From Candidatus Woesebacteria bacterium RBG_13_46_13 (lineage in GTDB: Bacteria > Patescibacteriota > Microgenomatia > UBA8517), in contig MGFR01000003.1 in assembly GCA_001791995.1 (NCBI GenBank), positions 89,543 through 153,542 of the forward strand: DNA of 64,000 nt. The letters run 5' to 3'. The notes beneath the pieces are model-generated. The model worked only from the letters and a program-made list of their open reading frames with translations. It was not told where the DNA came from and made no database searches. Position 1 is the stretch's first letter; each line of letters opens with the position of its first letter. Shown piece after piece: positions 1 through 64,000 of the stretch. Position numbers and translations under genes: made by a program.

Positions 1-399
1 CCTGAATATCCAAAAGAGTAAAGAGGTAATGAGAGAAAGTAAAAACGAAAAGCCGATATAGGCGAGAATCCCCTCCAGGCTTATCGCCGGGAAATCGAAA
101 TACTTAGTCGTAAGCCCGGCAAAAAGGAATTGGATAATCTTAAATCCCGGCACAACCAAGGTCACCAGATATAGGGCAATAGCCGAAGAAACCCACTTAA
201 AAAGACCGAATGTAATCAGGTTTATGGGTAAAAGCAGGATATTGATTATCGGTTTGGCCAGCATGGTTGTAATCGTTAGGGCAACACCGGCCAAAAGCAG
301 GGTCTGGTAGCCGTTTTCGAAAATCATTCCTGAAGTCAGTTGAGAAGCCAGATAAAGCGCAAACGTATCCAAAACATAGTGTCTGATAATTTTTCTCAT
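1..399 (-). CDS. Partial (N-terminal part in window) small membrane protein, DUF360 / phage-holin-4-like family; the gene runs off the left edge
   Basis: Minus-strand ATG at 399, no stop before the window edge. Hand translation MRKIIRHYVLDTFALYLASQLTSGMIFENGYQTLLLAGVALTITT... is hydrophobic and resembles the YvlD/DUF360 family. It is absent from the ORF track because the ORF is not closed. Confidence 0.4.
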   Translation of the reverse strand, partial: MRKIIRHYVLDTFALYLASQLTSGMIFENGYQTLLLAGVALTITTMLAKPIINILLLPINLITFGLFKWVSSAIALYLVTLVVPGFKIIQFLFAGLTTKYFDFPAISLEGILAYIGFSFLLSLITSLLFWIFR

Positions 400-430
400 T
401 ACTTCTTAAGTATCGCTTTAAATCCTGAGA

Positions 431-461
431 CTTGTCAAGAAATCAAATCTTTCTTGACAAG
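431..461. promoter_or_regulatory. Perfect 12-bp inverted repeat (cttgtcaagaaa-N7-tttcttgacaag) overlapping the uvrC stop codon. It contains TTGACA on both strands. On the minus strand TTGACA-N17-GATACT lies 10 nt before the downstream ATG at 399.
   Basis: Read directly from the sequence. Arms at 431-442 and 450-461. Confidence 0.4.
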
Positions 462-1772
462 AAAGTGGTGATAGCGTCGGGCAAATCTGTGCGCTTCGTC
501 TCTTAATCTTTGAATCAAGTTTAAGGCTGGAGGTTTTAGGCGTACCTCGACAAAGTTCGCCATAACTCCCTGCGGATTTGGAATCACCAAAGTTTCCATT
601 CTTTTGGCCAATCCGACAACGGGAACACCCTCTTTCAGGAAAACCTCTCTGAACGTCGTTACCTGAGCTTTACCTCCGTCAACAACTATCAGGTCGGGTC
701 TACCCCAACCCCTAAGACTTTTAACGCGCCTGGCGGCAATTTCTCTCATGGCGGCAATATCGTCGGCTTTTCTAATAGTTCTAATTTTAAAATGCCGATA
801 GAGGCTTTTTTCCGGTTGCCCGTTGATAAACGTCACCATGGAAGCCGTTTGTTTGGTACCACCAAGATGGGCAACATCAAAACATTCGATTCTGGCTAAT
901 TTATTCTTAACCGGTAAATATTTAGAGATTACTTTCTCTAATTCATTGGATTCAGAAGCCAGGATATCCTCGGAAAGGTTGGGATTTTCTATAAAATCCG
1001 AGACAGGAGTAATCGGTTGAAGAATGTATTCAAGTTTTTGGATTTTTTCTCGTATTTGGGCTGCCGCTTCGTATCCTTGGTTTTTCGAAAGAATTGCCAT
1101 CTGCCTATACAAAGATTGAATTACGGCTTTTGAACGCCTCGAGAGAATATTTTTAAGCATCCGTAAATTACTTCGGTATTTTCGGCGAAGAGCTTGTTTG
1201 GTTTGTATATCGGTCTGGGCTTCGATGCTAGACGGGCAGGGATTGCAAAACCCTATCTGTGAATAAATACAGGCTTTCTTGCCCAATTTATGATCCGAGT
1301 AGGGAATAATTTTCCTCAGCATCCTCAGAACGCTTCTGACGTTGGTTGAAGATGGAAAGGGGCCGTATGTAACCAAGCTGGCCAGTTGGTCGGATTTTCG
1401 GGCGGTTATAACCCTGGGGTATTTTTCCCTGGTAATTTTTATATAGAGAGGGTGTTTGTCATCTTTGGCCACAGTATTGTATGGGGGCTGTTCGCTACGA
1501 ATGAGCTCCGCCTCCAAAAGCAAGGCTTCCAATTCGCTTTCGGATTTGACGTAAATAAAGTATTCCGCCTCAGTCAACATTTTCCGGGTCTTTGGTCCGA
1601 TATGGATAGTCAGGTAAGAATTTAACCTGCTGCGTAAGCTTTTGGCCTTACCTACATAGAGGGCTTCTTTGCCTAAGAAGAAGATATAAATACCCGGGAC
1701 TTCCGGAATCTTCTTAAATTCGGATTTAGTTATTGGGAGGTGGGGCCTTTGGGATAGAATCCTTTTTAACAT
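435..1772 (-). CDS. uvrC: Excinuclease ABC subunit C (UvrC)
   Basis: N-terminal GIY-YIG motif (GIYIFFLGKEALYVGKAKSLRSRLNSY), UvrC homology region, C-terminal HhH region. 445 aa. Confidence 0.9.
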   Translation of the reverse strand: MLKRILSQRPHLPITKSEFKKIPEVPGIYIFFLGKEALYVGKAKSLRSRLNSYLTIHIGPKTRKMLTEAEYFIYVKSESELEALLLEAELIRSEQPPYNTVAKDDKHPLYIKITREKYPRVITARKSDQLASLVTYGPFPSSTNVRSVLRMLRKIIPYSDHKLGKKACIYSQIGFCNPCPSSIEAQTDIQTKQALRRKYRSNLRMLKNILSRRSKAVIQSLYRQMAILSKNQGYEAAAQIREKIQKLEYILQPITPVSDFIENPNLSEDILASESNELEKVISKYLPVKNKLARIECFDVAHLGGTKQTASMVTFINGQPEKSLYRHFKIRTIRKADDIAAMREIAARRVKSLRGWGRPDLIVVDGGKAQVTTFREVFLKEGVPVVGLAKRMETLVIPNPQGVMANFVEVRLKPPALNLIQRLRDEAHRFARRYHHFLVKKDLIS

Positions 1773-3630
1773 TTCTGATTTTTAATAATAGATCCCTATA
1801 CCTTTTGCCAATGATACTTAGATTTATTTTTTTCAGCCTGATAAGTACAAAGATGATAACTGCCGCCAGGACGACGAATACGATTATCAGGTTGTAGATT
1901 ATAACCTGATTTTTAAAAGTTGGCACGCTTATCTCCTTATCTGCTGCCACAATTTTAACCAGGTTGGGAGTATCTTTGGCCAAAAAGCTAAAAGGTACCA
2001 CGACTTGAATTTTGGTCGAAGCATAAGGCGGCAATACTTCGATAATGGTTTTACTCGACAGCTTATTGTCGAAATAAATATGGGGTTGCAAATCATAAAG
2101 GGCTACGGGGCCGGGATTTTTGATATTTACCGCGAGTTTACTTCCAAAAAAGGGAATGCCCCTTTGGGGCACTACGGTTATTTCGGGATGGCTGATTCTT
2201 TCTTCAGGGAGCTGACCGAAATTGACAAACACATCCTTTTGCGGGTTGGAGCCCAATTTATACGAACCCGGAGGGTAAGGCTTTAGGGGGTCCTTACCGT
2301 GAACCACAAAAGTGAAGTGGCGAAGGTCAAGTTTGGTAAAATAGTCCACTCCTCCAGTGGTTGAGGCCCAGGTCGGGTCGATAGGAATCCAGCTTTTGCT
2401 CTCATCGCTCCAGTATTCCGGCCAAGAATGGAGTACGTCCGCGACCAAGCTTAAGGGCTGGATTTGAGGGTTTTCGGTGTAGGCAAAACCGTTAACTTCC
2501 CGGGCCGGAATTCCCGCAGAACGGGCTAGGGCAATAAAGAGGTCGGTAAATTCCATGCAGATAGCGTTTTTGGGGCTGTTTAAAGCCTCTACGGCCCCCA
2601 TTCTTTCCACGTTGGGCCTGACCCGTTCGTAATCATAAGAGAGGGTTTTAGCAACAAAGTCGTATATCTGCTTGGCAGTTTGTAACCTTCTGGCGGTATC
2701 CTTAATAACGGGATTGGAAGTTTGCCAGTACTGGGTTTCTTTCAAATCATTGGCCAGAGTTTCTTTGGTGGGTTTAGGGAACGGTCTGACAGTTGCAAAG
2801 ATCTGTACCGAGCCCTTGGCCCGAATATCGACTCTTTCGCGCGGTTCGAGTTCGTAGGCAGCTATCCAATTCCCGTCCTCATCGATACTCACGTTTTTGG
2901 GAGCTGGGGTAATCTCCTGGAAATACACTTTTTGTAATGCCGTATCAGGGGGCAAAGCTATCTCCGTAGTGGTTTTTTTGCCTATCGGGTTTTCCAAATG
3001 GTAGCTCAGATCGAAAGAGAAAACCTGGAAAGCTCCGAATCCGGCAGTGATTCCCGTCTTTTCAACGCTTTCTTTGCCAAACTTGTAAAGATTAAGCCCT
3101 GCTTCTTGCTTTAGCGAGTCGGGTTTGGGAGACATATAAGCCTCATTGCCCAAAGACGTAGGTATAATAAGAGAAAGAGAGTAGGAACGGAAAGAGTTGT
3201 CTTCGGAAAGTCTGGGAATCGAAATTTCCCAAACCTCCCCGGTGCGTGTTGCGAATCCGGAATTGTTAAAACTGACGCTGAAGATTTGCGACTTGCCTTT
3301 GCCGACAACCGTATCGTCGAAGAAAACGGTGAGGATGGTTTTACTTCCTTCTTTAGCCTGTTCAACTCTTAAGGCCCTGCCTTCCTTTGAAGCTTTGACG
3401 TCGGAAGGCTCTATATTGTCCAAGACCAACCTGTAAGAAGTGGCGTAGAGATTGGAAACCGTATTTTCCAGAGTGAAATTGTGGGTTACAGTCACCCCAC
3501 CGCCCTCAAGAACCCGATACTCTACGTTTACATCAGTAATAAATTCTCCCTGGGCCGAAGCCTGGTGTATAAACAAAAAAGCGAAGATAATCGCAAGAAC
3601 AATACCCGACAAAACCTTGAGAATTTTCAT
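1726..3630 (-). CDS. Secreted transglutaminase-like domain protein with a C-terminal TM anchor
   Basis: Signal peptide MKILKVLSGIVLAIIFAFLFIHQASA from the ATG at 3630. The longer ORF to 3723 has an N-terminal extension with no signal character. Transglutaminase-like core NAICMEFTDLFIALARSAGIPAREVNGFAY ... HSWPEYW. C-terminal hydrophobic helix IIYNLIIVFVVLAAVIIFVLI. Confidence 0.6.
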   Translation of the reverse strand: MKILKVLSGIVLAIIFAFLFIHQASAQGEFITDVNVEYRVLEGGGVTVTHNFTLENTVSNLYATSYRLVLDNIEPSDVKASKEGRALRVEQAKEGSKTILTVFFDDTVVGKGKSQIFSVSFNNSGFATRTGEVWEISIPRLSEDNSFRSYSLSLIIPTSLGNEAYMSPKPDSLKQEAGLNLYKFGKESVEKTGITAGFGAFQVFSFDLSYHLENPIGKKTTTEIALPPDTALQKVYFQEITPAPKNVSIDEDGNWIAAYELEPRERVDIRAKGSVQIFATVRPFPKPTKETLANDLKETQYWQTSNPVIKDTARRLQTAKQIYDFVAKTLSYDYERVRPNVERMGAVEALNSPKNAICMEFTDLFIALARSAGIPAREVNGFAYTENPQIQPLSLVADVLHSWPEYWSDESKSWIPIDPTWASTTGGVDYFTKLDLRHFTFVVHGKDPLKPYPPGSYKLGSNPQKDVFVNFGQLPEERISHPEITVVPQRGIPFFGSKLAVNIKNPGPVALYDLQPHIYFDNKLSSKTIIEVLPPYASTKIQVVVPFSFLAKDTPNLVKIVAADKEISVPTFKNQVIIYNLIIVFVVLAAVIIFVLIRLKKINLSIIGKRYRDLLLKIRNVKKDSIPKAPPPNN

Positions 3631-3655
3631 AGATTTAGTATAAATGAACTTGAAG

Positions 3656-6601
3656 CTATTTGTAAGGCGACTCTTGCAGGAATTTCCCAGTATAGGACCC
3701 ATCGTTTTTCTTGATATCGACAACCGTCCCTTTGGCTACGACATTTCCTCCGTCTTCGCCTCCTTCGGGTCCCAAATCAATAATCCAATCAGCATTTTTG
3801 ATTACGTCCAAATTATGCTCTATCAGAAATACCGAGTTGCCTTTATCCACCAAAAGCCTCAGCACCTTTAATAGCCGCTCCACGTCCGCAAAGTGGAGCC
3901 CGGTTGTGGGTTCATCGAGAATATATACGGTTTTACCGGTGGCCCTTTTGGAAAGCTCTGTTGCCAACTTAACCCTTTGGGCCTCACCTCCCGAGAGCGT
4001 GGTTGCGGGCTGGCCGAGTTTCATATAGCCCAAACCTACATGTTCCAAGGTTTCCAGTTTGGCCAGAATTTTCGGATGGGAGTGAAAAAACTCGAGCGAA
4101 TCGTTTACCGTCATTGCCAAAACTTCCGCGATATTCTTACCCCTGTAGCTAACCTCCAAGGTTTGAGAGCTATACCTTTTACCCCCACAGACATCGCAGG
4201 TAATCCAAATGTCACTCATAAACTGCATTTCTATCTTTATTTGTCCTTGACCCTCACAGGCTTCACATCTGCCGCCTCTTAGATTGAAAGAAAATCTGCC
4301 TTTCTTAAATCCCATTGCTCTGGCCTCTCTGGTATTGGCAAAAACCTCCCGTACGGGGTCAAAAACTCCGGTATAGGTCGCGGGGTTACTCCTTGGGGTT
4401 CTGCCGATAGGGGATTGGTCGATAAGGATTACCTTGTCGATATTTTCTTTGCCCTCGAGCCTTATAAACTTGCCCACGTTTCCCCTGTAAAGAGGGTTAA
4501 GATAACTGCTTAAAGCGGGAAATAAAGTTTCTACGAGTAAAGTAGATTTACCCGAACCCGACACCCCGGTAATACAAACCAGCTTACCTAAAGGAAAATC
4601 CACATCAATGCCTTTTAGGTTAAATTGTGAAGCTCCGAAGACGGAGAGCGAAACCGGATTTTTGAGCAAAGATTGGGTTTTTAAAATATCTATTCTTCTT
4701 TTTCCGGACATAAACTTACCGGTCAGGGATTTTGGATTTGCTGAAATTTGTTTGGCCGTCCCCGTAGCGACTATCTCTCCCCCATCTTCCCCCGCACCCG
4801 GTCCAAAATCGATGACATGATCTGCGCTTCCGATCATTTCCCTGTCGTGTTCGACCACGACCACTGTGTTTCCCAAATCCCTCAATCTTTTAAGGGTGTC
4901 TATCAGCTTTTTATTGTCCCTTTGGTGAAGCCCGATGGTAGGCTCATCCAAGACATACAAGACTCCGGTTAAGCCCGAGCCTATTTGCGAAGCCAGACGG
5001 ATTCTTTGGGCTTCTCCTCCAGATAAACTCCCCGCTTCCCTATCCAGGGTTAAATATTCCAGACCCACCGAGATTAAAAACTTCAGCCTTTGTTCTATTT
5101 CTTTGATAATTAGCTTCGCAATTTCTTTCTCTCTGGCACTGACTTGGGTGTTTAGATTAAGAGAATTTACCCACTCGAGAGTTTTACTTACCGAGTTTGA
5201 GGTTAAAGCGGATATGGATTGGCTCAAGATGGTTACCGAGAGGGATTCCGGCTTTAGCCTGCTACCCTTACAAGTTGCGCAAAGCTGTTCCCTCATATAT
5301 TTCTCTATTTCTCCTTTGACATAATCTGAAGTCGACTCCCTGTATCTTCTTTCCAAATCGGCAACAATTCCTATAAACCTTTCGTAAATCCGGGTAAAGC
5401 GTCCCCAGCGGTTGGTACCTTCGACCATGTATTCGAAATCTCCTGTTCCGTAAAGCAGAATATCTATTTCGTCGGAAGACAGGTTTTTAATCGGAGTTTT
5501 TGGATCAATACCGTTTTCTTTGCAAACCTCAAGGTAGAGTCTTGAAACCCAAGTGTCGTGTTCGAACATGGTTGCGAAAGGCAGAATTGCCCCTTCGGTA
5601 ATCGATATTTCCGGAGCAAAGATAAAACTAGGTTCCACTTTCAGGATTTTTCCCAAACCAGAGCAGGAAGGACAAGCACCATGAGGAGAGTTGAAAGAAA
5701 AAGTACGGGGTTCTATCTCCGGAATCTGGATATTGTCGGTCGGACAGGCAAATTTCTCGGAGAATAAATGGTTTTCGAATTTCTTGGGATACTCGGGCAT
5801 CTCAAAACCTACGTCCTTAATCTGCGCCAGAACCGCATTGCCTTCCGAAAGATTCAAGGCCTGCTGAAAAGAGTCAGCCAGTCTGGAGCGCAGGTTGTCT
5901 ATAAAAACCTTATCTCTGATGTTGCCGAGACTTAGGCTTAGCTTATCTATAACAACTTCTATGGTGTGCTTATTAGTTTTTATGAGCACAAAGTCTTCCG
6001 ATAAATCTTTGATATACCCGTCAACTCTTAATTGTTTGTAGCCTTTGGCTTTTAGGTTATCGAAAAGGGACGAGAATTCTCCCTTTCTGTCGGAAACGAC
6101 AGGAGAAAGAATCATAAACCTGCCGACTTTGCCCTTCTTGGTTTCTTCACTTATAAGAGAAAAAGATTGTTCGACAATTTGATCAATGGACTGATGTGAG
6201 ATTTCCCTGCCGCAGACGGGACAATGGGGATGGCCGATGCGGGCGAAGAGAAGTCGCAGATAATCGTAGACTTCGGTAACGGTCCCCACCGTAGAGCGTG
6301 GATTTCTGGAGGTAGTTTTTTGATCGATGGAAATTGCGGGGGATAATCCTTCTATGTGGTCCACATCCGGCTTTTCCATAATCCCCAAAAATTGCCGGGC
6401 ATAAGTCGAAAGACTCTCCACATAACGCCTTTGACCTTCCGCGTAGAGAGTATCGAAAGCCAAAGAGCTTTTGCCACTACCGGAAACTCCCGTCAGAACA
6501 ACAAGTTTGTTCTTGGGTATTTCCAGATTGATATTTTTGAGGTTATGCTGACGCGCCCCTCTTATTCGTATTGTGTTTTCCATAACACGCAAACTTCCCA
6601 T
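3656..6601 (-). CDS. uvrA: Excinuclease ABC subunit A (UvrA). The true start is probably the internal MENTIRIRGARQHNLKN at 6583.
   Basis: Two ABC ATPase modules (GVSGSGKSSLAFD ; GVSGSGKSTLLVE), LSGGEAQR signatures, zinc-finger CxxC pairs. 981 aa. Confidence 0.95.
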   Translation of the reverse strand: MGSLRVMENTIRIRGARQHNLKNINLEIPKNKLVVLTGVSGSGKSSLAFDTLYAEGQRRYVESLSTYARQFLGIMEKPDVDHIEGLSPAISIDQKTTSRNPRSTVGTVTEVYDYLRLLFARIGHPHCPVCGREISHQSIDQIVEQSFSLISEETKKGKVGRFMILSPVVSDRKGEFSSLFDNLKAKGYKQLRVDGYIKDLSEDFVLIKTNKHTIEVVIDKLSLSLGNIRDKVFIDNLRSRLADSFQQALNLSEGNAVLAQIKDVGFEMPEYPKKFENHLFSEKFACPTDNIQIPEIEPRTFSFNSPHGACPSCSGLGKILKVEPSFIFAPEISITEGAILPFATMFEHDTWVSRLYLEVCKENGIDPKTPIKNLSSDEIDILLYGTGDFEYMVEGTNRWGRFTRIYERFIGIVADLERRYRESTSDYVKGEIEKYMREQLCATCKGSRLKPESLSVTILSQSISALTSNSVSKTLEWVNSLNLNTQVSAREKEIAKLIIKEIEQRLKFLISVGLEYLTLDREAGSLSGGEAQRIRLASQIGSGLTGVLYVLDEPTIGLHQRDNKKLIDTLKRLRDLGNTVVVVEHDREMIGSADHVIDFGPGAGEDGGEIVATGTAKQISANPKSLTGKFMSGKRRIDILKTQSLLKNPVSLSVFGASQFNLKGIDVDFPLGKLVCITGVSGSGKSTLLVETLFPALSSYLNPLYRGNVGKFIRLEGKENIDKVILIDQSPIGRTPRSNPATYTGVFDPVREVFANTREARAMGFKKGRFSFNLRGGRCEACEGQGQIKIEMQFMSDIWITCDVCGGKRYSSQTLEVSYRGKNIAEVLAMTVNDSLEFFHSHPKILAKLETLEHVGLGYMKLGQPATTLSGGEAQRVKLATELSKRATGKTVYILDEPTTGLHFADVERLLKVLRLLVDKGNSVFLIEHNLDVIKNADWIIDLGPEGGEDGGNVVAKGTVVDIKKNDGSYTGKFLQESPYK

Positions 6602-6633
6602 CGGATTACCGACGGATGAGTTAGTATAACAAA

Positions 6634-8661
6634 CTAGACGGTGATTTCCTTAATCTTGTCCCTAATCTCCGCCGCCAATTCAAAATTCAAATCCTGGGCG
6701 GCCAAAAGCATTTCTTTCCTTAGATTATTCACTAAACGTTTTTTATCCATTGGCGTGAGTCCATCCATGTCTATATGCGGAAGCTTAAGGAATAATGATT
6801 CTTTCTTGCCAAATAATCTTTCCATTCCGGTTTCCTGCTCTTTTTCTACCACCTTTTCCCGGATTGGCTTATGAATTGATTTGGGCGTAATTCCTATCTT
6901 CTTATTCATTTTTATTTGATACTTTCTCCTTCTGCCGACTTCATCCAAGGCTCTTTGCATCGAACCTGTAACCCTATCTGCATACATAATTACCCTTCCT
7001 TCCACATGTCTGGCAGCTCGACCCATGGTTTGAATAAGGGTGACGTCGCTTCTTAAAAAGCCTTCCTTGTCGGCATCCAAAATTGCCACCAAAGATACTT
7101 CGGGAAGGTCCAGTCCTTCTCTTAACAGATTAATTCCCACCAAAACATCGTAGTTGCCGCGTCTTAAGTCGTCTAAAATATCCGTACGGTCCAACGTTTT
7201 AACGTCGGAGTGCAGATAGTGAACTTTTAAGCCTTGTTCCGCCAGATATTCTGACAAATCCTCGGCTGTTCGTTTAGTTAAAGTGGTAACCAGAGTCCTT
7301 TGTTTCTTTTTAGCCTGCTTTTTAATCTCTTTAATAACATCGGCCACCTGGTGCTTGGTCGGTCTAATCTCTACCTCCGGGTCCGGTATGCCCGTAGGTC
7401 TTAAGAGTTGTTCGACCACCTGTCCGTTTTCCTTTGCTTGGGAAAGTTCCCATTCGGCGGGAGTGGCAGAGGTGGCAATGAAATTGGGAATTCTGCGCAT
7501 AAACTCTTCAAACCTTAGGGGACGGTTATCAATGGCTGCGGGAAGTCTGAATCCGTAATCTATTAGTGTTTGTTTTCGGGAAAGGTCACCGTTATACATT
7601 CCTCTAATCTGGGGGAAAGTCATGTGGGACTCGTCAATTATTACCAGCCAATCTTTCTTATATGGTTCGTTGAAATAATCCAGAAGGCTAAAGGGCGCAT
7701 CCCCCGGAGAACGGCCGTCAAAATATCTGGAATAATTCTCTATCCCTTTGACATAACCGAACTCCTTAATCATTTCCAAATCGTAGCTTACCTTTTGTTG
7801 TATTCTTTGGGCTTCCAATAGCTTGCCGTGCTTCTTAAAAAGGCTAACCCTCTCTTCCATATCGCCTTTTATTTGTTCAAATACTTCCTGGTTTTTGGCA
7901 GGGTCGGTGATGAAATGCTTGGCCGGGTAAAGAACATAGACCGAAGGGTCGTATCCGCCCAATTTAACCTTTTCCCCGGTTACGGTATTGATATAGTCAA
8001 CTTTACTTATCTTTTCCCCCTTTAGCTCTATTCTCATTCCCTCATCAATATAGGCGGGGTAAATATCAACAGTGTCACCCCTGACCCTGAAAGTTCCCCG
8101 GTGGAATCCGAACTCGCTTCTTTTGTACTGCAGATCAATTAGCCTGTCGATTATCTGTTCCCTGGCTATCTTCATGCCTTCCGCAAACTCGAATACAAAG
8201 TGACCGTATTCCCTCGGAGAGCCGATGTTATAGATGCATGAGACGGAGGCAACAACGATAGTATCGGATCTCGTAAGGAGATTTGCGGTTGCCGCCAGTC
8301 GTAGCTTGTCTATCAACTCGTTAATGTCCGAATCCTTCTCGATATAGGTATCGGTTGAAGGAATATACGCCTCGGGCTGATAGTAGTCGTAGTAGGAAAC
8401 GAAGTAGGACACCGCATTTTTGGGAAAAAAGTCCCTCAACTCCTGGTAAAGTTGTGCGGCCAGGGTTTTGTTGTGGGAGATAATCAGGGTCGGCTTTTGC
8501 AGCTTTTGGATGACATTGGCCATGGTGAAGGTTTTCCCCGAACCGGTTACCCCCAAGAGAACCTGATACTTTTTGCCTTTAACAACAGCCTTGGCCAGTT
8601 TATCGATGGCTTGAACCTGGTCAGCGATCGGCTTGAAGGTGGACTTAAGCTTAAATTTCAT
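6634..8661 (-). CDS. uvrB: Excinuclease ABC subunit B (UvrB)
   Basis: Helicase motifs (GVTGSGKT Walker A ; DESH), beta-hairpin region, C-terminal UvrB/UvrC interaction helix. 675 aa. Confidence 0.95.
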   Translation of the reverse strand: MKFKLKSTFKPIADQVQAIDKLAKAVVKGKKYQVLLGVTGSGKTFTMANVIQKLQKPTLIISHNKTLAAQLYQELRDFFPKNAVSYFVSYYDYYQPEAYIPSTDTYIEKDSDINELIDKLRLAATANLLTRSDTIVVASVSCIYNIGSPREYGHFVFEFAEGMKIAREQIIDRLIDLQYKRSEFGFHRGTFRVRGDTVDIYPAYIDEGMRIELKGEKISKVDYINTVTGEKVKLGGYDPSVYVLYPAKHFITDPAKNQEVFEQIKGDMEERVSLFKKHGKLLEAQRIQQKVSYDLEMIKEFGYVKGIENYSRYFDGRSPGDAPFSLLDYFNEPYKKDWLVIIDESHMTFPQIRGMYNGDLSRKQTLIDYGFRLPAAIDNRPLRFEEFMRRIPNFIATSATPAEWELSQAKENGQVVEQLLRPTGIPDPEVEIRPTKHQVADVIKEIKKQAKKKQRTLVTTLTKRTAEDLSEYLAEQGLKVHYLHSDVKTLDRTDILDDLRRGNYDVLVGINLLREGLDLPEVSLVAILDADKEGFLRSDVTLIQTMGRAARHVEGRVIMYADRVTGSMQRALDEVGRRRKYQIKMNKKIGITPKSIHKPIREKVVEKEQETGMERLFGKKESLFLKLPHIDMDGLTPMDKKRLVNNLRKEMLLAAQDLNFELAAEIRDKIKEITV

Positions 8662-8722
8662 AACCTAAATATTCTACCATAGTTTTGGGTTTATTTTGGG
8701 TCTTGACTAGTTCGGGTTTTAT

Positions 8723-9358
8723 TTGTATTTTCTATATATGGCACCGATAATTTACAAAAGACAGGGTCAAATACTCGACTTCATCAAGCAGCACATTCAA
8801 GCAACCGGTTCGGCCCCTACCCTAAAACAAATCGCTGACGCGATAGGTGTCTCTTCCCTGGCTACAGTTCATGAACACCTGCAAACCCTTGAGGAAAAGG
8901 GCTTAATCAAGCGCAAAATCGGCAAAACCAGATCAATTGAGCTTACCTCGTCTAACGTCGATTATTCTGCAGTGGGAATGGATGTCCCCATACTGGGCTT
9001 TATCGCCGCAGGAACCCCTATAGAGCCCTACACCGACCCCAATGCCACCATGAGTATTCCTTCGCCCTTTGTTACCGGCAGAAAGCGGGTGTATGTTCTT
9101 CAGGTGCGGGGAGAAAGCATGATTGAAGAACAGATAAGAGACGGAGATTATGTTGTTGTAGAACAGGCGGAACATGCCAACAACGGCGAAATCGTAGTTG
9201 CCCTGCTGGATAACGGGATGGCCACCTTAAAAAGGTTTTTCAGGGAGGCAACCAGAATAAGATTGGAGCCGGCCAATGCCAAGATGAGCCCCATCTTTGT
9301 CAAAAACGTCAGGATTCAGGGAAAAGTGGTTGGGCTGATCAGAAAGTATAAAAATTAA
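8723..9358 (+). CDS. lexA: LexA repressor (S24 peptidase). The start may be the second ATG at 8738.
   Basis: N-terminal winged HTH (LKQIADAIGVSSLATVHEHLQTLEEKGLI) and C-terminal S24 autopeptidase (GESMIE ... K in the RFFREA region). Confidence 0.85.
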   Translation: MYFLYMAPIIYKRQGQILDFIKQHIQATGSAPTLKQIADAIGVSSLATVHEHLQTLEEKGLIKRKIGKTRSIELTSSNVDYSAVGMDVPILGFIAAGTPIEPYTDPNATMSIPSPFVTGRKRVYVLQVRGESMIEEQIRDGDYVVVEQAEHANNGEIVVALLDNGMATLKRFFREATRIRLEPANAKMSPIFVKNVRIQGKVVGLIRKYKN

Positions 9359-9984
9359 GCTTCTCTTCTTCTCTTGAGGTGGGTATAGATATAAAAACCT
9401 ACAGCTGCGATTCCTAAACCGACAATCACGAACTGAAATTTTCTGAAGTAAGGTTCAATTGCCAGCCAATTCTCACCGAGTTTTAAGCCGATATATGCCA
9501 GAAATCCGGACCATAAAAGTGAACCGATAAAGGTCAGTAAGGAAAAAAGAGGCAGGTTCATTTTGGCGATTCCTGCCGGAAGTGAAATAAAGGTCCTGAC
9601 AATCGGCAGCAGCCTTGAGGCAAAGGTTATCCCCTGACCGTATTTTTGATACCAATCCTTCGCCTTATCGTATTCATGCTCCCGGATAAGGAGCCACTTG
9701 CCCCATTTCCTGATGGCGAGCCTGACCCATTCTTCGCCTTTAACGTAACCCAACCAGTAGGCCAAGAGGGAACCCGTAAGGTTCCCGATGGCACCGATAA
9801 GGATGGCTACCCAAAAATTCATGACCCCCATGCCGGCAAGAAAACCGGCAAAAGGCATGGTAATCTCCGAAGGAATGGGAATTAGAGCCGACTCTGCCGT
9901 CATCAAAACAAATACGGCCAAAAGTCCGTAGGAAGAAATGAGACTGGTGAGGTTTGCTACAAAAAATTGGGTAATCTCCTGCAT
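9355..9984 (-). CDS. DedA/SNARE-associated (TVP38) family membrane protein
   Basis: Conserved DedA motifs (YGLLAVFVLMTAESALIPIPSE ; ASRLLPIVRTFISLPAG). Confidence 0.8.
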   Translation of the reverse strand: MQEITQFFVANLTSLISSYGLLAVFVLMTAESALIPIPSEITMPFAGFLAGMGVMNFWVAILIGAIGNLTGSLLAYWLGYVKGEEWVRLAIRKWGKWLLIREHEYDKAKDWYQKYGQGITFASRLLPIVRTFISLPAGIAKMNLPLFSLLTFIGSLLWSGFLAYIGLKLGENWLAIEPYFRKFQFVIVGLGIAAVGFYIYTHLKRRREA

Positions 9985-10002
9985 AGAATATAAATTCTAT
10001 AC

Positions 10003-11667
10003 TTAAGCGTATAAAGGCTCAAGTATGTTTCTGCCCGACATTGCCGAAGGTGGGGTCAAACCCAAGAGGTTAAGAATCGTTGGAGCTACATCGGCCAAAA
10101 TTCCGGCAGGCAGAACCTGGGGACGACCGATTAGGTCCTTGGATATAACGATAAAGGGGACAGGATTGGCGTTATGTTCGGTATCAATCTCGCCGGTGTG
10201 GGTATTAATCATTTCTTCGGCATTGCCGTGATCGGCGGTTATGATCAGAATTCCCTCGTAGGCCAGAACGAAACTGGCGATTTTCCCGATACACTCATCC
10301 ACCACTTCGCAACCCTTGCTGGCGGCCCCGATATTGCCGGTGTGACCTACCATGTCTGGATTGGCAAAATTGACCAAAATAAACGAATAGTCGATGGAAT
10401 TTCTTAATCTCGAAAGCAATTTAGCCGTAAGTTCCCTGGCGCTCATTTCCGGCAAAAGATCGTAGGTGGCTACTTTTGGCGAAGAAACGATATCCCGTTC
10501 TTCTCCCGGAAAAGCAGCTTCCTGCTGGCCATTGAAATAAAAAGTTACAAATCGTTCTTTCTCCGATTCGGACATTCTTAGCTGTTTGAGGTTATGTTCC
10601 GAAATTACTCTACCTAAAGGCATTTCCACGATTTCGGGGGGAAAGGAGACCTTCACCCCGGCTGCCACCAAAGGCTTGGCATACTCGGTCATACTGGCGA
10701 AGTAAAGATTATTCAGAGACGGACCCCTTTGAAAAGAAGACTGGGTTTTGGGCTCTACAGACAAATGGGATTTGGTATATTTGACCAGGTAGGGGTCAAA
10801 CCCCCAGCTTATTGATTCCGGATTAAAATCCTTGAAAACAAAAGCGCTGGTTAATTGCCTCGGCCTGTCGATTCTGAAATTGAAGAAAATTACCGAATCG
10901 TTATCGGCAATCGTAGCCACTGGTTTTCCGTCGGTTCCCGCAATCAGACATGGTTCTATAAATTCATCCGTCTTGCCTTGCGAATAGGAAGTTTGGATAG
11001 CCTGTTCGTAACTGGTTACCAAATTTCCCTGTCCTTGGGTAAGAGCCGCATAAGCCTTGGCCGTTCTTTCCCAACGAAAATCACGATCCATTGCCCAGTA
11101 ACGTCCCATTACGGAGGCAATAACACCAGTACCAGCCTTTGCTGCAACATCGGCGATGCTTTTTATATAGATAGTTGCCGAGGTTGGAGGAGAATCTCTG
11201 CCGTCGGTAAATAAATGCAGAAAGACGTTCTTAAATCCTTCTCTTTTGGCCAGCTGAATTAAAGCAAAAAGGTGAGATATGTCGGAATGAACCCCCCCTG
11301 CACCCACCAATCCCATCAAGTGCAGCCTGGAGTTGTTTCTTTTAGCGTGATTGATGGCCTCCAGAAGTACGGGGTTTTTGAAAAAGGACCCATCGGCTAT
11401 CGACATGTTTATCCTGGCCAAATCCTGATATACGATTCTGCCCGCCCCCAGGTTAAGATGTCCTGTTTCGGTATTACCGGCCTCTCCCCGGGGCAAACCT
11501 GCCGCTTCACCCGAAGCCACCAGTTGGGTATGGGGATAAGAAGCCGTAAAACGGTTAATGTTGACGGTATTGGCCAAGGAAATGGCATTGCCGGGACCGG
11601 GTGAAGCCAGACCCCATCCGTCCAGAACCGCCAAGCAAACGAATTTTGCAGGTTGGGGAGAAATCAT
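10003..11667 (-). CDS. gpmI: 2,3-bisphosphoglycerate-independent phosphoglycerate mutase (iPGM)
   Basis: 554 aa. Metalloenzyme/iPGM motifs (LAVLDGWGL ; ADHGNAEEM). Confidence 0.9.
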   Translation of the reverse strand: MISPQPAKFVCLAVLDGWGLASPGPGNAISLANTVNINRFTASYPHTQLVASGEAAGLPRGEAGNTETGHLNLGAGRIVYQDLARINMSIADGSFFKNPVLLEAINHAKRNNSRLHLMGLVGAGGVHSDISHLFALIQLAKREGFKNVFLHLFTDGRDSPPTSATIYIKSIADVAAKAGTGVIASVMGRYWAMDRDFRWERTAKAYAALTQGQGNLVTSYEQAIQTSYSQGKTDEFIEPCLIAGTDGKPVATIADNDSVIFFNFRIDRPRQLTSAFVFKDFNPESISWGFDPYLVKYTKSHLSVEPKTQSSFQRGPSLNNLYFASMTEYAKPLVAAGVKVSFPPEIVEMPLGRVISEHNLKQLRMSESEKERFVTFYFNGQQEAAFPGEERDIVSSPKVATYDLLPEMSARELTAKLLSRLRNSIDYSFILVNFANPDMVGHTGNIGAASKGCEVVDECIGKIASFVLAYEGILIITADHGNAEEMINTHTGEIDTEHNANPVPFIVISKDLIGRPQVLPAGILADVAPTILNLLGLTPPSAMSGRNILEPLYA

Positions 11668-11670
11668 TTG

Positions 11671-12942
11671 TTATTTCCTTAAACGGGTAAGCTCAACCTC
11701 AATTGCGGAGAGTCTGTTGTATTTTGCCACCCGTTCGCCTCTGGCCGGAGCGCCGAATTTTGCATAATCTGCCCCAACCCCGACAGCAAAATCCGCGATG
11801 AAATAATCGTTGGTTTCCCCGGAGCGGTGCGAAACAATTATCTTAAAGGCCGCGTCTCTGGCCTGCTTGATAACCTTGATGGTTTCGCTAACCGTTCCTA
11901 TCTGATTTGGTTTAATCAGGATGGAGTTGCAGGCCTTCTCGGCAATTGCTTTCTCAAGTCTTTTGGGGTTGGTTGCCAAAAGGTCATCTCCCACTATGGT
12001 TACAACAGATCCCATGGTCTCCGAAAGTTTTATCCAGCTTTCCCAGCCATCTTCTTGGAAAGGATCTTCAAGTATTGCCAGGTGGTACTGCTCGTTTAGG
12101 CCTTTATAGTACTCAATCATCTGGTTATCCGTCATCGGCGAGGACTTGTCCCGTATCGAATATTCACCGTTCTTGAAAAACGAGTTGGCAGCAACATCCA
12201 ATCCCAAAAATACGTCCCGGCCGATTGAATACTTGGTTTGTCTAATCGCCTCAACAAAAACCTCCAAAGCATCGGCATTGGTAAACAGGTTGGGTGCGTA
12301 GCCGCCTTCGTTGCCGACCGAGTGAATCGCACCCCTTCTGGCCAAATTCTCACCGATAGTTAAGTAAACCTCCACTCCCAACTGAATCCCCTGGCTGAAG
12401 GTTTTGGTTGAGGCCGGGATTACATGGAATTCCTGAAAGTCCAAATTTCCCGCTCCGTGGAGGCCTCCGTTGATCATGTTAAAAAGAGGTGTTGGAATTT
12501 TTAAGGAAGGTTTGAGTCCGATTTTCTGGGATAGATAATTTATCCAGACATAAAGATCAAGTCTGGAAGCCGCGGCTCCGGCCTTGGCCACGGCCATTGA
12601 AATCGCCAGTATTGCATTACCCCCGTATTTTGTCTTGTTCTCGGTACCGTCTAGGGCGTCAAGTTTTTTATCTATTTCTTCCTGGTTCACTGGGTCCATG
12701 CCGATAACTGCCGGACCCAAAACGGTATTGACGTTGGCAACTGCCTTAAGAACTCCTTTGCCCAGGTAGCGGGGATTATCCGTATCCCTTAACTCCAGGG
12801 CTTCGTAGGCACCGGTGGAGGTCCCTGCCGGAACGGAGGCCACCGAAACTGCCCCGGAATCCAGCATGCAGGCCGCCTCCACTGTGGGGATTCCTCTGGA
12901 ATCCAAAATCTCTCTCGCCCATATTTTGGCTATCTTTGCCAT
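11671..12942 (-). CDS. eno: Enolase
   Basis: 423 aa. Enolase signature (ILIKPNQIGTVSET ; SHRSGETND). Confidence 0.95.
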   Translation of the reverse strand: MAKIAKIWAREILDSRGIPTVEAACMLDSGAVSVASVPAGTSTGAYEALELRDTDNPRYLGKGVLKAVANVNTVLGPAVIGMDPVNQEEIDKKLDALDGTENKTKYGGNAILAISMAVAKAGAAASRLDLYVWINYLSQKIGLKPSLKIPTPLFNMINGGLHGAGNLDFQEFHVIPASTKTFSQGIQLGVEVYLTIGENLARRGAIHSVGNEGGYAPNLFTNADALEVFVEAIRQTKYSIGRDVFLGLDVAANSFFKNGEYSIRDKSSPMTDNQMIEYYKGLNEQYHLAILEDPFQEDGWESWIKLSETMGSVVTIVGDDLLATNPKRLEKAIAEKACNSILIKPNQIGTVSETIKVIKQARDAAFKIIVSHRSGETNDYFIADFAVGVGADYAKFGAPARGERVAKYNRLSAIEVELTRLRK

Positions 12943-12943
12943 A

Positions 12944-15205
12944 TTATTTGCCTGACAATACTTTCCTTTCCGCTTCTATTATTACATTTCTAACCCGGTT
13001 TACAGCATCGGGATTTACGGAAATGCTGGTAACGCCGTAGCCGACCAGCTTTTCGACCAGGTCTTCATAAACGGAAGGCGCTTGTCCGCAAATGGATGAG
13101 CTAACCCCCAATTTATTGCACTTCCTGATTACTCTCCTTAAAGACCAAAGCACCGAGGCGGATCGCTCGTCAAAGGCTTTGGCAACCTCCGAATTATCCC
13201 GGTCGGTTCCGAGAAGTAACATTGTCAAATCGTTTGAGCCGACCGAAACCCCCTCAATGCCCACTTTAATAAAATCCTCAATCAGAATTACGTTTACCGG
13301 TAACTCCACCATCATCCAGAACTTAAAAGTCGGGCTCTCAAAAAATCCTTCTGCGGCTACAATCCTTCTGATGGTGGCCAGCTCTTCGGTTGATCGGACG
13401 AAGGGAACCATCAACCAGAGATTTTTGTATTTCTGACGTACCTTCTTGATGGCTTGAAGTTCCAAGTTAAACACATCGGGATTGGCTACGTAGCGGAAGG
13501 CACCCCTGAAGCCCAAAAGAGGATTCGGCTCTTCCGGCTCCCAGTATTTTCCTCCCGGAAGTGCCCGGTATTCATTGGTTTTAAAATCCGTGGCCCGATA
13601 AACCACGGGTCTGGGCTCAAATGCCTCGCAAAAAGTTTCAATATCGTGAGCCAGTTTGTCAATAAATTTATCCTGCTTTTTGTTTTTGATTGCCTCCTTG
13701 GGATGAATTCCAATGTTGGCAATCATAAACTCGGCTCTTAAAAGTCCTACACCGTCGACATTTAATTTGGATATCTCTTTTGCCCTTTCCGGTTCTCCCA
13801 GATTAACGTAGAGCCTGGTTGCGGTTTTAGTCTGAGTCGGTTTAACCTCTTTTTCCTCTTTAACAACGTGTGCGACTTTACTGCCCAGGAAAACCTGGCC
13901 GGCGTCACCATCGACCGTAACAATTGAGCCAGCTTTCAATTCACTTGTGGCCATTTTGGTCCCCACCACACAGGGAATTCCCAGCTCTCGGGAAACGATG
14001 GCAGCATGCGACGTTTGTCCCCCTTGATCGGTGACGATGGCAACGGCCTTCCTCATGGCCGGAACAAAATCGGGTGAGGTCATCGGGGCAACTAGGATAT
14101 CTCCTTTTTGCACCTTTTCGATTTCCTTGGCTGTTTTGATGATTGTAACCGGCCCTGAGGCGGTCCCGGGGGAAGCGGGAGTTCCGGTTAAGATTGAGGT
14201 TAAGGCGGAGGTATAGTCCTGGCCTTTAGCCTCGACCGCCTTTTTGGTGGTAGTAACCGGTCTGGTCTGGACAAGATAGAGATTCTTGCCTTCTTTTGCC
14301 CATTCCGCGTCCTGGGGAAAATAGTAGTGTTTTTGCAGGGCCTCGGCGATTTTCGCCAGCTTAACAATCTCCTCGTCGCTAATCTTTTGCCTGTCGCGTA
14401 TTTTTGGCGGCACATCTCTTTGGCTGGTTTCAGTTCCCTTTTTAATAAGCTGAACCGACTGGTCGGAAACCTGTTTGGAAAGAATCGCGTAAGTTCCTTT
14501 TTGAACAACATACCTATCCGGAACAACCTGACCCTGAACGATCATTTCGCCCAAACCCCAAACCGCTTCGATAACAATCCTGTCTTTTTCGTTGGTTACT
14601 GGTTCGATGGAAAACATTACACCGGAGACCTCCGATTGAACCATTTTTTGGACGATAACCGAGATTTTGACCTTCTCGTGGGGTACTTTGTTCTCAACCC
14701 GATAAAATATCGCCCGGGGGGTAAAAAGCGAAGCCCAGCATTTTCTGGTGGCGTTTAAGAGGTTTGCCTCCCCTTGAATGTTAAGCAGTGTCTCCTGCTG
14801 TCCGGCGAAAGAGGCTTCGGGAAGATCCTCGGCAGTTGCCGAAGAACGTACGGCCACCAAGGCTTTCCTTAAGGGACCGGAAAGTCTCTTGTATGATTTA
14901 ATTGTGGCATCCGCTACTTCTTTGGGAATTTCTCCCGAAAGGATAAGTTTTTGGATGGTTTTGGAAGCGTGGTTAAGCTGTTGCGGGTCGTTGTGGTCGG
15001 TAGTTTTTAAGATTCGGGTGACTTCTTGCAACAGATTGTTTTGTCCAAGAAATAAATCATAGGCTACAACAGTTATGGCAAAACCGTTGGGTACTGGAAA
15101 ACCCGAATTGGCCATCTCGCCCAAATTCGCTCCTTTGCCACCAACCAAGGGGATATCCTCCTTCTGGATATCCTTAAAAAAAGCAATTAAGGGCCGAGCA
15201 GGCAT
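12944..15205 (-). CDS. ppsA: Phosphoenolpyruvate synthase / pyruvate,phosphate dikinase family (PEP-utilising enzyme)
   Basis: N-terminal ATP-grasp (LVGGKGANLGEM), phospho-His domain (GGQTSHAAIVSRELGIPCVVG), C-terminal PEP-binding TIM barrel. 753 aa. Confidence 0.8.
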   Translation of the reverse strand: MPARPLIAFFKDIQKEDIPLVGGKGANLGEMANSGFPVPNGFAITVVAYDLFLGQNNLLQEVTRILKTTDHNDPQQLNHASKTIQKLILSGEIPKEVADATIKSYKRLSGPLRKALVAVRSSATAEDLPEASFAGQQETLLNIQGEANLLNATRKCWASLFTPRAIFYRVENKVPHEKVKISVIVQKMVQSEVSGVMFSIEPVTNEKDRIVIEAVWGLGEMIVQGQVVPDRYVVQKGTYAILSKQVSDQSVQLIKKGTETSQRDVPPKIRDRQKISDEEIVKLAKIAEALQKHYYFPQDAEWAKEGKNLYLVQTRPVTTTKKAVEAKGQDYTSALTSILTGTPASPGTASGPVTIIKTAKEIEKVQKGDILVAPMTSPDFVPAMRKAVAIVTDQGGQTSHAAIVSRELGIPCVVGTKMATSELKAGSIVTVDGDAGQVFLGSKVAHVVKEEKEVKPTQTKTATRLYVNLGEPERAKEISKLNVDGVGLLRAEFMIANIGIHPKEAIKNKKQDKFIDKLAHDIETFCEAFEPRPVVYRATDFKTNEYRALPGGKYWEPEEPNPLLGFRGAFRYVANPDVFNLELQAIKKVRQKYKNLWLMVPFVRSTEELATIRRIVAAEGFFESPTFKFWMMVELPVNVILIEDFIKVGIEGVSVGSNDLTMLLLGTDRDNSEVAKAFDERSASVLWSLRRVIRKCNKLGVSSSICGQAPSVYEDLVEKLVGYGVTSISVNPDAVNRVRNVIIEAERKVLSGK

Positions 15206-15251
15206 TAGTCAATTATAAATTACAATTCACAAATGATAAATGGGGTGAGTC

Positions 15252-16316
15252 TTATAATTTGCTTTTGAAATAATCGACCCAGGGAATCGGAGTCGGGTCG
15301 ATATCGTAAAGAACGGCCAGATACAAACTCACAAAACTTCCAAGTACCAACAGCTCATAAACCTGCTGTAGCTTTGTATCAGATTGCAGTTTATAGACCG
15401 AGGCTCCGACCCCGTTTTGCTCGATAACATCCAGACTCACCGGATACCTCTTTTTAATTTCCGCTGAATACAAATCCGATTCCAGTAAAAGAAAATACAA
15501 GAACTTCTTGGCCAAAGCGGGATTTTTTAAGCCCTCCAAAAGATGGTGGTTCATCTCGGGAATATCGAATAATAGAGAAAAGGTTTTTGAATTTTCGTTT
15601 AATTGGTTTTTGAATGCGTGGCCAGCCCCCACCAGGTGTTCGCTGGCAATAATCACCGGAATTTTATCTTTAAGCTTAAGCGCCAGACTTTTGGCCGAAT
15701 TTTTGTCGTTCGGGCTGTCGGGACCGAAATCGGCCATCAGCTCTCCCATCAAGCGTATTACCCCGACAAAGTCGGAGTGGGTAAAGTCGATAAATTTCAG
15801 TTTGGAAAGAACAGTTGCCACGGCCGTGATTGAATAGCCCAAGCCCATTCTGGGCTGGTTAGAGGGATTTGCGTTTGGGGTAAAAACATAGGCAGGTAAT
15901 TTCTTTTTCTTTAAAATTTCTTCCATTTTGCCGCCAGTGCAAATTCCGAAAACCATAGCTTTTTTGTCAATCGCATCTTCAAGGGCCGAGAGCGTCTCGG
16001 CGGTGTTACCGGAATAGGAGGAAGCAATAACCAAAGTGTTCCGGTTGACGTATTTGGGCAGTGTCGGTTCGGTAAATATCTCCAATGGTGCCCTGATGGT
16101 GCCCAAGGTTAAAGCATCGATTATTCTTCCTCCCAGGGCAGAACCGCCCATGCCGGTAACGACGATATTTTTGGCTTGAGAATATTGTTCGGGGATTTCT
16201 ATTTTGGATACTTCCCTAAAAGCCGCATCTACCTGATGCGGCAAGGCAATTATCGAATCCAATATTCCGCCTTTATCTATTTTTTTGACTGCGTTATGGG
16301 AACTGATGTCGCTCAT
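15252..16316 (-). CDS. Bifunctional phosphoglucose/phosphomannose isomerase (SIS domain)
   Basis: 354 aa. SIS fold motifs (VVTGMGGSALGG ; ASSYSGNTAETL). Confidence 0.75.
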   Translation of the reverse strand: MSDISSHNAVKKIDKGGILDSIIALPHQVDAAFREVSKIEIPEQYSQAKNIVVTGMGGSALGGRIIDALTLGTIRAPLEIFTEPTLPKYVNRNTLVIASSYSGNTAETLSALEDAIDKKAMVFGICTGGKMEEILKKKKLPAYVFTPNANPSNQPRMGLGYSITAVATVLSKLKFIDFTHSDFVGVIRLMGELMADFGPDSPNDKNSAKSLALKLKDKIPVIIASEHLVGAGHAFKNQLNENSKTFSLLFDIPEMNHHLLEGLKNPALAKKFLYFLLLESDLYSAEIKKRYPVSLDVIEQNGVGASVYKLQSDTKLQQVYELLVLGSFVSLYLAVLYDIDPTPIPWVDYFKSKL

Positions 16317-17650
16317 TTTTTGATAACCTGATTAACCAACTCCAATCCTTTCTTTAATAATTCCTCGGCTTCCTCCTTTTTTTTGCTTTCGGCAAAAACC
16401 CTAAATTCGGGGGCGTTTAAGGATGAGCGGAAGAGTATCCAGCTGCCGCCTACCAGCCAAATTTTTAGTCCGTCCGTCTCATCCGTTTTTTCTCCTTTAA
16501 AATTGCTTTTTGCTTCTTGAATGATTTTGTCTTTTAAGCTCCACTCGTATTCTATCTTGTCTCTGGCCAGAAAATACTTTGGTAGGGTGGCGATTAAATC
16601 CGAAAGTTTTGCGCTTTTGGCCGCCAGAATATTTAAAATTTCAACCGTGGTCCTGCCTCCGTCGCGGCTATGCATTTCGGCAAATATCCCTCCGCCGTTG
16701 GCTTCGAAACCGAATGAGGCGCCTACCTCTTTCATCTTTTCCACCACATAGGCGGAGCCGACCTTGGTCCTTAAGACCTTTTTTCCGGCTGCTTCAACCA
16801 CCTGTGAGGTGTTAATGGGGGTAACCACAGAATCTCCCTCGGACTGCCTGGCAATAATTGTTCCCGTATAGTCTCCGGGAATATAATTACCTTTCTCGTC
16901 GATAAAGACCACCCTGTCTCCGTCGGAATCGTAACCTATCCCGAAATCAGCATTCTCGTTAACAACCGTTTCCTGCAGCTCTTTAAAATCTCCCTCAACT
17001 TCCGTGTCTCTGGAGTAAAACACCCCCTGGACGGAAGCGTTTAGCTCAATTACGTTAAGACCCAGCTGTCTTAAAACCCAGGGCGCTACGTCGCTCTGGG
17101 CTCCGTTTCCGGGATCCACAACCACCTTCCAATTGGGGTAAGGCAATTTGGCTTTTGAGACAAGGTATTCCTTGTAAGCAGAAGGGGCAGCGTCATCGGC
17201 AACCATTACTTCGCTTTTGTCCGAATAAGTAACCTGATTCTTAATTTCCCGGTATATTTCGTGAATTTTCGCCTCATGGGCCTTAAGAATTTCTTCCCCG
17301 AATGCAAAAAATTTCAATCCGTTTAAATGGGGTTTGATATGGCTGCCGGAAACCATCGTACTGCCGGCAAAAAAAGGTTGGGCCTTAAGAATATAATTCA
17401 CCGAAGGAATGGGGGTAACCCCCTCGTCGAAGACCTCCCTGCCTTCATAGATCAGACCCGAAGCGTAGGCGGTCTTTATTCTCGGGCTGGATTCGCGCGG
17501 ATCCATGCCGATTGCCACTTGGCCGACGGCTTTTCCTTGGCTCAGAAAGATGGCAAAGGTTCTGCCGATATCAAAACAAAACTGATTGCTAAAAAGTTCT
17601 TTGGCGTCACCCCTTATCCCTGTGGTTCCGAAAAGAGTACCGTCCGGCAT
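16313..17650 (-). CDS. Phosphoglucomutase/phosphomannomutase (alpha-D-phosphohexomutase)
   Basis: GTTGIRG, GYDSDGDR (Mg loop) and sugar-binding motifs. 445 aa. 4-nt overlap with the upstream gene. Confidence 0.85.
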   Translation of the reverse strand: MPDGTLFGTTGIRGDAKELFSNQFCFDIGRTFAIFLSQGKAVGQVAIGMDPRESSPRIKTAYASGLIYEGREVFDEGVTPIPSVNYILKAQPFFAGSTMVSGSHIKPHLNGLKFFAFGEEILKAHEAKIHEIYREIKNQVTYSDKSEVMVADDAAPSAYKEYLVSKAKLPYPNWKVVVDPGNGAQSDVAPWVLRQLGLNVIELNASVQGVFYSRDTEVEGDFKELQETVVNENADFGIGYDSDGDRVVFIDEKGNYIPGDYTGTIIARQSEGDSVVTPINTSQVVEAAGKKVLRTKVGSAYVVEKMKEVGASFGFEANGGGIFAEMHSRDGGRTTVEILNILAAKSAKLSDLIATLPKYFLARDKIEYEWSLKDKIIQEAKSNFKGEKTDETDGLKIWLVGGSWILFRSSLNAPEFRVFAESKKKEEAEELLKKGLELVNQVIKK

Positions 17651-17654
17651 TAAC

Positions 17655-18335
17655 TCATTCTAGTTGGGAGAGGATAATCTGGTCAAGGAGTGGGGCCAGT
17701 TCGTCTTGGGAGGTCTTGGCTTTGATGTCCGCCTCGGCCAGAAGTCCGATGATTTTTTCGATTTGTTCTTTGGAAAACCTTTTTGATTGGCCACCGATCT
17801 TCAAAATTCTCCAGTCCTGGGCGTAGGGTAACTTCGTCAAATTGAGTTTCGCCCAGTATAAATCCCGGACGTGCCGGGACAAAAGAAAGAAAACCCGCTC
17901 AATAGGTTCCTTTTTTAACAGCTCATGGAAAAGCTGGAGAACTTTTACTGAATTGCCGGGATAGAAAGCATCAAGAAAGGCAAAAATTGTCTTGGGAAGC
18001 TTATACTGTTCAACCCGGGCCTTCTTTCCGACCGCTTTCCTGGTGCTTGCGTTCAGAAAACCGTCGTTGAGAATTACCAGCGTCCCGGGAAGTTTCTCCT
18101 GCTCGGCTAGGGCCCACTTGAGTTCTTTACTCGTCAGCTTGGCTCCATTTTCGACAATAAAGAGCCGCTCTCCCTCAAAAAGGCTGGTTTTAGCAAGCTC
18201 CTCCGCGAAGGAAACGGGCCCTCCCGACTCATAATGGAAAATTTGCCAGTTGCGCTTTTTGGCCACCGCCACGAAAGAGGCCAGTCTTTGGCGTAAGGCA
18301 GAATAATCGTCTCCTTCCAGGAATATGATTTTCAT
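17655..18335 (-). CDS. holA: DNA polymerase III delta subunit-like (short HolA)
   Basis: 226 aa. Pattern of a clamp-loader delta N-terminal/AAA-lid (IFLEGDD ... LFIVEN ... LKKEPIERVFFLLSRHVRDL). Shorter than canonical delta, so the call is tentative. Confidence 0.5.
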   Translation of the reverse strand: MKIIFLEGDDYSALRQRLASFVAVAKKRNWQIFHYESGGPVSFAEELAKTSLFEGERLFIVENGAKLTSKELKWALAEQEKLPGTLVILNDGFLNASTRKAVGKKARVEQYKLPKTIFAFLDAFYPGNSVKVLQLFHELLKKEPIERVFFLLSRHVRDLYWAKLNLTKLPYAQDWRILKIGGQSKRFSKEQIEKIIGLLAEADIKAKTSQDELAPLLDQIILSQLE

Positions 18336-18748
18336 TGGATGTATTTTAGATATTGTGCGACTAAATATCTAACCTTGTCGTAAAATTTGTTTTTTCCTCT
18401 TCGGGTATGGGGCAGTAGACTTCCGGAAAAGTTTCTGGGAATGTGGGCTATCTCATGAAGTAGTACCTTGTCCTTTTCCGTCTCCCCCAGCCTATCGAAC
18501 TTTTCCGATATCACCTCGATAATATAGCTTGGTCTGGTACTCAGAGTAATCTGCCAGATTCTGGACAAACCCCAGATTCTGGAGATGGCCCGGGTATTGG
18601 TGCCTTGTGACCTGACGCAATAGATGGATCGTGTGTCAAGCCAGTCTAAATGAAGATTCTTAGCAAGAACGATAACCCTTTTTTTGATATCGGGGGCGGG
18701 GTTCCACTTAACAGCTCTGCCTTTATTCGATTTTGTATACTTCCGCAC
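18332..18748 (-). CDS. Small putative Zn-metallopeptidase (HEIAH motif)
   Basis: 138 aa with LLHEIAHIPRNF (HExxH). Family not assignable by eye. Confidence 0.4.
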   Translation of the reverse strand: MRKYTKSNKGRAVKWNPAPDIKKRVIVLAKNLHLDWLDTRSIYCVRSQGTNTRAISRIWGLSRIWQITLSTRPSYIIEVISEKFDRLGETEKDKVLLHEIAHIPRNFSGSLLPHTRRGKNKFYDKVRYLVAQYLKYIQ

Positions 18749-18977
18749 CTTCCTTGACCTCCGAATCGACTTTTAATCCTACCACATCACCCTTTTTTGC
18801 GGAATCCTTCTTCTCGTGTTCTATTTGGATGGAGGCTACCGCTTGCTCAAAAAGATCTTCTCCTCCCCGTGCGAATTTGATTTTGTCTCCTGCCGAGAGG
18901 GTACCGTCAAGTTCTACTATGGCAACGCCTATTTTGTCGTAATAATGGGTAACTTTTCCTATTTTAAGGTCAGCCAA
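18723..18977 (-). CDS. Small EF-Tu-domain-2-like beta-barrel protein
   Basis: LKIGKVTHYYDKIGVAIVELDGTLSAGDKIKF..GDVVGLKVDSEVKEGAEVYKI resembles translation-factor domain-II barrels. Likely TTG start at 18977 preceded by GGGAGGTGAGGAG, overlapping the ruvC stop by 8 nt. The track ORF extends to 19043. Confidence 0.35.
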   Translation of the reverse strand: MADLKIGKVTHYYDKIGVAIVELDGTLSAGDKIKFARGGEDLFEQAVASIQIEHEKKDSAKKGDVVGLKVDSEVKEGAEVYKIE

Positions 18978-19479
18978 TCTCCTCACCTCCCTTCGAATAA
19001 GTATACGCGTAACAAAGTGCAACTGCCAACGCGTCCGCGGCATTGTCGAAATGGGTTCTTTTTCGAGCCTGGCTTCGGACTTTGGCGCCGAGCACTTTCC
19101 GAAGCGCTTTCTGAACTGCTTTCTTATCTGCCCTGCCGTTACCGGCTATCATCTTCTTAATTGTACCCGGAGCAATCTCGACAACCTCTATTTTGCTTTT
19201 GGCGGCGGCCATCAGCATTACTCCCTGCGCCTGTCCGACCCTCATAGCCGTTTTGGCGTTTGCAGCAAAAAAAAGTCTTTCCATGGCCATAACATCTGGC
19301 TTAAATTCCTCTAAAAGAGATCTTAATTCTTTATGGATATTAATAAGCCTGACTCCGGGGGAGCCGTCCTTGTCGGTTTCTATCAACCCGAAGTTCTCTA
19401 CGCAAATTTTCTTTTTGTTCAGAGTGATAAAGCCGAAGCCTGTTGTTGCAGTTCCAGGGTCTATCCCCAATATTTTCAT
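18970..19479 (-). CDS. ruvC: Holliday junction resolvase RuvC
   Basis: MKILGIDPGTATTGFGFI N-terminus and catalytic acidic residues typical of RuvC. 169 aa. Confidence 0.9.
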   Translation of the reverse strand: MKILGIDPGTATTGFGFITLNKKKICVENFGLIETDKDGSPGVRLINIHKELRSLLEEFKPDVMAMERLFFAANAKTAMRVGQAQGVMLMAAAKSKIEVVEIAPGTIKKMIAGNGRADKKAVQKALRKVLGAKVRSQARKRTHFDNAADALAVALCYAYTYSKGGEEIG

Positions 19480-19493
19480 ATCTAATTATACAA

Positions 19494-20267
19494 CTAAGCG
19501 CCCTGAATATAACCGCTGAAGTTTTTTCTCCTTCTGAGCATTCCTTCACTGGGGTAAAAGTAGGAACAGTAGGCTTCATCATCAAAACAGGTTATCGAAG
19601 TACCCCTAAGATCACCGCTCACGTACTGGATTTTCTCTCTCATCAGGGAAAGGATTTCCTCTGTTGCGTGCAAAAGCAGAATATCCCCTTGTTCTAAAGG
19701 CCAATCGTTTACCAGCCAGCTGGACCCTGCACTCCAGAAATAAGGGGTAAGGTTTTTGTTTTGGCACATGTCCAGAAAATTACTTGTGAATTCTCCGTAA
19801 GGAGCCCTTGCATATCTTTTTACAGCCAGAGAAAAAATGTCCCTTCCCAAGAGCCGTCTGAAAGTCTCAATCCACTCATCGTAGTCTTCGTTCCACTCGC
19901 CCCCGGTCGTTTGCAGCACTGTGCCTTTTTCAGAATGCTCCATCGTATGATAACCGATTGTGTGACCCTCTCGGGCCAGCCTTTTAAATATCTCGGGGTG
20001 GCGGGAATCACAAATTATTGCAGCTCTTCCTACAGGAAAAAATGTCGCCTGAAGATGGCACTGCTTCAATAAATCCAATACACCGACCAAAGAATCAGGC
20101 TCGAAGCAATCATCTATGGTCAGGGCGTAAAGAGGTAAATCCGTTTCTAATTTGCTAATCACCCCGGGAGATCCTCTTTCGACTACTTCAGGTCTCAAAA
20201 CAAAGGACGCCATGCTTAATCCTGAGACTTTTAGGAAATCACGCCTCGAGAGAGCTTCCTTTTCCAT
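19494..20267 (-). CDS. Tat-signal polysaccharide deacetylase (NodB/CE4)
   Basis: N-terminal MEKEALSRRDFLKVSGLSMASFVL twin-arginine signal. NodB motifs (TIDDCFEP ; HTIGYHTMEH). Confidence 0.7.
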   Translation of the reverse strand: MEKEALSRRDFLKVSGLSMASFVLRPEVVERGSPGVISKLETDLPLYALTIDDCFEPDSLVGVLDLLKQCHLQATFFPVGRAAIICDSRHPEIFKRLAREGHTIGYHTMEHSEKGTVLQTTGGEWNEDYDEWIETFRRLLGRDIFSLAVKRYARAPYGEFTSNFLDMCQNKNLTPYFWSAGSSWLVNDWPLEQGDILLLHATEEILSLMREKIQYVSGDLRGTSITCFDDEAYCSYFYPSEGMLRRRKNFSGYIQGA

Positions 20268-20346
20268 TTGTGGGTATTATATGCAGATAATGCCGAAGAT
20301 TCAACCTAATTTGATATTTTTATGGAAAGATGATAACTTATGGGGC

Positions 20347-21429
20347 ATGAAAGAGCTTTCAAGAAGAGATTTTCTAAAGTTTTCTGCCTTAAGTTTGGGT
20401 GCGTTGTCGCTCCCTGACATATCCACCGAAACGGCTGAAACAATTTCGCCACTCGCCGATCTACCTCTTCTTTGGACTCAGGAAACTCCTCTAAAGGTCG
20501 AATATTTGTACAGCTGGGGGGGAAGACGCAATATCCCCGCTGATTGGAGAATGGTTTCGGGTGTACCTCTCGATATATTTACACCAATAAGGCCCGTTCA
20601 CCATAGCAATTTAGAGAACTTTACTTTGGAAACTCATTATCCCTACGCCTGGGTGGCTCCATTACCTCACCTGACTGGTTCTCCCGCCCAATGGGAGGCA
20701 ATTGTAGGCTGGGGAGTCCAAGATTCTATTCTTGTCTATAATGGCCAACTTGTCGGAAAACAAGGCGACTTAATCTCGTCTTATGCTTATGCCGAACAAC
20801 GAGATGTCTACCCCAACAAAATCTGGAACGTTCTTACTGCCCTTATTGGAATTAGTAATTTCGTGAAAAACAATGGGCCTTTGCTTCCGGGAAACAACTA
20901 TTCGATGCTGCAAATGTCAAATCTAATCGAAGACCTTGATGTCAGACACATTTACCGTAATGGTTTTTTGTCTCCTGGTGGGGGAGTCTGTTCGGTGGCA
21001 TCAACTCTCTCCAAGTCGGTTTTTATCGCCTCAGCGAGGGGTTATACGGAGGAGGTAGAAAGAACCCGACACGACCCGATTTACCAATACTGGACTCCCC
21101 CTCTTGAGCCGGGGATAACCAAATGGAATTCCGATGCTACCGTCGCGTATTACAGAAGGAATGCGCAGCCTTTTGACGAAGACAATCTGGACTATATATT
21201 TAAAATAAGGGAGGACTCTTGTCCTTTATATATTTCCGTTCGTGCGCATTTGGCCTTTAACGCCGAGCCGATAGAGGGCGATCTGACTTTTAACACGGAT
21301 GCCAGAATGGCCTTTGCGCTAACTTTGCAGAAAAACAGACCGGCGCTGGATGAACCCTCCGTTTTAGCCAACTTAAGAGAAAGCTATGCAAATTTTCACC
21401 ACTTTGAAGAAGAGATAATTATTCCGTAA
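20347..21429 (+). CDS. Tat-signal VanW-like domain protein
   Basis: ATG at 20347 gives MKELSRRDFLKFSALSLGALS. The track ORF starts further upstream at an alternative codon. VanW-like core GGGVCSVASTLSKSVF. Paralogous to 23741-25528. Confidence 0.6.
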   Translation: MKELSRRDFLKFSALSLGALSLPDISTETAETISPLADLPLLWTQETPLKVEYLYSWGGRRNIPADWRMVSGVPLDIFTPIRPVHHSNLENFTLETHYPYAWVAPLPHLTGSPAQWEAIVGWGVQDSILVYNGQLVGKQGDLISSYAYAEQRDVYPNKIWNVLTALIGISNFVKNNGPLLPGNNYSMLQMSNLIEDLDVRHIYRNGFLSPGGGVCSVASTLSKSVFIASARGYTEEVERTRHDPIYQYWTPPLEPGITKWNSDATVAYYRRNAQPFDEDNLDYIFKIREDSCPLYISVRAHLAFNAEPIEGDLTFNTDARMAFALTLQKNRPALDEPSVLANLRESYANFHHFEEEIIIP

Positions 21430-22651
21430 CTCCACAAACTTCGCTTTCGGCCTCAAACCCTGTTCCTGAAATATTTCCGGTAATAAAATCCCGAACTTCG
21501 GCTCTTGAAGCAAACCAATAATCGCTGACTAAATCCTCTGCCAAAGGATCGCCCCCGGGAGGCCTTCTTCTGGTCGTGTCCGGGGCAAACCAGTTATTCT
21601 CGGTCGTAAATTCATATCTGGCGGCAAAGGAAGGCATACCGAAACCCGAAGCCTCTCCTCCCGTACCGTTGGTAGCCAACTGTCTGACAAGTTGTCCGAA
21701 AATATCGATAAAGACTCCCGAATCGAAGTTGGTTTGAATGTTTTCCGCAGATTGTTCCCTTTGGAAAAAAAGGAGTCCTTTTCCTAAAAATCCGGCGGCC
21801 GCTAAAGCTCCCTGTGCAAATTCCTGCCTGGCTCGTCTCAACATGGCTTTGAGTACATATTGCTGCACTATATCTCTGTGTACATAGTTTGCATAATACC
21901 TGGCCCTGGATAATCTTAAAAGCTCTTCACCGTTGAGTGTTTGTAGTCCGGCTCTGAAATAGCCCATGTTTAAATCGTCGATTTCCCAGGGGACACAAAC
22001 CTCAAGTTGGTTATCATATAGATTCTCAACTGCCCTGATCAAAAACTCCATATCCACCAGGACCACAAAATCACAAGATAGACCGGTTGCGTCCTCGAGG
22101 ACTTTTTCCATTAGAGGCATTCCTCCGTTGATGTGTGCCTGGTTTGCCATGTATACCCGGTTGTTTCCTAAATATCTTGATACTTCAGGTACAGAAACCC
22201 CTCGGGGAACAGCCACGATTCTTATCTCATTCGTCTCTATGTCTAAGGACATCATCTGCATACTGTCGGTCAGTACTCTCTCACTACCTTTGCCCAAAAT
22301 TATAAAATTTATTCGGCCTTCATTGAGTTCTCTGTCGACCCGCTGCCAGTAGTCTGGATCAGCTTCGGCCTTTTCTTCTCTTCTGCGGTCGGCCACTTCG
22401 TACAAAGCCGGGTAAACATATTTCTCAAAATAACTTCTCGTATCCGGTGTTGCTGAAGGTTCAACCGTCGGCACCTCTTGAGTTGGCGGCAAAGGGGAAA
22501 AGGGGGAGGGGCTGGGCTCGAGAGTGGGTAACGGCGATACATCTCTTTGGGGATAATTACAGGCAGCCAGCAAGGCTGATGCCGAGATAAGTCCGGTTGC
22601 TCTGATAAAGTCTCTTCTGGAAAGACTTGTTGGTTTTTCTATTTTTGTCAT
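21419..22651 (-). CDS. Tat-signal LytR-CpsA-Psr (LCP) family protein
   Basis: SRRDFIRATGLISASALLAAC Tat/lipobox-like N-terminus. LCP core (RINFIILGKGS...DSMQMMSLDIETNEIRIVAVPRGVSVPE). Confidence 0.6.
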   Translation of the reverse strand: MTKIEKPTSLSRRDFIRATGLISASALLAACNYPQRDVSPLPTLEPSPSPFSPLPPTQEVPTVEPSATPDTRSYFEKYVYPALYEVADRRREEKAEADPDYWQRVDRELNEGRINFIILGKGSERVLTDSMQMMSLDIETNEIRIVAVPRGVSVPEVSRYLGNNRVYMANQAHINGGMPLMEKVLEDATGLSCDFVVLVDMEFLIRAVENLYDNQLEVCVPWEIDDLNMGYFRAGLQTLNGEELLRLSRARYYANYVHRDIVQQYVLKAMLRRARQEFAQGALAAAGFLGKGLLFFQREQSAENIQTNFDSGVFIDIFGQLVRQLATNGTGGEASGFGMPSFAARYEFTTENNWFAPDTTRRRPPGGDPLAEDLVSDYWFASRAEVRDFITGNISGTGFEAESEVCGVTE

Positions 22652-22668
22652 GGCTGCCGATTATACAA

Positions 22669-23748
22669 CTAACGATTTATCCTTTCCAAACGGTCGTTTC
22701 TGGTGGAAGGAAGGCTTGCTACTAATTCGTCAAAACCGACCCACCGATTCCAGTCTTCATATATTCCATACCTGTCTACAAGTCTTAGGTATCTTTCCAG
22801 CCTTGAAAAGTAAACCATGGGCTCCTCTCTGCCAAATACCAGCCTATTTTCAATCTTTCCCTTCAGAGCAGCCACGCCCAAAAGGAATCTTAAGGTTGCC
22901 ATATGATAATCACCAGGATCGGATTTTTGTTGAATCTCGTGGTGTCCCACAACATCCCAGGGCGTTAATCCAAACTGTCGCATCGCGGCAATACATAAAG
23001 AGAGGGTGTGGGCAAACTGCAGTCGAGGGGGTTCAATGTCCGAAGGGAATCTTTCCTCGAACCGGGTGCCTATTTGTTCATAACCTACCGCATATGAATT
23101 AAAATCGGTTATTCCCGCCTCAACAACTCCCTTCAGTTTTGAGGTAATTCCGAGGCTATCGAATCTTTCTACCGTTCTTGCTCTGCTGGGATCCAATTCG
23201 GGATGAATAGGGCTTATGTATACATGCAGTCCCCTGTCCGGAAGAAGGGGATTACCGCTGGCTGTCTGGGTCTGCAGAATTCCGTAACCTCCAATCCCCG
23301 AATCGTTTCTGGCAATCGGGGAATTATCCACACACCACTGGACGGTGGGACCCAAACCGTTTCCGTCCGGGTCATTGCCGTTTAAGCCCCAAACAGTATT
23401 TAGGGCCGTTCTTTCAGCACCGCTGAGTCGATAACGTTCTCCTCCGTCGTAATGAACTACTAGAAGCCTAACCTCCTGCATCGGATTTCTTTCCACTTCG
23501 TTTCTGTAGGTAGGAATTAAGCTGATTCCGGAGTCTTCTCCGTTTTTTCCCGTTTTTAACTTTATCAAGTTCCCCTCAGCGTCGAAACCCAGAGGGGTCG
23601 TTTTTGAAAGGATATCTGAAATTCTTTCGTTAGTTTCAATCGCGTTTTCCGGGATAAACCTTAACTTATCCATAAGTATGGCGGCACCCAAAAATTGCGT
23701 ACCTACTTTTAGAAAATCCCTTCTTGATAGAGTTCTCTCTTTAGACAT
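22669..23748 (-). CDS. Tat-signal N-acetylmuramoyl-L-alanine amidase (Amidase_2/PGRP-like)
   Basis: MSKERTLSRRDFLKVGTQFLGAAILM. Amidase_2-like motifs (LLVVHYDGG ; YAVGYEQIG ; VVGHHEIQQKSDPGD). Confidence 0.5.
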   Translation of the reverse strand: MSKERTLSRRDFLKVGTQFLGAAILMDKLRFIPENAIETNERISDILSKTTPLGFDAEGNLIKLKTGKNGEDSGISLIPTYRNEVERNPMQEVRLLVVHYDGGERYRLSGAERTALNTVWGLNGNDPDGNGLGPTVQWCVDNSPIARNDSGIGGYGILQTQTASGNPLLPDRGLHVYISPIHPELDPSRARTVERFDSLGITSKLKGVVEAGITDFNSYAVGYEQIGTRFEERFPSDIEPPRLQFAHTLSLCIAAMRQFGLTPWDVVGHHEIQQKSDPGDYHMATLRFLLGVAALKGKIENRLVFGREEPMVYFSRLERYLRLVDRYGIYEDWNRWVGFDELVASLPSTRNDRLERINR

Positions 23749-25528
23749 TTGCCCTCCTCATACCAACCCAGTTAATTGGAGGTCTACCGAAAATTGCGTA
23801 CTTATTAGTTTCGTCCACCTTAAAAAGTCTTACTTTGCCGTCAAAGCCTCGATTCGCATCCGAAACCAATAATGCCGTTTTTCCGTCTATCGTTTTTTTT
23901 GCAACAATAGCACCCACATGCCCGGCTCCCTGATCGTAGGGAACATTCTGTGTCACAAAAAGATCTCCGGGCTCGAAGTCCTCAAGTCTTTCTGTTGAAA
24001 CATAGGTGGTCCACCCACGTAGCACTCTCGGCCCGCCGCCTCCTCTTAACTCCTCGGGTACCAAATCCCTTGCGTAATTAATATCAAAACCGCTGATGTT
24101 TAAAGGCGAGTTGGCTCTTCCGAGAGATGAAAGAAAAATAACCCAAGCTACACATTGGGTTACCTGAGTTGGAAACCTCCAGTTTTGTTGATCAATATTG
24201 TCTAAACCGCAATTAAGACTCTCTTTCGTGCTAGCGTCTAGATTTTCGTACCACTCACTTTCCTTAATGTAGCTCCCTAAGGTTTTTTCGTGTCTCTCCC
24301 AATACTCTTCGTAGGGATACTCTCTAATATATCTTTCCACCAGTACCTGCACCGCCAAGATATCTCTGGTTAAGCTGTCATTGGCAAGTTCCTCCTCAAA
24401 GCCGCTTCGGTCTTCTTCGTTTCTTACTGATCGGTACAAATCTCTGTAGAAAATTCCCTCTCCCGGAGCGTATGATTCCATGAGCATTCCTTCCTGAACT
24501 TCGCTCGCCGGCGCGATTCCCCTGAGGTTGTAGTCGTCGTATGCTTCTTTTATCCTTTCTATTTTCGATAGTTGTTCTGCCAAATTTGGTCTTTCCCTTT
24601 GCAAACTGAGGGTAAGAAGTAGCCTTGAGTTGTTTCCAGTTAACCCGTCTGTCTGTCGTGGCCCCCTGATCGCCATAGCGGCATCGATAGAAATATAAAA
24701 ATCTTGTGAAGGGGTCCATCTAAAATCAGACTCTATTCCTCCGGTGCTGCTGATGGTGGCGTCGCCTTCTAAGGACACTTCAGGATCGAGGGGCCCGACC
24801 CAATAGGTGCTCCAATAAGAATGAGCCTGCCTTTCGTCTACCCTCGTCTCGGTTAACGAAAGAGCGTGTGAAAGTGTGGTCGCGAAGCCACATACTCCTG
24901 CTCCTCTGATCTGTACTCCGTTTATTTCTCCATAACGATACGCACGGTCGCCTCTGATGTCTAAGATACTAAGGGTCGAATATGACGTTCCACTTCTGAA
25001 TATCCCCTGTCTGAGTTGGTGCCGCAAAAACTGGGCCGCGCTTTCAAGGAGATTGTGTTGCTTGTTAGGGTAATACTCCCCAATCATTGAAAAATCGGCA
25101 ATGTCGGGTTCCCGCAGCTTATCTATAAACGATAAACCCGTTGCCTCTTCCGCCAGAATCGCTAAAGGCAAAGTCTTAACCCCCGTTGTGTGGTGCAGCG
25201 GTGCAACTTTGATTCTGCCCCCGTCAGGGGTTCTTAAGGTAAATATTTTTGAAAATGAAGCATCCACCCCACCTAAACTCCAAACTTCAATAGGTTTGGT
25301 TGAACTCAAAAAATAATCGTCACGAAGAGGAAAACAAACGACAGGGGTCTCTTCCAATCTAATTATCCCCGGCCTTTCCTCTATCCCCAACACCTCAAGG
25401 CTGTCATGACCAAGAAGGTTCTTGCCTCTCTCCCTCTGCATTTCTTGGGGATGCGTAATTAGCGCTCCGGCACCAACGCCCATTAGCTTTAAGAAATCTC
25501 TCCTGGAAAGTTTTTCACAACCGCTCAT
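23741..25528 (-). CDS. Tat-signal VanW-like domain protein with a C-terminal CHAP/NlpC-like cysteine peptidase domain
   Basis: MSGCEKLSRRDFLKLMGVGAGALITHP. VanW-like GAGVCGFATTLSHAL aligned with the 20347 paralog. C-terminal TQCVAWVIF ... GAGHVGAIVAKK (Cys/His of CHAP). Confidence 0.55.
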   Translation of the reverse strand: MSGCEKLSRRDFLKLMGVGAGALITHPQEMQRERGKNLLGHDSLEVLGIEERPGIIRLEETPVVCFPLRDDYFLSSTKPIEVWSLGGVDASFSKIFTLRTPDGGRIKVAPLHHTTGVKTLPLAILAEEATGLSFIDKLREPDIADFSMIGEYYPNKQHNLLESAAQFLRHQLRQGIFRSGTSYSTLSILDIRGDRAYRYGEINGVQIRGAGVCGFATTLSHALSLTETRVDERQAHSYWSTYWVGPLDPEVSLEGDATISSTGGIESDFRWTPSQDFYISIDAAMAIRGPRQTDGLTGNNSRLLLTLSLQRERPNLAEQLSKIERIKEAYDDYNLRGIAPASEVQEGMLMESYAPGEGIFYRDLYRSVRNEEDRSGFEEELANDSLTRDILAVQVLVERYIREYPYEEYWERHEKTLGSYIKESEWYENLDASTKESLNCGLDNIDQQNWRFPTQVTQCVAWVIFLSSLGRANSPLNISGFDINYARDLVPEELRGGGGPRVLRGWTTYVSTERLEDFEPGDLFVTQNVPYDQGAGHVGAIVAKKTIDGKTALLVSDANRGFDGKVRLFKVDETNKYAIFGRPPINWVGMRRANV

Positions 25529-26469
25529 CTTGCCTCCTCCTCGATGTTTCTTAAAAGATCCTGCCTAAAGGAATCCCAGTTGAAATAGCCTTCTCCCCGG
25601 ACATAAGGGTAGTAGGTTCCTATCAAAGGCTCTCCTGCTCTGGCCGTTCGGCCGTAGGCTCCGAAAAGCATCCTAAAATGGCTAAGCAAGGCATCCTCAT
25701 GAGCGGCTTCGTCATAAGGAAAGGCAAAAAAGTTTACCGGTCTGCCCAGAATTTGGCTTATCTCCTCCTGAGCCGTCACGGCATCGCGGACGGCATCGCT
25801 TTCGGAAATTTGGGGATAGTGGGGGTGGGCCATCCCGTGAGAACCCGGAATAAGAGTCCCATCTTCGAAGTACCCTTTAATAATATCCCAGCCAAGCTGG
25901 GTCGCCGAAGCAGTCTCGGGAATACTGGTTGGCCTGATAAAAAGAATGGACTTAAGACCATATTGCTTTAAAAGACAAAAACCATCTTCGTAATCAAAAT
26001 ACGGCATCCCCAAATCGATTCTGACAATTACGCTTCTTGCGGGAAGTCCGTGTTTGCCTTCCAGCCAACCCAAGAGGTCTTCTTCGCTCGGAGTGTAAAA
26101 ACCCATCTCTTGGATAATTCTCAATTGCTCCTCATAAACCTGCGGAGTCATATAGTATTCTCCATGGTCCGAACCGCTTACCCCGAAATTGGGATTGTGC
26201 TGTTCCAAAACCGGTATCTGCTGTTCAGGGTTGAAAGGAATCGCTTCTACTCCCGATAAAGCCTCAACTGTTGCCTCAGGAGTGGTAGTCGGAGCAATAG
26301 TGGGTTCCGGGGAGGGAGAAGGAGTGTCAGATGGAGCTAAACGAGTCGCTGTAGGTTCAGCTGTTGGGTCTAAGGTGGCACCGTTTCTCCTGCAAGAGGT
26401 TAAAAACCCAGCCAAAAAAAGGGCCCCCACCTTGAGAAATTCCTGTCTTGATAGTCTTTCTTTACCCAT
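25525..26469 (-). CDS. Tat-like lipoprotein, polysaccharide-deacetylase-like
   Basis: MGKERLSRQEFLKVGALFLAGFLTSC (RR replaced by RQ, plus a lipobox-like C). Pro/Thr-rich linker. C-terminal deacetylase-like region (HGMAHPHY ; FFAFPYDEAAHED). Confidence 0.45.
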   Translation of the reverse strand: MGKERLSRQEFLKVGALFLAGFLTSCRRNGATLDPTAEPTATRLAPSDTPSPSPEPTIAPTTTPEATVEALSGVEAIPFNPEQQIPVLEQHNPNFGVSGSDHGEYYMTPQVYEEQLRIIQEMGFYTPSEEDLLGWLEGKHGLPARSVIVRIDLGMPYFDYEDGFCLLKQYGLKSILFIRPTSIPETASATQLGWDIIKGYFEDGTLIPGSHGMAHPHYPQISESDAVRDAVTAQEEISQILGRPVNFFAFPYDEAAHEDALLSHFRMLFGAYGRTARAGEPLIGTYYPYVRGEGYFNWDSFRQDLLRNIEEEAR

Positions 26470-26563
26470 TTAGCGGGCAGGTGCCTAATTTATCATACTA
26501 TAGTGTAATATTCAACCTATAAGGTAGTTTCCGGTATTTTTGCTGTTTGGGGAAGAAGAGAGC

Positions 26564-27211
26564 TTAGAATTTAAGCAGGTAGAGGATCTTTGCTTTAGTC
26601 TTAAGTTCCGTTATCCAGCTACTATAGGCATCCGACAGTTTTTGCTGGTAGAGCTGCTCTTTGACACTGTCTTTGACATCTTCAAGCTTGGCCTTGGCGT
26701 CAAATAGGTCCGTGTTCTTCTCAAAATAGGTCTTTATCTCCTCATCCGTAATGCTTATTTTGGAGCTCAAAAGAGCCTCGACCGTCTTTTGCAGGCGTAT
26801 CTGCTCGATTAAGCTGGCACGGGTTTCGCCCCTCATGGAAAGAGCCTCATCCAAAGTCAAGTTCTGGTCTTTGAGAAGAGTCTCAATTCTCTCTATTTCG
26901 GTATCAACAGCACTCTTCTCTACCGTGACCTTCTGCTTCCTGGCTTCCTGAAAAATCAGAGATTTCTCGATTAGGCTGTCGAGAACCTTTTGCCCACCTT
27001 GCACCTCCAGCTCTTTAATCAGGGAGAGCCTGGATACCGGCATTCCGTTGACAAAAGCGGCCACCAGCAGTGATTTACCCAGAAATAGAACCAGAAGAAC
27101 CGCAGTCGTTACCAAACCAATCTTAAACCATTTACCTCTGTAGGCTCTGGAGACAAATTTTTTGCTTGCCAGGAACCCCGCTTTGATGGTCTTTTTGTTG
27201 ATGGCCTTCAT
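26564..27211 (-). CDS. Membrane-anchored SurA-N/PpiD-like chaperone-domain protein (no PPIase domain seen)
   Basis: Single N-terminal TM segment, then a helical region resembling the SurA N-terminal domain. 215 aa. Confidence 0.35.
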   Translation of the reverse strand: MKAINKKTIKAGFLASKKFVSRAYRGKWFKIGLVTTAVLLVLFLGKSLLVAAFVNGMPVSRLSLIKELEVQGGQKVLDSLIEKSLIFQEARKQKVTVEKSAVDTEIERIETLLKDQNLTLDEALSMRGETRASLIEQIRLQKTVEALLSSKISITDEEIKTYFEKNTDLFDAKAKLEDVKDSVKEQLYQQKLSDAYSSWITELKTKAKILYLLKF

Positions 27212-27216
27212 GGAAA

Positions 27217-28170
27217 TTATTTTAACACAAAAAGAATCACATTGGGCAAGCCTCTTCCCGGTCCGACCTTATAGCCTCCCCACCAAAGGGCGGTTGAGCC
27301 ACCGTTGTCGAGGTTTAGGGCGTTATCCATACCCAATGCCTTAAGAACTCTGGCACTCTCGGCGACTGTGGCGTTATGGACTACACCGATATAAACCAGA
27401 TTGCCTTTGTTGGCCACAAAACTCCTGGCTCCCTTACTGCCCATCTTGGGGTCGGAATTGCCTCCGAAGGAAACATTACCCCCGGATACCAAAAGAGGGT
27501 AATTCGACAAAACTCCGTTGGGGCCGGTGTCTCTGCCCCATTCCTGGATGGCTCCGACGAACCTGACATAGCCATCGCCAAAGATAACGCCGGGGTTTGT
27601 ACTGTAAACGTTTTTATCGCTATTGATATAGGTCTTATTCTTATTCATTACCAAAAAATCGAAGGTGTTTTCCTTGCCGGCACAGGAGGCATAATCCCTG
27701 GGACAAAAATAGGTCCCGTTAATTCCAGCATAGGCATTATTTCTGGCAGCATATTCGCCCAAGGAAAGTACGGGACAGTTGGAGGAACAATCCGAAGCCG
27801 AAGCGGTATCCACAATTACCCGAGTCGAGGCAATATCTGCCGATCCCAGACTAACTGTAAAAACCCCGACGTCTGTCGTCACGCTGACTTTGCCGTAACC
27901 GGAGACGGGGGGGGTTGTTGCCAATGCCGCGGTCGGGGCCGGAGTGGCAGTTGCGGTTGGTGTAACGGTCGGCGTTGCCGTCGGTACTGCTGTTGCTGTC
28001 GGTGTCGAAGAGATTTCTACCGAGGCTGTCGGGGAAGGAATGGGGGCTTCGCTATTTTCGGAAACTGTTTTTACGGGAACTTTCAGAAAGATAACTCCCA
28101 CCGACAAGGCAAAGGCCAATATTAAAAGTGGGATAGGGATAAATCCTAAGGGGGGCAGAGGCTTTTTCAT
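27217..28170 (-). CDS. Secreted protein with a T/P/A-rich linker and a phosphodiester-glycosidase-like (DUF2233/NAGPA-like) C-terminal domain
   Basis: Signal peptide, TPTATAVPTATPTVTPTATATPAPTA linker, C-terminal LDNGGSTALWWGG motif. Confidence 0.4.
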   Translation of the reverse strand: MKKPLPPLGFIPIPLLILAFALSVGVIFLKVPVKTVSENSEAPIPSPTASVEISSTPTATAVPTATPTVTPTATATPAPTAALATTPPVSGYGKVSVTTDVGVFTVSLGSADIASTRVIVDTASASDCSSNCPVLSLGEYAARNNAYAGINGTYFCPRDYASCAGKENTFDFLVMNKNKTYINSDKNVYSTNPGVIFGDGYVRFVGAIQEWGRDTGPNGVLSNYPLLVSGGNVSFGGNSDPKMGSKGARSFVANKGNLVYIGVVHNATVAESARVLKALGMDNALNLDNGGSTALWWGGYKVGPGRGLPNVILFVLK

Positions 28171-28183
28171 CTTAGTCAGTATA

Positions 28184-28747
28184 TTATATCTTTTTAAATT
28201 CGTCGCCGTGCCCCGGATATATCAGAACATTACCTAACCTTGTAATCTTAGCGATGCTTTTATCCAGTTCATCTTTTTCAGAATAATAAAAATCGGTCCT
28301 TCCCAAAGCTCCACCGGCAAAAATTAAGTCCCCTGAAAATAGCAGCTTTTCTTTTGCAGAATAAAAGCAAAGCCCTCCTGGAGTGTGTCCAGGACATTCA
28401 ATGACCGATAAAGAAGCCTTTCCTATTCCTATTTTGTCTTTTCTTTTAAGATCCTTTGTAATAACAGGGGCTGGGGAGAGCTTGTTTAACAAAAACTCGT
28501 CCTTTGCGCTCATCCATAAAGGAATCTTATAAGCCAACATCAACTCATAAGCGGAGCCAAGGTGGTCAAAGTGTCCGTGGGTTACCAGAACTTTCATGGG
28601 GGTTAAACTTAAATCAGCGATAACTCTTTCGATATAATCGGCATCTTCCCCGGGATCAATAATAACCGCTTCTTTGCTGAGCTGGTCATAGACCAGATAG
28701 CAATTTTCTGCCATTTCGCCCACGACCAATTTTTTGACATTTAACAT
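28184..28747 (-). CDS. MBL-fold metallo-hydrolase (glyoxalase II-like)
   Basis: VTHGHFDHLGS motif (HxHxDH), downstream His/Asp ligands. Confidence 0.75.
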   Translation of the reverse strand: MLNVKKLVVGEMAENCYLVYDQLSKEAVIIDPGEDADYIERVIADLSLTPMKVLVTHGHFDHLGSAYELMLAYKIPLWMSAKDEFLLNKLSPAPVITKDLKRKDKIGIGKASLSVIECPGHTPGGLCFYSAKEKLLFSGDLIFAGGALGRTDFYYSEKDELDKSIAKITRLGNVLIYPGHGDEFKKI

Positions 28748-28776
28748 CTTAGTCAGGATATTCGGCGCCGAGAGGC

Positions 28777-29142
28777 TTATTTGGAACGCTTCCCGGACGA
28801 GGTTTTTCTGTGGGTACGCGAGTAAATCTTTTCGATTTCCCTCGGGGCTTTCTTGCGGACATAATACAGCTTAGCTCTTTTAACCCCTGCTAGCCCTTTT
28901 TTAACGATACTGATTTTTTCTATAGTAGGAGAATCCAGGGGGAAAATCCTCTCGATACCTATTGCCCCTGCCCCTATCTTTCTGACAGTGAACATCTTGT
29001 TGGCTTCTCTGCCTTTGATGGCAATTAAAATCCCTTCAAAGATTTGGGTTCTTTCCTTATCTCCCTCTTTTATTTTTTGGGAAACACGAATTAGGTCGCC
29101 GACTCCGACTTCGATATCTTTATGTATAAATTTGATTGCCAT
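28777..29142 (-). CDS. rplS: Ribosomal protein L19
   Basis: Conserved L19 sequence ([30 protein letters not shown]). A -10-like TAAAAT sits 9 nt before the ATG, suggesting a leaderless or short leader. Confidence 0.9.
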
Positions 29143-29175
29143 AAGTGCCTATTTTACAGGAGCGAAGCTGTTTCT

Positions 29176-32100
29176 TCAAGAAGGGTTTGAATCCAACACT
29201 CCGGAAATTTGCCGGGCCAATTCTTCACTCCAGGCAATTTTTACCGGCAGATTCATTCTGCCTTTTTTGCCTTCGAAAACCAGGGTTACTTTTGATTGTC
29301 CGGGATTTGCCACCAAGAGGTCCCTTAATTTTCTTAACTTCTCCGCTTCCGTAGCTTTGGGAATACGGATGAAGACTTCGTTCTCTTTATCTGTCCGTCC
29401 CTCGGCGGTTTGAATTGCCTCGACAATCAGCGCGGGTGTTTCTTCACGGCTATCGACTCTGCCGGAAATGAGTAATGGTTTATAGTCTACCCAGTAATTT
29501 CTGGTGGATTTGAATATTTTGGGAAATACCACCAAATCGATGGAGCCGGTATCGTCCTCGGCTCTGACAAAGGCCATCTCTTGTCCGGAGTTTCTGGTCA
29601 CCACAATTCTGACCTCTTTGACAACCGCCGCAACCCTGACCGATTCGCCGAAAGTCTCGTGAGGGGAGATTTCGAATATTTTGTGCGTGGCCTCATGGAT
29701 CAAGGGGGTGAGCAGTTCCCCCACCGGTTTTGCGGAAAGGGAAAGGCCCAAAAGTTGTCTTTCCAAAGTCTGCAGTTCTTCCTGAGAAAATTCGCTCACT
29801 CCGGTATCTAATTTCTGGGCCTCAAAACTCTTGGGGTTTTTGATAAGGTCCTCCTCACCGAAAAGGCCCTCCTGGTTTTCCAGCGATTTGGGTTTGGATA
29901 CTTTGGCCCTAAGCTCATCCACTGCGAAGAGCAGTGCCGCACGGGAACCGAAATCGGACAAGGCCCCGACTTTAATCAGACTTTCCAAAACTTTCTTGTT
30001 GACCCGCCTGGTATCGACTTTGGAAAGGAAATCGGCGAAAGAATTAAATTTAGCTGCCGCGCGGGCTGCCAGGATGGCTTCAATTGCCGCATCCCCGACG
30101 TTTTTAATCGCCGAAAGACCAAAGCGGATTGCCTTGCCTTCCAAGGAATCCTTAGCTTCAACGATCTTAAAGCCGATATCGCTCTCGTTGATATCCGGAG
30201 GCAGCACTTTAATCTTCATCCGCCTGCACTCGTTGACTGCGGCGGAAACCTTATCGGTATCGTCGGACTCTGCGGTTAAGAGTGCATTCATAAACTCAAC
30301 CGGGTAATTGGCTTTCATATAGGCGGTTTGGTAGGCCACCATTCCGTAGGAGGCGGCGTGGGCTTTATTGAATCCGTAAGCCTGAAACGGTTCAAACAGC
30401 TGCCAAAGCATCTCGGCGAATTCTGCGGTCTGGCCGTTTGAGATAATTCCTTCCACAAAATGCTTTTTCTGAGCTGCCATTTCCGCCGGAATTTTCTTGC
30501 CCACCGCTTTTCTGAATTTATCGGCTTCTTCCCAGCTATAACCGGCGAGGACTATGGCGCAGAAAAGAAGATCGTCCTGGTAAACAATCAATCCGTAACT
30601 TTTGTCCAAGAATTCTTTCATTCTGGGATCTAAGTATTTAATCAACTTGGGGTTATTCTTGCGGGCAATATATTCGGGTATCACCGACATCGGTCCCGGC
30701 CTGTAAAGGGCCACCATGGCCATCAAGTCCTCGATTCTTGAGGGCTTGAGATCTTTTAAGTATCTGGTCATACCGGAGCCTCCGAGTTGAAAAACTCCCA
30801 TGGTTTCACCGCGGGAGAGCATCTCGAAAGTTTTCTTGTCGTCCAAGGGAATCTTGGCAACATCGATCTTTTTACCCAGCATTTCCTCAACAATGGCAAT
30901 TGAAGAGCCCAAAATGGCCAGGTTCCTTATTCCCAGGATGTCGAATTTGATAAGGCCTACGTCCTCGCAGGCGTGCATCTCATATTGGGTAATAACCTTA
31001 TCCCCCGAAGGCTCGAGTTGGATTGGCGTAAACCCGGTCAAGGCCGAAGGGGCAACCACCACTCCCGCCGCATGTACTGAAATGTGTCTGGCCGACCCTT
31101 CTATTTCTTTGGCCAAATCGATAATTTTCTTGGCATCTTTATCTTCGTTGTAAAGAGTTTTTAAATCCGAAGATACCGAGAGTGCTTTTTCGATGGTCAT
31201 GGGGAATCCCTGTGATCCTAAGGGGATGAGCTTGGCAATCCTGTCGCCGATTGCGTAGGGAAAACCCAATACTCTGGCCACGTCCCTGACCGCCGCCCTG
31301 GCAAGCATTCTTCCGAAGGTACATATCTGGGCGACCCTATCGTGCCCATAGGTGTCGCTGATATAGCCGATAACGTCTTCGCGCCGATCGTCGGCAACGT
31401 CGAAATCGATATCGGGAGGTGAGGGTCTGAAGGGATTTAGAAATCTTTCGAACGGCAAGTTATAGATAAGTGGGTTGACCGTGGTAATACCTAAGACATA
31501 AGAAACTAGGGAACCGGCCGCAGAACCCCTGGTGTTGGTGATAATTCCCTTGGAATTGGCCCAATTAACCATATCCATAACAATCAAAAAATACGGGGCG
31601 TAGCCTTTGGTACAAATAATTTCGAGTTCGTACTCCAGTCGTTCTTTGGTTTCCTTATCCGGCTCTTTGATTTTCTCTGCTAGACGCTGCCTGACTATTT
31701 TTTTCAAATACTCATCCGGTGCAAGCTTATCCGGTACGGGAAATTCCGGAAAATACCACTTGCCCAGGGTAATATCGGTTTCGCACTTCTGGGCAATTTT
31801 GACCGTATTCTCAAGGGCTTCCGGTAAATCCGCAAAAAGCTCTGACATTTCATCGGGATTTGTGATGTAAAAGGTGGGAGTGTCGATAAATCTTAATCTT
31901 TCGACCTCCGAAACATTTTTCCCGGTGGCGATGCAAACCAACGCATCCTGGGCGGTTGCGTCTTCTTTTTTGATGTAATGTGCGTCGTTGGTGGCAACAA
32001 TCGGAATCCCCATTTCCCGGCTTAACTTTTTAACCCCCGCTAAAATCTTCTTCTCGTTTTCGGCCATGGAAAGAACCTCCTCTTTAAGCTTGGGATTTTC

Positions 32101-32661
32101 AATCGCCCCGACATAATCCGAGTAATTATGCTTTTGTACTTCGAGATAATAATCTTGGCCGAAAACATCCAAAAACCACTCGGCGGTCTTGACCGCTTTT
32201 TTGTAGTCATCCGCGATGAGGGCTTGGGCGAGCTCTCCCTGGGCACACGCCGAAGTGCAGATGAGCCCCTTGGCGTATTTTGCTAAGGTCTCCCGGTCCA
32301 CACGCGGCCGGTAATAGTAACCTTCTATATGGGCCACCGAGGTTATCTTCATCAAGTTTTCATATCCTTCCCTGTTTTTCGCCAAAAGCAGGAGGTGGAA
32401 GTTTTGGAACTTGGACCTCTCCGGCCTTTGGTGCATATCAACATCCGTGGTGTAACCCTCCATCCCGATGATGGGTTTGACCTCGTGCTTTAAGGCCTCT
32501 TTGTAAAAATCGATTACCCCGTACATTGCCCCGTGATCGGTTACGGCGAGGGAGTCCATACCGCTTTCTTTGATGTGGTTAAACAGTTTGGGAATATTGG
32601 ACAATCCGTCCAGAAGTGAATATTCCGTATGGACATGAAGATGGACAAACTTCTTGGCCAT
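29176..32661 (-). CDS. dnaE: DNA polymerase III alpha subunit (DnaE)
   Basis: PHP domain HLHVHTEYSLLDG, polymerase core, OB fold. Start chosen at MAKKFVHLHVH (32661) by comparison with the E. coli N-terminus. The track ORF extends to 32685 and would overlap gatB. Confidence 0.9.
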   Translation of the reverse strand: MAKKFVHLHVHTEYSLLDGLSNIPKLFNHIKESGMDSLAVTDHGAMYGVIDFYKEALKHEVKPIIGMEGYTTDVDMHQRPERSKFQNFHLLLLAKNREGYENLMKITSVAHIEGYYYRPRVDRETLAKYAKGLICTSACAQGELAQALIADDYKKAVKTAEWFLDVFGQDYYLEVQKHNYSDYVGAIENPKLKEEVLSMAENEKKILAGVKKLSREMGIPIVATNDAHYIKKEDATAQDALVCIATGKNVSEVERLRFIDTPTFYITNPDEMSELFADLPEALENTVKIAQKCETDITLGKWYFPEFPVPDKLAPDEYLKKIVRQRLAEKIKEPDKETKERLEYELEIICTKGYAPYFLIVMDMVNWANSKGIITNTRGSAAGSLVSYVLGITTVNPLIYNLPFERFLNPFRPSPPDIDFDVADDRREDVIGYISDTYGHDRVAQICTFGRMLARAAVRDVARVLGFPYAIGDRIAKLIPLGSQGFPMTIEKALSVSSDLKTLYNEDKDAKKIIDLAKEIEGSARHISVHAAGVVVAPSALTGFTPIQLEPSGDKVITQYEMHACEDVGLIKFDILGIRNLAILGSSIAIVEEMLGKKIDVAKIPLDDKKTFEMLSRGETMGVFQLGGSGMTRYLKDLKPSRIEDLMAMVALYRPGPMSVIPEYIARKNNPKLIKYLDPRMKEFLDKSYGLIVYQDDLLFCAIVLAGYSWEEADKFRKAVGKKIPAEMAAQKKHFVEGIISNGQTAEFAEMLWQLFEPFQAYGFNKAHAASYGMVAYQTAYMKANYPVEFMNALLTAESDDTDKVSAAVNECRRMKIKVLPPDINESDIGFKIVEAKDSLEGKAIRFGLSAIKNVGDAAIEAILAARAAAKFNSFADFLSKVDTRRVNKKVLESLIKVGALSDFGSRAALLFAVDELRAKVSKPKSLENQEGLFGEEDLIKNPKSFEAQKLDTGVSEFSQEELQTLERQLLGLSLSAKPVGELLTPLIHEATHKIFEISPHETFGESVRVAAVVKEVRIVVTRNSGQEMAFVRAEDDTGSIDLVVFPKIFKSTRNYWVDYKPLLISGRVDSREETPALIVEAIQTAEGRTDKENEVFIRIPKATEAEKLRKLRDLLVANPGQSKVTLVFEGKKGRMNLPVKIAWSEELARQISGVLDSNPS

Positions 32662-32662
32662 A

Positions 32663-33991
32663 TCAGCTTTCCTCCAAGAGACCAAGCAAAATTTCCTGAA
32701 TCACTTTGGGGTCGGCGCTGCCTTTAAGTTTCTGCTGAGCCTTACCCACCAGGAATCCCAAGACCTGTTTCTTCCCTTTTTTATAATCACTCACAGCGCT
32801 TTCTTCGGCGCCGACAATCTCTCTGACTGCTGTTTCCGTAATTTCTTTAGAGGAATATACCTTGTGCGTTGCCTCCACTATTTTTTTGATAAATCCTGCC
32901 GGTTCGCTAAAATCTTTATCCATGTTTTTGTTAATCATCAAATCCGCTATCGTTTTGGCCGAAAAACCGGACTTTTCTCCCAGGCTAACTGCTTTCTCGA
33001 AGTAATCTGCTCTGGCCAGATCATCGGCTAATATCCCGCAGTAAAGTGCGGACAAGCCGTAATCTTTTTCAAAGCGGTTTCGTTTTTCTTTGGGCAATTC
33101 GGGCAACGAAGCTTTTATTTTGGCAATTTCGTTATTATCGAATCTTAGAGGAGGAATATCCGGCTCCGGAAAGTAGCGGTAATCTTTGGCCTCTTCCTTC
33201 ACCCTTTGAGAAAAAGTCTTTCCCGTTGTTTCGGAGTAACCTCTAGTCTCCTGTACCACGGAGTCTCCTTTGGCCAATATTTCTTCCTGTCGGGCAAGCT
33301 CGACATTTATGGCTTTAACCAGAAATCTGAAGGAGTTAATATTCTTAAGTTCCACTTTATAATCGGGAAGAGCCTGACTTCCCAATTCCCCCAAAGAAAT
33401 ATTTGCCTCAAGGCGCATCGAGCCTTTTTCCATATCTGCGGTCGATATTCCCAAATAGCGGACTATTTTCTGCACTTCTTTCAAAAATTCGCTGACTTCT
33501 TGACCGTTTTCAAAATCAGGTTCGGTGACCAGCTCAACCAGGGGCACTCCGCTGCGGTTGAAATCCACCAGGGTAACTTTTATGCCCCCCACCTCCGAGT
33601 GAATCAGCTTCGCTGTATCTTCCTCCAGATGGATTCTTCTGATTCTGATTTTCTTGCCGGACTCCATTGTCCATTCCCCAAGAACACAGATCGGTAAATC
33701 GTATTGGCTTATCTGATAACCTTTGGGCAAATCCGGATAGAAGTAGTGCTTCCTGTCGAACTTGGAAAAGCTGTTTACCTGGCAAGCAAAAGCCAGGCCG
33801 AGTTTTGCGGTGGATAATATTGCCTCTCGATTGGCAAAAGGAAGTGCGCCCGGCAAGCCCAAACAGACAGGACAGACCTGGGTGTTGGCGGGCTTGGCGA
33901 AGTGTTCGCTGCTGCAGGCACAAAACATCTTCGACCTAGTCGAAAGCTCTACATGCACTTCCAATCCGATAATTTTTCTGAAAGCACTCAT
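32663..33991 (-). CDS. gatB: Asp/Glu-tRNA amidotransferase subunit B
   Basis: IGLEVHVELSTRSKMFCAC ; GatB/YqeY C-terminal domain. Confidence 0.9.
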   Translation of the reverse strand: MSAFRKIIGLEVHVELSTRSKMFCACSSEHFAKPANTQVCPVCLGLPGALPFANREAILSTAKLGLAFACQVNSFSKFDRKHYFYPDLPKGYQISQYDLPICVLGEWTMESGKKIRIRRIHLEEDTAKLIHSEVGGIKVTLVDFNRSGVPLVELVTEPDFENGQEVSEFLKEVQKIVRYLGISTADMEKGSMRLEANISLGELGSQALPDYKVELKNINSFRFLVKAINVELARQEEILAKGDSVVQETRGYSETTGKTFSQRVKEEAKDYRYFPEPDIPPLRFDNNEIAKIKASLPELPKEKRNRFEKDYGLSALYCGILADDLARADYFEKAVSLGEKSGFSAKTIADLMINKNMDKDFSEPAGFIKKIVEATHKVYSSKEITETAVREIVGAEESAVSDYKKGKKQVLGFLVGKAQQKLKGSADPKVIQEILLGLLEES

Positions 33992-35244
33992 CCGCTAAAG
34001 CCCTCCTCTATAAACTTTTGCCCCAGCTTCTTTGAAAAAATCAAACCTGTTAGAGTTAAAGCACCCAGAAGAAAAAGCAGTAACCTGATTCCGAAAAGTT
34101 CGGCAATCGTTCCTGAAAATATCACCGGAAAGATAGTCGCGATAGTTGCCAAAAACCAGAAATTCCCAAAGACCCTGCCCCTTAAACCTCCGGGGGTAGC
34201 CTCCTGCAAAAATGTCTGGGCGGGAATGATCATGCCCACGAAACTGGCACCGGCCAGAAGAATGATTAGAGGTCCCAAGATTACCCTACCTGTATCGGGA
34301 ATTTCGGGAAGAATAAAAACCAAAAGGAATAAAGTCAGGGTAATGAGGGTCAAAGACATATCGATTACCCTCTTTTTCCTCCAGCCAATCTTGAGAAGCT
34401 TGGAGGCTATCAATGCCCCCACGATAGCTCCCACCCCTGCCGGAACCACAATGGCAACACCCGCACTATTGAGAGGAACTTTGAAAACATCGGCAGCTAT
34501 CACCGGAATGTTTACGGTCACGATTGCCAAGGAAACCTGGATCGTTAAAAGCAGTACAAAAGGAACCAGGATACTCTTCTTTTCTTTGATAAATCTATAT
34601 CCTTCCAAAATTCTTTCAAAGAATTTGCCGATCGCCTCTTCAAATTCTTTGGGCAGGGTGTGCTGGGATTTTAATTCGGGAAGAAAAAGTACACTGACAA
34701 AGGCCAGGAACAAAAAGGCCGCACAGAGATAGAGTGTGGTATCAAATCCAAAAACCTGCTTGAGAATTCCGGCAAAACCGAAACCCAATATCAATGAGGC
34801 CTGTTGTGTCAGGAAGAAAAGACCATTGGCTTGCGGTAGGTACGGTTTCTTAACTACGGAGGGTAAGGTTGCCGCTTCCGCCGGAACGTAAAACTGATTT
34901 AAGAAGGAGTAGGAAAGGGCGACTCCATAAAGCAGGAACAAACTCGTCTGGTGCAAAAGCGCATAGGCCAGTATCGTTAAAGACTGTAGGAAATTAGTCA
35001 CGACCAGCATTTTTCGCCTGGAAACCATATCAACCGAAGCCGCGGCCAAGGGCCCTATAAAGATAGCAGGTAAGGCATAGATAACCCACAAAAAGCTGGT
35101 GGCGATAGAAGAGCCCGTCTTTTCGAAAAGCCGGGTCAGTAACAGAAAATTCATGATGTTAATCGTCAGCTGGGAAAGAACCTGAGAGACCCAGATATAG
35201 ACGAACTTAGGGTTCTTCAATAATGGTTTGTAATCCGATATCAT
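33988..35244 (-). CDS. MFS transporter
   Basis: 12 predicted TM segments with an MFS pattern. 4-nt overlap with gatB. Sits inside the gatCAB gene string. Confidence 0.75.
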   Translation of the reverse strand: MISDYKPLLKNPKFVYIWVSQVLSQLTINIMNFLLLTRLFEKTGSSIATSFLWVIYALPAIFIGPLAAASVDMVSRRKMLVVTNFLQSLTILAYALLHQTSLFLLYGVALSYSFLNQFYVPAEAATLPSVVKKPYLPQANGLFFLTQQASLILGFGFAGILKQVFGFDTTLYLCAAFLFLAFVSVLFLPELKSQHTLPKEFEEAIGKFFERILEGYRFIKEKKSILVPFVLLLTIQVSLAIVTVNIPVIAADVFKVPLNSAGVAIVVPAGVGAIVGALIASKLLKIGWRKKRVIDMSLTLITLTLFLLVFILPEIPDTGRVILGPLIILLAGASFVGMIIPAQTFLQEATPGGLRGRVFGNFWFLATIATIFPVIFSGTIAELFGIRLLLFLLGALTLTGLIFSKKLGQKFIEEGFSG

Positions 35245-35245
35245 T

Positions 35246-36655
35246 TTATAAATCCTTTGCTAGTTTAAACTTCCATCCAGATGCGTTCTGATAAAGTTCA
35301 CCGAGGGCAAAAAGCGTATGTTCCGAAAAGCGCGGGCCCATCAGTTGAATACCCAAGGGTAAACCTGCCTTTGAGAATCCGGATGGAATTGCAAGCCCTG
35401 GAATTCCTGCGATGTTTGCCGGCACGGTTAAGATATCCGCCAGATACATTTTTAAAGGATCGTCCGCTTTTTCTCCCAAGCGGAAGGCTGTGGTCGGGGA
35501 GACCGGAGCTATGATTGCATCAACAAGGGCAAAAGCTTTATCGAAATCTTCGATTATTTTGGAGCGGACCTTCATTGCCTTAAGATAATAGGCTTCGTAA
35601 TAACCGGCCGAAAGTACATAAGTCCCCAGCATGATTCTTCTTTTTGCCTCGGCTCCAAATGAAGTCCTGGGGCCTCCGTAGCGAACTCCGTCGTACCTTC
35701 CCAAGTTGGAGGAAACTTCCGCGGGTTGGATTATGTAATAAACAGAGATGGCATATCTTGTATGCGGCAGGTTTATTTCAACCAGCTCTATCCCCTCTTT
35801 TTCAAATAATTTAGAGGCTTTGTAAACCGAATCCTTCACTTCCTCCTCTACCCCTTCGGCAAAATATTCCTTGGGGATACCAAGTTTTATCTTGGCTTTG
35901 GGTTTGGCTGCTTTAAAATTCTTGACGGTGGAGTCTTTCCCGTCTTCGCCCCGAACCACATCAAATACCTTTTCGGCATCAGCCACGCTTTGGCTAAAAT
36001 GCCCAACCGAGTCCAGAGAAGAGGCCATTGCCGTCACCCCATACCTGGAAACTGCTCCGTAGGTCGGTTTAAATCCGACAACCCCGGAAAAATTTGCGGG
36101 TTGTCTTATCGAACCTCCCGTATCGGTCCCTGTTGCGATGGTAGTTAAACCACTGGCAACAGAAACAGCGGAACCGCTGGAGGAACCACCCGGCACAAAC
36201 TCCGTATTCCAGGGATTTTTGGTCGGCCCGTAATCCGAATTTTCTCCGGATGCTCCGTGGGCCCAGGCGTCGCAGTTGGTTTTCCCTATCGTAATACACC
36301 CCGCCGACTCCAGCCTGGCTACCACTGTGGCCGAGTATGCGGGGATATAAGTGTCAAGCACTTTTGATCCGGCTGTCGTTCGTATTCCTTCTGTCAAAAA
36401 TAAATCTTTATGGGCCACAACTGTCCCAAATAAGGGGTGCTCTCCTTTTATATCCACCCCCAAATCTTTAATAAGTTTGTCTACTTTTTTTGCATCGGAG
36501 TAGGCCTTATCTTTACTGACGGTAATAAAAACATTTAACTTGGGGTTAGCCTTTTCTATATTTTCCATGTAAGTATCAACCAATTCCACGCAGCTGACTT
36601 CTTTGGACAAAAGAAGCTTTTGTATTTCAGCAATTGTAAATGGTAGATTTTTCAC
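35246..36655 (-). CDS. gatA: Asp/Glu-tRNA amidotransferase subunit A (amidase)
   Basis: Amidase signature GGSSSGSAVSVASG. 469 aa. Confidence 0.9.
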   Translation of the reverse strand: MKNLPFTIAEIQKLLLSKEVSCVELVDTYMENIEKANPKLNVFITVSKDKAYSDAKKVDKLIKDLGVDIKGEHPLFGTVVAHKDLFLTEGIRTTAGSKVLDTYIPAYSATVVARLESAGCITIGKTNCDAWAHGASGENSDYGPTKNPWNTEFVPGGSSSGSAVSVASGLTTIATGTDTGGSIRQPANFSGVVGFKPTYGAVSRYGVTAMASSLDSVGHFSQSVADAEKVFDVVRGEDGKDSTVKNFKAAKPKAKIKLGIPKEYFAEGVEEEVKDSVYKASKLFEKEGIELVEINLPHTRYAISVYYIIQPAEVSSNLGRYDGVRYGGPRTSFGAEAKRRIMLGTYVLSAGYYEAYYLKAMKVRSKIIEDFDKAFALVDAIIAPVSPTTAFRLGEKADDPLKMYLADILTVPANIAGIPGLAIPSGFSKAGLPLGIQLMGPRFSEHTLFALGELYQNASGWKFKLAKDL

Positions 36656-36969
36656 TTTTCTCCTTTTTCCGACAGCACCGCATCAACGACAAAATAGCCG
36701 TTGTGGATTTTATCCGAACCCGAAAGCGCATTTTCTTTGCTAAGGTTATCCTGGCCCTTAAGTTCGTCGGTTCTGAATACGTCCGTAAGTCCGGTGGTTT
36801 GACTCGTTGGCTCAACCCCTTCGGTATTAACTTCCGCCAATTCTCCGACGTACTCAACCACCTGTGAAAGTTGCTTTGCGTATTTTTCTTCCTCTTCGGG
36901 GGATAGAGTTAACCGCGCCAGTTTTGCTACATGAAGCACTTCCTTCTTCGCCAATTTACTCATGTTCAT
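36652..36969 (-). CDS. gatC: Asp/Glu-tRNA amidotransferase subunit C
   Basis: MNMSKLAKKEVLHVAKLARLTLSPEEE typical GatC. 4-nt overlap with gatA. Confidence 0.85.
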   Translation of the reverse strand: MNMSKLAKKEVLHVAKLARLTLSPEEEEKYAKQLSQVVEYVGELAEVNTEGVEPTSQTTGLTDVFRTDELKGQDNLSKENALSGSDKIHNGYFVVDAVLSEKGEK

Positions 36970-37014
36970 ATCATATTCTTAAGAAGCTTCTTCGACAAGA
37001 CTTTTTCGCTAATA

Positions 37015-37941
37015 TCAGGCCATCTCCTTAAGAATCTTTATGCGCTCGGAAACGGGCGGATGGGTATTAAAAAGACCTGCCAATCTTTCTACTGCCCTAC
37101 CGGTTCTTTCTTTAAACGGATTGACTATAAAAAGGTGAGCCGTGGCTTTGTTAGCAACTTCCAAAGGCTCCCTGTCTGCCGAAATCTTTTCCAAAGCAGA
37201 GATAAGACCCTCCGGCTGGCGGGTAATGGCTACCGAGCCGGCATCGGCTAAATATTCTCTTCTGCGGGATATTGCCAGCTGGATAAGTTGGGCGATTATC
37301 GGTGAAAGGATTGCAAAAATAATTCCTAGTAACATAATTACCGCTCCCAACCCTCCACTGTCATTGTCGTCCCTTCTTCCGCCCCAGCGCATTCTGAGAA
37401 ACCAATCTCCCAGGAGGGCAACCATCCCCACCATGACTGCCACCAACCCCTGGAGTCTGATGTCGTAATTTTTGACGTGTGATAACTCGTGACCGATTAC
37501 CCCTTCCAATTCGGTTCTTGTTAGTTTGTCTAAAAGTCCGGTGGTTGCACAGATGACCGCACGCTTGGGATCTCTGCCTGTAGCAAATGCGTTCGGGGCG
37601 GAGTCTTCTATGACGTAGAGTTTGGGTTTGGGAAGTCCGGTCGCAATGGCCAAATTTTCGGCAACAGTATAGAAAGTAAAGTCCTTCTTCCTATTGGCCG
37701 GTCTGGCCTGGGATATCGAAAGAACTATCTTGTCGCTGAAATAATAGCTGCCGATACTTAATAGTCCCGAAACAATTAGGGCCAAACCTACCATCCCCAA
37801 CCCACCCGGACGGTATCCGCTATAGACAGCAAATGCCTGGGACAGAACATAGACTGCCAGAGCTACAAAGAGAAAAAAGACAACAACAACTAAAGCGCTT
37901 TTGCGCTTATTGGCTGCTTGGGCTTCGTAAACGTTGACCAT
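37015..37941 (-). CDS. htpX: M48 zinc protease HtpX
   Basis: HELSHVKNYD (HExxH) plus TM segments. Confidence 0.85.
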   Translation of the reverse strand: MVNVYEAQAANKRKSALVVVVFFLFVALAVYVLSQAFAVYSGYRPGGLGMVGLALIVSGLLSIGSYYFSDKIVLSISQARPANRKKDFTFYTVAENLAIATGLPKPKLYVIEDSAPNAFATGRDPKRAVICATTGLLDKLTRTELEGVIGHELSHVKNYDIRLQGLVAVMVGMVALLGDWFLRMRWGGRRDDNDSGGLGAVIMLLGIIFAILSPIIAQLIQLAISRRREYLADAGSVAITRQPEGLISALEKISADREPLEVANKATAHLFIVNPFKERTGRAVERLAGLFNTHPPVSERIKILKEMA

Positions 37942-37943
37942 CT

Positions 37944-38534
37944 CTAAAGCTTAACCTTGGGGGATTTCATCTCGGTCTCACTAACCTTGGTGTGTTCACC
38001 CTCTTGGGGTGTAATTAAACCAGGCAGTTCGTCGAATTTGAAGAGACCTGCGATGAAGCTTGAAGGAACGCTTACCCTGCGAACGTTGTAATCCGCAGTT
38101 AAGTCGATTACCAACCTTCTGGCGTACATTACCTTATCCGAGGTATCCCTAAGTTCATCCATAAGTTTGGTTACAACATCCGAACCTTTAAGCTCGGGGT
38201 TATCCTCAACGGCGACCGTAATCGAAGGGATGACGGCTGCGAGCTTGGCTCCTGCGTCGGCCATTTTCTGGACATTTCCAGATTGAACGGCGGCCGAGAT
38301 TGCCCTTCTGGCCGAAGTCAAATCCTCAAAAATACCTTTTTCGTGTTTGAGGTAGCCTTTTGTCGATTCAACCAAATTCGGAATAAGCTCGGCTTGTCTC
38401 TTGAGTTGGTTTCCTATCTCTTGCACAGAGGCCTTGATTCTGGCTTTGCTCGAGACAAAAAAGTTATAAACGGAAATAGCCCACAAGACCAAAAGTACTG
38501 CTATTCCTAGTGCTAAATACCACATTGTTATCAC
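37944..38534 (-). CDS. lemA: LemA family membrane protein
   Basis: N-terminal TM plus a LemA helical domain. Adjacent to htpX, as is commonly observed. Confidence 0.8.
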   Translation of the reverse strand: MITMWYLALGIAVLLVLWAISVYNFFVSSKARIKASVQEIGNQLKRQAELIPNLVESTKGYLKHEKGIFEDLTSARRAISAAVQSGNVQKMADAGAKLAAVIPSITVAVEDNPELKGSDVVTKLMDELRDTSDKVMYARRLVIDLTADYNVRRVSVPSSFIAGLFKFDELPGLITPQEGEHTKVSETEMKSPKVKL

Positions 38535-38562
38535 CCCCTATCTAACCAATCAGTTTACTAGC

Positions 38563-40347
38563 TTACAACCTGCCAAGTAAATTCTCAAATTGATCAAGAT
38601 TTCTTGTATTGACGATGTCTTCCTTGGTGGCCCAACCCCGCCTGGCCACACTTACCCCGTAGGGCATATTGTTTAGGCCGTCTTTATGGTGAGCATCGGT
38701 TCCGAGTGTTAGTTTCACACCCGCTTTCACAGCGTCGTGGACAAGATTGTCCGGCAAATCCAAGCGCATTGGATCTGCATTAATTTCCAACCATTTCCGA
38801 TTTTTGATACAGAATTCGAAAATCTCCGGCCAGTTAAGTTCGATGCCCTCCCTTTCATTTAGTTTTCTTGCCGTGGGATGAGCGAATATCTTCGCCTTTG
38901 GGTGGGAAAGGCCAGACAATACTCTTTTCGTCATATCGCCCTTAGCTAAACGAAAGCTGGAGTGGACTGAAACTAAAGCGAAATCCAGAATATCCAACCC
39001 TTCTTCAGGAACAGGAAGTCCTCCTTCGGGAAGAATGTCTACTTCGAGGCTATTGAACACTTTTTTTACGCTTCCCGTCTTACTTTTCACTATCGAGTAA
39101 TTTATTTTATCGATAGCCTCCCGCTTACGCTTAAGGAGCTCCACGATCTGTCCGGCGCTATGCTGACTTTTACTGGGATTATGTTCCGTAAAGGCCAGGT
39201 ACTCGTAGGCTAACGAATTGGCAGTTTCCACTATCTCGGCCATAGAGGATTCGCCGATATCGTGGCTGGTCTCGATATCGAAGCTAGAATGGATTTGCAG
39301 ATCGGCCTTGATTTCGCTGGCTTCCACCAGCTTTGGCAGTTTATTCTCCAAAGCGGCCTCAATTTCGCCGCTATCTTCCCGAAGCTCGGGAGGAATCCAT
39401 TCCATGCCCAAATAACGGTAGAAAGATTCTTCATCGGCAAATTTCTTTATTCCTCCTGCTTTTGCCCTTTTAATTCCGTATTCGGACAAGCTCATTCCGT
39501 GCTTGATGGCATACTCCCGCAAGGCTATGTTGTGGTGCTTTGAGCCTGTAAAGTGCTGCAATAGTGCCCCGTAGGCCTCAGGTGGTTGTACCATAAGGTC
39601 TACCTGGATGTCCCCAGGTAAGACCAGTGAAGCGCTTCTGTCGCCCTTCTCAAGCGTCCGTACGGCCTTTGGATAGCGCGTAAAGTGCTCCAGCACCGCG
39701 GGACCATTATCTGAGGCTGCGGCAATGTCGATATCTCCAACCGTGGCTGCTTGTCTGCGCAGGCTTCCCAAAGGATCGACCTTTTTTACGGATTTATCGT
39801 TTTTTAGCCACGCGATTAAATCTTCGGCTATTTGCAAGGCATAGGGCAGAAGGTGTCTTTTGGTTCTGCCTTTGGTCTCCGCTATAGATTTGGCTATATC
39901 TGCCTGGGATTGTTCCCCAAATCCCTCCAGGCCCGATATTTTACCTTCTTTGGCAGCTCTCTCAAGCTCGGAAACCGAGCCTATTTTAAGCTCGCTGACC
40001 AGTCTGTAAGCAGTTTTAGCACCAATTCCCGGAACCTCCATCAACTCAAACATCGCCGGAGGAAGACCTTTCATTACAGCCTGAAAATGTTTGGAGTTCC
40101 CGGTCCTGAAAAGCTCATCTAAATGGGAAGCGATGGATTCCCCGATTCCCGGAACTTCTTTAAGTTTTCCCTCATCCCAGAGATCTTTAAGCTCGCTGGA
40201 GGCATGCTCTACGGCATCGGCTGCCCTCTGGTAAGCAATAATCCTAAATTTGTTCTTATCCGCATCTTTAAGTTGATATGAAGCCGCTACTGCCCTTAAA
40301 AGTTCGGCAATCTGCAGATTGGTCATAGTTTTTGTAAGTTTCATCAA
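38563..40347 (-). CDS. polX: DNA polymerase X family with a C-terminal PHP domain
   Basis: HhH/pol-beta N-terminus (LQIAELLRAVAASYQLKDADKNKFRIIAYQRAADAVE), PolX catalytic Asp region, PHP His residues. 594 aa. Confidence 0.85.
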   Translation of the reverse strand: MMKLTKTMTNLQIAELLRAVAASYQLKDADKNKFRIIAYQRAADAVEHASSELKDLWDEGKLKEVPGIGESIASHLDELFRTGNSKHFQAVMKGLPPAMFELMEVPGIGAKTAYRLVSELKIGSVSELERAAKEGKISGLEGFGEQSQADIAKSIAETKGRTKRHLLPYALQIAEDLIAWLKNDKSVKKVDPLGSLRRQAATVGDIDIAAASDNGPAVLEHFTRYPKAVRTLEKGDRSASLVLPGDIQVDLMVQPPEAYGALLQHFTGSKHHNIALREYAIKHGMSLSEYGIKRAKAGGIKKFADEESFYRYLGMEWIPPELREDSGEIEAALENKLPKLVEASEIKADLQIHSSFDIETSHDIGESSMAEIVETANSLAYEYLAFTEHNPSKSQHSAGQIVELLKRKREAIDKINYSIVKSKTGSVKKVFNSLEVDILPEGGLPVPEEGLDILDFALVSVHSSFRLAKGDMTKRVLSGLSHPKAKIFAHPTARKLNEREGIELNWPEIFEFCIKNRKWLEINADPMRLDLPDNLVHDAVKAGVKLTLGTDAHHKDGLNNMPYGVSVARRGWATKEDIVNTRNLDQFENLLGRL

Positions 40348-40355
40348 CTTAAATA

Positions 40356-40384
40356 ATACAACATAGGCTCGGCTGTGTTATAAT
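40356..40384 (+). promoter_or_regulatory. Extended -10 promoter (TGtTATAAT) about 23 nt upstream of tRNA-Asp
   Basis: tgtgTTATAAT at 40375-40384. Weak -35 ATACAA. Confidence 0.45.
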
Positions 40385-40406
40385 TATGCCGTTCTGAATA
40401 GAACTT

Positions 40407-40480
40407 GGGGCTGTAGCTCAGTTGGTTAGAGCGTCCGCCTGTCACGCGGAAGGTCGAGGGTTCGAGTCCCTTCAGCCTCG
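40407..40480 (+). tRNA. tRNA-Asp (anticodon GTC)
   Basis: Hand-folded cloverleaf. Acceptor GGGGCTG/CAGCCTC, D-stem GCTC/GAGC, anticodon stem TCCGC/GCGGA with loop CTGTCAC, T-arm GAGGG-TTCGAGT-CCCTT. No encoded CCA. Confidence 0.85.
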
Positions 40481-40779
40481 CTTATGTCAAAGGCAGAATT
40501 TGGGAAAGATGTCCGCTATACTGCTGCGACTATTGAAGCCACAGCCATCGACGGTAATTCACAACCAGGAGAAGCTGCTCTATATATTCTTGGACGAAAC
40601 GAGCCAAATCCAATTGTCAAAAGGGCTGCTTTGCGGGTTAGAACTCAAGAGCTAATTCGTCAAAATTCGCCGAGCCGGCCTAGCCGTCCTTAATTTCCTC
40701 TTGACTTCCTGCTCAGCTTAATCTAAATTCTTCTCACGCTGCTCTCCTGCCGACTGCTTCATGATTGGAGGTGAATAAA

Positions 40780-41328
40780 TTGGATCTTAAAAACATTCTT
40801 AAATCTCTAAAGTTAAACGAGTCCACAATTTCGATGGTTCTGGGAGCTTTGGTGATAGTCGTTGTCGGAATTTTGGTTGTAAATTATTTCAAGGATCAGG
40901 GAAAAGGTACAATCCCTTTCTTCTCTACAGGCACAAAAACAGAAGTTAGCGAATCTACCCTTCCTAAAACCCACAGCGTTGCCAAGGGAGAAAACCTTTG
41001 GACAATTGCAGAAAAGTATTACGGTTCAGGATATAACTGGGTGGATATTGCCAAAGAAAATAATCTTACAAACGCCGACGTTGTTTCCGAGGGACAAAAC
41101 CTGACGATTCCGAATGTCGAACCTAAAGTTGTTACCCAAACCGAAACCAAGGTGACGGCAGAGGCGATAACCGGAGGAACATATACGGTAGTTAAGGGAG
41201 ATAACCTTTGGAATATTGCGGTAAGAGCTTATGGAGACGGCTACAAATGGACGGAGATTGCCCAGGAAAACAAACTGGAAAATCCCAATCTTATCCACGC
41301 CGGAAACATTCTGACTCTACCAAGATAA
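40780..41328 (+). CDS. Membrane-anchored protein with two LysM domains
   Basis: Two repeats of HxVxKGxNLWxIAxxxYGxGYxWxxIAxENxL. TTG start at 40780 is preceded by GGAGGTGA. The track ORF starts at TTG 40765 with no SD. Confidence 0.7.
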   Translation: MDLKNILKSLKLNESTISMVLGALVIVVVGILVVNYFKDQGKGTIPFFSTGTKTEVSESTLPKTHSVAKGENLWTIAEKYYGSGYNWVDIAKENNLTNADVVSEGQNLTIPNVEPKVVTQTETKVTAEAITGGTYTVVKGDNLWNIAVRAYGDGYKWTEIAQENKLENPNLIHAGNILTLPR

Positions 41329-41357
41329 CAACCTATGCTATAATTAATCCCGAAATT

Positions 41358-41428
41358 GCGGGATTAGTTGAGCGGTTCAACGTTACCTTCCCAAGGTAGA
41401 AAGACGGGTTCGACTCCCGTATCCCGCT
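41358..41428 (+). tRNA. tRNA-Gly (anticodon CCC)
   Basis: Hand-folded. Acceptor GCGGGAT/ATCCCGC, anticodon stem TTACC/GGTAG with loop TTCCCAA, T-arm ACGGG-TTCGACT-CCCGT, discriminator T. Confidence 0.8.
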
Positions 41429-41478
41429 CAGGCGATTCACTCTTCTTTATTGTCGTTATACAATAGAGCCTACCGAAC

Positions 41479-43428
41479 ATGAAGTTTATTAACTTTTTCA
41501 GGGTTTTATTTATTGTTTTTCTTTTCTTCCTTTTATTCTCTAGACTGGCTTCTGCATTGACCATTTCAACCACTGACGGCAAAAAGATAACCTCCAATAC
41601 CACCGACGCCGACATGCAAATGAGAACAGTGTTTCTTTTGCCGGATTCCGAAGGAGGGGTTTTGGTTATTTGGGCGGAGCTCTCGTCTCCGGATGTAGAT
41701 TTATACGCCCAAAGATACGACTCCACCCTTACTAAAGTCTGGACAAACGATTTAACAATTGTCTCATCGCCTAATCTTATAAGCGATACATATAAAGCCG
41801 TCGCCGACGGAAGCGGTGGTGCGGTAATTACCTGGACTGATAACCGGAATTCCGGCACAACCGAATGGGATATCTACGCCCAGCGAATAGACAAAGACGG
41901 AAATAAACTCTGGGGTGTTAACGATAAACTCATATCTGATGCCAACAAAAGACAGTCTGTTCCCGATGTTTATCAAACTGCAAACGGCGATTATTATTTC
42001 GCCTGGAGAGACTGCAGAGACAATTTGTCCGATGACTGTTCTGGAACTCCACGTGACGTCTATGGCCAAAGACTCGATTCCACAGGGGTAGCCCAATGGA
42101 CAGAAGATGGAGTATTGCTAGGAGATGACCAAGCCGGTGGACCTATCGTTTTATACCCTAACCAAAATAGCGCCGTAGATGTTTGGTTAAGTTCGGCCCG
42201 ACCACTTCTTAAGGTCGCGCAGAATGGAAGTGTAACTACGGAGGACTACCCCCAGGCATACGATTATTTTGCCAAAGATGCCTCCTTTAACATCATAGGT
42301 CTCTATACCGATGTTGACGATATGTTAAAACTGGACAAATTCAACCAAAACGACATGACCGATATGGTTTGGGAGTCATCCGTCGATACAAGTATCGATA
42401 CCAACTATCTGAACGACTGGTACCTTTATTTGGATAATTCCGACAATGTGTACGTGGTTTATATGGACTTCACAAACGACGAGGTGAACTATTACAGCGA
42501 CGTTCTGATTAAAAAATTTCTAACTTCCGGTACGGCTTCGTGGTCCGGCAATGCCACAACCATTCTCCAAACCGCGGACGAGGATAGTATTCTGACCTTT
42601 ACCGATGCAGGCAATAGTAACCTGATACTTAACTCTTTAGACGAACCGGGTGGAACTACTTCTTATACCCATATGCACGCGGTGGATGTATCGACGGGGG
42701 CATTAACTTCCCACTCGTCCAATCCCTATTACACCCATACGGGTGGTGCCCAGACCAGCATGACGCCCATGACTGTCTCGGTTTATAACAATACCAGTGT
42801 ATATAGCCTGTTCGAAGATGAAGACGCAAGCGATCTTAATAATCTCTATCTTTATCTCAATACCATATCGACTGTAACTCCGACCCCGACACCTACCCCC
42901 TCTTCCTCCCAGGGTTCTTCTCCTCCCGGGATACTGGGTTGTAGCGATGCAAAACCCTTAGGGCAACCATTTATTACAAAAGTCGAAAACGAAGGAGGTT
43001 CGGCGGAGATTTATTTTGCACCTGCCCTGAATAATTTCAACAAATACCATATCGCCTATGGAACGGATAATAAAACATTCCCCTACGCCTACGAGTTTTA
43101 TTCGTCGGCAAAAGGAGGAATTGAAACCACAAGAATAGATTATTTAACTTCCGGTGCAAATTATTACTTTAAGATAAAGGCCGTCAACGGCTGTAATTCC
43201 GGAGATTGGTCGGCCTCGGTTGCTCTTTTTCCAGGTAACCTTTTCGGCTCCTCGCGGCAAACAGGGCAAAAATCCCTATTGGTTCCGAATGGAACCCAAA
43301 ACCAAAGCCTGCCGACAATAACTTCGACACCCCCTGCGGGAGGGGAAATTGAAAGTCCGGGTTTTTGGAAACAGCTCATCCTGATGTTAGACAACATCCT
43401 CTCCAAATTAAAAACTCTGTTGTTCTAA
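41479..43428 (+). CDS. Large secreted protein with a C-terminal fibronectin type III-like domain
   Basis: Signal peptide MKFINFFRVLFIVFLFFLLFSRLASA. TPTPTPTP linker. FN3-like segment (YHIAYGTDNKT...YYFKIKAVNGCNSGDWS). 649 aa. Confidence 0.6.
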   Translation: MKFINFFRVLFIVFLFFLLFSRLASALTISTTDGKKITSNTTDADMQMRTVFLLPDSEGGVLVIWAELSSPDVDLYAQRYDSTLTKVWTNDLTIVSSPNLISDTYKAVADGSGGAVITWTDNRNSGTTEWDIYAQRIDKDGNKLWGVNDKLISDANKRQSVPDVYQTANGDYYFAWRDCRDNLSDDCSGTPRDVYGQRLDSTGVAQWTEDGVLLGDDQAGGPIVLYPNQNSAVDVWLSSARPLLKVAQNGSVTTEDYPQAYDYFAKDASFNIIGLYTDVDDMLKLDKFNQNDMTDMVWESSVDTSIDTNYLNDWYLYLDNSDNVYVVYMDFTNDEVNYYSDVLIKKFLTSGTASWSGNATTILQTADEDSILTFTDAGNSNLILNSLDEPGGTTSYTHMHAVDVSTGALTSHSSNPYYTHTGGAQTSMTPMTVSVYNNTSVYSLFEDEDASDLNNLYLYLNTISTVTPTPTPTPSSSQGSSPPGILGCSDAKPLGQPFITKVENEGGSAEIYFAPALNNFNKYHIAYGTDNKTFPYAYEFYSSAKGGIETTRIDYLTSGANYYFKIKAVNGCNSGDWSASVALFPGNLFGSSRQTGQKSLLVPNGTQNQSLPTITSTPPAGGEIESPGFWKQLILMLDNILSKLKTLLF

Positions 43429-43455
43429 ATTCGCGATGTGCTAACATAGATTTCT

Positions 43456-44181
43456 ATGAAACTGAAGCTTGTCAAAAAACAAGACGAGGCCAAAGGAACC
43501 GTCTCTTTTTTCTGGGAACCCGAAAAGAAAGTAAGCTACCTTCCCGGACAGTTTTTTTACTTTACACTTCCCTCGCTTAAGTATCCGGACCCCAGAGGGG
43601 CCACTCGACACTTTACCATTTCATCCTCGCCCACAGAAGAAGGCTTTTTTAGACTATCTACCAGAATACGCGAAGAATCGGGTTACAAAAAAACACTAAA
43701 CGAACTCCCTTTGGGAACCGGGATTGAAGGAGAGGGTCCCAACGGCACTTTTCTCTTGGATGAGGGAGATACCGGCCCTCACGTCTTTTTTGCAGGAGGA
43801 ATAGGAATAACGCCTTTCAGGAGCATTATTAAGTTCGTCGTAGACAAAAACTTAAATATCCCTATCCACCTTATTTATTCAAACTCCATTCCCGAGGAAA
43901 TCGCCTTTAGGAAAGAAATTGAGGAATGGCAAGCCGGTCACCCCAACATCAAAGTGGATATGGCGGTATCCAAGCCCGAAGAATCCAAAGAGAAATGGGA
44001 AGGGTTAACCGGCAGAATCGACGAAAATCTTATTGGTAAACTTCTCCCCAACATTGGCTCCTTAAATTCTATCTTTTGGATTTCGGGACCACCGGCCATG
44101 GTGGATGCGGTAGAGGATTTACTGGGAAAACTTGGAGTTACCTCCAATAAAGTTCGCTCCGAAAAGTTCACCGGCTACTAG
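43456..44181 (+). CDS. FAD/NAD(P)-binding oxidoreductase, ferredoxin-NADP reductase-like
   Basis: RxYS-type FAD motif (TRHFTISSSP), NAD-binding GGIGITP. Confidence 0.65.
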   Translation: MKLKLVKKQDEAKGTVSFFWEPEKKVSYLPGQFFYFTLPSLKYPDPRGATRHFTISSSPTEEGFFRLSTRIREESGYKKTLNELPLGTGIEGEGPNGTFLLDEGDTGPHVFFAGGIGITPFRSIIKFVVDKNLNIPIHLIYSNSIPEEIAFRKEIEEWQAGHPNIKVDMAVSKPEESKEKWEGLTGRIDENLIGKLLPNIGSLNSIFWISGPPAMVDAVEDLLGKLGVTSNKVRSEKFTGY

Positions 44182-44182
44182 G

Positions 44183-44211
44183 TTGCTTCTGAGGCTATCC
44201 AGGTATATACT
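44183..44211 (+). promoter_or_regulatory. Canonical sigma70-type promoter TTGCTT-N17-TATACT for the GC-rich orphan gene
   Basis: Read directly from the sequence. Followed by AAGGAGG 7 nt before the ATG at 44260. Confidence 0.5.
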
Positions 44212-44259
44212 ATGGGCCTGCACATTGACAGGCGAAGCGCAAACAAACAAGGAGGAAGT

Positions 44260-44697
44260 ATGTCTAAACCTTCCGCTGAAACCGTCATGCGAAGGATTCA
44301 CGAGTACTTTGTCAGCCTCTGTACCGCGAAGGGCTGGAAACCCTTCCCCGAGGTTCACGAAAATGCAGGTATCTACCGGTTCTCGGCCAGTAGGGTGGTC
44401 AAGGTCGTAGGGTTTCCCTGGACCGACGTCGAACTCAGAATCGAGTTCGTCAAGGCCGACAGGGGAGCGGTCTTCCTGATCGAGGGGATGAACTTCCACT
44501 CGGACGGGGACCTCTCCGGAGGGATATTCCTCGACCCCGTCGAATTTCTGATTTTCCACGGCAAGGAGTTCTGCTCAATCAATCCCGACGTGGAGAACCA
44601 GAACTGCTGGCACATCGCAGCCCCCAAGGACCTAGATGCGTTTTTCGAGGGCTACGATCGGCTGGCCCAAAGGCTCGGGTACGTGACTCTGTTCTAG
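44260..44697 (+). CDS. Hypothetical protein, GC-rich codon usage unlike neighbouring genes
   Basis: ATG at 44260 with SD AAGGAGG. GC3-rich codons. No recognisable motifs. The track ORF extends upstream to 44212. Confidence 0.55.
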   Translation: MSKPSAETVMRRIHEYFVSLCTAKGWKPFPEVHENAGIYRFSASRVVKVVGFPWTDVELRIEFVKADRGAVFLIEGMNFHSDGDLSGGIFLDPVEFLIFHGKEFCSINPDVENQNCWHIAAPKDLDAFFEGYDRLAQRLGYVTLF

Positions 44698-44787
44698 CAA
44701 GTCCAAGGAAGGACTCTTTTCAGGCCTCTGCCTGAAAATCGTGCGCTTCGCCTGTCCTTCCTTTCAATGGTATAATTCCAGTTAATT

Positions 44788-44859
44788 GCCGATGTAGCTC
44801 AATGGCAGAGCAATCCCTTCGTAAGGGAGAGGTTAGGGGTTCAACTCCTCTCATCGGCT
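44788..44859 (+). tRNA. tRNA-Thr (anticodon CGT)
   Basis: Acceptor GCCGATG/CATCGGC, D-arm GCTC-AATGGCA-GAGC, anticodon loop TTCGTAA, T-arm AGGGG-TTCAACT-CCTCT. Closely resembles E. coli tRNA-Thr(CGU). Confidence 0.8.
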
Positions 44860-44866
44860 CTGAGAT

Positions 44867-45583
44867 ATGAGAAGTCATTATTCGAGGTTGGCCAGTAGCG
44901 AAGAAAAAAGAAACATCAGGAGGGCTGCTACTTTTTTGTTTCTCTCCCTTGCTGCCGTAATCGTTCTTCTTACATTTGGACTTCCCACCATTGCCAAATT
45001 CGCCGCATTTTTGACCGATTTGAGGAAAACCGCCCAGCCTGTTGAAAAAAATGACACAACCCCCCCCTCTCCTCCTCAAGTTAGTTCCTTGCCTGATGCC
45101 ACAAATAAATCCACCCTCGAGGTCTCAGGCTCCGCCGAAGCCGCCTCAACCGTGATCTTAACTTTTAACACCTCCGATGAAGAGGTAGTCGCAGACCGGG
45201 ACGGCAAATATGTCTTTTCCCTAACCCTCAAGAAAGGCGAAAACAAACTGGCTTTCAAAGCCAAGGATGCAGCCGGCAACGAAAGTCAAAAAACCCAAAC
45301 TTATGTTGTTCTTTTTGACGAAGATGAGCCGAAAATCGAGATAGGCTCTCCCTCGGACGGAAGCGAATTTTTCGGCTCAATGCAAAGGCAGGTCACAATT
45401 CAGGGTACATCCGAAGCGGAAGCTGCCCTCACTATCAACGACAGACCAATTAAGGTGGAAGATGACGGAAGCTTTACTTATGCAACCACGCTCAGCGAGG
45501 GTGATAATATTTTTAACCTCAAGGCGACTGATAAAGCCGGAAACGTCACCGAAAAGTCCCTCACCCTGAAGTTTTCTCCTTAA
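44867..45583 (+). CDS. Membrane-anchored or secreted protein with bacterial Ig-like beta-sandwich repeats
   Basis: N-terminal signal/anchor (RRAATFLFLSLAAVIVLL), two similar repeats (EVSGSAEAASTVIL... / IQGTSEAEAALTIN...) typical of Big-like domains. Begins 8 nt after tRNA-Thr. Confidence 0.5.
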   Translation: MRSHYSRLASSEEKRNIRRAATFLFLSLAAVIVLLTFGLPTIAKFAAFLTDLRKTAQPVEKNDTTPPSPPQVSSLPDATNKSTLEVSGSAEAASTVILTFNTSDEEVVADRDGKYVFSLTLKKGENKLAFKAKDAAGNESQKTQTYVVLFDEDEPKIEIGSPSDGSEFFGSMQRQVTIQGTSEAEAALTINDRPIKVEDDGSFTYATTLSEGDNIFNLKATDKAGNVTEKSLTLKFSP

Positions 45584-46745
45584 GAGCCAGGGCAAGGGAT
45601 ATTCCCATGAAGCCCATTACCCAAGGATAGAAATAACTGTTTACGAAAAAGCCGTGTAGGCCGAGCGCGACCGAGGCACCCAAAAAACATAACCCGTAAT
45701 TACCTTTCCCGATGCTTCTGAAAATCTCTATTGCCATTTTTGTAAAAACCAAAAAACCGCCGACCCCAGTGGTAGCCAGAATAAGTAATAATCCCGAGTC
45801 CGATCCGGAACAGGAATGGGAATTAGGATCTATGAAACCCAAATATGATCTTTTGGCCAAACAAAGATTGTTGTAGCCAACGCCGAATAAAGGACTTTTG
45901 CTAAAAATTATTGCGGTTTGCCGATAATTGGTAAGTCTTGCGTAAACGCTGTATAACCTCTCAAGCTTCACCCCTTCACTTGCCCCCCTGGGAAGAAAAA
46001 CGGCGACAGCAATCAGGGCAGCAACAATCAGCAGGCTTAGTTTAACTTTACGCAGAGCAATCAGTATAGCTACCGAACCACCAATGAGAGCAATATAGGC
46101 TGCCCGCGTATAGGTAAAGGCCACCGAGATCAGGAAAAATATTGCCAAAACGGCAAAAACTTTTTTCCTTTTGAAAAAGAATTGCACTATCGAAAAAAGA
46201 AATCCGAAAACCAAAAAGATGCTGGTAAAGGTCGGGTCCAAAAATGTCCCCACCATCCTTAGCAGGTGATCATCCCAGCCCCAGGCGTAAAGCGCCCTCA
46301 GGTCGGGATAAACAAAATATTGAAACCAACCAAATACTCCGATTGCGGTACAAACCGCCATCAGCATGCCCAGCCATTTTTCTTTTTGCTTAACCAGTGT
46401 TACCGCAGCCAAAAACATAAACGAATATGCACCCAGACGTAGGAGATAGAGCCCTCCCAATAAAACCGCGGATGTTTTAAAAACAGCAAAGGAGAGTAAG
46501 AATGAAAAGCCCGCAAGATAAACAAAATTTTTTATATGCCGGAAGACTTTAGGCTTTGGAAACTTGCTCAAAAGAACCAAGATAAAAATAAGCCCAACGA
46601 TAAAATCCGTAGGATGAATAGGTATCGAGGTACCGCCTAAAGCTAATTCCATTCTGGTTAATTGCCCAAATGGAAATAACACCAGATAAAGATAAAAAAG
46701 CCCTTCTACTATTTTTCTCTTTGTTTTATCCATAGCTTGCTCCAA
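45561..46745 (-). CDS. O-antigen ligase / O-antigen polymerase family (Wzy_C) membrane protein
   Basis: About 10 TM segments with a periplasmic loop carrying the YTRAAYIALIGG motif. 394 aa. Confidence 0.65.
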   Translation of the reverse strand: MEQAMDKTKRKIVEGLFYLYLVLFPFGQLTRMELALGGTSIPIHPTDFIVGLIFILVLLSKFPKPKVFRHIKNFVYLAGFSFLLSFAVFKTSAVLLGGLYLLRLGAYSFMFLAAVTLVKQKEKWLGMLMAVCTAIGVFGWFQYFVYPDLRALYAWGWDDHLLRMVGTFLDPTFTSIFLVFGFLFSIVQFFFKRKKVFAVLAIFFLISVAFTYTRAAYIALIGGSVAILIALRKVKLSLLIVAALIAVAVFLPRGASEGVKLERLYSVYARLTNYRQTAIIFSKSPLFGVGYNNLCLAKRSYLGFIDPNSHSCSGSDSGLLLILATTGVGGFLVFTKMAIEIFRSIGKGNYGLCFLGASVALGLHGFFVNSYFYPWVMGFMGISLALALKEKTSG

Positions 46746-47455
46746 GCCAAAAATGAATGAAAACTCATTATCAAGGCGGCGACAAATCCTTCTGTCCCGT
46801 CGAGAAATCCCTTCTTTGTTATCCAGTTGTTGAGAAATTTAAGTTTAGGGTAAAAAACGCTTTTAAAAAGATTGGACCTTTTCCCCTCTCTTGCGTTTGC
46901 TTCGGCATGCAGGCCGGACTGCCAATTTACGTCCGATATAAATTCTCTTAAGGTTGCATGAGGATAATGCATTAAAGCATTCTCCAAACTCCCAACCTTT
47001 CCTTGGATGATCCAATGCTCATGAACTTTCCTGACCCACTTTCCTCTATCCACCCTTGCCAGTCTTAAAAGCTTTATGCTTCCGAATTCACCGTGCTTTA
47101 GCGTTTTTCTCCAGATAACATCCTGTCTTTTTATGTAGTATCCGGAAAAATCAGATTCCTGCTTGATGATCTTTGCTATTTCGGATGCCAGCTTTTCGGT
47201 TACCCGTTCATCCGCATCGATAAATAAAACCCATTCATTTGTTGCTTTTTTAAGTCCGAAGTTTCTCTGCGCTGAAAAATCTTCCCCAAGCTCCCTTTCG
47301 TAAACCCTAGCACCACAACTCTTGGCAATTTCGGCTGTGTTATCGGAAGATTTATCATCGACAACGACAATTTCGTTGCAGAATTTCAGACTTCTAAGAC
47401 AGTCCGCGATGTTTTGTTCTTCGTTCTTGCAGAGAATTATTGCGGTTATACTCAT
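46709..47455 (-). CDS. Family 2 glycosyltransferase
   Basis: ITAIILCKNEE...VVVDDKSSDNT...FIDADE (DxD). SD AAGGAGGAAC upstream. Overlaps the previous gene by 37 nt. Confidence 0.8.
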   Translation of the reverse strand: MSITAIILCKNEEQNIADCLRSLKFCNEIVVVDDKSSDNTAEIAKSCGARVYERELGEDFSAQRNFGLKKATNEWVLFIDADERVTEKLASEIAKIIKQESDFSGYYIKRQDVIWRKTLKHGEFGSIKLLRLARVDRGKWVRKVHEHWIIQGKVGSLENALMHYPHATLREFISDVNWQSGLHAEANAREGKRSNLFKSVFYPKLKFLNNWITKKGFLDGTEGFVAALIMSFHSFLAWSKLWIKQREK

Positions 47456-47835
47456 TTAAGTTCCTCCTTAAGGGCATAAATACCGAAAAAGTTGCCTCCC
47501 TTATTATATATTCTTTCTTTTTCCATATGGTATTAATAGTATTCACAGAAATATTTCCCAACAGATTAGTAAATGGGGGATTGGCTTCTGTAAATTTCTG
47601 ATTGCCAACCTAAAAACACTTAGTTCTTATGTTCTCTATGTTCAAAGTAGGTAAATATTGTACGACATAAGCAGTTATTGCTGTCTTGCTCTTTTCTTCA
47701 ATTTTTCCTTCCCTTGTTTTCGAATCCTTAGTTTTAGATTTTTAATTCTTTATTGCCTTCTTCCCTACCCTCTCGTCTCTTTCCCTTTTCACGCGTGCAG
47801 GTATACACGGACTCGTGCATATTATGTATTCAAAT

Positions 47836-48177
47836 TTAGTCCTCACTGTTTGAATTTATATCACGACTGGTCTGTATACTTTTTCCCAATGAATTAAATG
47901 CTTTAATAAGGCCCTTGAGATCGAAAGTCCTTTCAACAAGTACCTCCATTCGAGCTAAAATTTTTGCAATTATCCGATACTGTTTTACTGTAAATATAGT
48001 TTTAATTTCTGTCGCAAAATGTTGCATTTCCTTACTCGTAGGTTGCTCGCCATATCTATAAACAGTTGATCTGTTAATACCCAAAAATTCAGCTATTTCA
48101 ATCGCGGAATAGTTTAGATCGAGAAGTGTCTTCGCGATTACTTTTTTCTGCTCTTTAGATACAAGGTCGATATCCAT
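47836..48177 (-). CDS. Small HTH protein (resolvase/transposase-type HTH)
   Basis: YSAIEIAEFLGINRSTVYRY helix-turn-helix. Promoter TTGCAA-N18-TGTAAT upstream on the minus strand. Flanked by long non-coding stretches. Confidence 0.5.
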   Translation of the reverse strand: MDIDLVSKEQKKVIAKTLLDLNYSAIEIAEFLGINRSTVYRYGEQPTSKEMQHFATEIKTIFTVKQYRIIAKILARMEVLVERTFDLKGLIKAFNSLGKSIQTSRDINSNSED

Positions 48178-48235
48178 GCTTATTTTATCTAATCGAATTA
48201 CATCAAAAGCGCTGACGGGTTTGCAACTTATTTAT

Positions 48236-48262
48236 TTCCATAAAAAAAGCGCCCTCCGGCGC
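48236..48262 (-). terminator. Intrinsic terminator (AAGCGCC-CTCC-GGCGCTT + T7) for the 49432-48494 gene
   Basis: Perfect 7-bp GC stem, 4-nt loop, followed on the minus strand by TTTTTTT. Confidence 0.7.
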
Positions 48263-48493
48263 TTGCAGTTGATTTAACTGATTAGCTTATTTACTTATAT
48301 ATCACCAAGTTTCCATTCAGTCAAATTTTATATGATTATCCTATTAGGCTTATCGCAGCTTCCCTATTAATCATTTAACTCCGATAAATAGATATCAAGC
48401 CGGACCGATTTTTTCACTGTGTATATTAAATACCTTTTCAAACACCAACATCCCAACAACAAGACCACCGGCAGGTCGTCTCATCCTTCTGTA

Positions 48494-49432
48494 CTATTGG
48501 GTAATAGTAATATTACCCGTGTCCAAACCAGTCCTGGCCGTACCAACACAGGTACTCTCGTTAGGGAAGTCGCCCGGCCAATTTTCCCAAGTATCATATA
48601 CAACTGGCCCGATACCATTTTCATTCTGGAATATTGTCACCCGTACGGTGTCTTTTGTATTCGGAGACCCAAAGTCGCCGGCTCGGAAAATCATCGAGTA
48701 ACCAGGTACACCATTCCACACGCCGTTGATAGTAAAGTTAACCGCGTCATTACAGCTGACGTCGTCTCCATCGAAAAAGTTTAACGCAGCAACATCGCTA
48801 CCATGAAACACTGATTTATCTAACCCTTCTACACTTACATTATGTAAGTTAACCTGAAAATCAGCCACAAGTGAATCATCGGAGTATTGATTTACCCAAC
48901 CACCAAAACTGACGTCGAACCAATCTTTGCGTTTAGCGCCTTCCTCTCCTTGTAGCAAATGGCCACCTCCATTAACGGAAGCAACAACAACAGGTGGGGT
49001 TTCGACCTCAAACCTTGTCCAGTCAAAACGCTCGTCCCTTTCGGCACCGAACACCATGCGAACTTCTACATATTCGTTTGCTGGAATTGTTAGGGTTTCA
49101 CTACTGTTGAACTCGCAAATATACGGATAAAGACCGTCAATTATTGCTGTGTTGTAATTTATTCCGCCGTTTTCTGCAAGTATCTGGGTAGTATCACCGT
49201 CAGTCCTGTACTCGAAACAGCTATAAAAGGCTCTTGTACTGATAAACTGTAAATCCGTTGTACCCACACCCATACTGAGCTGGTCAACATGTGCCCAGCC
49301 GTTTGTGCGATTAATATCGTTAGTGCTGGGTGTTACGGGGTTTACGTCAGCCTTAGTAATACCGGCGAACCCAAATACCAACGCCAAAACAAGTAACCCT
49401 CCAAGAACTCCTTGAATTATATTTTTTCTCAT
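48494..49432 (-). CDS. Secreted hypothetical protein
   Basis: ATG at 49432 preceded by GGAAGGAGGTGA. Signal peptide MRKNIIQGVLGGLLVLALVFGFAGITKA. No family recognised. Confidence 0.6.
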   Translation of the reverse strand: MRKNIIQGVLGGLLVLALVFGFAGITKADVNPVTPSTNDINRTNGWAHVDQLSMGVGTTDLQFISTRAFYSCFEYRTDGDTTQILAENGGINYNTAIIDGLYPYICEFNSSETLTIPANEYVEVRMVFGAERDERFDWTRFEVETPPVVVASVNGGGHLLQGEEGAKRKDWFDVSFGGWVNQYSDDSLVADFQVNLHNVSVEGLDKSVFHGSDVAALNFFDGDDVSCNDAVNFTINGVWNGVPGYSMIFRAGDFGSPNTKDTVRVTIFQNENGIGPVVYDTWENWPGDFPNESTCVGTARTGLDTGNITITQ

Positions 49433-49456
49433 TTTTTTCACCTCCTTCCTACACCA

Positions 49457-49480
49457 ATAAAAAACCGCCTCGACGGCGGT
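49457..49480 (-). terminator. Intrinsic terminator-like hairpin (ACCGCC-GTCGA-GGCGGT + T7) on the minus strand, immediately upstream of the 49432 gene promoter/SD
   Basis: 6-bp GC stem followed by a T-run on the minus strand. The plus strand has no T-run. Confidence 0.5.
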
Positions 49481-49657
49481 CGCTAACTACCAACAATGTG
49501 GTAAGGAAAGTTCATTGGTATAACTTCCTTTACCTATAGTCCTCTTTTTCCTTATCCTTGTCAATGACTTTGAAATTTGGCTTACAAAAAGTTCGGAACA
49601 AGTAATCGTAGGTCACCGCGCAAGGATGCTATAATCCTCCAAAAGGCCACCCTGTAA

Positions 49658-51145
49658 ATGAAATTGTCCAGTAAGTATTCTAACTTTATTATTTATTTGC
49701 TGATTGTTTTGTTATCCCTTGCCTATTTTTCTTTTTTTCTAAATAAGGGTCTTACCGTTTATGATGAGGGGTACATAGTTGAATCCTCATACCTGACTTA
49801 TCTTGGAAAAATTCCCTACAAAGATTTCTATTTTCAATACACTCCGCTGACAGCCTGGGTTGGGACTATCGTGTTTAAAATATTCGGGGTAGGAATACTG
49901 AAGCTCAGGTGGCTCGCGCTTGTTATCTCATTGGCTACGGTTCTTTTGGGATATGAAATTACCAAAGAGTTAGCGGGCAAAAAAAACGCACTTCTGATTG
50001 CTTTAGCGCTTATCGCATGGGGTTTCCCCCACGCAAATTTCCTTTGGCCTTCATCCTTAAGCCTGCTCTTCCTCTTAGTTACCACCTTGTGCTTCATCAG
50101 ATACAGCGAAACAAAAAACCTTCGCTATTTTTCGTTGGCGGGAATTGCCGTGTGGGGGAATATTTTAACCAAGCAGAATCTGGGCACAGTATCGCTCGTC
50201 ACATCTATAGTTTTTATACTCCTTATCTGTCGAGGGAGGTTGGTAAAAGGGTTTCTACATTTTCTAATACCGTTTATTGCCATCGCGGGCGTTAGCCTTT
50301 CTATCATCTTACTAAGTAATCCCGATTTCACGGGCATAAAGGAATTGTTTTTTCGCTCGCTCATGGCAGCTCGGGGGCAGACTTTATATTCTCCTTATCC
50401 AATGTTAAGTAAGTTGCCGAGTAATCTTGGTGAAATATTCAAGTGGGTTATAAAGACCTATCTATACTTAACACCAATATTCTTCATTACAATTCTAGGG
50501 TTGAGTCTTTTTATAAAGAGGAGCATTAAACCGCTTCTTGTGGGCATTTTTATTTCCTCGGTATTCCACTTTCTTCTAGTGGTATGGCCGACAGCCGATC
50601 TTGCCCATTTTACCTTTGGAGTTCCCTGTGTCCTGTTGGTCTTTATGGTTGCAACCCTAGTTTATAAAGGACCAATCAGGAAATTTGCCCTGCTATCAAT
50701 CTTTCTGTTTATACTCATAGGGTTTTATAAGACTTTATTTATGAGCTATTACACTTTCGAAACCCCTTATCTAAGGCTTAGAGATCCGGTGACTATAAGG
50801 GGAGAAACAATAATTGTTGATGAAAAATATAAAACTATTGTGGACTTTTTAAACGACAATAAGGATGGTCTTTTTGTCAACAGATCGATATTTGTTTACT
50901 CATATGCCCCCATGGTATATTTCATCTTGGACAAAGAGCCGCCGACACGCGAGCTCTATACTGTAGAAAACTTGCTATCTAAGGAAGCATTGGTCAAGGT
51001 GGTAGAGGATCTGGGACAAGCGAAAACCGACCTCGTCTTATTAGAAACCTGGAGAGAAAAGGATTCTGACATAACCCGGCTTATTAGACAAAATTATCGA
51101 AAGATCGAGACGGTTTGGGATTTTGAGATTCTTGCAAGGAAGTAG
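49658..51145 (+). CDS. GT39/GT83-like integral membrane glycosyltransferase (PMT/ArnT-like)
   Basis: Multi-TM protein whose N-terminal loop carries the YDEGYIVESSY aromatic/acidic motif typical of the GT-C fold. 495 aa. Confidence 0.6.
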   Translation: MKLSSKYSNFIIYLLIVLLSLAYFSFFLNKGLTVYDEGYIVESSYLTYLGKIPYKDFYFQYTPLTAWVGTIVFKIFGVGILKLRWLALVISLATVLLGYEITKELAGKKNALLIALALIAWGFPHANFLWPSSLSLLFLLVTTLCFIRYSETKNLRYFSLAGIAVWGNILTKQNLGTVSLVTSIVFILLICRGRLVKGFLHFLIPFIAIAGVSLSIILLSNPDFTGIKELFFRSLMAARGQTLYSPYPMLSKLPSNLGEIFKWVIKTYLYLTPIFFITILGLSLFIKRSIKPLLVGIFISSVFHFLLVVWPTADLAHFTFGVPCVLLVFMVATLVYKGPIRKFALLSIFLFILIGFYKTLFMSYYTFETPYLRLRDPVTIRGETIIVDEKYKTIVDFLNDNKDGLFVNRSIFVYSYAPMVYFILDKEPPTRELYTVENLLSKEALVKVVEDLGQAKTDLVLLETWREKDSDITRLIRQNYRKIETVWDFEILARK

Positions 51146-51148
51146 TGT

Positions 51149-52027
51149 ATGCAAAAGACAAATCGTTCCAAAAACATTTGCCCGGTATGTAAAAACTCTC
51201 GTATAACCGAATACTGGGCTATGCCGGGCTATAAGCTGGCGAAATGTCCCAAATGCGAGACGGTTTGGGACAAGTTACCCCCCGAAGAGATCTCCGCTAT
51301 TTACGATAAAACCTACTTTATAAATGAAAACCCAAAGGGTGGTTACGCTAATTATTTTGAGGCGATGAGAATTAACCGTAAAACATTTTCGGGCAGATTA
51401 GAAAAAATCGAAAAAACATTGGGCAAAAAAGGCACACTTCTCGATGTCGGCTGTGCCTTGGGAGATTTTCTTGCCGAAGCTAAGACTAGAGGATGGAAAG
51501 ACATCCAGGGAATCGAAATTTCGCATTATGCCGTGGTTTTTGCCAGGGGAAAAGGCCTCAAGGTTAACGAGGGGGTTCTGGAGAATAATTCTTACCCACC
51601 CAACTTCTTCGAAGTTGTTACCTACCAAGACGTAATAGAGCATATTCCAAACCCAAAGGATGAGTTAAAGAAGGCTTACAAGATACTGAAACCCGGTGGG
51701 ATTATCTTCCTTGTTACCCCCGACGTGCGGGGTCTTTGGGCAAAATTATTAGGTCCCCTTTGGTATCATTACAAACCCCGTGAACACATACTCTACTTTT
51801 CTAAAAAGAGCATCGAGGTGGCGCTTGCAAAAGCAGGGTTTAAAAATATCTTAGTGAGAAATACCTATCATGTTTTTTCTCTCGAATATATTTTGAATCG
51901 CCTCCGCTATTACCAGCCTAATTTTTTCGAATTCTTATTGAAGATGGTAAGAAAGACCAAAGTAAAGAACCTCCCGTTTAAGCTCTACACTGGAGAAATT
52001 GAGGCCTGGGGACAAAAACTTCCTTAA
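51149..52027 (+). CDS. Class I SAM-dependent methyltransferase with an N-terminal zinc ribbon
   Basis: CPVCKN...CPKCETVW ribbon. Motif I LLDVGCALGDF. Motif post-I GIEIS. Confidence 0.75.
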   Translation: MQKTNRSKNICPVCKNSRITEYWAMPGYKLAKCPKCETVWDKLPPEEISAIYDKTYFINENPKGGYANYFEAMRINRKTFSGRLEKIEKTLGKKGTLLDVGCALGDFLAEAKTRGWKDIQGIEISHYAVVFARGKGLKVNEGVLENNSYPPNFFEVVTYQDVIEHIPNPKDELKKAYKILKPGGIIFLVTPDVRGLWAKLLGPLWYHYKPREHILYFSKKSIEVALAKAGFKNILVRNTYHVFSLEYILNRLRYYQPNFFEFLLKMVRKTKVKNLPFKLYTGEIEAWGQKLP

Positions 52028-52149
52028 CTTCTACCATATTATCTGAAGTGGTGTAACCAAAGAAGAAAGATCTGGTGGGGCGGAAGCGGGACACAAGCGG
52101 AGGTTATCCGTTTATGCGCGCTTACACGCCCCACCGTGCACCCGAGGTG

Positions 52150-52368
52150 CTACTTGCGAAAGAACTGCACCATGGCAATGAGCAGGATGGCGATGGCAGC
52201 CCAGAAGGCGAAGAACGGGATGAAGATGGAGAGCAATCCCCCACCTTCGACAACCGTCACCGTGGACTTCACGATCTGCGCCTCTTCCCAGGCGAAAGCC
52301 GCCAGGATTCCAGCCACCGTGCAGATGATCAACCAGCTCAACCTCTTGGCGATAAAGCCGGTAGTCAC
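52150..52368 (-). CDS. Small two-TM membrane protein (about 72 aa), hypothetical, GC-rich
   Basis: GTG start at 52368, 5 nt after AAGGAGG. Two hydrophobic helices. Perfect promoter upstream. The track ORF extends to 52446 across the promoter. Confidence 0.5.
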   Translation of the reverse strand: MTTGFIAKRLSWLIICTVAGILAAFAWEEAQIVKSTVTVVEGGGLLSIFIPFFAFWAAIAILLIAMVQFFRK

Positions 52369-52395
52369 GAGAACCTCCTTTTTAGGTGCGAAATT

Positions 52396-52446
52396 TGTCC
52401 TATTTAGGACATAGGATATTATACCCCCCACCCGCGAAGATATCAA
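52396..52446 (-). promoter_or_regulatory. Minus-strand promoter TTGATA-N17-TATAAT, with the inverted repeat TGTCCTA-N2-TAGGACA (52396-52411) over the predicted transcription start
   Basis: -35 at 52441-52446 and -10 at 52418-52423 (minus-strand sense), read directly. The IR is a candidate operator. Confidence 0.5.
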
Positions 52447-52453
52447 CTATAGG

Positions 52454-52482
52454 TTGATTTTTGGCCTTGACCGTGCTACAAT
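52454..52482 (+). promoter_or_regulatory. Divergent plus-strand promoter TTGATT-N17-TACAAT for the 52515 gene
   Basis: Read directly. About 33 nt leader with AAGGAGG 5 nt before the ATG. Confidence 0.45.
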
Positions 52483-52514
52483 TCCCCATTCGCTCTTTTC
52501 CATAAGGAGGAATC

Positions 52515-53045
52515 ATGGAGACCAAGCAGCAGAGAGTTGGTCGCGCCTTTTCCGTTCTGGCAATCATCGTCATGTTCGGGCTCGTGGTGGGTCTATCCTG
52601 GAGTGATCTGGGGGAGAAAACCTCGACCTTTTCGGTCTGGATTCCCGCCCCAGAGCCTCCGGAAGAAACCGCCAGACTCCTGGCGCGTTGGCAAAGTGAA
52701 GGTGGGCTGGAGTGGTCAATAGAGGAGTTCCTATCCTTCACTCCTCACCCCGCCTTCGTTTTTCCCATGGAGGATGAATTCGGCAGGGAAGTACTAACCT
52801 ACGTGGGAGAGTTCGGACCTGATTACCCGCTGATGTTCGCTCGGGGGTTCATAAGGATGCCTTTCAGACACTACGTGAACTATCCCAACCATCAGTGGAA
52901 CCTTGAACCTGAAGGGCCCAGAGGAGCCAACCTGATCCTGCATTCGTGGGGCTACGGTTTCCTACCCTGGTCCCTGGCGGTCATCCTGATCTGTATCATG
53001 CTCTACGGCTGGTACCGGATCCGCCTCTGGCTGAGGAGCCTCTAA
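52515..53045 (+). CDS. Hypothetical membrane protein (N- and C-terminal TM helices), GC-rich
   Basis: Strong SD. Helices AFSVLAIIVMFGLVVGL and LPWSLAVILICIMLYGW. No recognisable domain. Confidence 0.55.
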   Translation: METKQQRVGRAFSVLAIIVMFGLVVGLSWSDLGEKTSTFSVWIPAPEPPEETARLLARWQSEGGLEWSIEEFLSFTPHPAFVFPMEDEFGREVLTYVGEFGPDYPLMFARGFIRMPFRHYVNYPNHQWNLEPEGPRGANLILHSWGYGFLPWSLAVILICIMLYGWYRIRLWLRSL

Positions 53046-53071
53046 TTCCCGGAAAGGAGCAATAAGCACCC

Positions 53072-53126
53072 TGAAGACGCAAGTCTTCCGACACGAAAGT
53101 GTTGAAAAAAGGGTGCTTTGCTTTTT
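53072..53126 (+). repeat. Copy A of a ~53-nt structured 3'-end element: two GNRA-capped hairpins (GAAGAC-GCAA-GTCTTC ; CGACAC-GAAA-GTGTTG), then A6-GC-rich-T6
   Basis: Shares a 24-nt identical core (TTCCGACACGAAAGTGTTGAAAAA) with copy B at 56292-56344. Sits 27 nt after the stop of the 52515 gene. Confidence 0.6.
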
Positions 53127-53193
53127 TAATTGAAGAACAAGGTTGCGCACCGGGTGGTGTTTCAGCGGTTAATCCGCATCGCAACCTTCTGAC

Positions 53194-53583
53194 CTACTTC
53201 CAGAACTCCCACCACTTCTTCGCCGGGATATTGGGGATGGCAATCATCCTCTTCCCCAGTGGGGGTGGGGCTGCCTTGCCGGAACGGGCTGCATTCTCCT
53301 GCTTTAGGAGCTCCCTGGACTTCTCCGGCAGAACCCCGGCCTCGTTGGCGTAGAAGCGGAACCAATAGGGCAGGGACTTGCGAATTCCTGCTTCCTGGCT
53401 GGTATCCACGACCATACGCCAGACGACCACCGTCGCGTCCTGGGGCATCAGCATCTGCTGACTCTTGATGAGGAATCCCCGAACCTCCCTTTCGACCTTG
53501 ACAATTGCCTGGTTTGCCACCTTCAACAGCACGTCTCTGTCCTTGCTGTCGAAGTCGAGCCAGAACTCCAAAGTCATGTCCAT
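53194..53583 (-). CDS. Hypothetical protein, GC-rich
   Basis: SD AAGGAGG 6 nt before the ATG at 53583. 129 aa. No family recognised. Confidence 0.5.
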   Translation of the reverse strand: MDMTLEFWLDFDSKDRDVLLKVANQAIVKVEREVRGFLIKSQQMLMPQDATVVVWRMVVDTSQEAGIRKSLPYWFRFYANEAGVLPEKSRELLKQENAARSGKAAPPPLGKRMIAIPNIPAKKWWEFWK

Positions 53584-53669
53584 CGCCGGCCTCCTTTAGG
53601 GCTTAGGGTATGAATTCTGGAAATTGTGAATGCGCGAAAAGACGGCCTATTTTAACACAATTAGACCAT

Positions 53670-54311
53670 TTATGAAGTTTTGAGGTAGGAGATAAGCTTG
53701 ACCGCTATTATATATAGAACGGCCGGAACAGAGAAAATGTAGAAAATCACAAAAGGGAAAGAGCGGGAATCGCTACCGATAAAGAAGGAATGCACCGCAA
53801 CCAACAAGAACACCGCATAATTTAGGATGTGGAACTTTCTCCAGTTTTCCCTCCACCAGGGCAAGGTTCTAAGTTTGGCTGCCAAAACAGCCGCCGAGAC
53901 CAGCCAAAACGATAGTCTTCCAAGGGTATAGAAAAATTCCGGGCGGGTTTTACACATCAGGCAAAAATCGGTAAAAACATAAAAGGGATCAATGACGTGC
54001 CTGGCGATGTAGTTAAAGACCAAAAGAGCCAGGGGGTGAAGAAGAATTAGACTATAAGCCACTGCCCCTTCGGTCAGGTGCCATTTAAAGACCCAGGCTC
54101 CTAGCTTCTCTATCCATTTCTGCATAAAAGAGCCCAAAACAACCTGCCAGAAAAGAAGGACAAAGGCCACTAGCCCCACAACTCTTTGGATAAGATTCAC
54201 AACAAGCAGGTTGTTTAAAGGAACGGGAGATCTAAGAATAAAAATCAAAACGGTAACCGGACCAAGGAGAATGGATAGAAGCCAGACAAGAAGAAAGAGC
54301 TTTTTGTTCAT
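53670..54311 (-). CDS. Six-TM membrane protein with a bis-heme His pattern like ferric-reductase/MsrQ-type transmembrane domains
   Basis: His pairs spaced 13-14 residues apart in predicted TM3 (WHLTEGAVAYSLILLH) and TM5 (FHILNYAVFLLVAVH). Codon usage is AT-richer, matching the host. A TATAAT sits 7 nt before the ATG (leaderless-like). Confidence 0.5.
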   Translation of the reverse strand: MNKKLFLLVWLLSILLGPVTVLIFILRSPVPLNNLLVVNLIQRVVGLVAFVLLFWQVVLGSFMQKWIEKLGAWVFKWHLTEGAVAYSLILLHPLALLVFNYIARHVIDPFYVFTDFCLMCKTRPEFFYTLGRLSFWLVSAAVLAAKLRTLPWWRENWRKFHILNYAVFLLVAVHSFFIGSDSRSFPFVIFYIFSVPAVLYIIAVKLISYLKTS

Positions 54312-54324
54312 TGAAGTAATTATA

Positions 54325-54368
54325 ACAAAAAAAGAGCCTGATCTTTGGCTTATGCCTCAATCAGGCTC
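54325..54368 (-). terminator. Intrinsic terminator (GAGCCTGAT...ATCAGGCTC 9-bp stem + T7) after the 54932-54375 gene
   Basis: Read directly. The T-run is on the minus strand. Confidence 0.65.
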
Positions 54369-54374
54369 CTACTC

Positions 54375-54932
54375 CTAGTACGACAACTCGTCCCACAGGG
54401 GACAGCGAGGAATATACCTCCATCTCTCCCCTTCCTCGAGCCGGCGAACGAAAGCGAACCCGCGGCATTCGAGACCCGGGAAAACAATGAGGTCGGCAAT
54501 GAACGCCTCGTGGTTATCCTCACGTTCGGATTCGGCGACGGCATAGGAAAAGCGCCGGATGTCGAAGACATACTCCTTTCCGACTCTGTCGTCGTAGGCG
54601 TTCATGCTGACATCCCAACCGCTATGAGCCAGGTCAAGCGTGAACATGACCTTGGTAGTACCGTCGAAGGCTGTAGGCCGAAATCCCAATCTCAACCTTC
54701 CGTGCCACCGCCATTCCGGGGCCAGTATGTGCGTAGAATCGAGAGAAGCGAAGAGTCCGAAATAGTACGTTTCTCTCCACATCTCTTCGGTCCTCATCAC
54801 ATCCGGCTGTATCGCTGTAATCAATCCCGGAAAGGGACTCTCCCACCCCTCGTGTACGGGTACGTCCGTGTTGGGGAAGAAGGCGATGATGACGACAGCC
54901 AACGGAACGATCCAAAGCAGATGCTTTTTCAT
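54375..54932 (-). CDS. Secreted hypothetical protein, GC-rich
   Basis: SD AGGAGG. Signal peptide MKKHLLWIVPLAVVIIAFF. 185 aa. Confidence 0.55.
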   Translation of the reverse strand: MKKHLLWIVPLAVVIIAFFPNTDVPVHEGWESPFPGLITAIQPDVMRTEEMWRETYYFGLFASLDSTHILAPEWRWHGRLRLGFRPTAFDGTTKVMFTLDLAHSGWDVSMNAYDDRVGKEYVFDIRRFSYAVAESEREDNHEAFIADLIVFPGLECRGFAFVRRLEEGERWRYIPRCPLWDELSY

Positions 54933-54964
54933 AGCTCCTCCTTTGATTTTGTAAGAGTGCGACT

Positions 54965-55006
54965 CTAGGATAGCGATATTATAGTCCTAGGTATATGAAA
55001 TATCAA
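54965..55006 (-). promoter_or_regulatory. Minus-strand promoter TTGATA-N17-TATAAT for the 54932 gene. The inverted repeat CTAGGA-N14-TCCTAG (54965-54990) brackets the -10.
   Basis: -35 at 55001-55006, -10 at 54978-54983 (minus sense). The IR shares the TAGGA/TCCTA half-site with the 52396-52411 IR. Confidence 0.5.
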
Positions 55007-55037
55007 ATTATAGGCTTAGACCTAAACATACAAATTC

Positions 55038-55066
55038 TTGCTAAATTTGAGGCTATAGGGTATAAT
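55038..55066 (+). promoter_or_regulatory. Plus-strand promoter TTGCTA-N17-TATAAT for the 55122 gene. The leader contains a small hairpin TCCGC-TCGG-GCGGA (55074-55087).
   Basis: Read directly. Back-to-back with the minus-strand promoter. Confidence 0.5.
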
Positions 55067-55121
55067 ACTGGCATCCGCTCGGGCGGAAATTCGCACTTTT
55101 CAATACTCATCAGGAGGAACT

Positions 55122-56276
55122 ATGGCCAAACGTGAAGGACGCTGGGACTGCCGCTCATGCGGCACGAAAGGCGTGAGAGGGCGTTTCAAGTACTGTTCGC
55201 AGTGCGGAAGCCCCCGTCCCGCCAACGTCAAGTTCTACCTCCCGGAAGGAGAACCGGAGGTAACCGATCCGAAACTCCTGGCCCTTGCAGGTGCAGGTCC
55301 AGACTGGACTTGCGAGCACTGCAGCCAGGACAATGTCGGCACTTCCGCTTTCTGCGGACAGTGCGGTGCCAAAAAGGACGGGAGCCCTTCCCGTAAAACC
55401 AAGACCTACGGTCTTGGAAGCATTCCCCGCTCGGGAGATGAATTCCCCGAAGAGGAAAAACCCGCATCCGCGGTTTATTCCCAGGAGACAAGTACGCCGA
55501 AGGGCAGTCTCTTTTCTAAACTGAAGATCCCTGCGGCTATTTGTGCAGGAGCGGCCTTTCTGGGTCTTTTGGGATTTCTGCTTTTCGCACGCCACGACGT
55601 GCCCTTGACCGTCTCGGGCTTCGCCTGGGAAAGAACGGTCACCGTCGAAGAGTACCGCACTGTCGTGGAAGAGGATTGGTCCATCCCCGCCGGAGGCAGA
55701 TACCAAAGCGAGGGACAGGCTATCCACCACTACGACAGCGTTGAGGTCGGGTCCCATCAGGAACCGTATCAAGACTGTCATCAGGAAGTTTCTGGCTCGC
55801 ATCAGGAGTGCAGCCAAGAAGTTACAGGCTACGACTCCTATGTCTGCGGGAGCAGTGATGACGGCAATGGTTTCTTTTCGGATGTTTACTGCGACCGGCC
55901 TGAGTACTCGACCGTCTGTGACTCGGTCACGGACTACTCGACCGTCTGTGACACCTTGTACCGAACGGTCACGGATTACGAGCAGGTACCCGTCTACGCG
56001 ACGAGGTATACCTACGAAATTGAACGTTGGGTCTTTGACCGAACCGAGGTTTCGCAGGGGTCGGACCATACGGCCTTTTGGCCTCCCTTCACCCTTGAGG
56101 ATAACGAGAGGGAGTCGGGGAGGAACGAGGCCTACGAAGTTCTCTTCGTCGACGACGAGGAGAAAACCTACTCCTATACGGTTGATTTAGCCGCTTGGCA
56201 GATCTTCGAGGTCGGCCAGAACTATACCGGCAAGGTCAACACCTTAGGAGTACTGACAGAAGTATCCGATGAGTAA
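55122..56276 (+). CDS. Membrane protein with an N-terminal double zinc ribbon (two CxxC...CxxC pairs), one TM helix and an acidic Cys/His-containing C-terminal domain with internal repeats
   Basis: CRSCGTKGVRGRFKYCSQCG and CEHCSQDNVGTSAFCGQCG. TM AAICAGAAFLGLLGFLLF. In-frame 18-bp perfect direct repeat TACTCGACCGTCTGTGAC at 55905 and 55935 (YSTVCD x2). Strong SD. Confidence 0.6.
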   Translation: MAKREGRWDCRSCGTKGVRGRFKYCSQCGSPRPANVKFYLPEGEPEVTDPKLLALAGAGPDWTCEHCSQDNVGTSAFCGQCGAKKDGSPSRKTKTYGLGSIPRSGDEFPEEEKPASAVYSQETSTPKGSLFSKLKIPAAICAGAAFLGLLGFLLFARHDVPLTVSGFAWERTVTVEEYRTVVEEDWSIPAGGRYQSEGQAIHHYDSVEVGSHQEPYQDCHQEVSGSHQECSQEVTGYDSYVCGSSDDGNGFFSDVYCDRPEYSTVCDSVTDYSTVCDTLYRTVTDYEQVPVYATRYTYEIERWVFDRTEVSQGSDHTAFWPPFTLEDNERESGRNEAYEVLFVDDEEKTYSYTVDLAAWQIFEVGQNYTGKVNTLGVLTEVSDE

Positions 56277-56291
56277 GACAAGAAGCGCCCC

Positions 56292-56344
56292 GAATCCGCA
56301 AGGATTCCGACACGAAAGTGTTGAAAAAGGGGCGCTTGTTTTTT
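56292..56344 (+). repeat. Copy B of the structured 3'-end element (GAATCC-GCAA-GGATTC ; CGACAC-GAAA-GTGTTG ; A5-GGGGCGCTTG-T6). Abuts the 3' end of tRNA-Val on the opposite strand.
   Basis: The first hairpin differs from copy A on both arms (GAAGAC/GTCTTC to GAATCC/GGATTC) yet stays perfectly paired. Lies 16 nt after the stop of the 55122 gene. Confidence 0.6.
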
Positions 56345-56349
56345 GGAGG

Positions 56350-56421
56350 TGGTCGCTGAGGGATTCGAACCCCCGGCCTTCGCAATGTGAATGCGACGCT
56401 CTACCGCTGAGCCAAGCGACC
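56350..56421 (-). tRNA. tRNA-Val (anticodon CAC)
   Basis: Reverse complement folds with acceptor GGTCGCT/AGCGACC, D-arm GCTC-AGCGGTA-GAGC, anticodon stem TCGCA/TGCGA with loop TTCACAT, T-arm GGGGG-TTCGAAT-CCCTC, discriminator A. Confidence 0.8.
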
Positions 56422-56527
56422 CTGTGTAATCCAATATTATATCACCCTAGAGATTTTCACTGCCAGTTGACAGACCTTTTCACCAGCGTATAAAGTTAAA
56501 TGTAATGATTCATATCATTACACAAAT

Positions 56528-57607
56528 ATGGATCAGAAGTTTCCCCTAGGCCTTTCCTTCGACGATGTGCTGCTTATCCCCCGCTATTCGGAAATTGCCT
56601 CCCGCGAAGATGTTGATCTCACTACCCGAATTACTCCCAAGCTCACCCTCAAGCTTCCCCTTTTAAGCGCCAACATGACTGATGTGACCGGTATTAAAAT
56701 GGCTGTGACCTTGGGCAAACTCGGGGCTCTTGGAGTCCTCCCCCGTTTTATGAGCGCCGAGGATGAAGCGGATATGGTTGCGGCCGTCAAAAAAGAGGGG
56801 TTAACCGTTGCGGCCGCGGTTGGCTTACGAAACGGAATGTTTGATCGGGCGGAGCAGCTGGTCAAAGCCGGAGCCGAAGTTTTGTTTCTTGACGTTGCCC
56901 ACGGACACATGCGCAAGGCAACCGAGGCAACCAAGAAACTTAGGCAAAAATTCGGTAAAAGTGTTGATATCGTCTCCGGAAATATCGCCACCTACGATGG
57001 TGCGGACGCTCTTTTCAGGGCCGGAGCCGATTGCGTCAAGGTCGGGGTTGGACCGGGAACCATTTGTATTACTAGGATCGAAACGGGTTTTGGGGTACCG
57101 CAAATGTCGGCCATCTTGGAAGCCGCAAGGGCAGCCAGGCGCCACCGAAAGACAATAATCGCCGACGGAGGAACTAAAAACTCCGGTGATGTAGTTAAAG
57201 CTCTGGCAGCGGGTGCATCGGCTGTCATGGCTGGTAGCCAGTTTGCCGGAACAGATGAGGCCCCCGGAGAAAAAATAACCCTAAAAGGTAAGGATTTTAA
57301 GAGGTACTACGCTTCTACTTCCTTTAAGGAAAAGAAAAATCATATCAAGAAAAACGGAGAGAATTTGTCCCAGGATTACGCAAAACACATCGAAGGAATT
57401 GAAAGTATGGTCCCTTATAAGGGCCCTGTTAAGGAAATTCTTGAAAAAATGTCAGCTAATATCCGCTCCGGTCTTTCCTACTGTGGTGCAAAGGAATTAT
57501 TGGACTTGTGGAGAAAGGCAAAATTTGTAAGAATAACCTCCCAAGGCTTAAAGGAAAGCGGACCGCACGATGTGGTAGTTAATGAAAACGGATGGCGGAA
57601 CAAATAG
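56528..57607 (+). CDS. IMP dehydrogenase/GMP reductase family enzyme lacking a CBS subdomain (GuaC/GuaB-like)
   Basis: Catalytic Cys loop [20 protein letters not shown], phosphate-binding [24 protein letters not shown]. 359 aa, a size typical of GMP reductase. Confidence 0.7.
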
Positions 57608-58953
57608 ATGAACACAAGCTTACTGCCATCTCTCCTGTCGATGGCCGCTATGGCCGACTAACCGCCCCGCTCTCCCCTTTCTTTTCGGAATTTGCCCTGA
57701 TTAAAAAGAGAGTTGAAGTTGAGCTAAAATTTCTTCTTTATCTCTCGGAGAGCCGATTAATAAGAGGGTTCACCCAAAAAGAAAAGGCATATCTACAAAA
57801 ATTAATTTCGGATTTTTCCTTAAGAGACGGGTTGATGGTAAAAAAGATAGAAAACACCACCCACCATGACGTTAAAGCGGTAGAATATTTTCTAAGAGAA
57901 AAATTTCAGAAAAGCTCTTTCAAAGGTACCATTCCCTATCTGCATATCGGGTTAACCTCCGAGGATATTAACAATATCTGCTGGCGATGTCTTGCCCAAG
58001 AAGCGCTTATCAAAGTTCTTTTACCCGAACTCTTGTCAATCCATAAAAACCTCCGTACGTTTGCCCGTACTTACAGGAATTTGGCAATGCTCGGCCGCAC
58101 ACACGGACAAGCGGCTATTCCCACGACAATGGGAAAAGAGGTTGCGGTTTTTAGCCAAAGACTTGAGGCTCAAATAACATCTTTAAAAACCCTCAAATTC
58201 TCAGCAAAATTTTCAGGTGCGGTAGGGGGTTGGAACGCGCTCTGTCTTGTCTTTCCTTCCGTAAACCTTCCTGCCTTTAGCCGCCGTTTTGTGAAATCTT
58301 TCGGACTTGAATTTCATGTTCTTACAACGCAAATTGCCCCCAATGACGATATTGTCGAACTGCTGCAGACTCTTGAGCGGATCAATCTCGTCCTGATCAA
58401 TTTAAATCAGGATCTTTGGAGATATGTCTCCGACGGCTGGCTTATCCAAAAAAGTAAAGCCGGGCAGGTAGGCTCATCCACCATGCCCCAGAAGGTAAAC
58501 CCCATCGATTTCGAAAACAGTGAGGGAAATCTTTTCTTCGCAAACGGAATCGCAACAACCATCGTTTCCAAAATTGCTATCTCCAGACTTCAGAGGGACT
58601 TATCCGGCTCAACGGTCCTGAGAAACCTCGGCGTTGCCTTTGCCCACAGCCTTGTCGGCTATTTATCTTTATTAAAAGGGCTGGATAATATTTCTCCCGA
58701 CAAAGAAAAAATAGTTGGAGAGTTAAATTCTGACTGGAGAATACTTGCCGAAGCCCTGCAGGTTATATTAAGAAAAGAGGGAGATACGAAGGCCTTTGAA
58801 AAAGTTGCGGCTTTGACAAAAAAGGGCATCTGGAAACAAGAAGATTGGCGAGAAGTTGTCGAGTCTTTTCGGCTAACCGCCAAATCGAAAAATCTACTTT
58901 TAAAATTAAGGCCCGAGGGGTATATTGGTCTTTCGGGAAAAATCGTTAAATGA
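57592..58953 (+). CDS. purB: Adenylosuccinate lyase
   Basis: Fumarate-lyase signature GSSTMPQKVNPIDFEN. 453 aa. 16-nt overlap with the upstream gene. Confidence 0.85.
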   Translation: MAEQIDEHKLTAISPVDGRYGRLTAPLSPFFSEFALIKKRVEVELKFLLYLSESRLIRGFTQKEKAYLQKLISDFSLRDGLMVKKIENTTHHDVKAVEYFLREKFQKSSFKGTIPYLHIGLTSEDINNICWRCLAQEALIKVLLPELLSIHKNLRTFARTYRNLAMLGRTHGQAAIPTTMGKEVAVFSQRLEAQITSLKTLKFSAKFSGAVGGWNALCLVFPSVNLPAFSRRFVKSFGLEFHVLTTQIAPNDDIVELLQTLERINLVLINLNQDLWRYVSDGWLIQKSKAGQVGSSTMPQKVNPIDFENSEGNLFFANGIATTIVSKIAISRLQRDLSGSTVLRNLGVAFAHSLVGYLSLLKGLDNISPDKEKIVGELNSDWRILAEALQVILRKEGDTKAFEKVAALTKKGIWKQEDWREVVESFRLTAKSKNLLLKLRPEGYIGLSGKIVK

Positions 58954-60245
58954 CAGAAAGATTGTCAAGGTGGCGCGGGACCAATGTCGTACTGGATACT
59001 ACCTGGGGAGATTCAGGTAAGGGAAAACTCGTCGATGTTATGGCCCAAAGAGCCAAGATGGTGGTGCGTTTTAATGGCGGACCCAATGCCGGGCACACCG
59101 TAAAAAACGAACATGGGGAATTTAAATTTCACCAGATTCCCTCGGGAATATTCAATCCCGAAGCAATCTCTGTTATCGCGCAGACGGTTGCGGTCAACCC
59201 CAATGTGCTACTGGGAGAAATTGCAGAGCTTAAGGCCAAAGGAATAGAAGTTAGCAAAGCCAACCTTCTCGTCTCGGAGGAAGCCCACCTGATCATGCCT
59301 TGGCACATTCAAAGGGATAGGCTGAGGGAAACTGCCAGGGGGGAAGAAAAAATCGGTACAACGGGTCAAGGAATAGGGCCTGTTTTTGCCGACAGAACCG
59401 AAAGGGTCGGCTTAAAAGTTAAAGATATCTTAGACCCCCGCCTACCGGAGATTCTGGCGAAAGAGCTTGCCTGGCAAGAAAAGCTGACCCAATTAATGCT
59501 GGATACTTCCGAACCCCAATACGATTACGACAGTATACTTGAAGATTTACGCAAGGCCGCGGATACACTTGCCCCCATAATCTCCCAGGTTCTCCCTCTT
59601 ATTCGGCTCTTCCATAAGCGGGGCAATAACATCTTGGGGGAAGGAGCACAGGGAGCGCTCTTGGATTTGGATTTGGGTGGCTATCCTTTCGTGACCTCCA
59701 CCCACCCCACTCTATCGGGATTTTCCCAGGCGACCGGAATATATGCGAATATCTCAAGAATCATAGGGGTTACCAAGGCTTATCAAACCAGGGTCGGCGA
59801 AGGCCCGATGCCCACCGAGCTTGAAAACGAGATCGGTGCAACCTTAAGAGAGCGTGGCAAGGAATACGGTGCCACAACGGGAAGGCCCAGAAGGTGTGGT
59901 TGGATAGATATTCCGGCGATAAGATACGGGGCGATGATAAGCGGCGTAAAATCCTTGGCTATCACCAAGCTCGATGTACTGGATAGCTTCGACGAAATTC
60001 GAATCTGTGCGGCCTACCGTGACCACGGACACGATTACAAATTTGGATACCCCGATACGATGGCGAGGGCGGTCCCTATCTATATAAATCTTAAAGGCTG
60101 GCGCGAGGACACTTCCGGGGCCAAAGACATTAGGTCGCTACCTGAAAAATGCAGCTTTTATCTTACGACCATTCAGGAACTGGTAGGATTACCCGTGGAG
60201 TTTGTATCCGTCGGGCCGGAGAGAAACCAAAGCATTTACCTTTAG
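58950..60245 (+). CDS. purA: Adenylosuccinate synthetase
   Basis: P-loop TTWGDSGKGKLVD, GTTGQGIGP. 431 aa. ATGA start/stop overlap with purB. Confidence 0.9.
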   Translation: MTERLSRWRGTNVVLDTTWGDSGKGKLVDVMAQRAKMVVRFNGGPNAGHTVKNEHGEFKFHQIPSGIFNPEAISVIAQTVAVNPNVLLGEIAELKAKGIEVSKANLLVSEEAHLIMPWHIQRDRLRETARGEEKIGTTGQGIGPVFADRTERVGLKVKDILDPRLPEILAKELAWQEKLTQLMLDTSEPQYDYDSILEDLRKAADTLAPIISQVLPLIRLFHKRGNNILGEGAQGALLDLDLGGYPFVTSTHPTLSGFSQATGIYANISRIIGVTKAYQTRVGEGPMPTELENEIGATLRERGKEYGATTGRPRRCGWIDIPAIRYGAMISGVKSLAITKLDVLDSFDEIRICAAYRDHGHDYKFGYPDTMARAVPIYINLKGWREDTSGAKDIRSLPEKCSFYLTTIQELVGLPVEFVSVGPERNQSIYL

Positions 60246-60289
60246 AGTTTCTCTTGTATTTGCTCCGCTAAGATAACTATAATTACATT

Positions 60290-60853
60290 ATGTTTAGGCG
60301 TTTTGGCGCATTTTTTTTGGACATTTTAGAGGTCGTTGTCCTGGCTTTCGCCATATTCCTTTTTTCTTATCTCTTTATCTTTCAACCCCACAAAATAGAC
60401 GGCAACAGCATGGAGCCCAATTTCCACGACAAGGAATATCTCTTAACCGATAAGGTCAAATATAAAATATTGAAGGAAAGCCCCCAAAGGGGTGATGTTA
60501 TCGTTTTCATTCCTCCTCTGGAGCGGGATAAGGAATACATCAAAAGAATTATCGGGCTTCCGGGAGAAACGGTTTCGATAAAAGAAGGCAGAATCATAAT
60601 CAATGGAGAAATTCTTGAAGAAACCTATCTTTCGGCAGGAACACCGACCTCGGGCGCTTACTTTCTACAAGAAGGAGAGATTGCCACCGTTCCTCCCGAC
60701 GAATACTTTGTAATGGGCGATAACCGGGCCAATTCTTCGGACTCACGTTATTGGGGCTTTGTTCCAAAAAAAGATTTGGTGGGAAGGGCTTGGTTGGTTT
60801 ATTGGCCTCCGCAGGAAACAAGAAAAGTAAAAGCTGCCAATTATAACTTCTAA
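60290..60853 (+). CDS. lepB: Signal peptidase I
   Basis: Catalytic Ser box (GNSMEPNF) and Lys box (YIKRIIGLPGE). 187 aa. TATAAT 6 nt before the ATG. Confidence 0.85.
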   Translation: MFRRFGAFFLDILEVVVLAFAIFLFSYLFIFQPHKIDGNSMEPNFHDKEYLLTDKVKYKILKESPQRGDVIVFIPPLERDKEYIKRIIGLPGETVSIKEGRIIINGEILEETYLSAGTPTSGAYFLQEGEIATVPPDEYFVMGDNRANSSDSRYWGFVPKKDLVGRAWLVYWPPQETRKVKAANYNF

Positions 60854-60855
60854 GG

Positions 60856-61707
60856 TTATTCGGTGAGGGCTTTATATACTTTTTGAAGTCTGTTTTCCGT
60901 TTCTTCCAATCCACCCTTAAAGACAAAGGTCACTCTGGTTTCGCGTCTTGAACGTACCAACTTAACCTGTGTCTTTTTTGTCTCGTCTGTCCCCTCTTCG
61001 CTTAAGGCTTCCTGGATATCGCTTTGCATCTTGTCTATCTCTTCGGAAACAATCTGCAGCATTTTTCTGGCGGAACCCGAACCCTGTCGCTCCACCGACT
61101 GCTTGGATTTGGCTTTCATTCTTCGGGCCAGCTCCTCCGCCCGCCTGACCGAACCGGATTCCCTGAGAATTATTTTGTAAGCCTCAACCATCAAGGGCTG
61201 ATCGTCAATTGCAGCCAAGGCTCTGGCGTGGCCTTCGGAGATAAGACCCGATAGGAGTCCGTCCTTAAGCGCATCCGGAAGCGATAATAGCCTTATCGAG
61301 TTCGAGACATAGGCGACCGACTTGCCGATTCTGACCGCGATTTCGCTGGTGGTTAAACCGAATTCGTTCATCAGTCTTTCAAACCCTTTGGCCCTGTCCA
61401 GCGGATTTAAATCGACCCTCTGAACGTTCTCAACCAAGGCCATCTCCAGCATTCCCTTGGGGGAGGTTTCGCGGATAATTGAAGGAAGGTGGGTCATTCC
61501 CGCCAATTTGGCTGCGCGCCATCTGCGCTCACCGGCAATTATTTGATAACCCGCGGGAGTCTTGGCCACGACCAAAGGCTCAAGAATTCCGTGCTCTCTG
61601 ATGGAATCCACCAAATCCACCAAGCTCTCGGGGGTAATTGCACCCCGGGGTTGTAAAGGGTTGGGTTGCAATTCGTTGACTTCTATTTGGACAACTTCTT
61701 CTGCCAT
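60856..61707 (-). CDS. parB: ParB/Spo0J-like partition protein
   Basis: ParB N-terminal box (LEPLVVAKTPAGYQIIAGERRWRAAKLAG) and HTH. Confidence 0.8.
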   Translation of the reverse strand: MAEEVVQIEVNELQPNPLQPRGAITPESLVDLVDSIREHGILEPLVVAKTPAGYQIIAGERRWRAAKLAGMTHLPSIIRETSPKGMLEMALVENVQRVDLNPLDRAKGFERLMNEFGLTTSEIAVRIGKSVAYVSNSIRLLSLPDALKDGLLSGLISEGHARALAAIDDQPLMVEAYKIILRESGSVRRAEELARRMKAKSKQSVERQGSGSARKMLQIVSEEIDKMQSDIQEALSEEGTDETKKTQVKLVRSRRETRVTFVFKGGLEETENRLQKVYKALTE

Positions 61708-61709
61708 AT

Positions 61710-61955
61710 TTATATTACCGAAACTATATTTCGACCTTTTCTTTTACCGAATTTCACTTTGCCTTTAGCCACGGAGTAGATTGTGTGGTCTCGCCCTACC
61801 GCCACGCCTTTACCCAAACCGATATGGGTTCCCCTCTGGCGGATAATAATCATTCCAGGGGCTACTTTCGTTCCGTCGGAGGCCTTCACTCCCAATCTTT
61901 TTCCTTCGGGGCTAATGTGTTGTGAGGCTTTGCCTGCAGCTTTCTTGTGAGCCAT
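61710..61955 (-). CDS. rpmA: Ribosomal protein L27
   Basis: MAHKKAAGKAS...GMIIIRQRGTHIGLGKGV canonical L27. Confidence 0.95.
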   Translation of the reverse strand: MAHKKAAGKASQHISPEGKRLGVKASDGTKVAPGMIIIRQRGTHIGLGKGVAVGRDHTIYSVAKGKVKFGKRKGRNIVSVI

Positions 61956-62033
61956 TTCAAAACAATATAGACAATATTTTCACAGCTGTCAAGAGATTAG
62001 AAGTTTATAGATTGATACACTAACAAGGAGAAA

Positions 62034-62339
62034 TTATTTGGAAGTAATCTTACCAATCTGTATTTTGGTATAAGAATGTCTAAAGCCCGTATGTCTTCGG
62101 TAGCGGCTTTTGGACCTGTATTTGATCACCTCGACCTTTTGACCCTTCTCTTCCCCCAATATTTTATAGCTGACCTTTGCTCCGGCAATCACTGGCGTTC
62201 CGACCGTGACCTTATCTCCATCGGCAACAAGAAGAACCGCTGGAGCTTCTTCTTCCTGAAGCCTATCCACCAAAAGTTCGTCTCCTTCGGAAACTTTGTA
62301 TTGGTGACCCGATATTTGGACGATTGCGTATTTTGCCAT
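62034..62339 (-). CDS. rplU: Ribosomal protein L21
   Basis: MAKYAIVQISGHQYKVSEGDELLVDRL canonical L21. Confidence 0.9.
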   Translation of the reverse strand: MAKYAIVQISGHQYKVSEGDELLVDRLQEEEAPAVLLVADGDKVTVGTPVIAGAKVSYKILGEEKGQKVEVIKYRSKSRYRRHTGFRHSYTKIQIGKITSK

Positions 62340-62375
62340 GTAACTTTGATATTCTACCGCCCATTGGCCTTAAAC

Positions 62376-63437
62376 TCAAGCCGAAATTTGCCTCTTGGCC
62401 CCCAAGGCAATTCCCAACCCCATCATGGTCGCCAAAAACGAAGAGCCCCCTGCGGATACCAATGGGAAAGGAACACCCGTAATAGGCACCAGGCCCAGGT
62501 TCATCCCGATATGAACCATTGTTTGGGCAAAAAGCATCAAGAATAGTCCCGAAACATAGGCTCGTGCTGCAGGACTCCTGGTATTTTCGGAGATGCCCAC
62601 CAACCGGCCCAAAACAAAAAAGGCCGCACAAAGGACAAGCACCGCACCAACCAATCCGAGTTCTTCGGCTATTGAGGCAAAAATAAAGTCCGTGTGCCGC
62701 TCGGGAAGAAAAGCCAGTTGGGTCTGAACTCCCTTGCCCAGCCCCCTACCGAATATTTTCCCCGAACCGACCGAAATCATGGATTGGATTGCGTTATAGC
62801 CAGTACCGTAAGGATCCTTGGCCGGCTCCAGAAAGGTAATAATTCTTTGCTTCTGGTAAGGGGCCAAAACCATCCAGATGATCGGAAGCAAAAAAGCGAA
62901 GATTAAAGCTCCCCAAAGAAAATACCTTTTCTTGATTGTCGAGGCCATCAGTACCCCGACAAAACCCACAACCGCCAAAACCGCAATTCCCAGAGATGGT
63001 TGGACGACTATCAAAAGCACCGGAAGGCTGAGTAGGAAAAAGGCCGTCAGGAGTCTTTTCCCGTTGATTTCCTTTTCGGTCAGGTAGTTGGCAAAGAAAA
63101 CCAAAAGCAAGGGTCGGACCAGCTCCGCCGGCTGGATAGTGAGAGCCCCTATGGGTATCCAGCGGATAGCCCCCCTGGTTACCTGTCCGATTAAAAGCGG
63201 TAAAATTAGCAGCACAATCGATGCGACATATGCATGTTTGGCAAAAATGGAAATTACTTCAAAATCTGCTTGTAAAAATAAAATAAATACGCCGATTCCC
63301 AAAATCAGATAGAGAAAATATAACGGAAATAAAGAAGGAGCGATGGCGTAAAGAACAATCACCCCGATAACAATCAGTAGAGATATCCCAACAACAAATA
63401 GAGCATCGATTCTTGGGGGTAACTTAACCCTTTGCAT
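62376..63437 (-). CDS. rodA: SEDS family peptidoglycan glycosyltransferase (RodA/FtsW)
   Basis: 10-TM SEDS pattern with the conserved loop GSGKIFGRGLGKGVQTQLAFLPERHTDFIFASIAEE. Confidence 0.85.
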   Translation of the reverse strand: MQRVKLPPRIDALFVVGISLLIVIGVIVLYAIAPSLFPLYFLYLILGIGVFILFLQADFEVISIFAKHAYVASIVLLILPLLIGQVTRGAIRWIPIGALTIQPAELVRPLLLVFFANYLTEKEINGKRLLTAFFLLSLPVLLIVVQPSLGIAVLAVVGFVGVLMASTIKKRYFLWGALIFAFLLPIIWMVLAPYQKQRIITFLEPAKDPYGTGYNAIQSMISVGSGKIFGRGLGKGVQTQLAFLPERHTDFIFASIAEELGLVGAVLVLCAAFFVLGRLVGISENTRSPAARAYVSGLFLMLFAQTMVHIGMNLGLVPITGVPFPLVSAGGSSFLATMMGLGIALGAKRQISA

Positions 63438-63439
63438 GG

Positions 63440-64000
63440 CTAGAGCTTTTCCACCTTAAACTCCCCAGATTTTAAATCCGAGGCCAAAGTCTTACTTTTG
63501 ATTCTTTGAATAAGATTTTTATCCGTAGGAATCCAGTCGCTATCAACGGATATCTTCTGGGTAAGATTTAGGCCCATATTCTTTCTTTCATCCTGAATTT
63601 TCCTTATTAACTCCCTGGCTTTGGCTTCTTCTTCCAACTCCGGTGTAATTTTGGCGTCAAGCTCAATTGTCCATTCCCCTGTTCCCGAGGTGAATTCGAC
63701 TTTTTTGACATTAACCTCATCCATAATAAGCTCCGTGAGTCCTTTTTCTTTCAATTCCAGATTCTTAACCGTCAATTTGCTTAAAGGCTGGCGGACTGGA
63801 ATCTTTAATTCTTTTCTTTTGCCGTGTGCCTTCTCTACAACCTGCCTGACAATTTCCATTTCAGCAACCAAAGCCTTATCGACCGTTAAATCCACAACCG
63901 GCCAGTCGGCCAGGTGGACAGACTCTTCTTTGTTTAAGTTTTTGTAGATTACTTCGGATACAACCGGCAGAAACGGAGCCAAAAGTTTGGCAAGGTTTAA
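63440..64000 (-). CDS. ileS: Class I aminoacyl-tRNA synthetase C-terminal region, probably isoleucyl-tRNA synthetase (partial, continues beyond the window)
   Basis: LAPFLPVVSEVIYKNL and a downstream editing/anticodon-binding-like region typical of the IleRS/ValRS C-terminus. The reading frame is open to the window end. Confidence 0.6.
   Translation of the reverse strand, partial: LNLAKLLAPFLPVVSEVIYKNLNKEESVHLADWPVVDLTVDKALVAEMEIVRQVVEKAHGKRKELKIPVRQPLSKLTVKNLELKEKGLTELIMDEVNVKKVEFTSGTGEWTIELDAKITPELEEEAKARELIRKIQDERKNMGLNLTQKISVDSDWIPTDKNLIQRIKSKTLASDLKSGEFKVEKL

Follow-up and report, generated by a model that had tools for sequence, protein, structure and literature searches.

Software for finding terminators, like most models of how intrinsic termination works, presumes a simple hairpin. 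The canonical intrinsic terminator consists of a GC-rich stem with a 3–8-nt loop and a U-tract, located where a transcription unit ends, a few nucleotides past its stop codon. The repeats of the REP/BIME and Correia/NEMIS families are also structured and 3' intergenic, often lying between convergent genes, and can terminate or stabilise transcripts; their dispersed copies number in the tens to hundreds and are often accompanied by target duplications or a transposase of their own. In integrons, a structured imperfect palindrome (attC), conserved in structure, variable in sequence and in some long representatives branched, lies 3' of each exchangeable ORF cassette, while phage ‘morons’ are autonomous promoter-ORF-terminator units whose presence varies between genomes that are syntenic in other respects. 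Extra conserved structure within an intrinsic terminator stem has been described for the HMP-PP/thiS riboswitch, guanidine-IV and the HRC-8-4 motif (PMC6478431; PMC8632094). A literature search turned up no description of branched terminators.

Here, we describe an RNA element of ~55 nt that closes two genes of Candidatus Woesebacteria bacterium RBG_13_46_13, a member of the candidate phyla radiation (CPR; GTDB lineage Bacteria; Patescibacteriota; Microgenomatia; UBA8517). The window, i.e., the whole stretch of DNA that was analysed, comprises 64,000 nt of assembly GCA_001791995.1 (contig MGFR01000003.1, positions 89,543–153,542, forward strand). The features of the locus, numbered from the first letter of the window, are as follows:

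52454–52514, plus strand: 5' module of the copy-A cassette, with −35 box TTGATT (52454–52459), −10 box TACAAT (52477–52482), 5'UTR motif ATTCGCTCTTTTCCATA (52488–52504) and Shine-Dalgarno sequence AGGAGG (52505–52510)
52515–53045, plus strand: gene for a membrane ORFan of 176 aa, closed by copy A
53064–53127, plus strand: copy A, three-way-junction element predicted by RNAfold (covariance-model match 90.8 bits), with P1 5' strand (53064–53072), P2 (53073–53088, GAAGAC-GCAA-GUCUUC), P3 (53089–53104, CGACAC-GAAA-GUGUUG), A5 linker (53105–53109), P1 3' strand (53110–53118) and U-tract UGCUUUUUU (53119–53127)
53132–53188, minus strand: second branched terminator (predicted), unrelated in sequence to copy A (RNAfold −24.7 kcal/mol, z = −2.9)
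55038–55121, plus strand: 5' module of the copy-B cassette, with −35 box TTGCTA (55038–55043), −10 box TATAAT (55061–55066), 5'-terminal hairpin CCGC-UCGG-GCGG (55075–55086), 5'UTR motif ATTCGCACTTTTCAATA (55089–55105) and Shine-Dalgarno sequence AGGAGG (55112–55117)
55122–56276, plus strand: gene for a protein of 384 aa that combines RanBP2-type zinc ribbons with a transmembrane segment, closed by copy B
56283–56344, plus strand: copy B, three-way-junction element predicted by RNAfold (covariance-model match 97.9 bits), with P1 5' strand (56283–56291), P2 (56292–56307, GAAUCC-GCAA-GGAUUC), P3 (56308–56323, CGACAC-GAAA-GUGUUG), A5 linker (56324–56328), P1 3' strand (56329–56337) and U-tract GUUUUUU (56338–56344)
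56348–56421, minus strand: tRNA-Val(CAC), which converges on the zinc-ribbon gene and has its 3' end 3–5 nt from the U-tract of copy B

An earlier, sequence-only reading of this DNA had reported two copies with an identical 24-nt core, and indeed exact matches to the 24-mer TTCCGACACGAAAGTGTTGAAAAA lie on the plus strand at 53086 and 56305 and at no third site in the window; further matches with up to 3 mismatches were found neither in the window nor in 100 shuffles. The full repeat spans 66 nt (53060–53125 and 56279–56344; 82% identity, 12 of 66 positions differing) and its homology stops at its ends, so that it does not belong to a longer simple duplication that includes the flanks. The two hairpins given in that reading are present with the sequences it listed, and folding agrees with its expectation of structure: RNAfold predicts an identical three-way junction in copies A and B at −28.3 and −33.4 kcal/mol (z = −5.9 and −6.6, none of 200 shuffles folding as well), the minus strands of both copies being weaker at −23.2 and −27.1 kcal/mol. 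What had been taken for tandem hairpins followed by a separate GC-rich 10-mer is instead one three-way junction, as the 10-mer is the 3' strand of a closing helix and pairs with the 9 nt before the first hairpin. This helix, P1, is 9 bp long with 6–7 G-C pairs (AAGCACCCU/AGGGUGCUU in copy A, AAGCGCCCC/GGGGCGCUU in copy B) and encloses P2, P3 and an A-rich linker, with the U-tract directly 3'; two of its base pairs are altered on both strands between the copies, and in copy A a GC interrupts between P1 and the U6 run.

Comparison of the window with related metagenomic contigs (L001, L002, L005, L129, L131 and L134–L138) identified orthologues of copy B in L001/L129, L002, L005, L131 and L134–L138. 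The element is identical in 60/60 positions to that of L002 and in 61/61 to that of L001, whereas the flanks are just 89.7% and 92.1% identical, and towards L005 (flanks 72–73%) the fold is maintained by compensatory changes. The window copies and all relatives share one common minimum-free-energy fold, with 96.5% of the pairing cells filled over 7 sequences versus 28–44% when partners are slid. Double-sided changes affect 9 of the 21 pairs in these 7 sequences (2 in P1, 4 in P2 and 3 in P3) and none of 500 shuffles reaches the observed covariation score, the available versions amounting to ~8 distinct sequences from closely related genomes, such that the counts are non-independent events. The stem of P3 has three alternative sequences (CGACAC/GUGUUG, CGUCGA/UCGAUG and UACACA/UGUGUA), each of 6–7 bp, and its loop is GAAA in all versions but one (GAAC); the P2 loop reads GCAA, CAAAA, UAUAC or CUAAUAA, and J2/3 measures 0–5 nt and J3/1 5–8 nt, with an A-rich linker throughout. 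P2 and P3 versions are found in mosaic combinations among copies, and the second L002 copy (A') is closer to the L005 and L131 copies than to copy B of L002; part of the covariation pattern could stem from recombination among few alleles. Selection on RNA structure beyond plain sequence duplication, as the sequence-only reading had proposed from P2, is nevertheless supported by the sequence comparison, with compensatory changes in all three helices. That it acts on the RNA strand is suggested by the G-U pair of P3 (an A-C mismatch if read from the opposite strand), by the strand-specific U-tract and by the better fold of the sense strand.

The element is limited to a narrow Woesebacteria clade, where its presence is patchy. 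The further copies that the earlier reading had suggested searching for exist as the orthologues in related contigs, but not as extra copies in the window, in which a covariance-model search with filters off yielded no third one. Each locus holds 1–2 copies (one each in the available sequence of L005, L129 and L131), with none additional in ~630 kb of related loci. In one scan per collection, the 20-mer core was present at two orthologous loci only, both on JGI metagenome contigs, and absent from GTDB species-representative genomes and IMG/VR viral contigs; no phage or plasmid matches to the element were found. With Rfam 15, tRNAs alone pass the gathering score in the window, the sole overlap at E ≤ 10 is a 19-bit chance match to the plastid psbA 3'UTR model (gathering score 48), and the L001, L002 and L005 copies have no match.

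Like a canonical intrinsic terminator, the element combines a GC-rich stem with a U-tract and comes shortly after a stop codon, where a transcription unit ends. In both copies and all relatives, P1 begins 6–19 nt beyond the stop codon of the preceding gene, and the U-rich tract comes directly 3' of P1, both in sense orientation to that gene. In contrast to the canonical form, the strands of P1 are separated by 37–45 nt that hold two hairpins kept by compensatory changes, which counts against a terminator, as does the GC interruption in copy A. A standard hairpin scan reported neither copy on the plus strand. The ordinary terminators of this genome are GC-rich hairpins of 7–8 bp followed by U6–8, and a P1 stem (AAGCGCC/GGCGCUU) with a U-run also forms a simple hairpin terminator at 48238–48266 on the minus strand. 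Back to back with copy A lies the second predicted branched terminator (53132–53188, minus strand), which closes the convergent gene 53194–53583 on the minus strand; its helices are P1 AAGGUUGCG/CGCAACCUU, P2 GCGG-AUUAA-CCGC and P3 CACC-ACCC-GGUG, and it is kept in L129, where a clean U8 run lies 3' of it.

We consider it probable, on the strength of the predicted fold and its placement, that the element works as a branched intrinsic terminator, stabilises the 3' end and forms the 3' part of an expression frame used repeatedly beside tRNA-Val, with P1 as the predicted terminator stem. The earlier suggestion of a terminator or 3' stabiliser thus appears right in kind, though not in its tandem-hairpin form. 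During RNA synthesis, P2 and P3 would fold first and draw the strands of P1 together, P1 would close beside the U-tract and the transcript would be released, after which the compact junction remaining at the 3' end would slow 3'-to-5' decay; both termination and 3'-end protection are what we infer from this model. The frame opens with a sigma-70-type promoter, followed in order by a 5'-terminal transcript hairpin, the conserved 5'UTR motif, a strong Shine-Dalgarno sequence, an ORF of any kind and the putative three-way-junction terminator; in the variable stretch next to tRNA-Val, it holds small ORFs of at least four families unrelated to one another.

Both element-closed genes also start with a homologous promoter and 5'UTR module, an observation missed in the sequence-only reading: the whole expression frame is used twice, not the 3' end alone. 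The 5'UTR motif occurs twice in the window, solely before these two genes, and seven aligned cassettes start with homologous modules whose hairpin covaries; the L137 cassette likewise has the module, and that of copy A is without the 5' hairpin found in other cassettes. Every copy of the element closes a gene with this promoter and 5'UTR module, and at least four unrelated ORF families lie inside the frame. In L129, whose 5' module is 93% identical to that of copy B, the zinc-ribbon ORF has given way to one of 146 aa, unrelated to it, with the conserved 5'UTR and element B on either side; the same slot holds a 64-aa ORF in L131 and a 173-aa homologue of the 176-aa protein in L134–L138. The 176-aa protein has remote homologues in L002 (170 aa) and L137 (173 aa), each with the element 3' of it, and cassettes of this family occupy three different positions relative to tRNA-Val. 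L129 also lacks window positions 52459–53132 (promoter, 176-aa ORF and copy A), with no target-site duplications at the indel, and homology breakpoints have no fixed position within the element. We infer that recombination between the conserved ends would move or replace cassettes. In comprising a promoter, one ORF and a terminator and in their variable presence, the cassettes resemble phage ‘morons’, from which they differ in the absence of a phage context and in the reuse of the same promoter/5'UTR and terminator around unrelated ORFs.

A simple hairpin would do just as well; that P2 and P3 have been kept hints at a further role, beyond termination, which the terminator model leaves unexplained. 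Such a role would be central if the element were a 3'UTR recognition element, its junction protein-bound or in a tertiary fold, that tags mRNAs for post-transcriptional control of stability, localisation or translation, with termination as a by-product. We regard this as unlikely: the presence of both hairpins in every version, the nearly constant GAAA on P3, the universal A-rich linker and the joint occurrence of element and 5'UTR module on unrelated ORFs, as expected of a shared regulon tag, are consistent with it, but junction and loop sequences are poorly conserved, the P3 stem is wholly different among the three alleles, nothing linked to the locus qualifies as a candidate binding protein and pairing of the 5'UTR with the junction is no better than in shuffled controls. 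The gain and loss of whole cassettes, the replacement of the ORF alone in L129, L131 and L134, the three positions of the 176-aa family cassette and the mosaic P2/P3 versions would also fit a DNA-level cassette boundary, at which element and 5' module form an ORF exchange site for homologous recombination or for an unknown attC-style recombinase acting on the folded strand. As with attC, a structured site lies 3' of exchangeable ORF cassettes, yet R'/R'' core sites (RYYYAAC...GTTRRRY), IntI and a one-directional array are absent, the cassettes have their own promoters, neighbouring genes are in mixed orientation, breakpoints vary within the element, and G-U pair, U-tract and sense-strand fold point to selection on RNA, all of which makes this boundary very unlikely. 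Membership among integron attC sites was rejected, as the element ends AAGCGCCCC ... GGGGCGCTTGTTTTTT are without GTTRRRY and Pfam scans of the neighbouring ORFs revealed no integrase or recombinase. A broader proposal, tentative and in our judgement improbable, is that CPR bacteria have a portable gene-cassette system bounded at one end by the 5' module and at the other by the three-way junction, with unrelated, probably foreign ORFs slotted precisely between them; the junction would act either as a recombination or recognition site (integron-like, with no integrase known) or as a common mRNA tag for an RNA-binding factor.

A selfish miniature repeat (MITE-, REP- or Correia-like) that spreads between genes while resembling or doubling as a terminator would explain why P1 looks like 9-bp terminal inverted repeats, why copies lie in 3' intergenic regions, often between convergent genes as in REP/BIME and Correia/NEMIS, and why versions are out of step with position, as for copy A' of L002. 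Nonetheless, it is highly improbable given 1–2 copies per locus, the confinement of the 20-mer core, the lack of target-site duplications, and the single orientation relative to the upstream gene, always with the 5' module; a MITE/REP-like dispersed repeat was rejected with two copies in the 64-kb window and none extra in ~630 kb. The chance that the copies are attL and attR of an element integrated at the tRNA-Val 3' end, as the sequence-only reading had entertained, is very slim indeed. Copy B does adjoin that 3' end, the region of 52–56.3 kb is GC-richer than its flanks, and in L002 the element has beside it another tRNA-Val, degenerate but with its 44-nt 3' half intact, which marks the tRNA as a rearrangement hot spot. 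Against this stand the single occurrence in the window of the tRNA-Val 3' 29-mer (up to 3 mismatches allowed), the absence of integrase or recombinase genes within 44.8–57 kb (Pfam scans of neighbouring ORFs), the position of copy A away from the edge of the GC-rich block and without any adjacent tRNA fragment, the pairing-preserving nature of the 12 differences, and the single copies in L005, L129 and L131. Copy A' of L002, ~80 nt upstream of the zinc-ribbon start and the sole copy with a same-strand gene downstream, may, judging by its location, have a 5' regulatory role. This location also favours a ligand-sensing or self-cleaving RNA, i.e., a terminator-embedded aptamer or ribozyme, which we hold to be very improbable indeed: the window copies face convergent genes and have no downstream target to regulate, the junction nucleotides are few and variable, and no copy matches an Rfam riboswitch or ribozyme even at E ≤ 10. 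Terminator-embedded aptamers share with the element an intrinsic terminator stem with added conserved structure, but they reside in the 5' leaders of the genes they control and have conserved ligand-contact nucleotides, whereas the element lies 3' of ORFs, mostly facing convergent genes, with variable junction and loops. A terminator-embedded riboswitch aptamer was rejected on these grounds, copy A facing the gene 53194–53583 (minus strand) and copy B tRNA-Val.

The practical weight of a branched terminator of this kind is modest for now because it is lineage-restricted, low in copy number and putative in function. If the element terminates, however, branched terminators exist and go undetected in poorly studied lineages. 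The wider pattern, in which one promoter/5'UTR and one structured 3' end frame at least four unrelated ORF families, may outweigh the element itself: cassettes gained, lost and swapped beside a tRNA gene suggest a simple plug-in route by which very small genomes may acquire new surface or membrane proteins.

A 66-nt repeat with 82% identity (53060-53125 and 56279-56344) follows two plus-strand genes of the window, and because the similarity stops at both ends, beyond which the flanks are unlike, the copies are not part of a longer duplication, a case that the sequence-only reading had considered. Its 24-nt core, TTCCGACACGAAAGTGTTGAAAAA, has two exact sites in the window (53086 and 56305, +); no third was found there with up to three mismatches allowed, and none occurred in 100 shuffles. 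That reading had described two hairpins and a separate GC-rich 10-mer. The hairpins read as claimed in each copy, whereas the 10-mer does not stand apart: it is complementary to the 9 nt immediately preceding hairpin 1, and each copy is therefore a three-way junction, the single structure that RNAfold returns for both. The outer helix P1 (9 bp; AAGCACCCU ... AGGGUGCUU in copy A, AAGCGCCCC ... GGGGCGCUU in copy B) encloses P2 (6 bp, GCAA loop), P3 (6 bp including one G-U pair, GAAA loop) and an A5 linker, and is followed by a U-tract. Between the copies, two P1 pairs carry double changes (A-U became G-C, and U-A became C-G). Predicted fold energies are -28.3 kcal/mol for copy A (z = -5.9) and -33.4 kcal/mol for copy B (z = -6.6), with weaker folds on the reverse strand (-23.2 and -27.1 kcal/mol, respectively). 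Convergent genes flank each copy:

52515-53045 (+): 176-aa membrane ORFan, upstream of copy A
53064-53127 (+): copy A
53194-53583 (-): convergent gene facing copy A
55122-56276 (+): 384-aa zinc-ribbon membrane protein, upstream of copy B
56283-56344 (+): copy B
56348-56421 (-): tRNA-Val(CAC), facing copy B

Two assemblies match the window DNA, GCA_001792165.1 (Candidatus Woesebacteria bacterium RBG_19FT_COMBO_47_8) and GCA_035256625.1, both Patescibacteria (candidate phyla radiation). The block at 52-56.3 kb is probably acquired DNA, since GC is 0.49-0.55 across 52000-56350 compared with 0.40-0.47 to the left, and since the named zinc-ribbon homologues among the matches listed are predominantly Chloroflexi, cyanobacterial and other non-Patescibacteria (35-43% identity), with a single Woesebacteria match. 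Homologues of the 176-aa protein were detected only inside this clade. Neighboring genes are of the cell-surface glycan type (Wzy_C, GT2, PMT_2, methyltransferase). The tRNA-Val(CAC) does not encode its 3' CCA; at 56347-56350, CCU comes after the discriminator A and merges into the complement of the copy-B U-tract. The IMPDH/GMP-reductase-like gene at 56528-57607 is short (359 aa); its product has one Pfam IMPDH-domain match (residues 8-347) and no separate CBS match, and outside Patescibacteria its next-closest relatives among the collected genomes come from haloarchaea, at 41-47% identity.

Covariance models (R1 and R2) were built and run against related metagenomic loci fetched via the zinc-ribbon protein and the adjacent IMPDH gene. 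Diverged elements were recovered as follows:

L005, 2875-2940: P3 CGUCGA-GAAA-UCGAUG; P2 GACC-CAAAA-GGUC
L002, 2048-2113 (-): P3 as L005; P2 loop UAUAC; P1 AAGCGCCCU/AGGGCGCUU
L131, 7486-7551: P3 as L005; P2 shrunk to GAC-CUAAUAA-GUC
L134-L138: P1 and P2 as copy B; P3 UACACA-GAAA-UGUGUA or CUGCACA-GAAC-UGUGUAG; longer junction strands

The structure is genuine, and selection acts on it. In an alignment of seven sequences, with L134-L138 set aside, 96.5% of paired cells were complementary, versus 28-44% when the 3' partners were slid. Both sides had changed in 9 of 21 pairs (two in P1, four in P2 and three in P3), counts that are not independent events because the sequences are few and related, and the covariation score was reached by 0 of 500 shuffles. 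Three wholly different P3 stems, all of which pair, would be difficult to account for if the fold were not selected. Conservation is also higher in the element than in its surroundings: it is identical to its counterparts in L002 (60/60; flanking coding DNA 89.7%) and L001 (61/61; flanking DNA 92.1%), and relative to L005, where the flanks have fallen to 72-73%, compensatory changes preserve the fold. The earlier argument for selection on RNA structure is thus upheld by compensatory changes in three helices and by an element that outlasts its flanks.

Six lineages, with an IMPDH 78-93% identical to that of the window, carry the element. It is absent from L008, L132, L133 and L139 (76-80%) and from 13 more distantly related Woesebacteria/Microgenomates loci with tRNA-Val-IMPDH synteny intact. 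A search for the further copies that might have been expected found none elsewhere in the 64-kb window (filters off) or in ~630 kb of related loci; a locus that carries the element holds one or two. The element is low-copy, patchy and lineage-restricted; a dispersed mobile repeat is rejected, as the copies in these sequences are too few, their orientation is fixed and target duplication is absent.

In position, orientation, GC-rich closing helix and adjacent U-tract, the element matches an intrinsic terminator. Ordinary terminators of this genome are 7-8-bp GC hairpins followed by U6-8, and one of them (48238-48266, -) has the same stem as P1, AAGCGCC/GGCGCUU. Branching does not appear to be a genome-wide habit: among 43 stem-plus-T5 candidates in the window, in a scan that did not pick up copy A, copy B was the sole strong branched fold and four other branched matches were weak. 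A second branched terminator of unrelated sequence (53132-53188, -; P1 AAGGUUGCG/CGCAACCUU, P2 GCGG..CCGC, P3 CACC..GGUG), with a weak tail, closes the gene at 53194-53583 (-), back to back with copy A; its counterpart in L129 (6883-6940), a 37-kb contig of the L001 genome, is followed by a clean U8 run. In the window, the copy-A cassette sits exactly at the expected U-run of this terminator, leaving the weak tail GUUCUUCAAUU. A bidirectional role for the element itself was rejected, as the minus-strand sequence past P1 is only moderately U-rich and not conserved. Where relatives lack the element, tRNA-Val is not followed by a hairpin.

Other RNA-level identities fared less well. At gathering thresholds, Rfam returned four tRNAs and nothing else in the window, and at E <= 10 nothing meaningful over either copy or the copies in relatives. 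A hammerhead, judged by eye, was dismissed: CUGAAGA occurs in copy A but not in copy B, and the junction strands misfit the hammerhead core. A riboswitch or ribozyme was set aside as there is mostly no gene downstream and no family match. Pairing of the 5'UTR with the junction (mRNA circularization), suggested by a 10-bp match found by eye, did not exceed what dinucleotide shuffles give (z between -1.1 and +1.0 across seven cassettes). Single scans for an exact 20-mer core gave no match in GTDB species-representative genomes or IMG/VR viral contigs and two in JGI metagenome contigs, both copy-B orthologues beside tRNA-Val. A degenerate structure-aware pattern hit 67 loci in viral contigs, where P3 had at most 5 of 6 pairs and was fully paired in none, and none of the three best candidates forms the junction on folding; blastn against phage and plasmid collections gave chance matches only (E >= 0.6). 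No relevant paper on terminators of branched, Y-shaped or multi-stem form was found in our literature search. The element fits no described RNA family, but its mode of action would be that of a known kind of element.

In a terminator of this kind, P2 and P3 would fold on leaving the polymerase and draw the P1 strands together, closure of P1 at the U-tract would free the transcript, and the compact junction might then shield the 3' end against decay. Termination alone does not account for the retention of P2 and P3, and a binding or tertiary role is conceivable; the marked variation of loop and junction sequences speaks against contact with a specific ligand or protein.

The genes that end in the junction also begin alike. 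The 5'UTR motif ATTCGCNCTTTTCNATA has exactly two sites in the window (52488 and 55089), preceding exactly the two junction-ended genes, and when seven cassettes from five loci were aligned over their upstream regions, a homologous module emerged. It consists of a -10 box, a short hairpin where the transcript is predicted to start, the motif AAUUCGCACUUUUC(A/C)AUAC and a strong Shine-Dalgarno sequence (AGGAGG). The hairpin shows covariation, with versions such as CCGC-UCGG-GCGG and CUCCGA-UUC-UCGGAG, and the 176-aa gene has lost it by deletion; L137 holds an eighth cassette, whose copy of this module carries the hairpin UUCCGA-AUCC-UUCGGAA. The 5'UTR of a divergent minus-strand operon (~54933-54980) contains GUCGCACUCUUACAAAAUC, which is related to the motif and more diverged. 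The 5' modules and the ORFs in the slot beside tRNA-Val are:

Window, 52454-52514 and 55038-55121: 5' modules
L129, 9205-9303: 5' module
L005, 1615-1712: 5' module
L131, 7170-7272: 5' module
L137, 60-140: 5' module
L002, 1960-2050 and 2630-2720 (-): 5' modules
Window, 55120-56283: slot, zinc-ribbon protein
L129, 9297-9760: slot, 146-aa lipoprotein-like ORF
L131, 7268-7462: slot, 64-aa membrane peptide
L137, 138-659: slot (type in L134-L138), 173-aa homologue of the 176-aa protein

By pairwise BLASTP, four unrelated ORF families occupy the frame. Synteny shows that window 52459-53132 (promoter, 176-aa ORF and copy A) is missing from L129, where the zinc-ribbon ORF is swapped for the unrelated 146-aa ORF between a retained 5' module (93% identical) and a retained element B. 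L002 carries two cassettes in tandem; the first U-tract runs into TTGACT, 17 nt upstream of the next TATAAT (~2020-2050, -), so that the tail of the terminator apparently also provides the next promoter with its -35 box.

Two recombination readings were weighed. The position of copy B at the tRNA-Val boundary had suggested an att repeat, an idea abandoned here: the window holds no second tRNA-Val fragment, neighboring ORFs include no integrase or recombinase, and the copies differ. An attC-like cassette site survives in a weak version, as cassettes do turn over at these ends, but core sites and integrase are absent, and the strand-specific evidence points to the RNA. In L002, element B is followed by a degenerate tRNA-Val copy (~690-745, -) with an intact 3' half (44 nt, anticodon loop to 3' end) and a decayed 5' half, separated by ~340 nt with an 85-aa ORF from the intact tRNA-Val (272-347, +). 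This arrangement resembles the scar of a duplication or an integration, and it identifies the 3' end of tRNA-Val as a hot spot for rearrangement.

Judged from sequence, the best description of the element is an intrinsic terminator of branched, three-way-junction form that would also stabilize the 3' end; it is the 3' module of a promoter-to-terminator frame that a narrow clade of Woesebacteria reuses next to tRNA-Val for unrelated ORFs. With its 5'-terminal hairpin and strong ribosome-binding site, this frame looks built for stable, well-expressed mRNAs, and it is the aspect most worth following.
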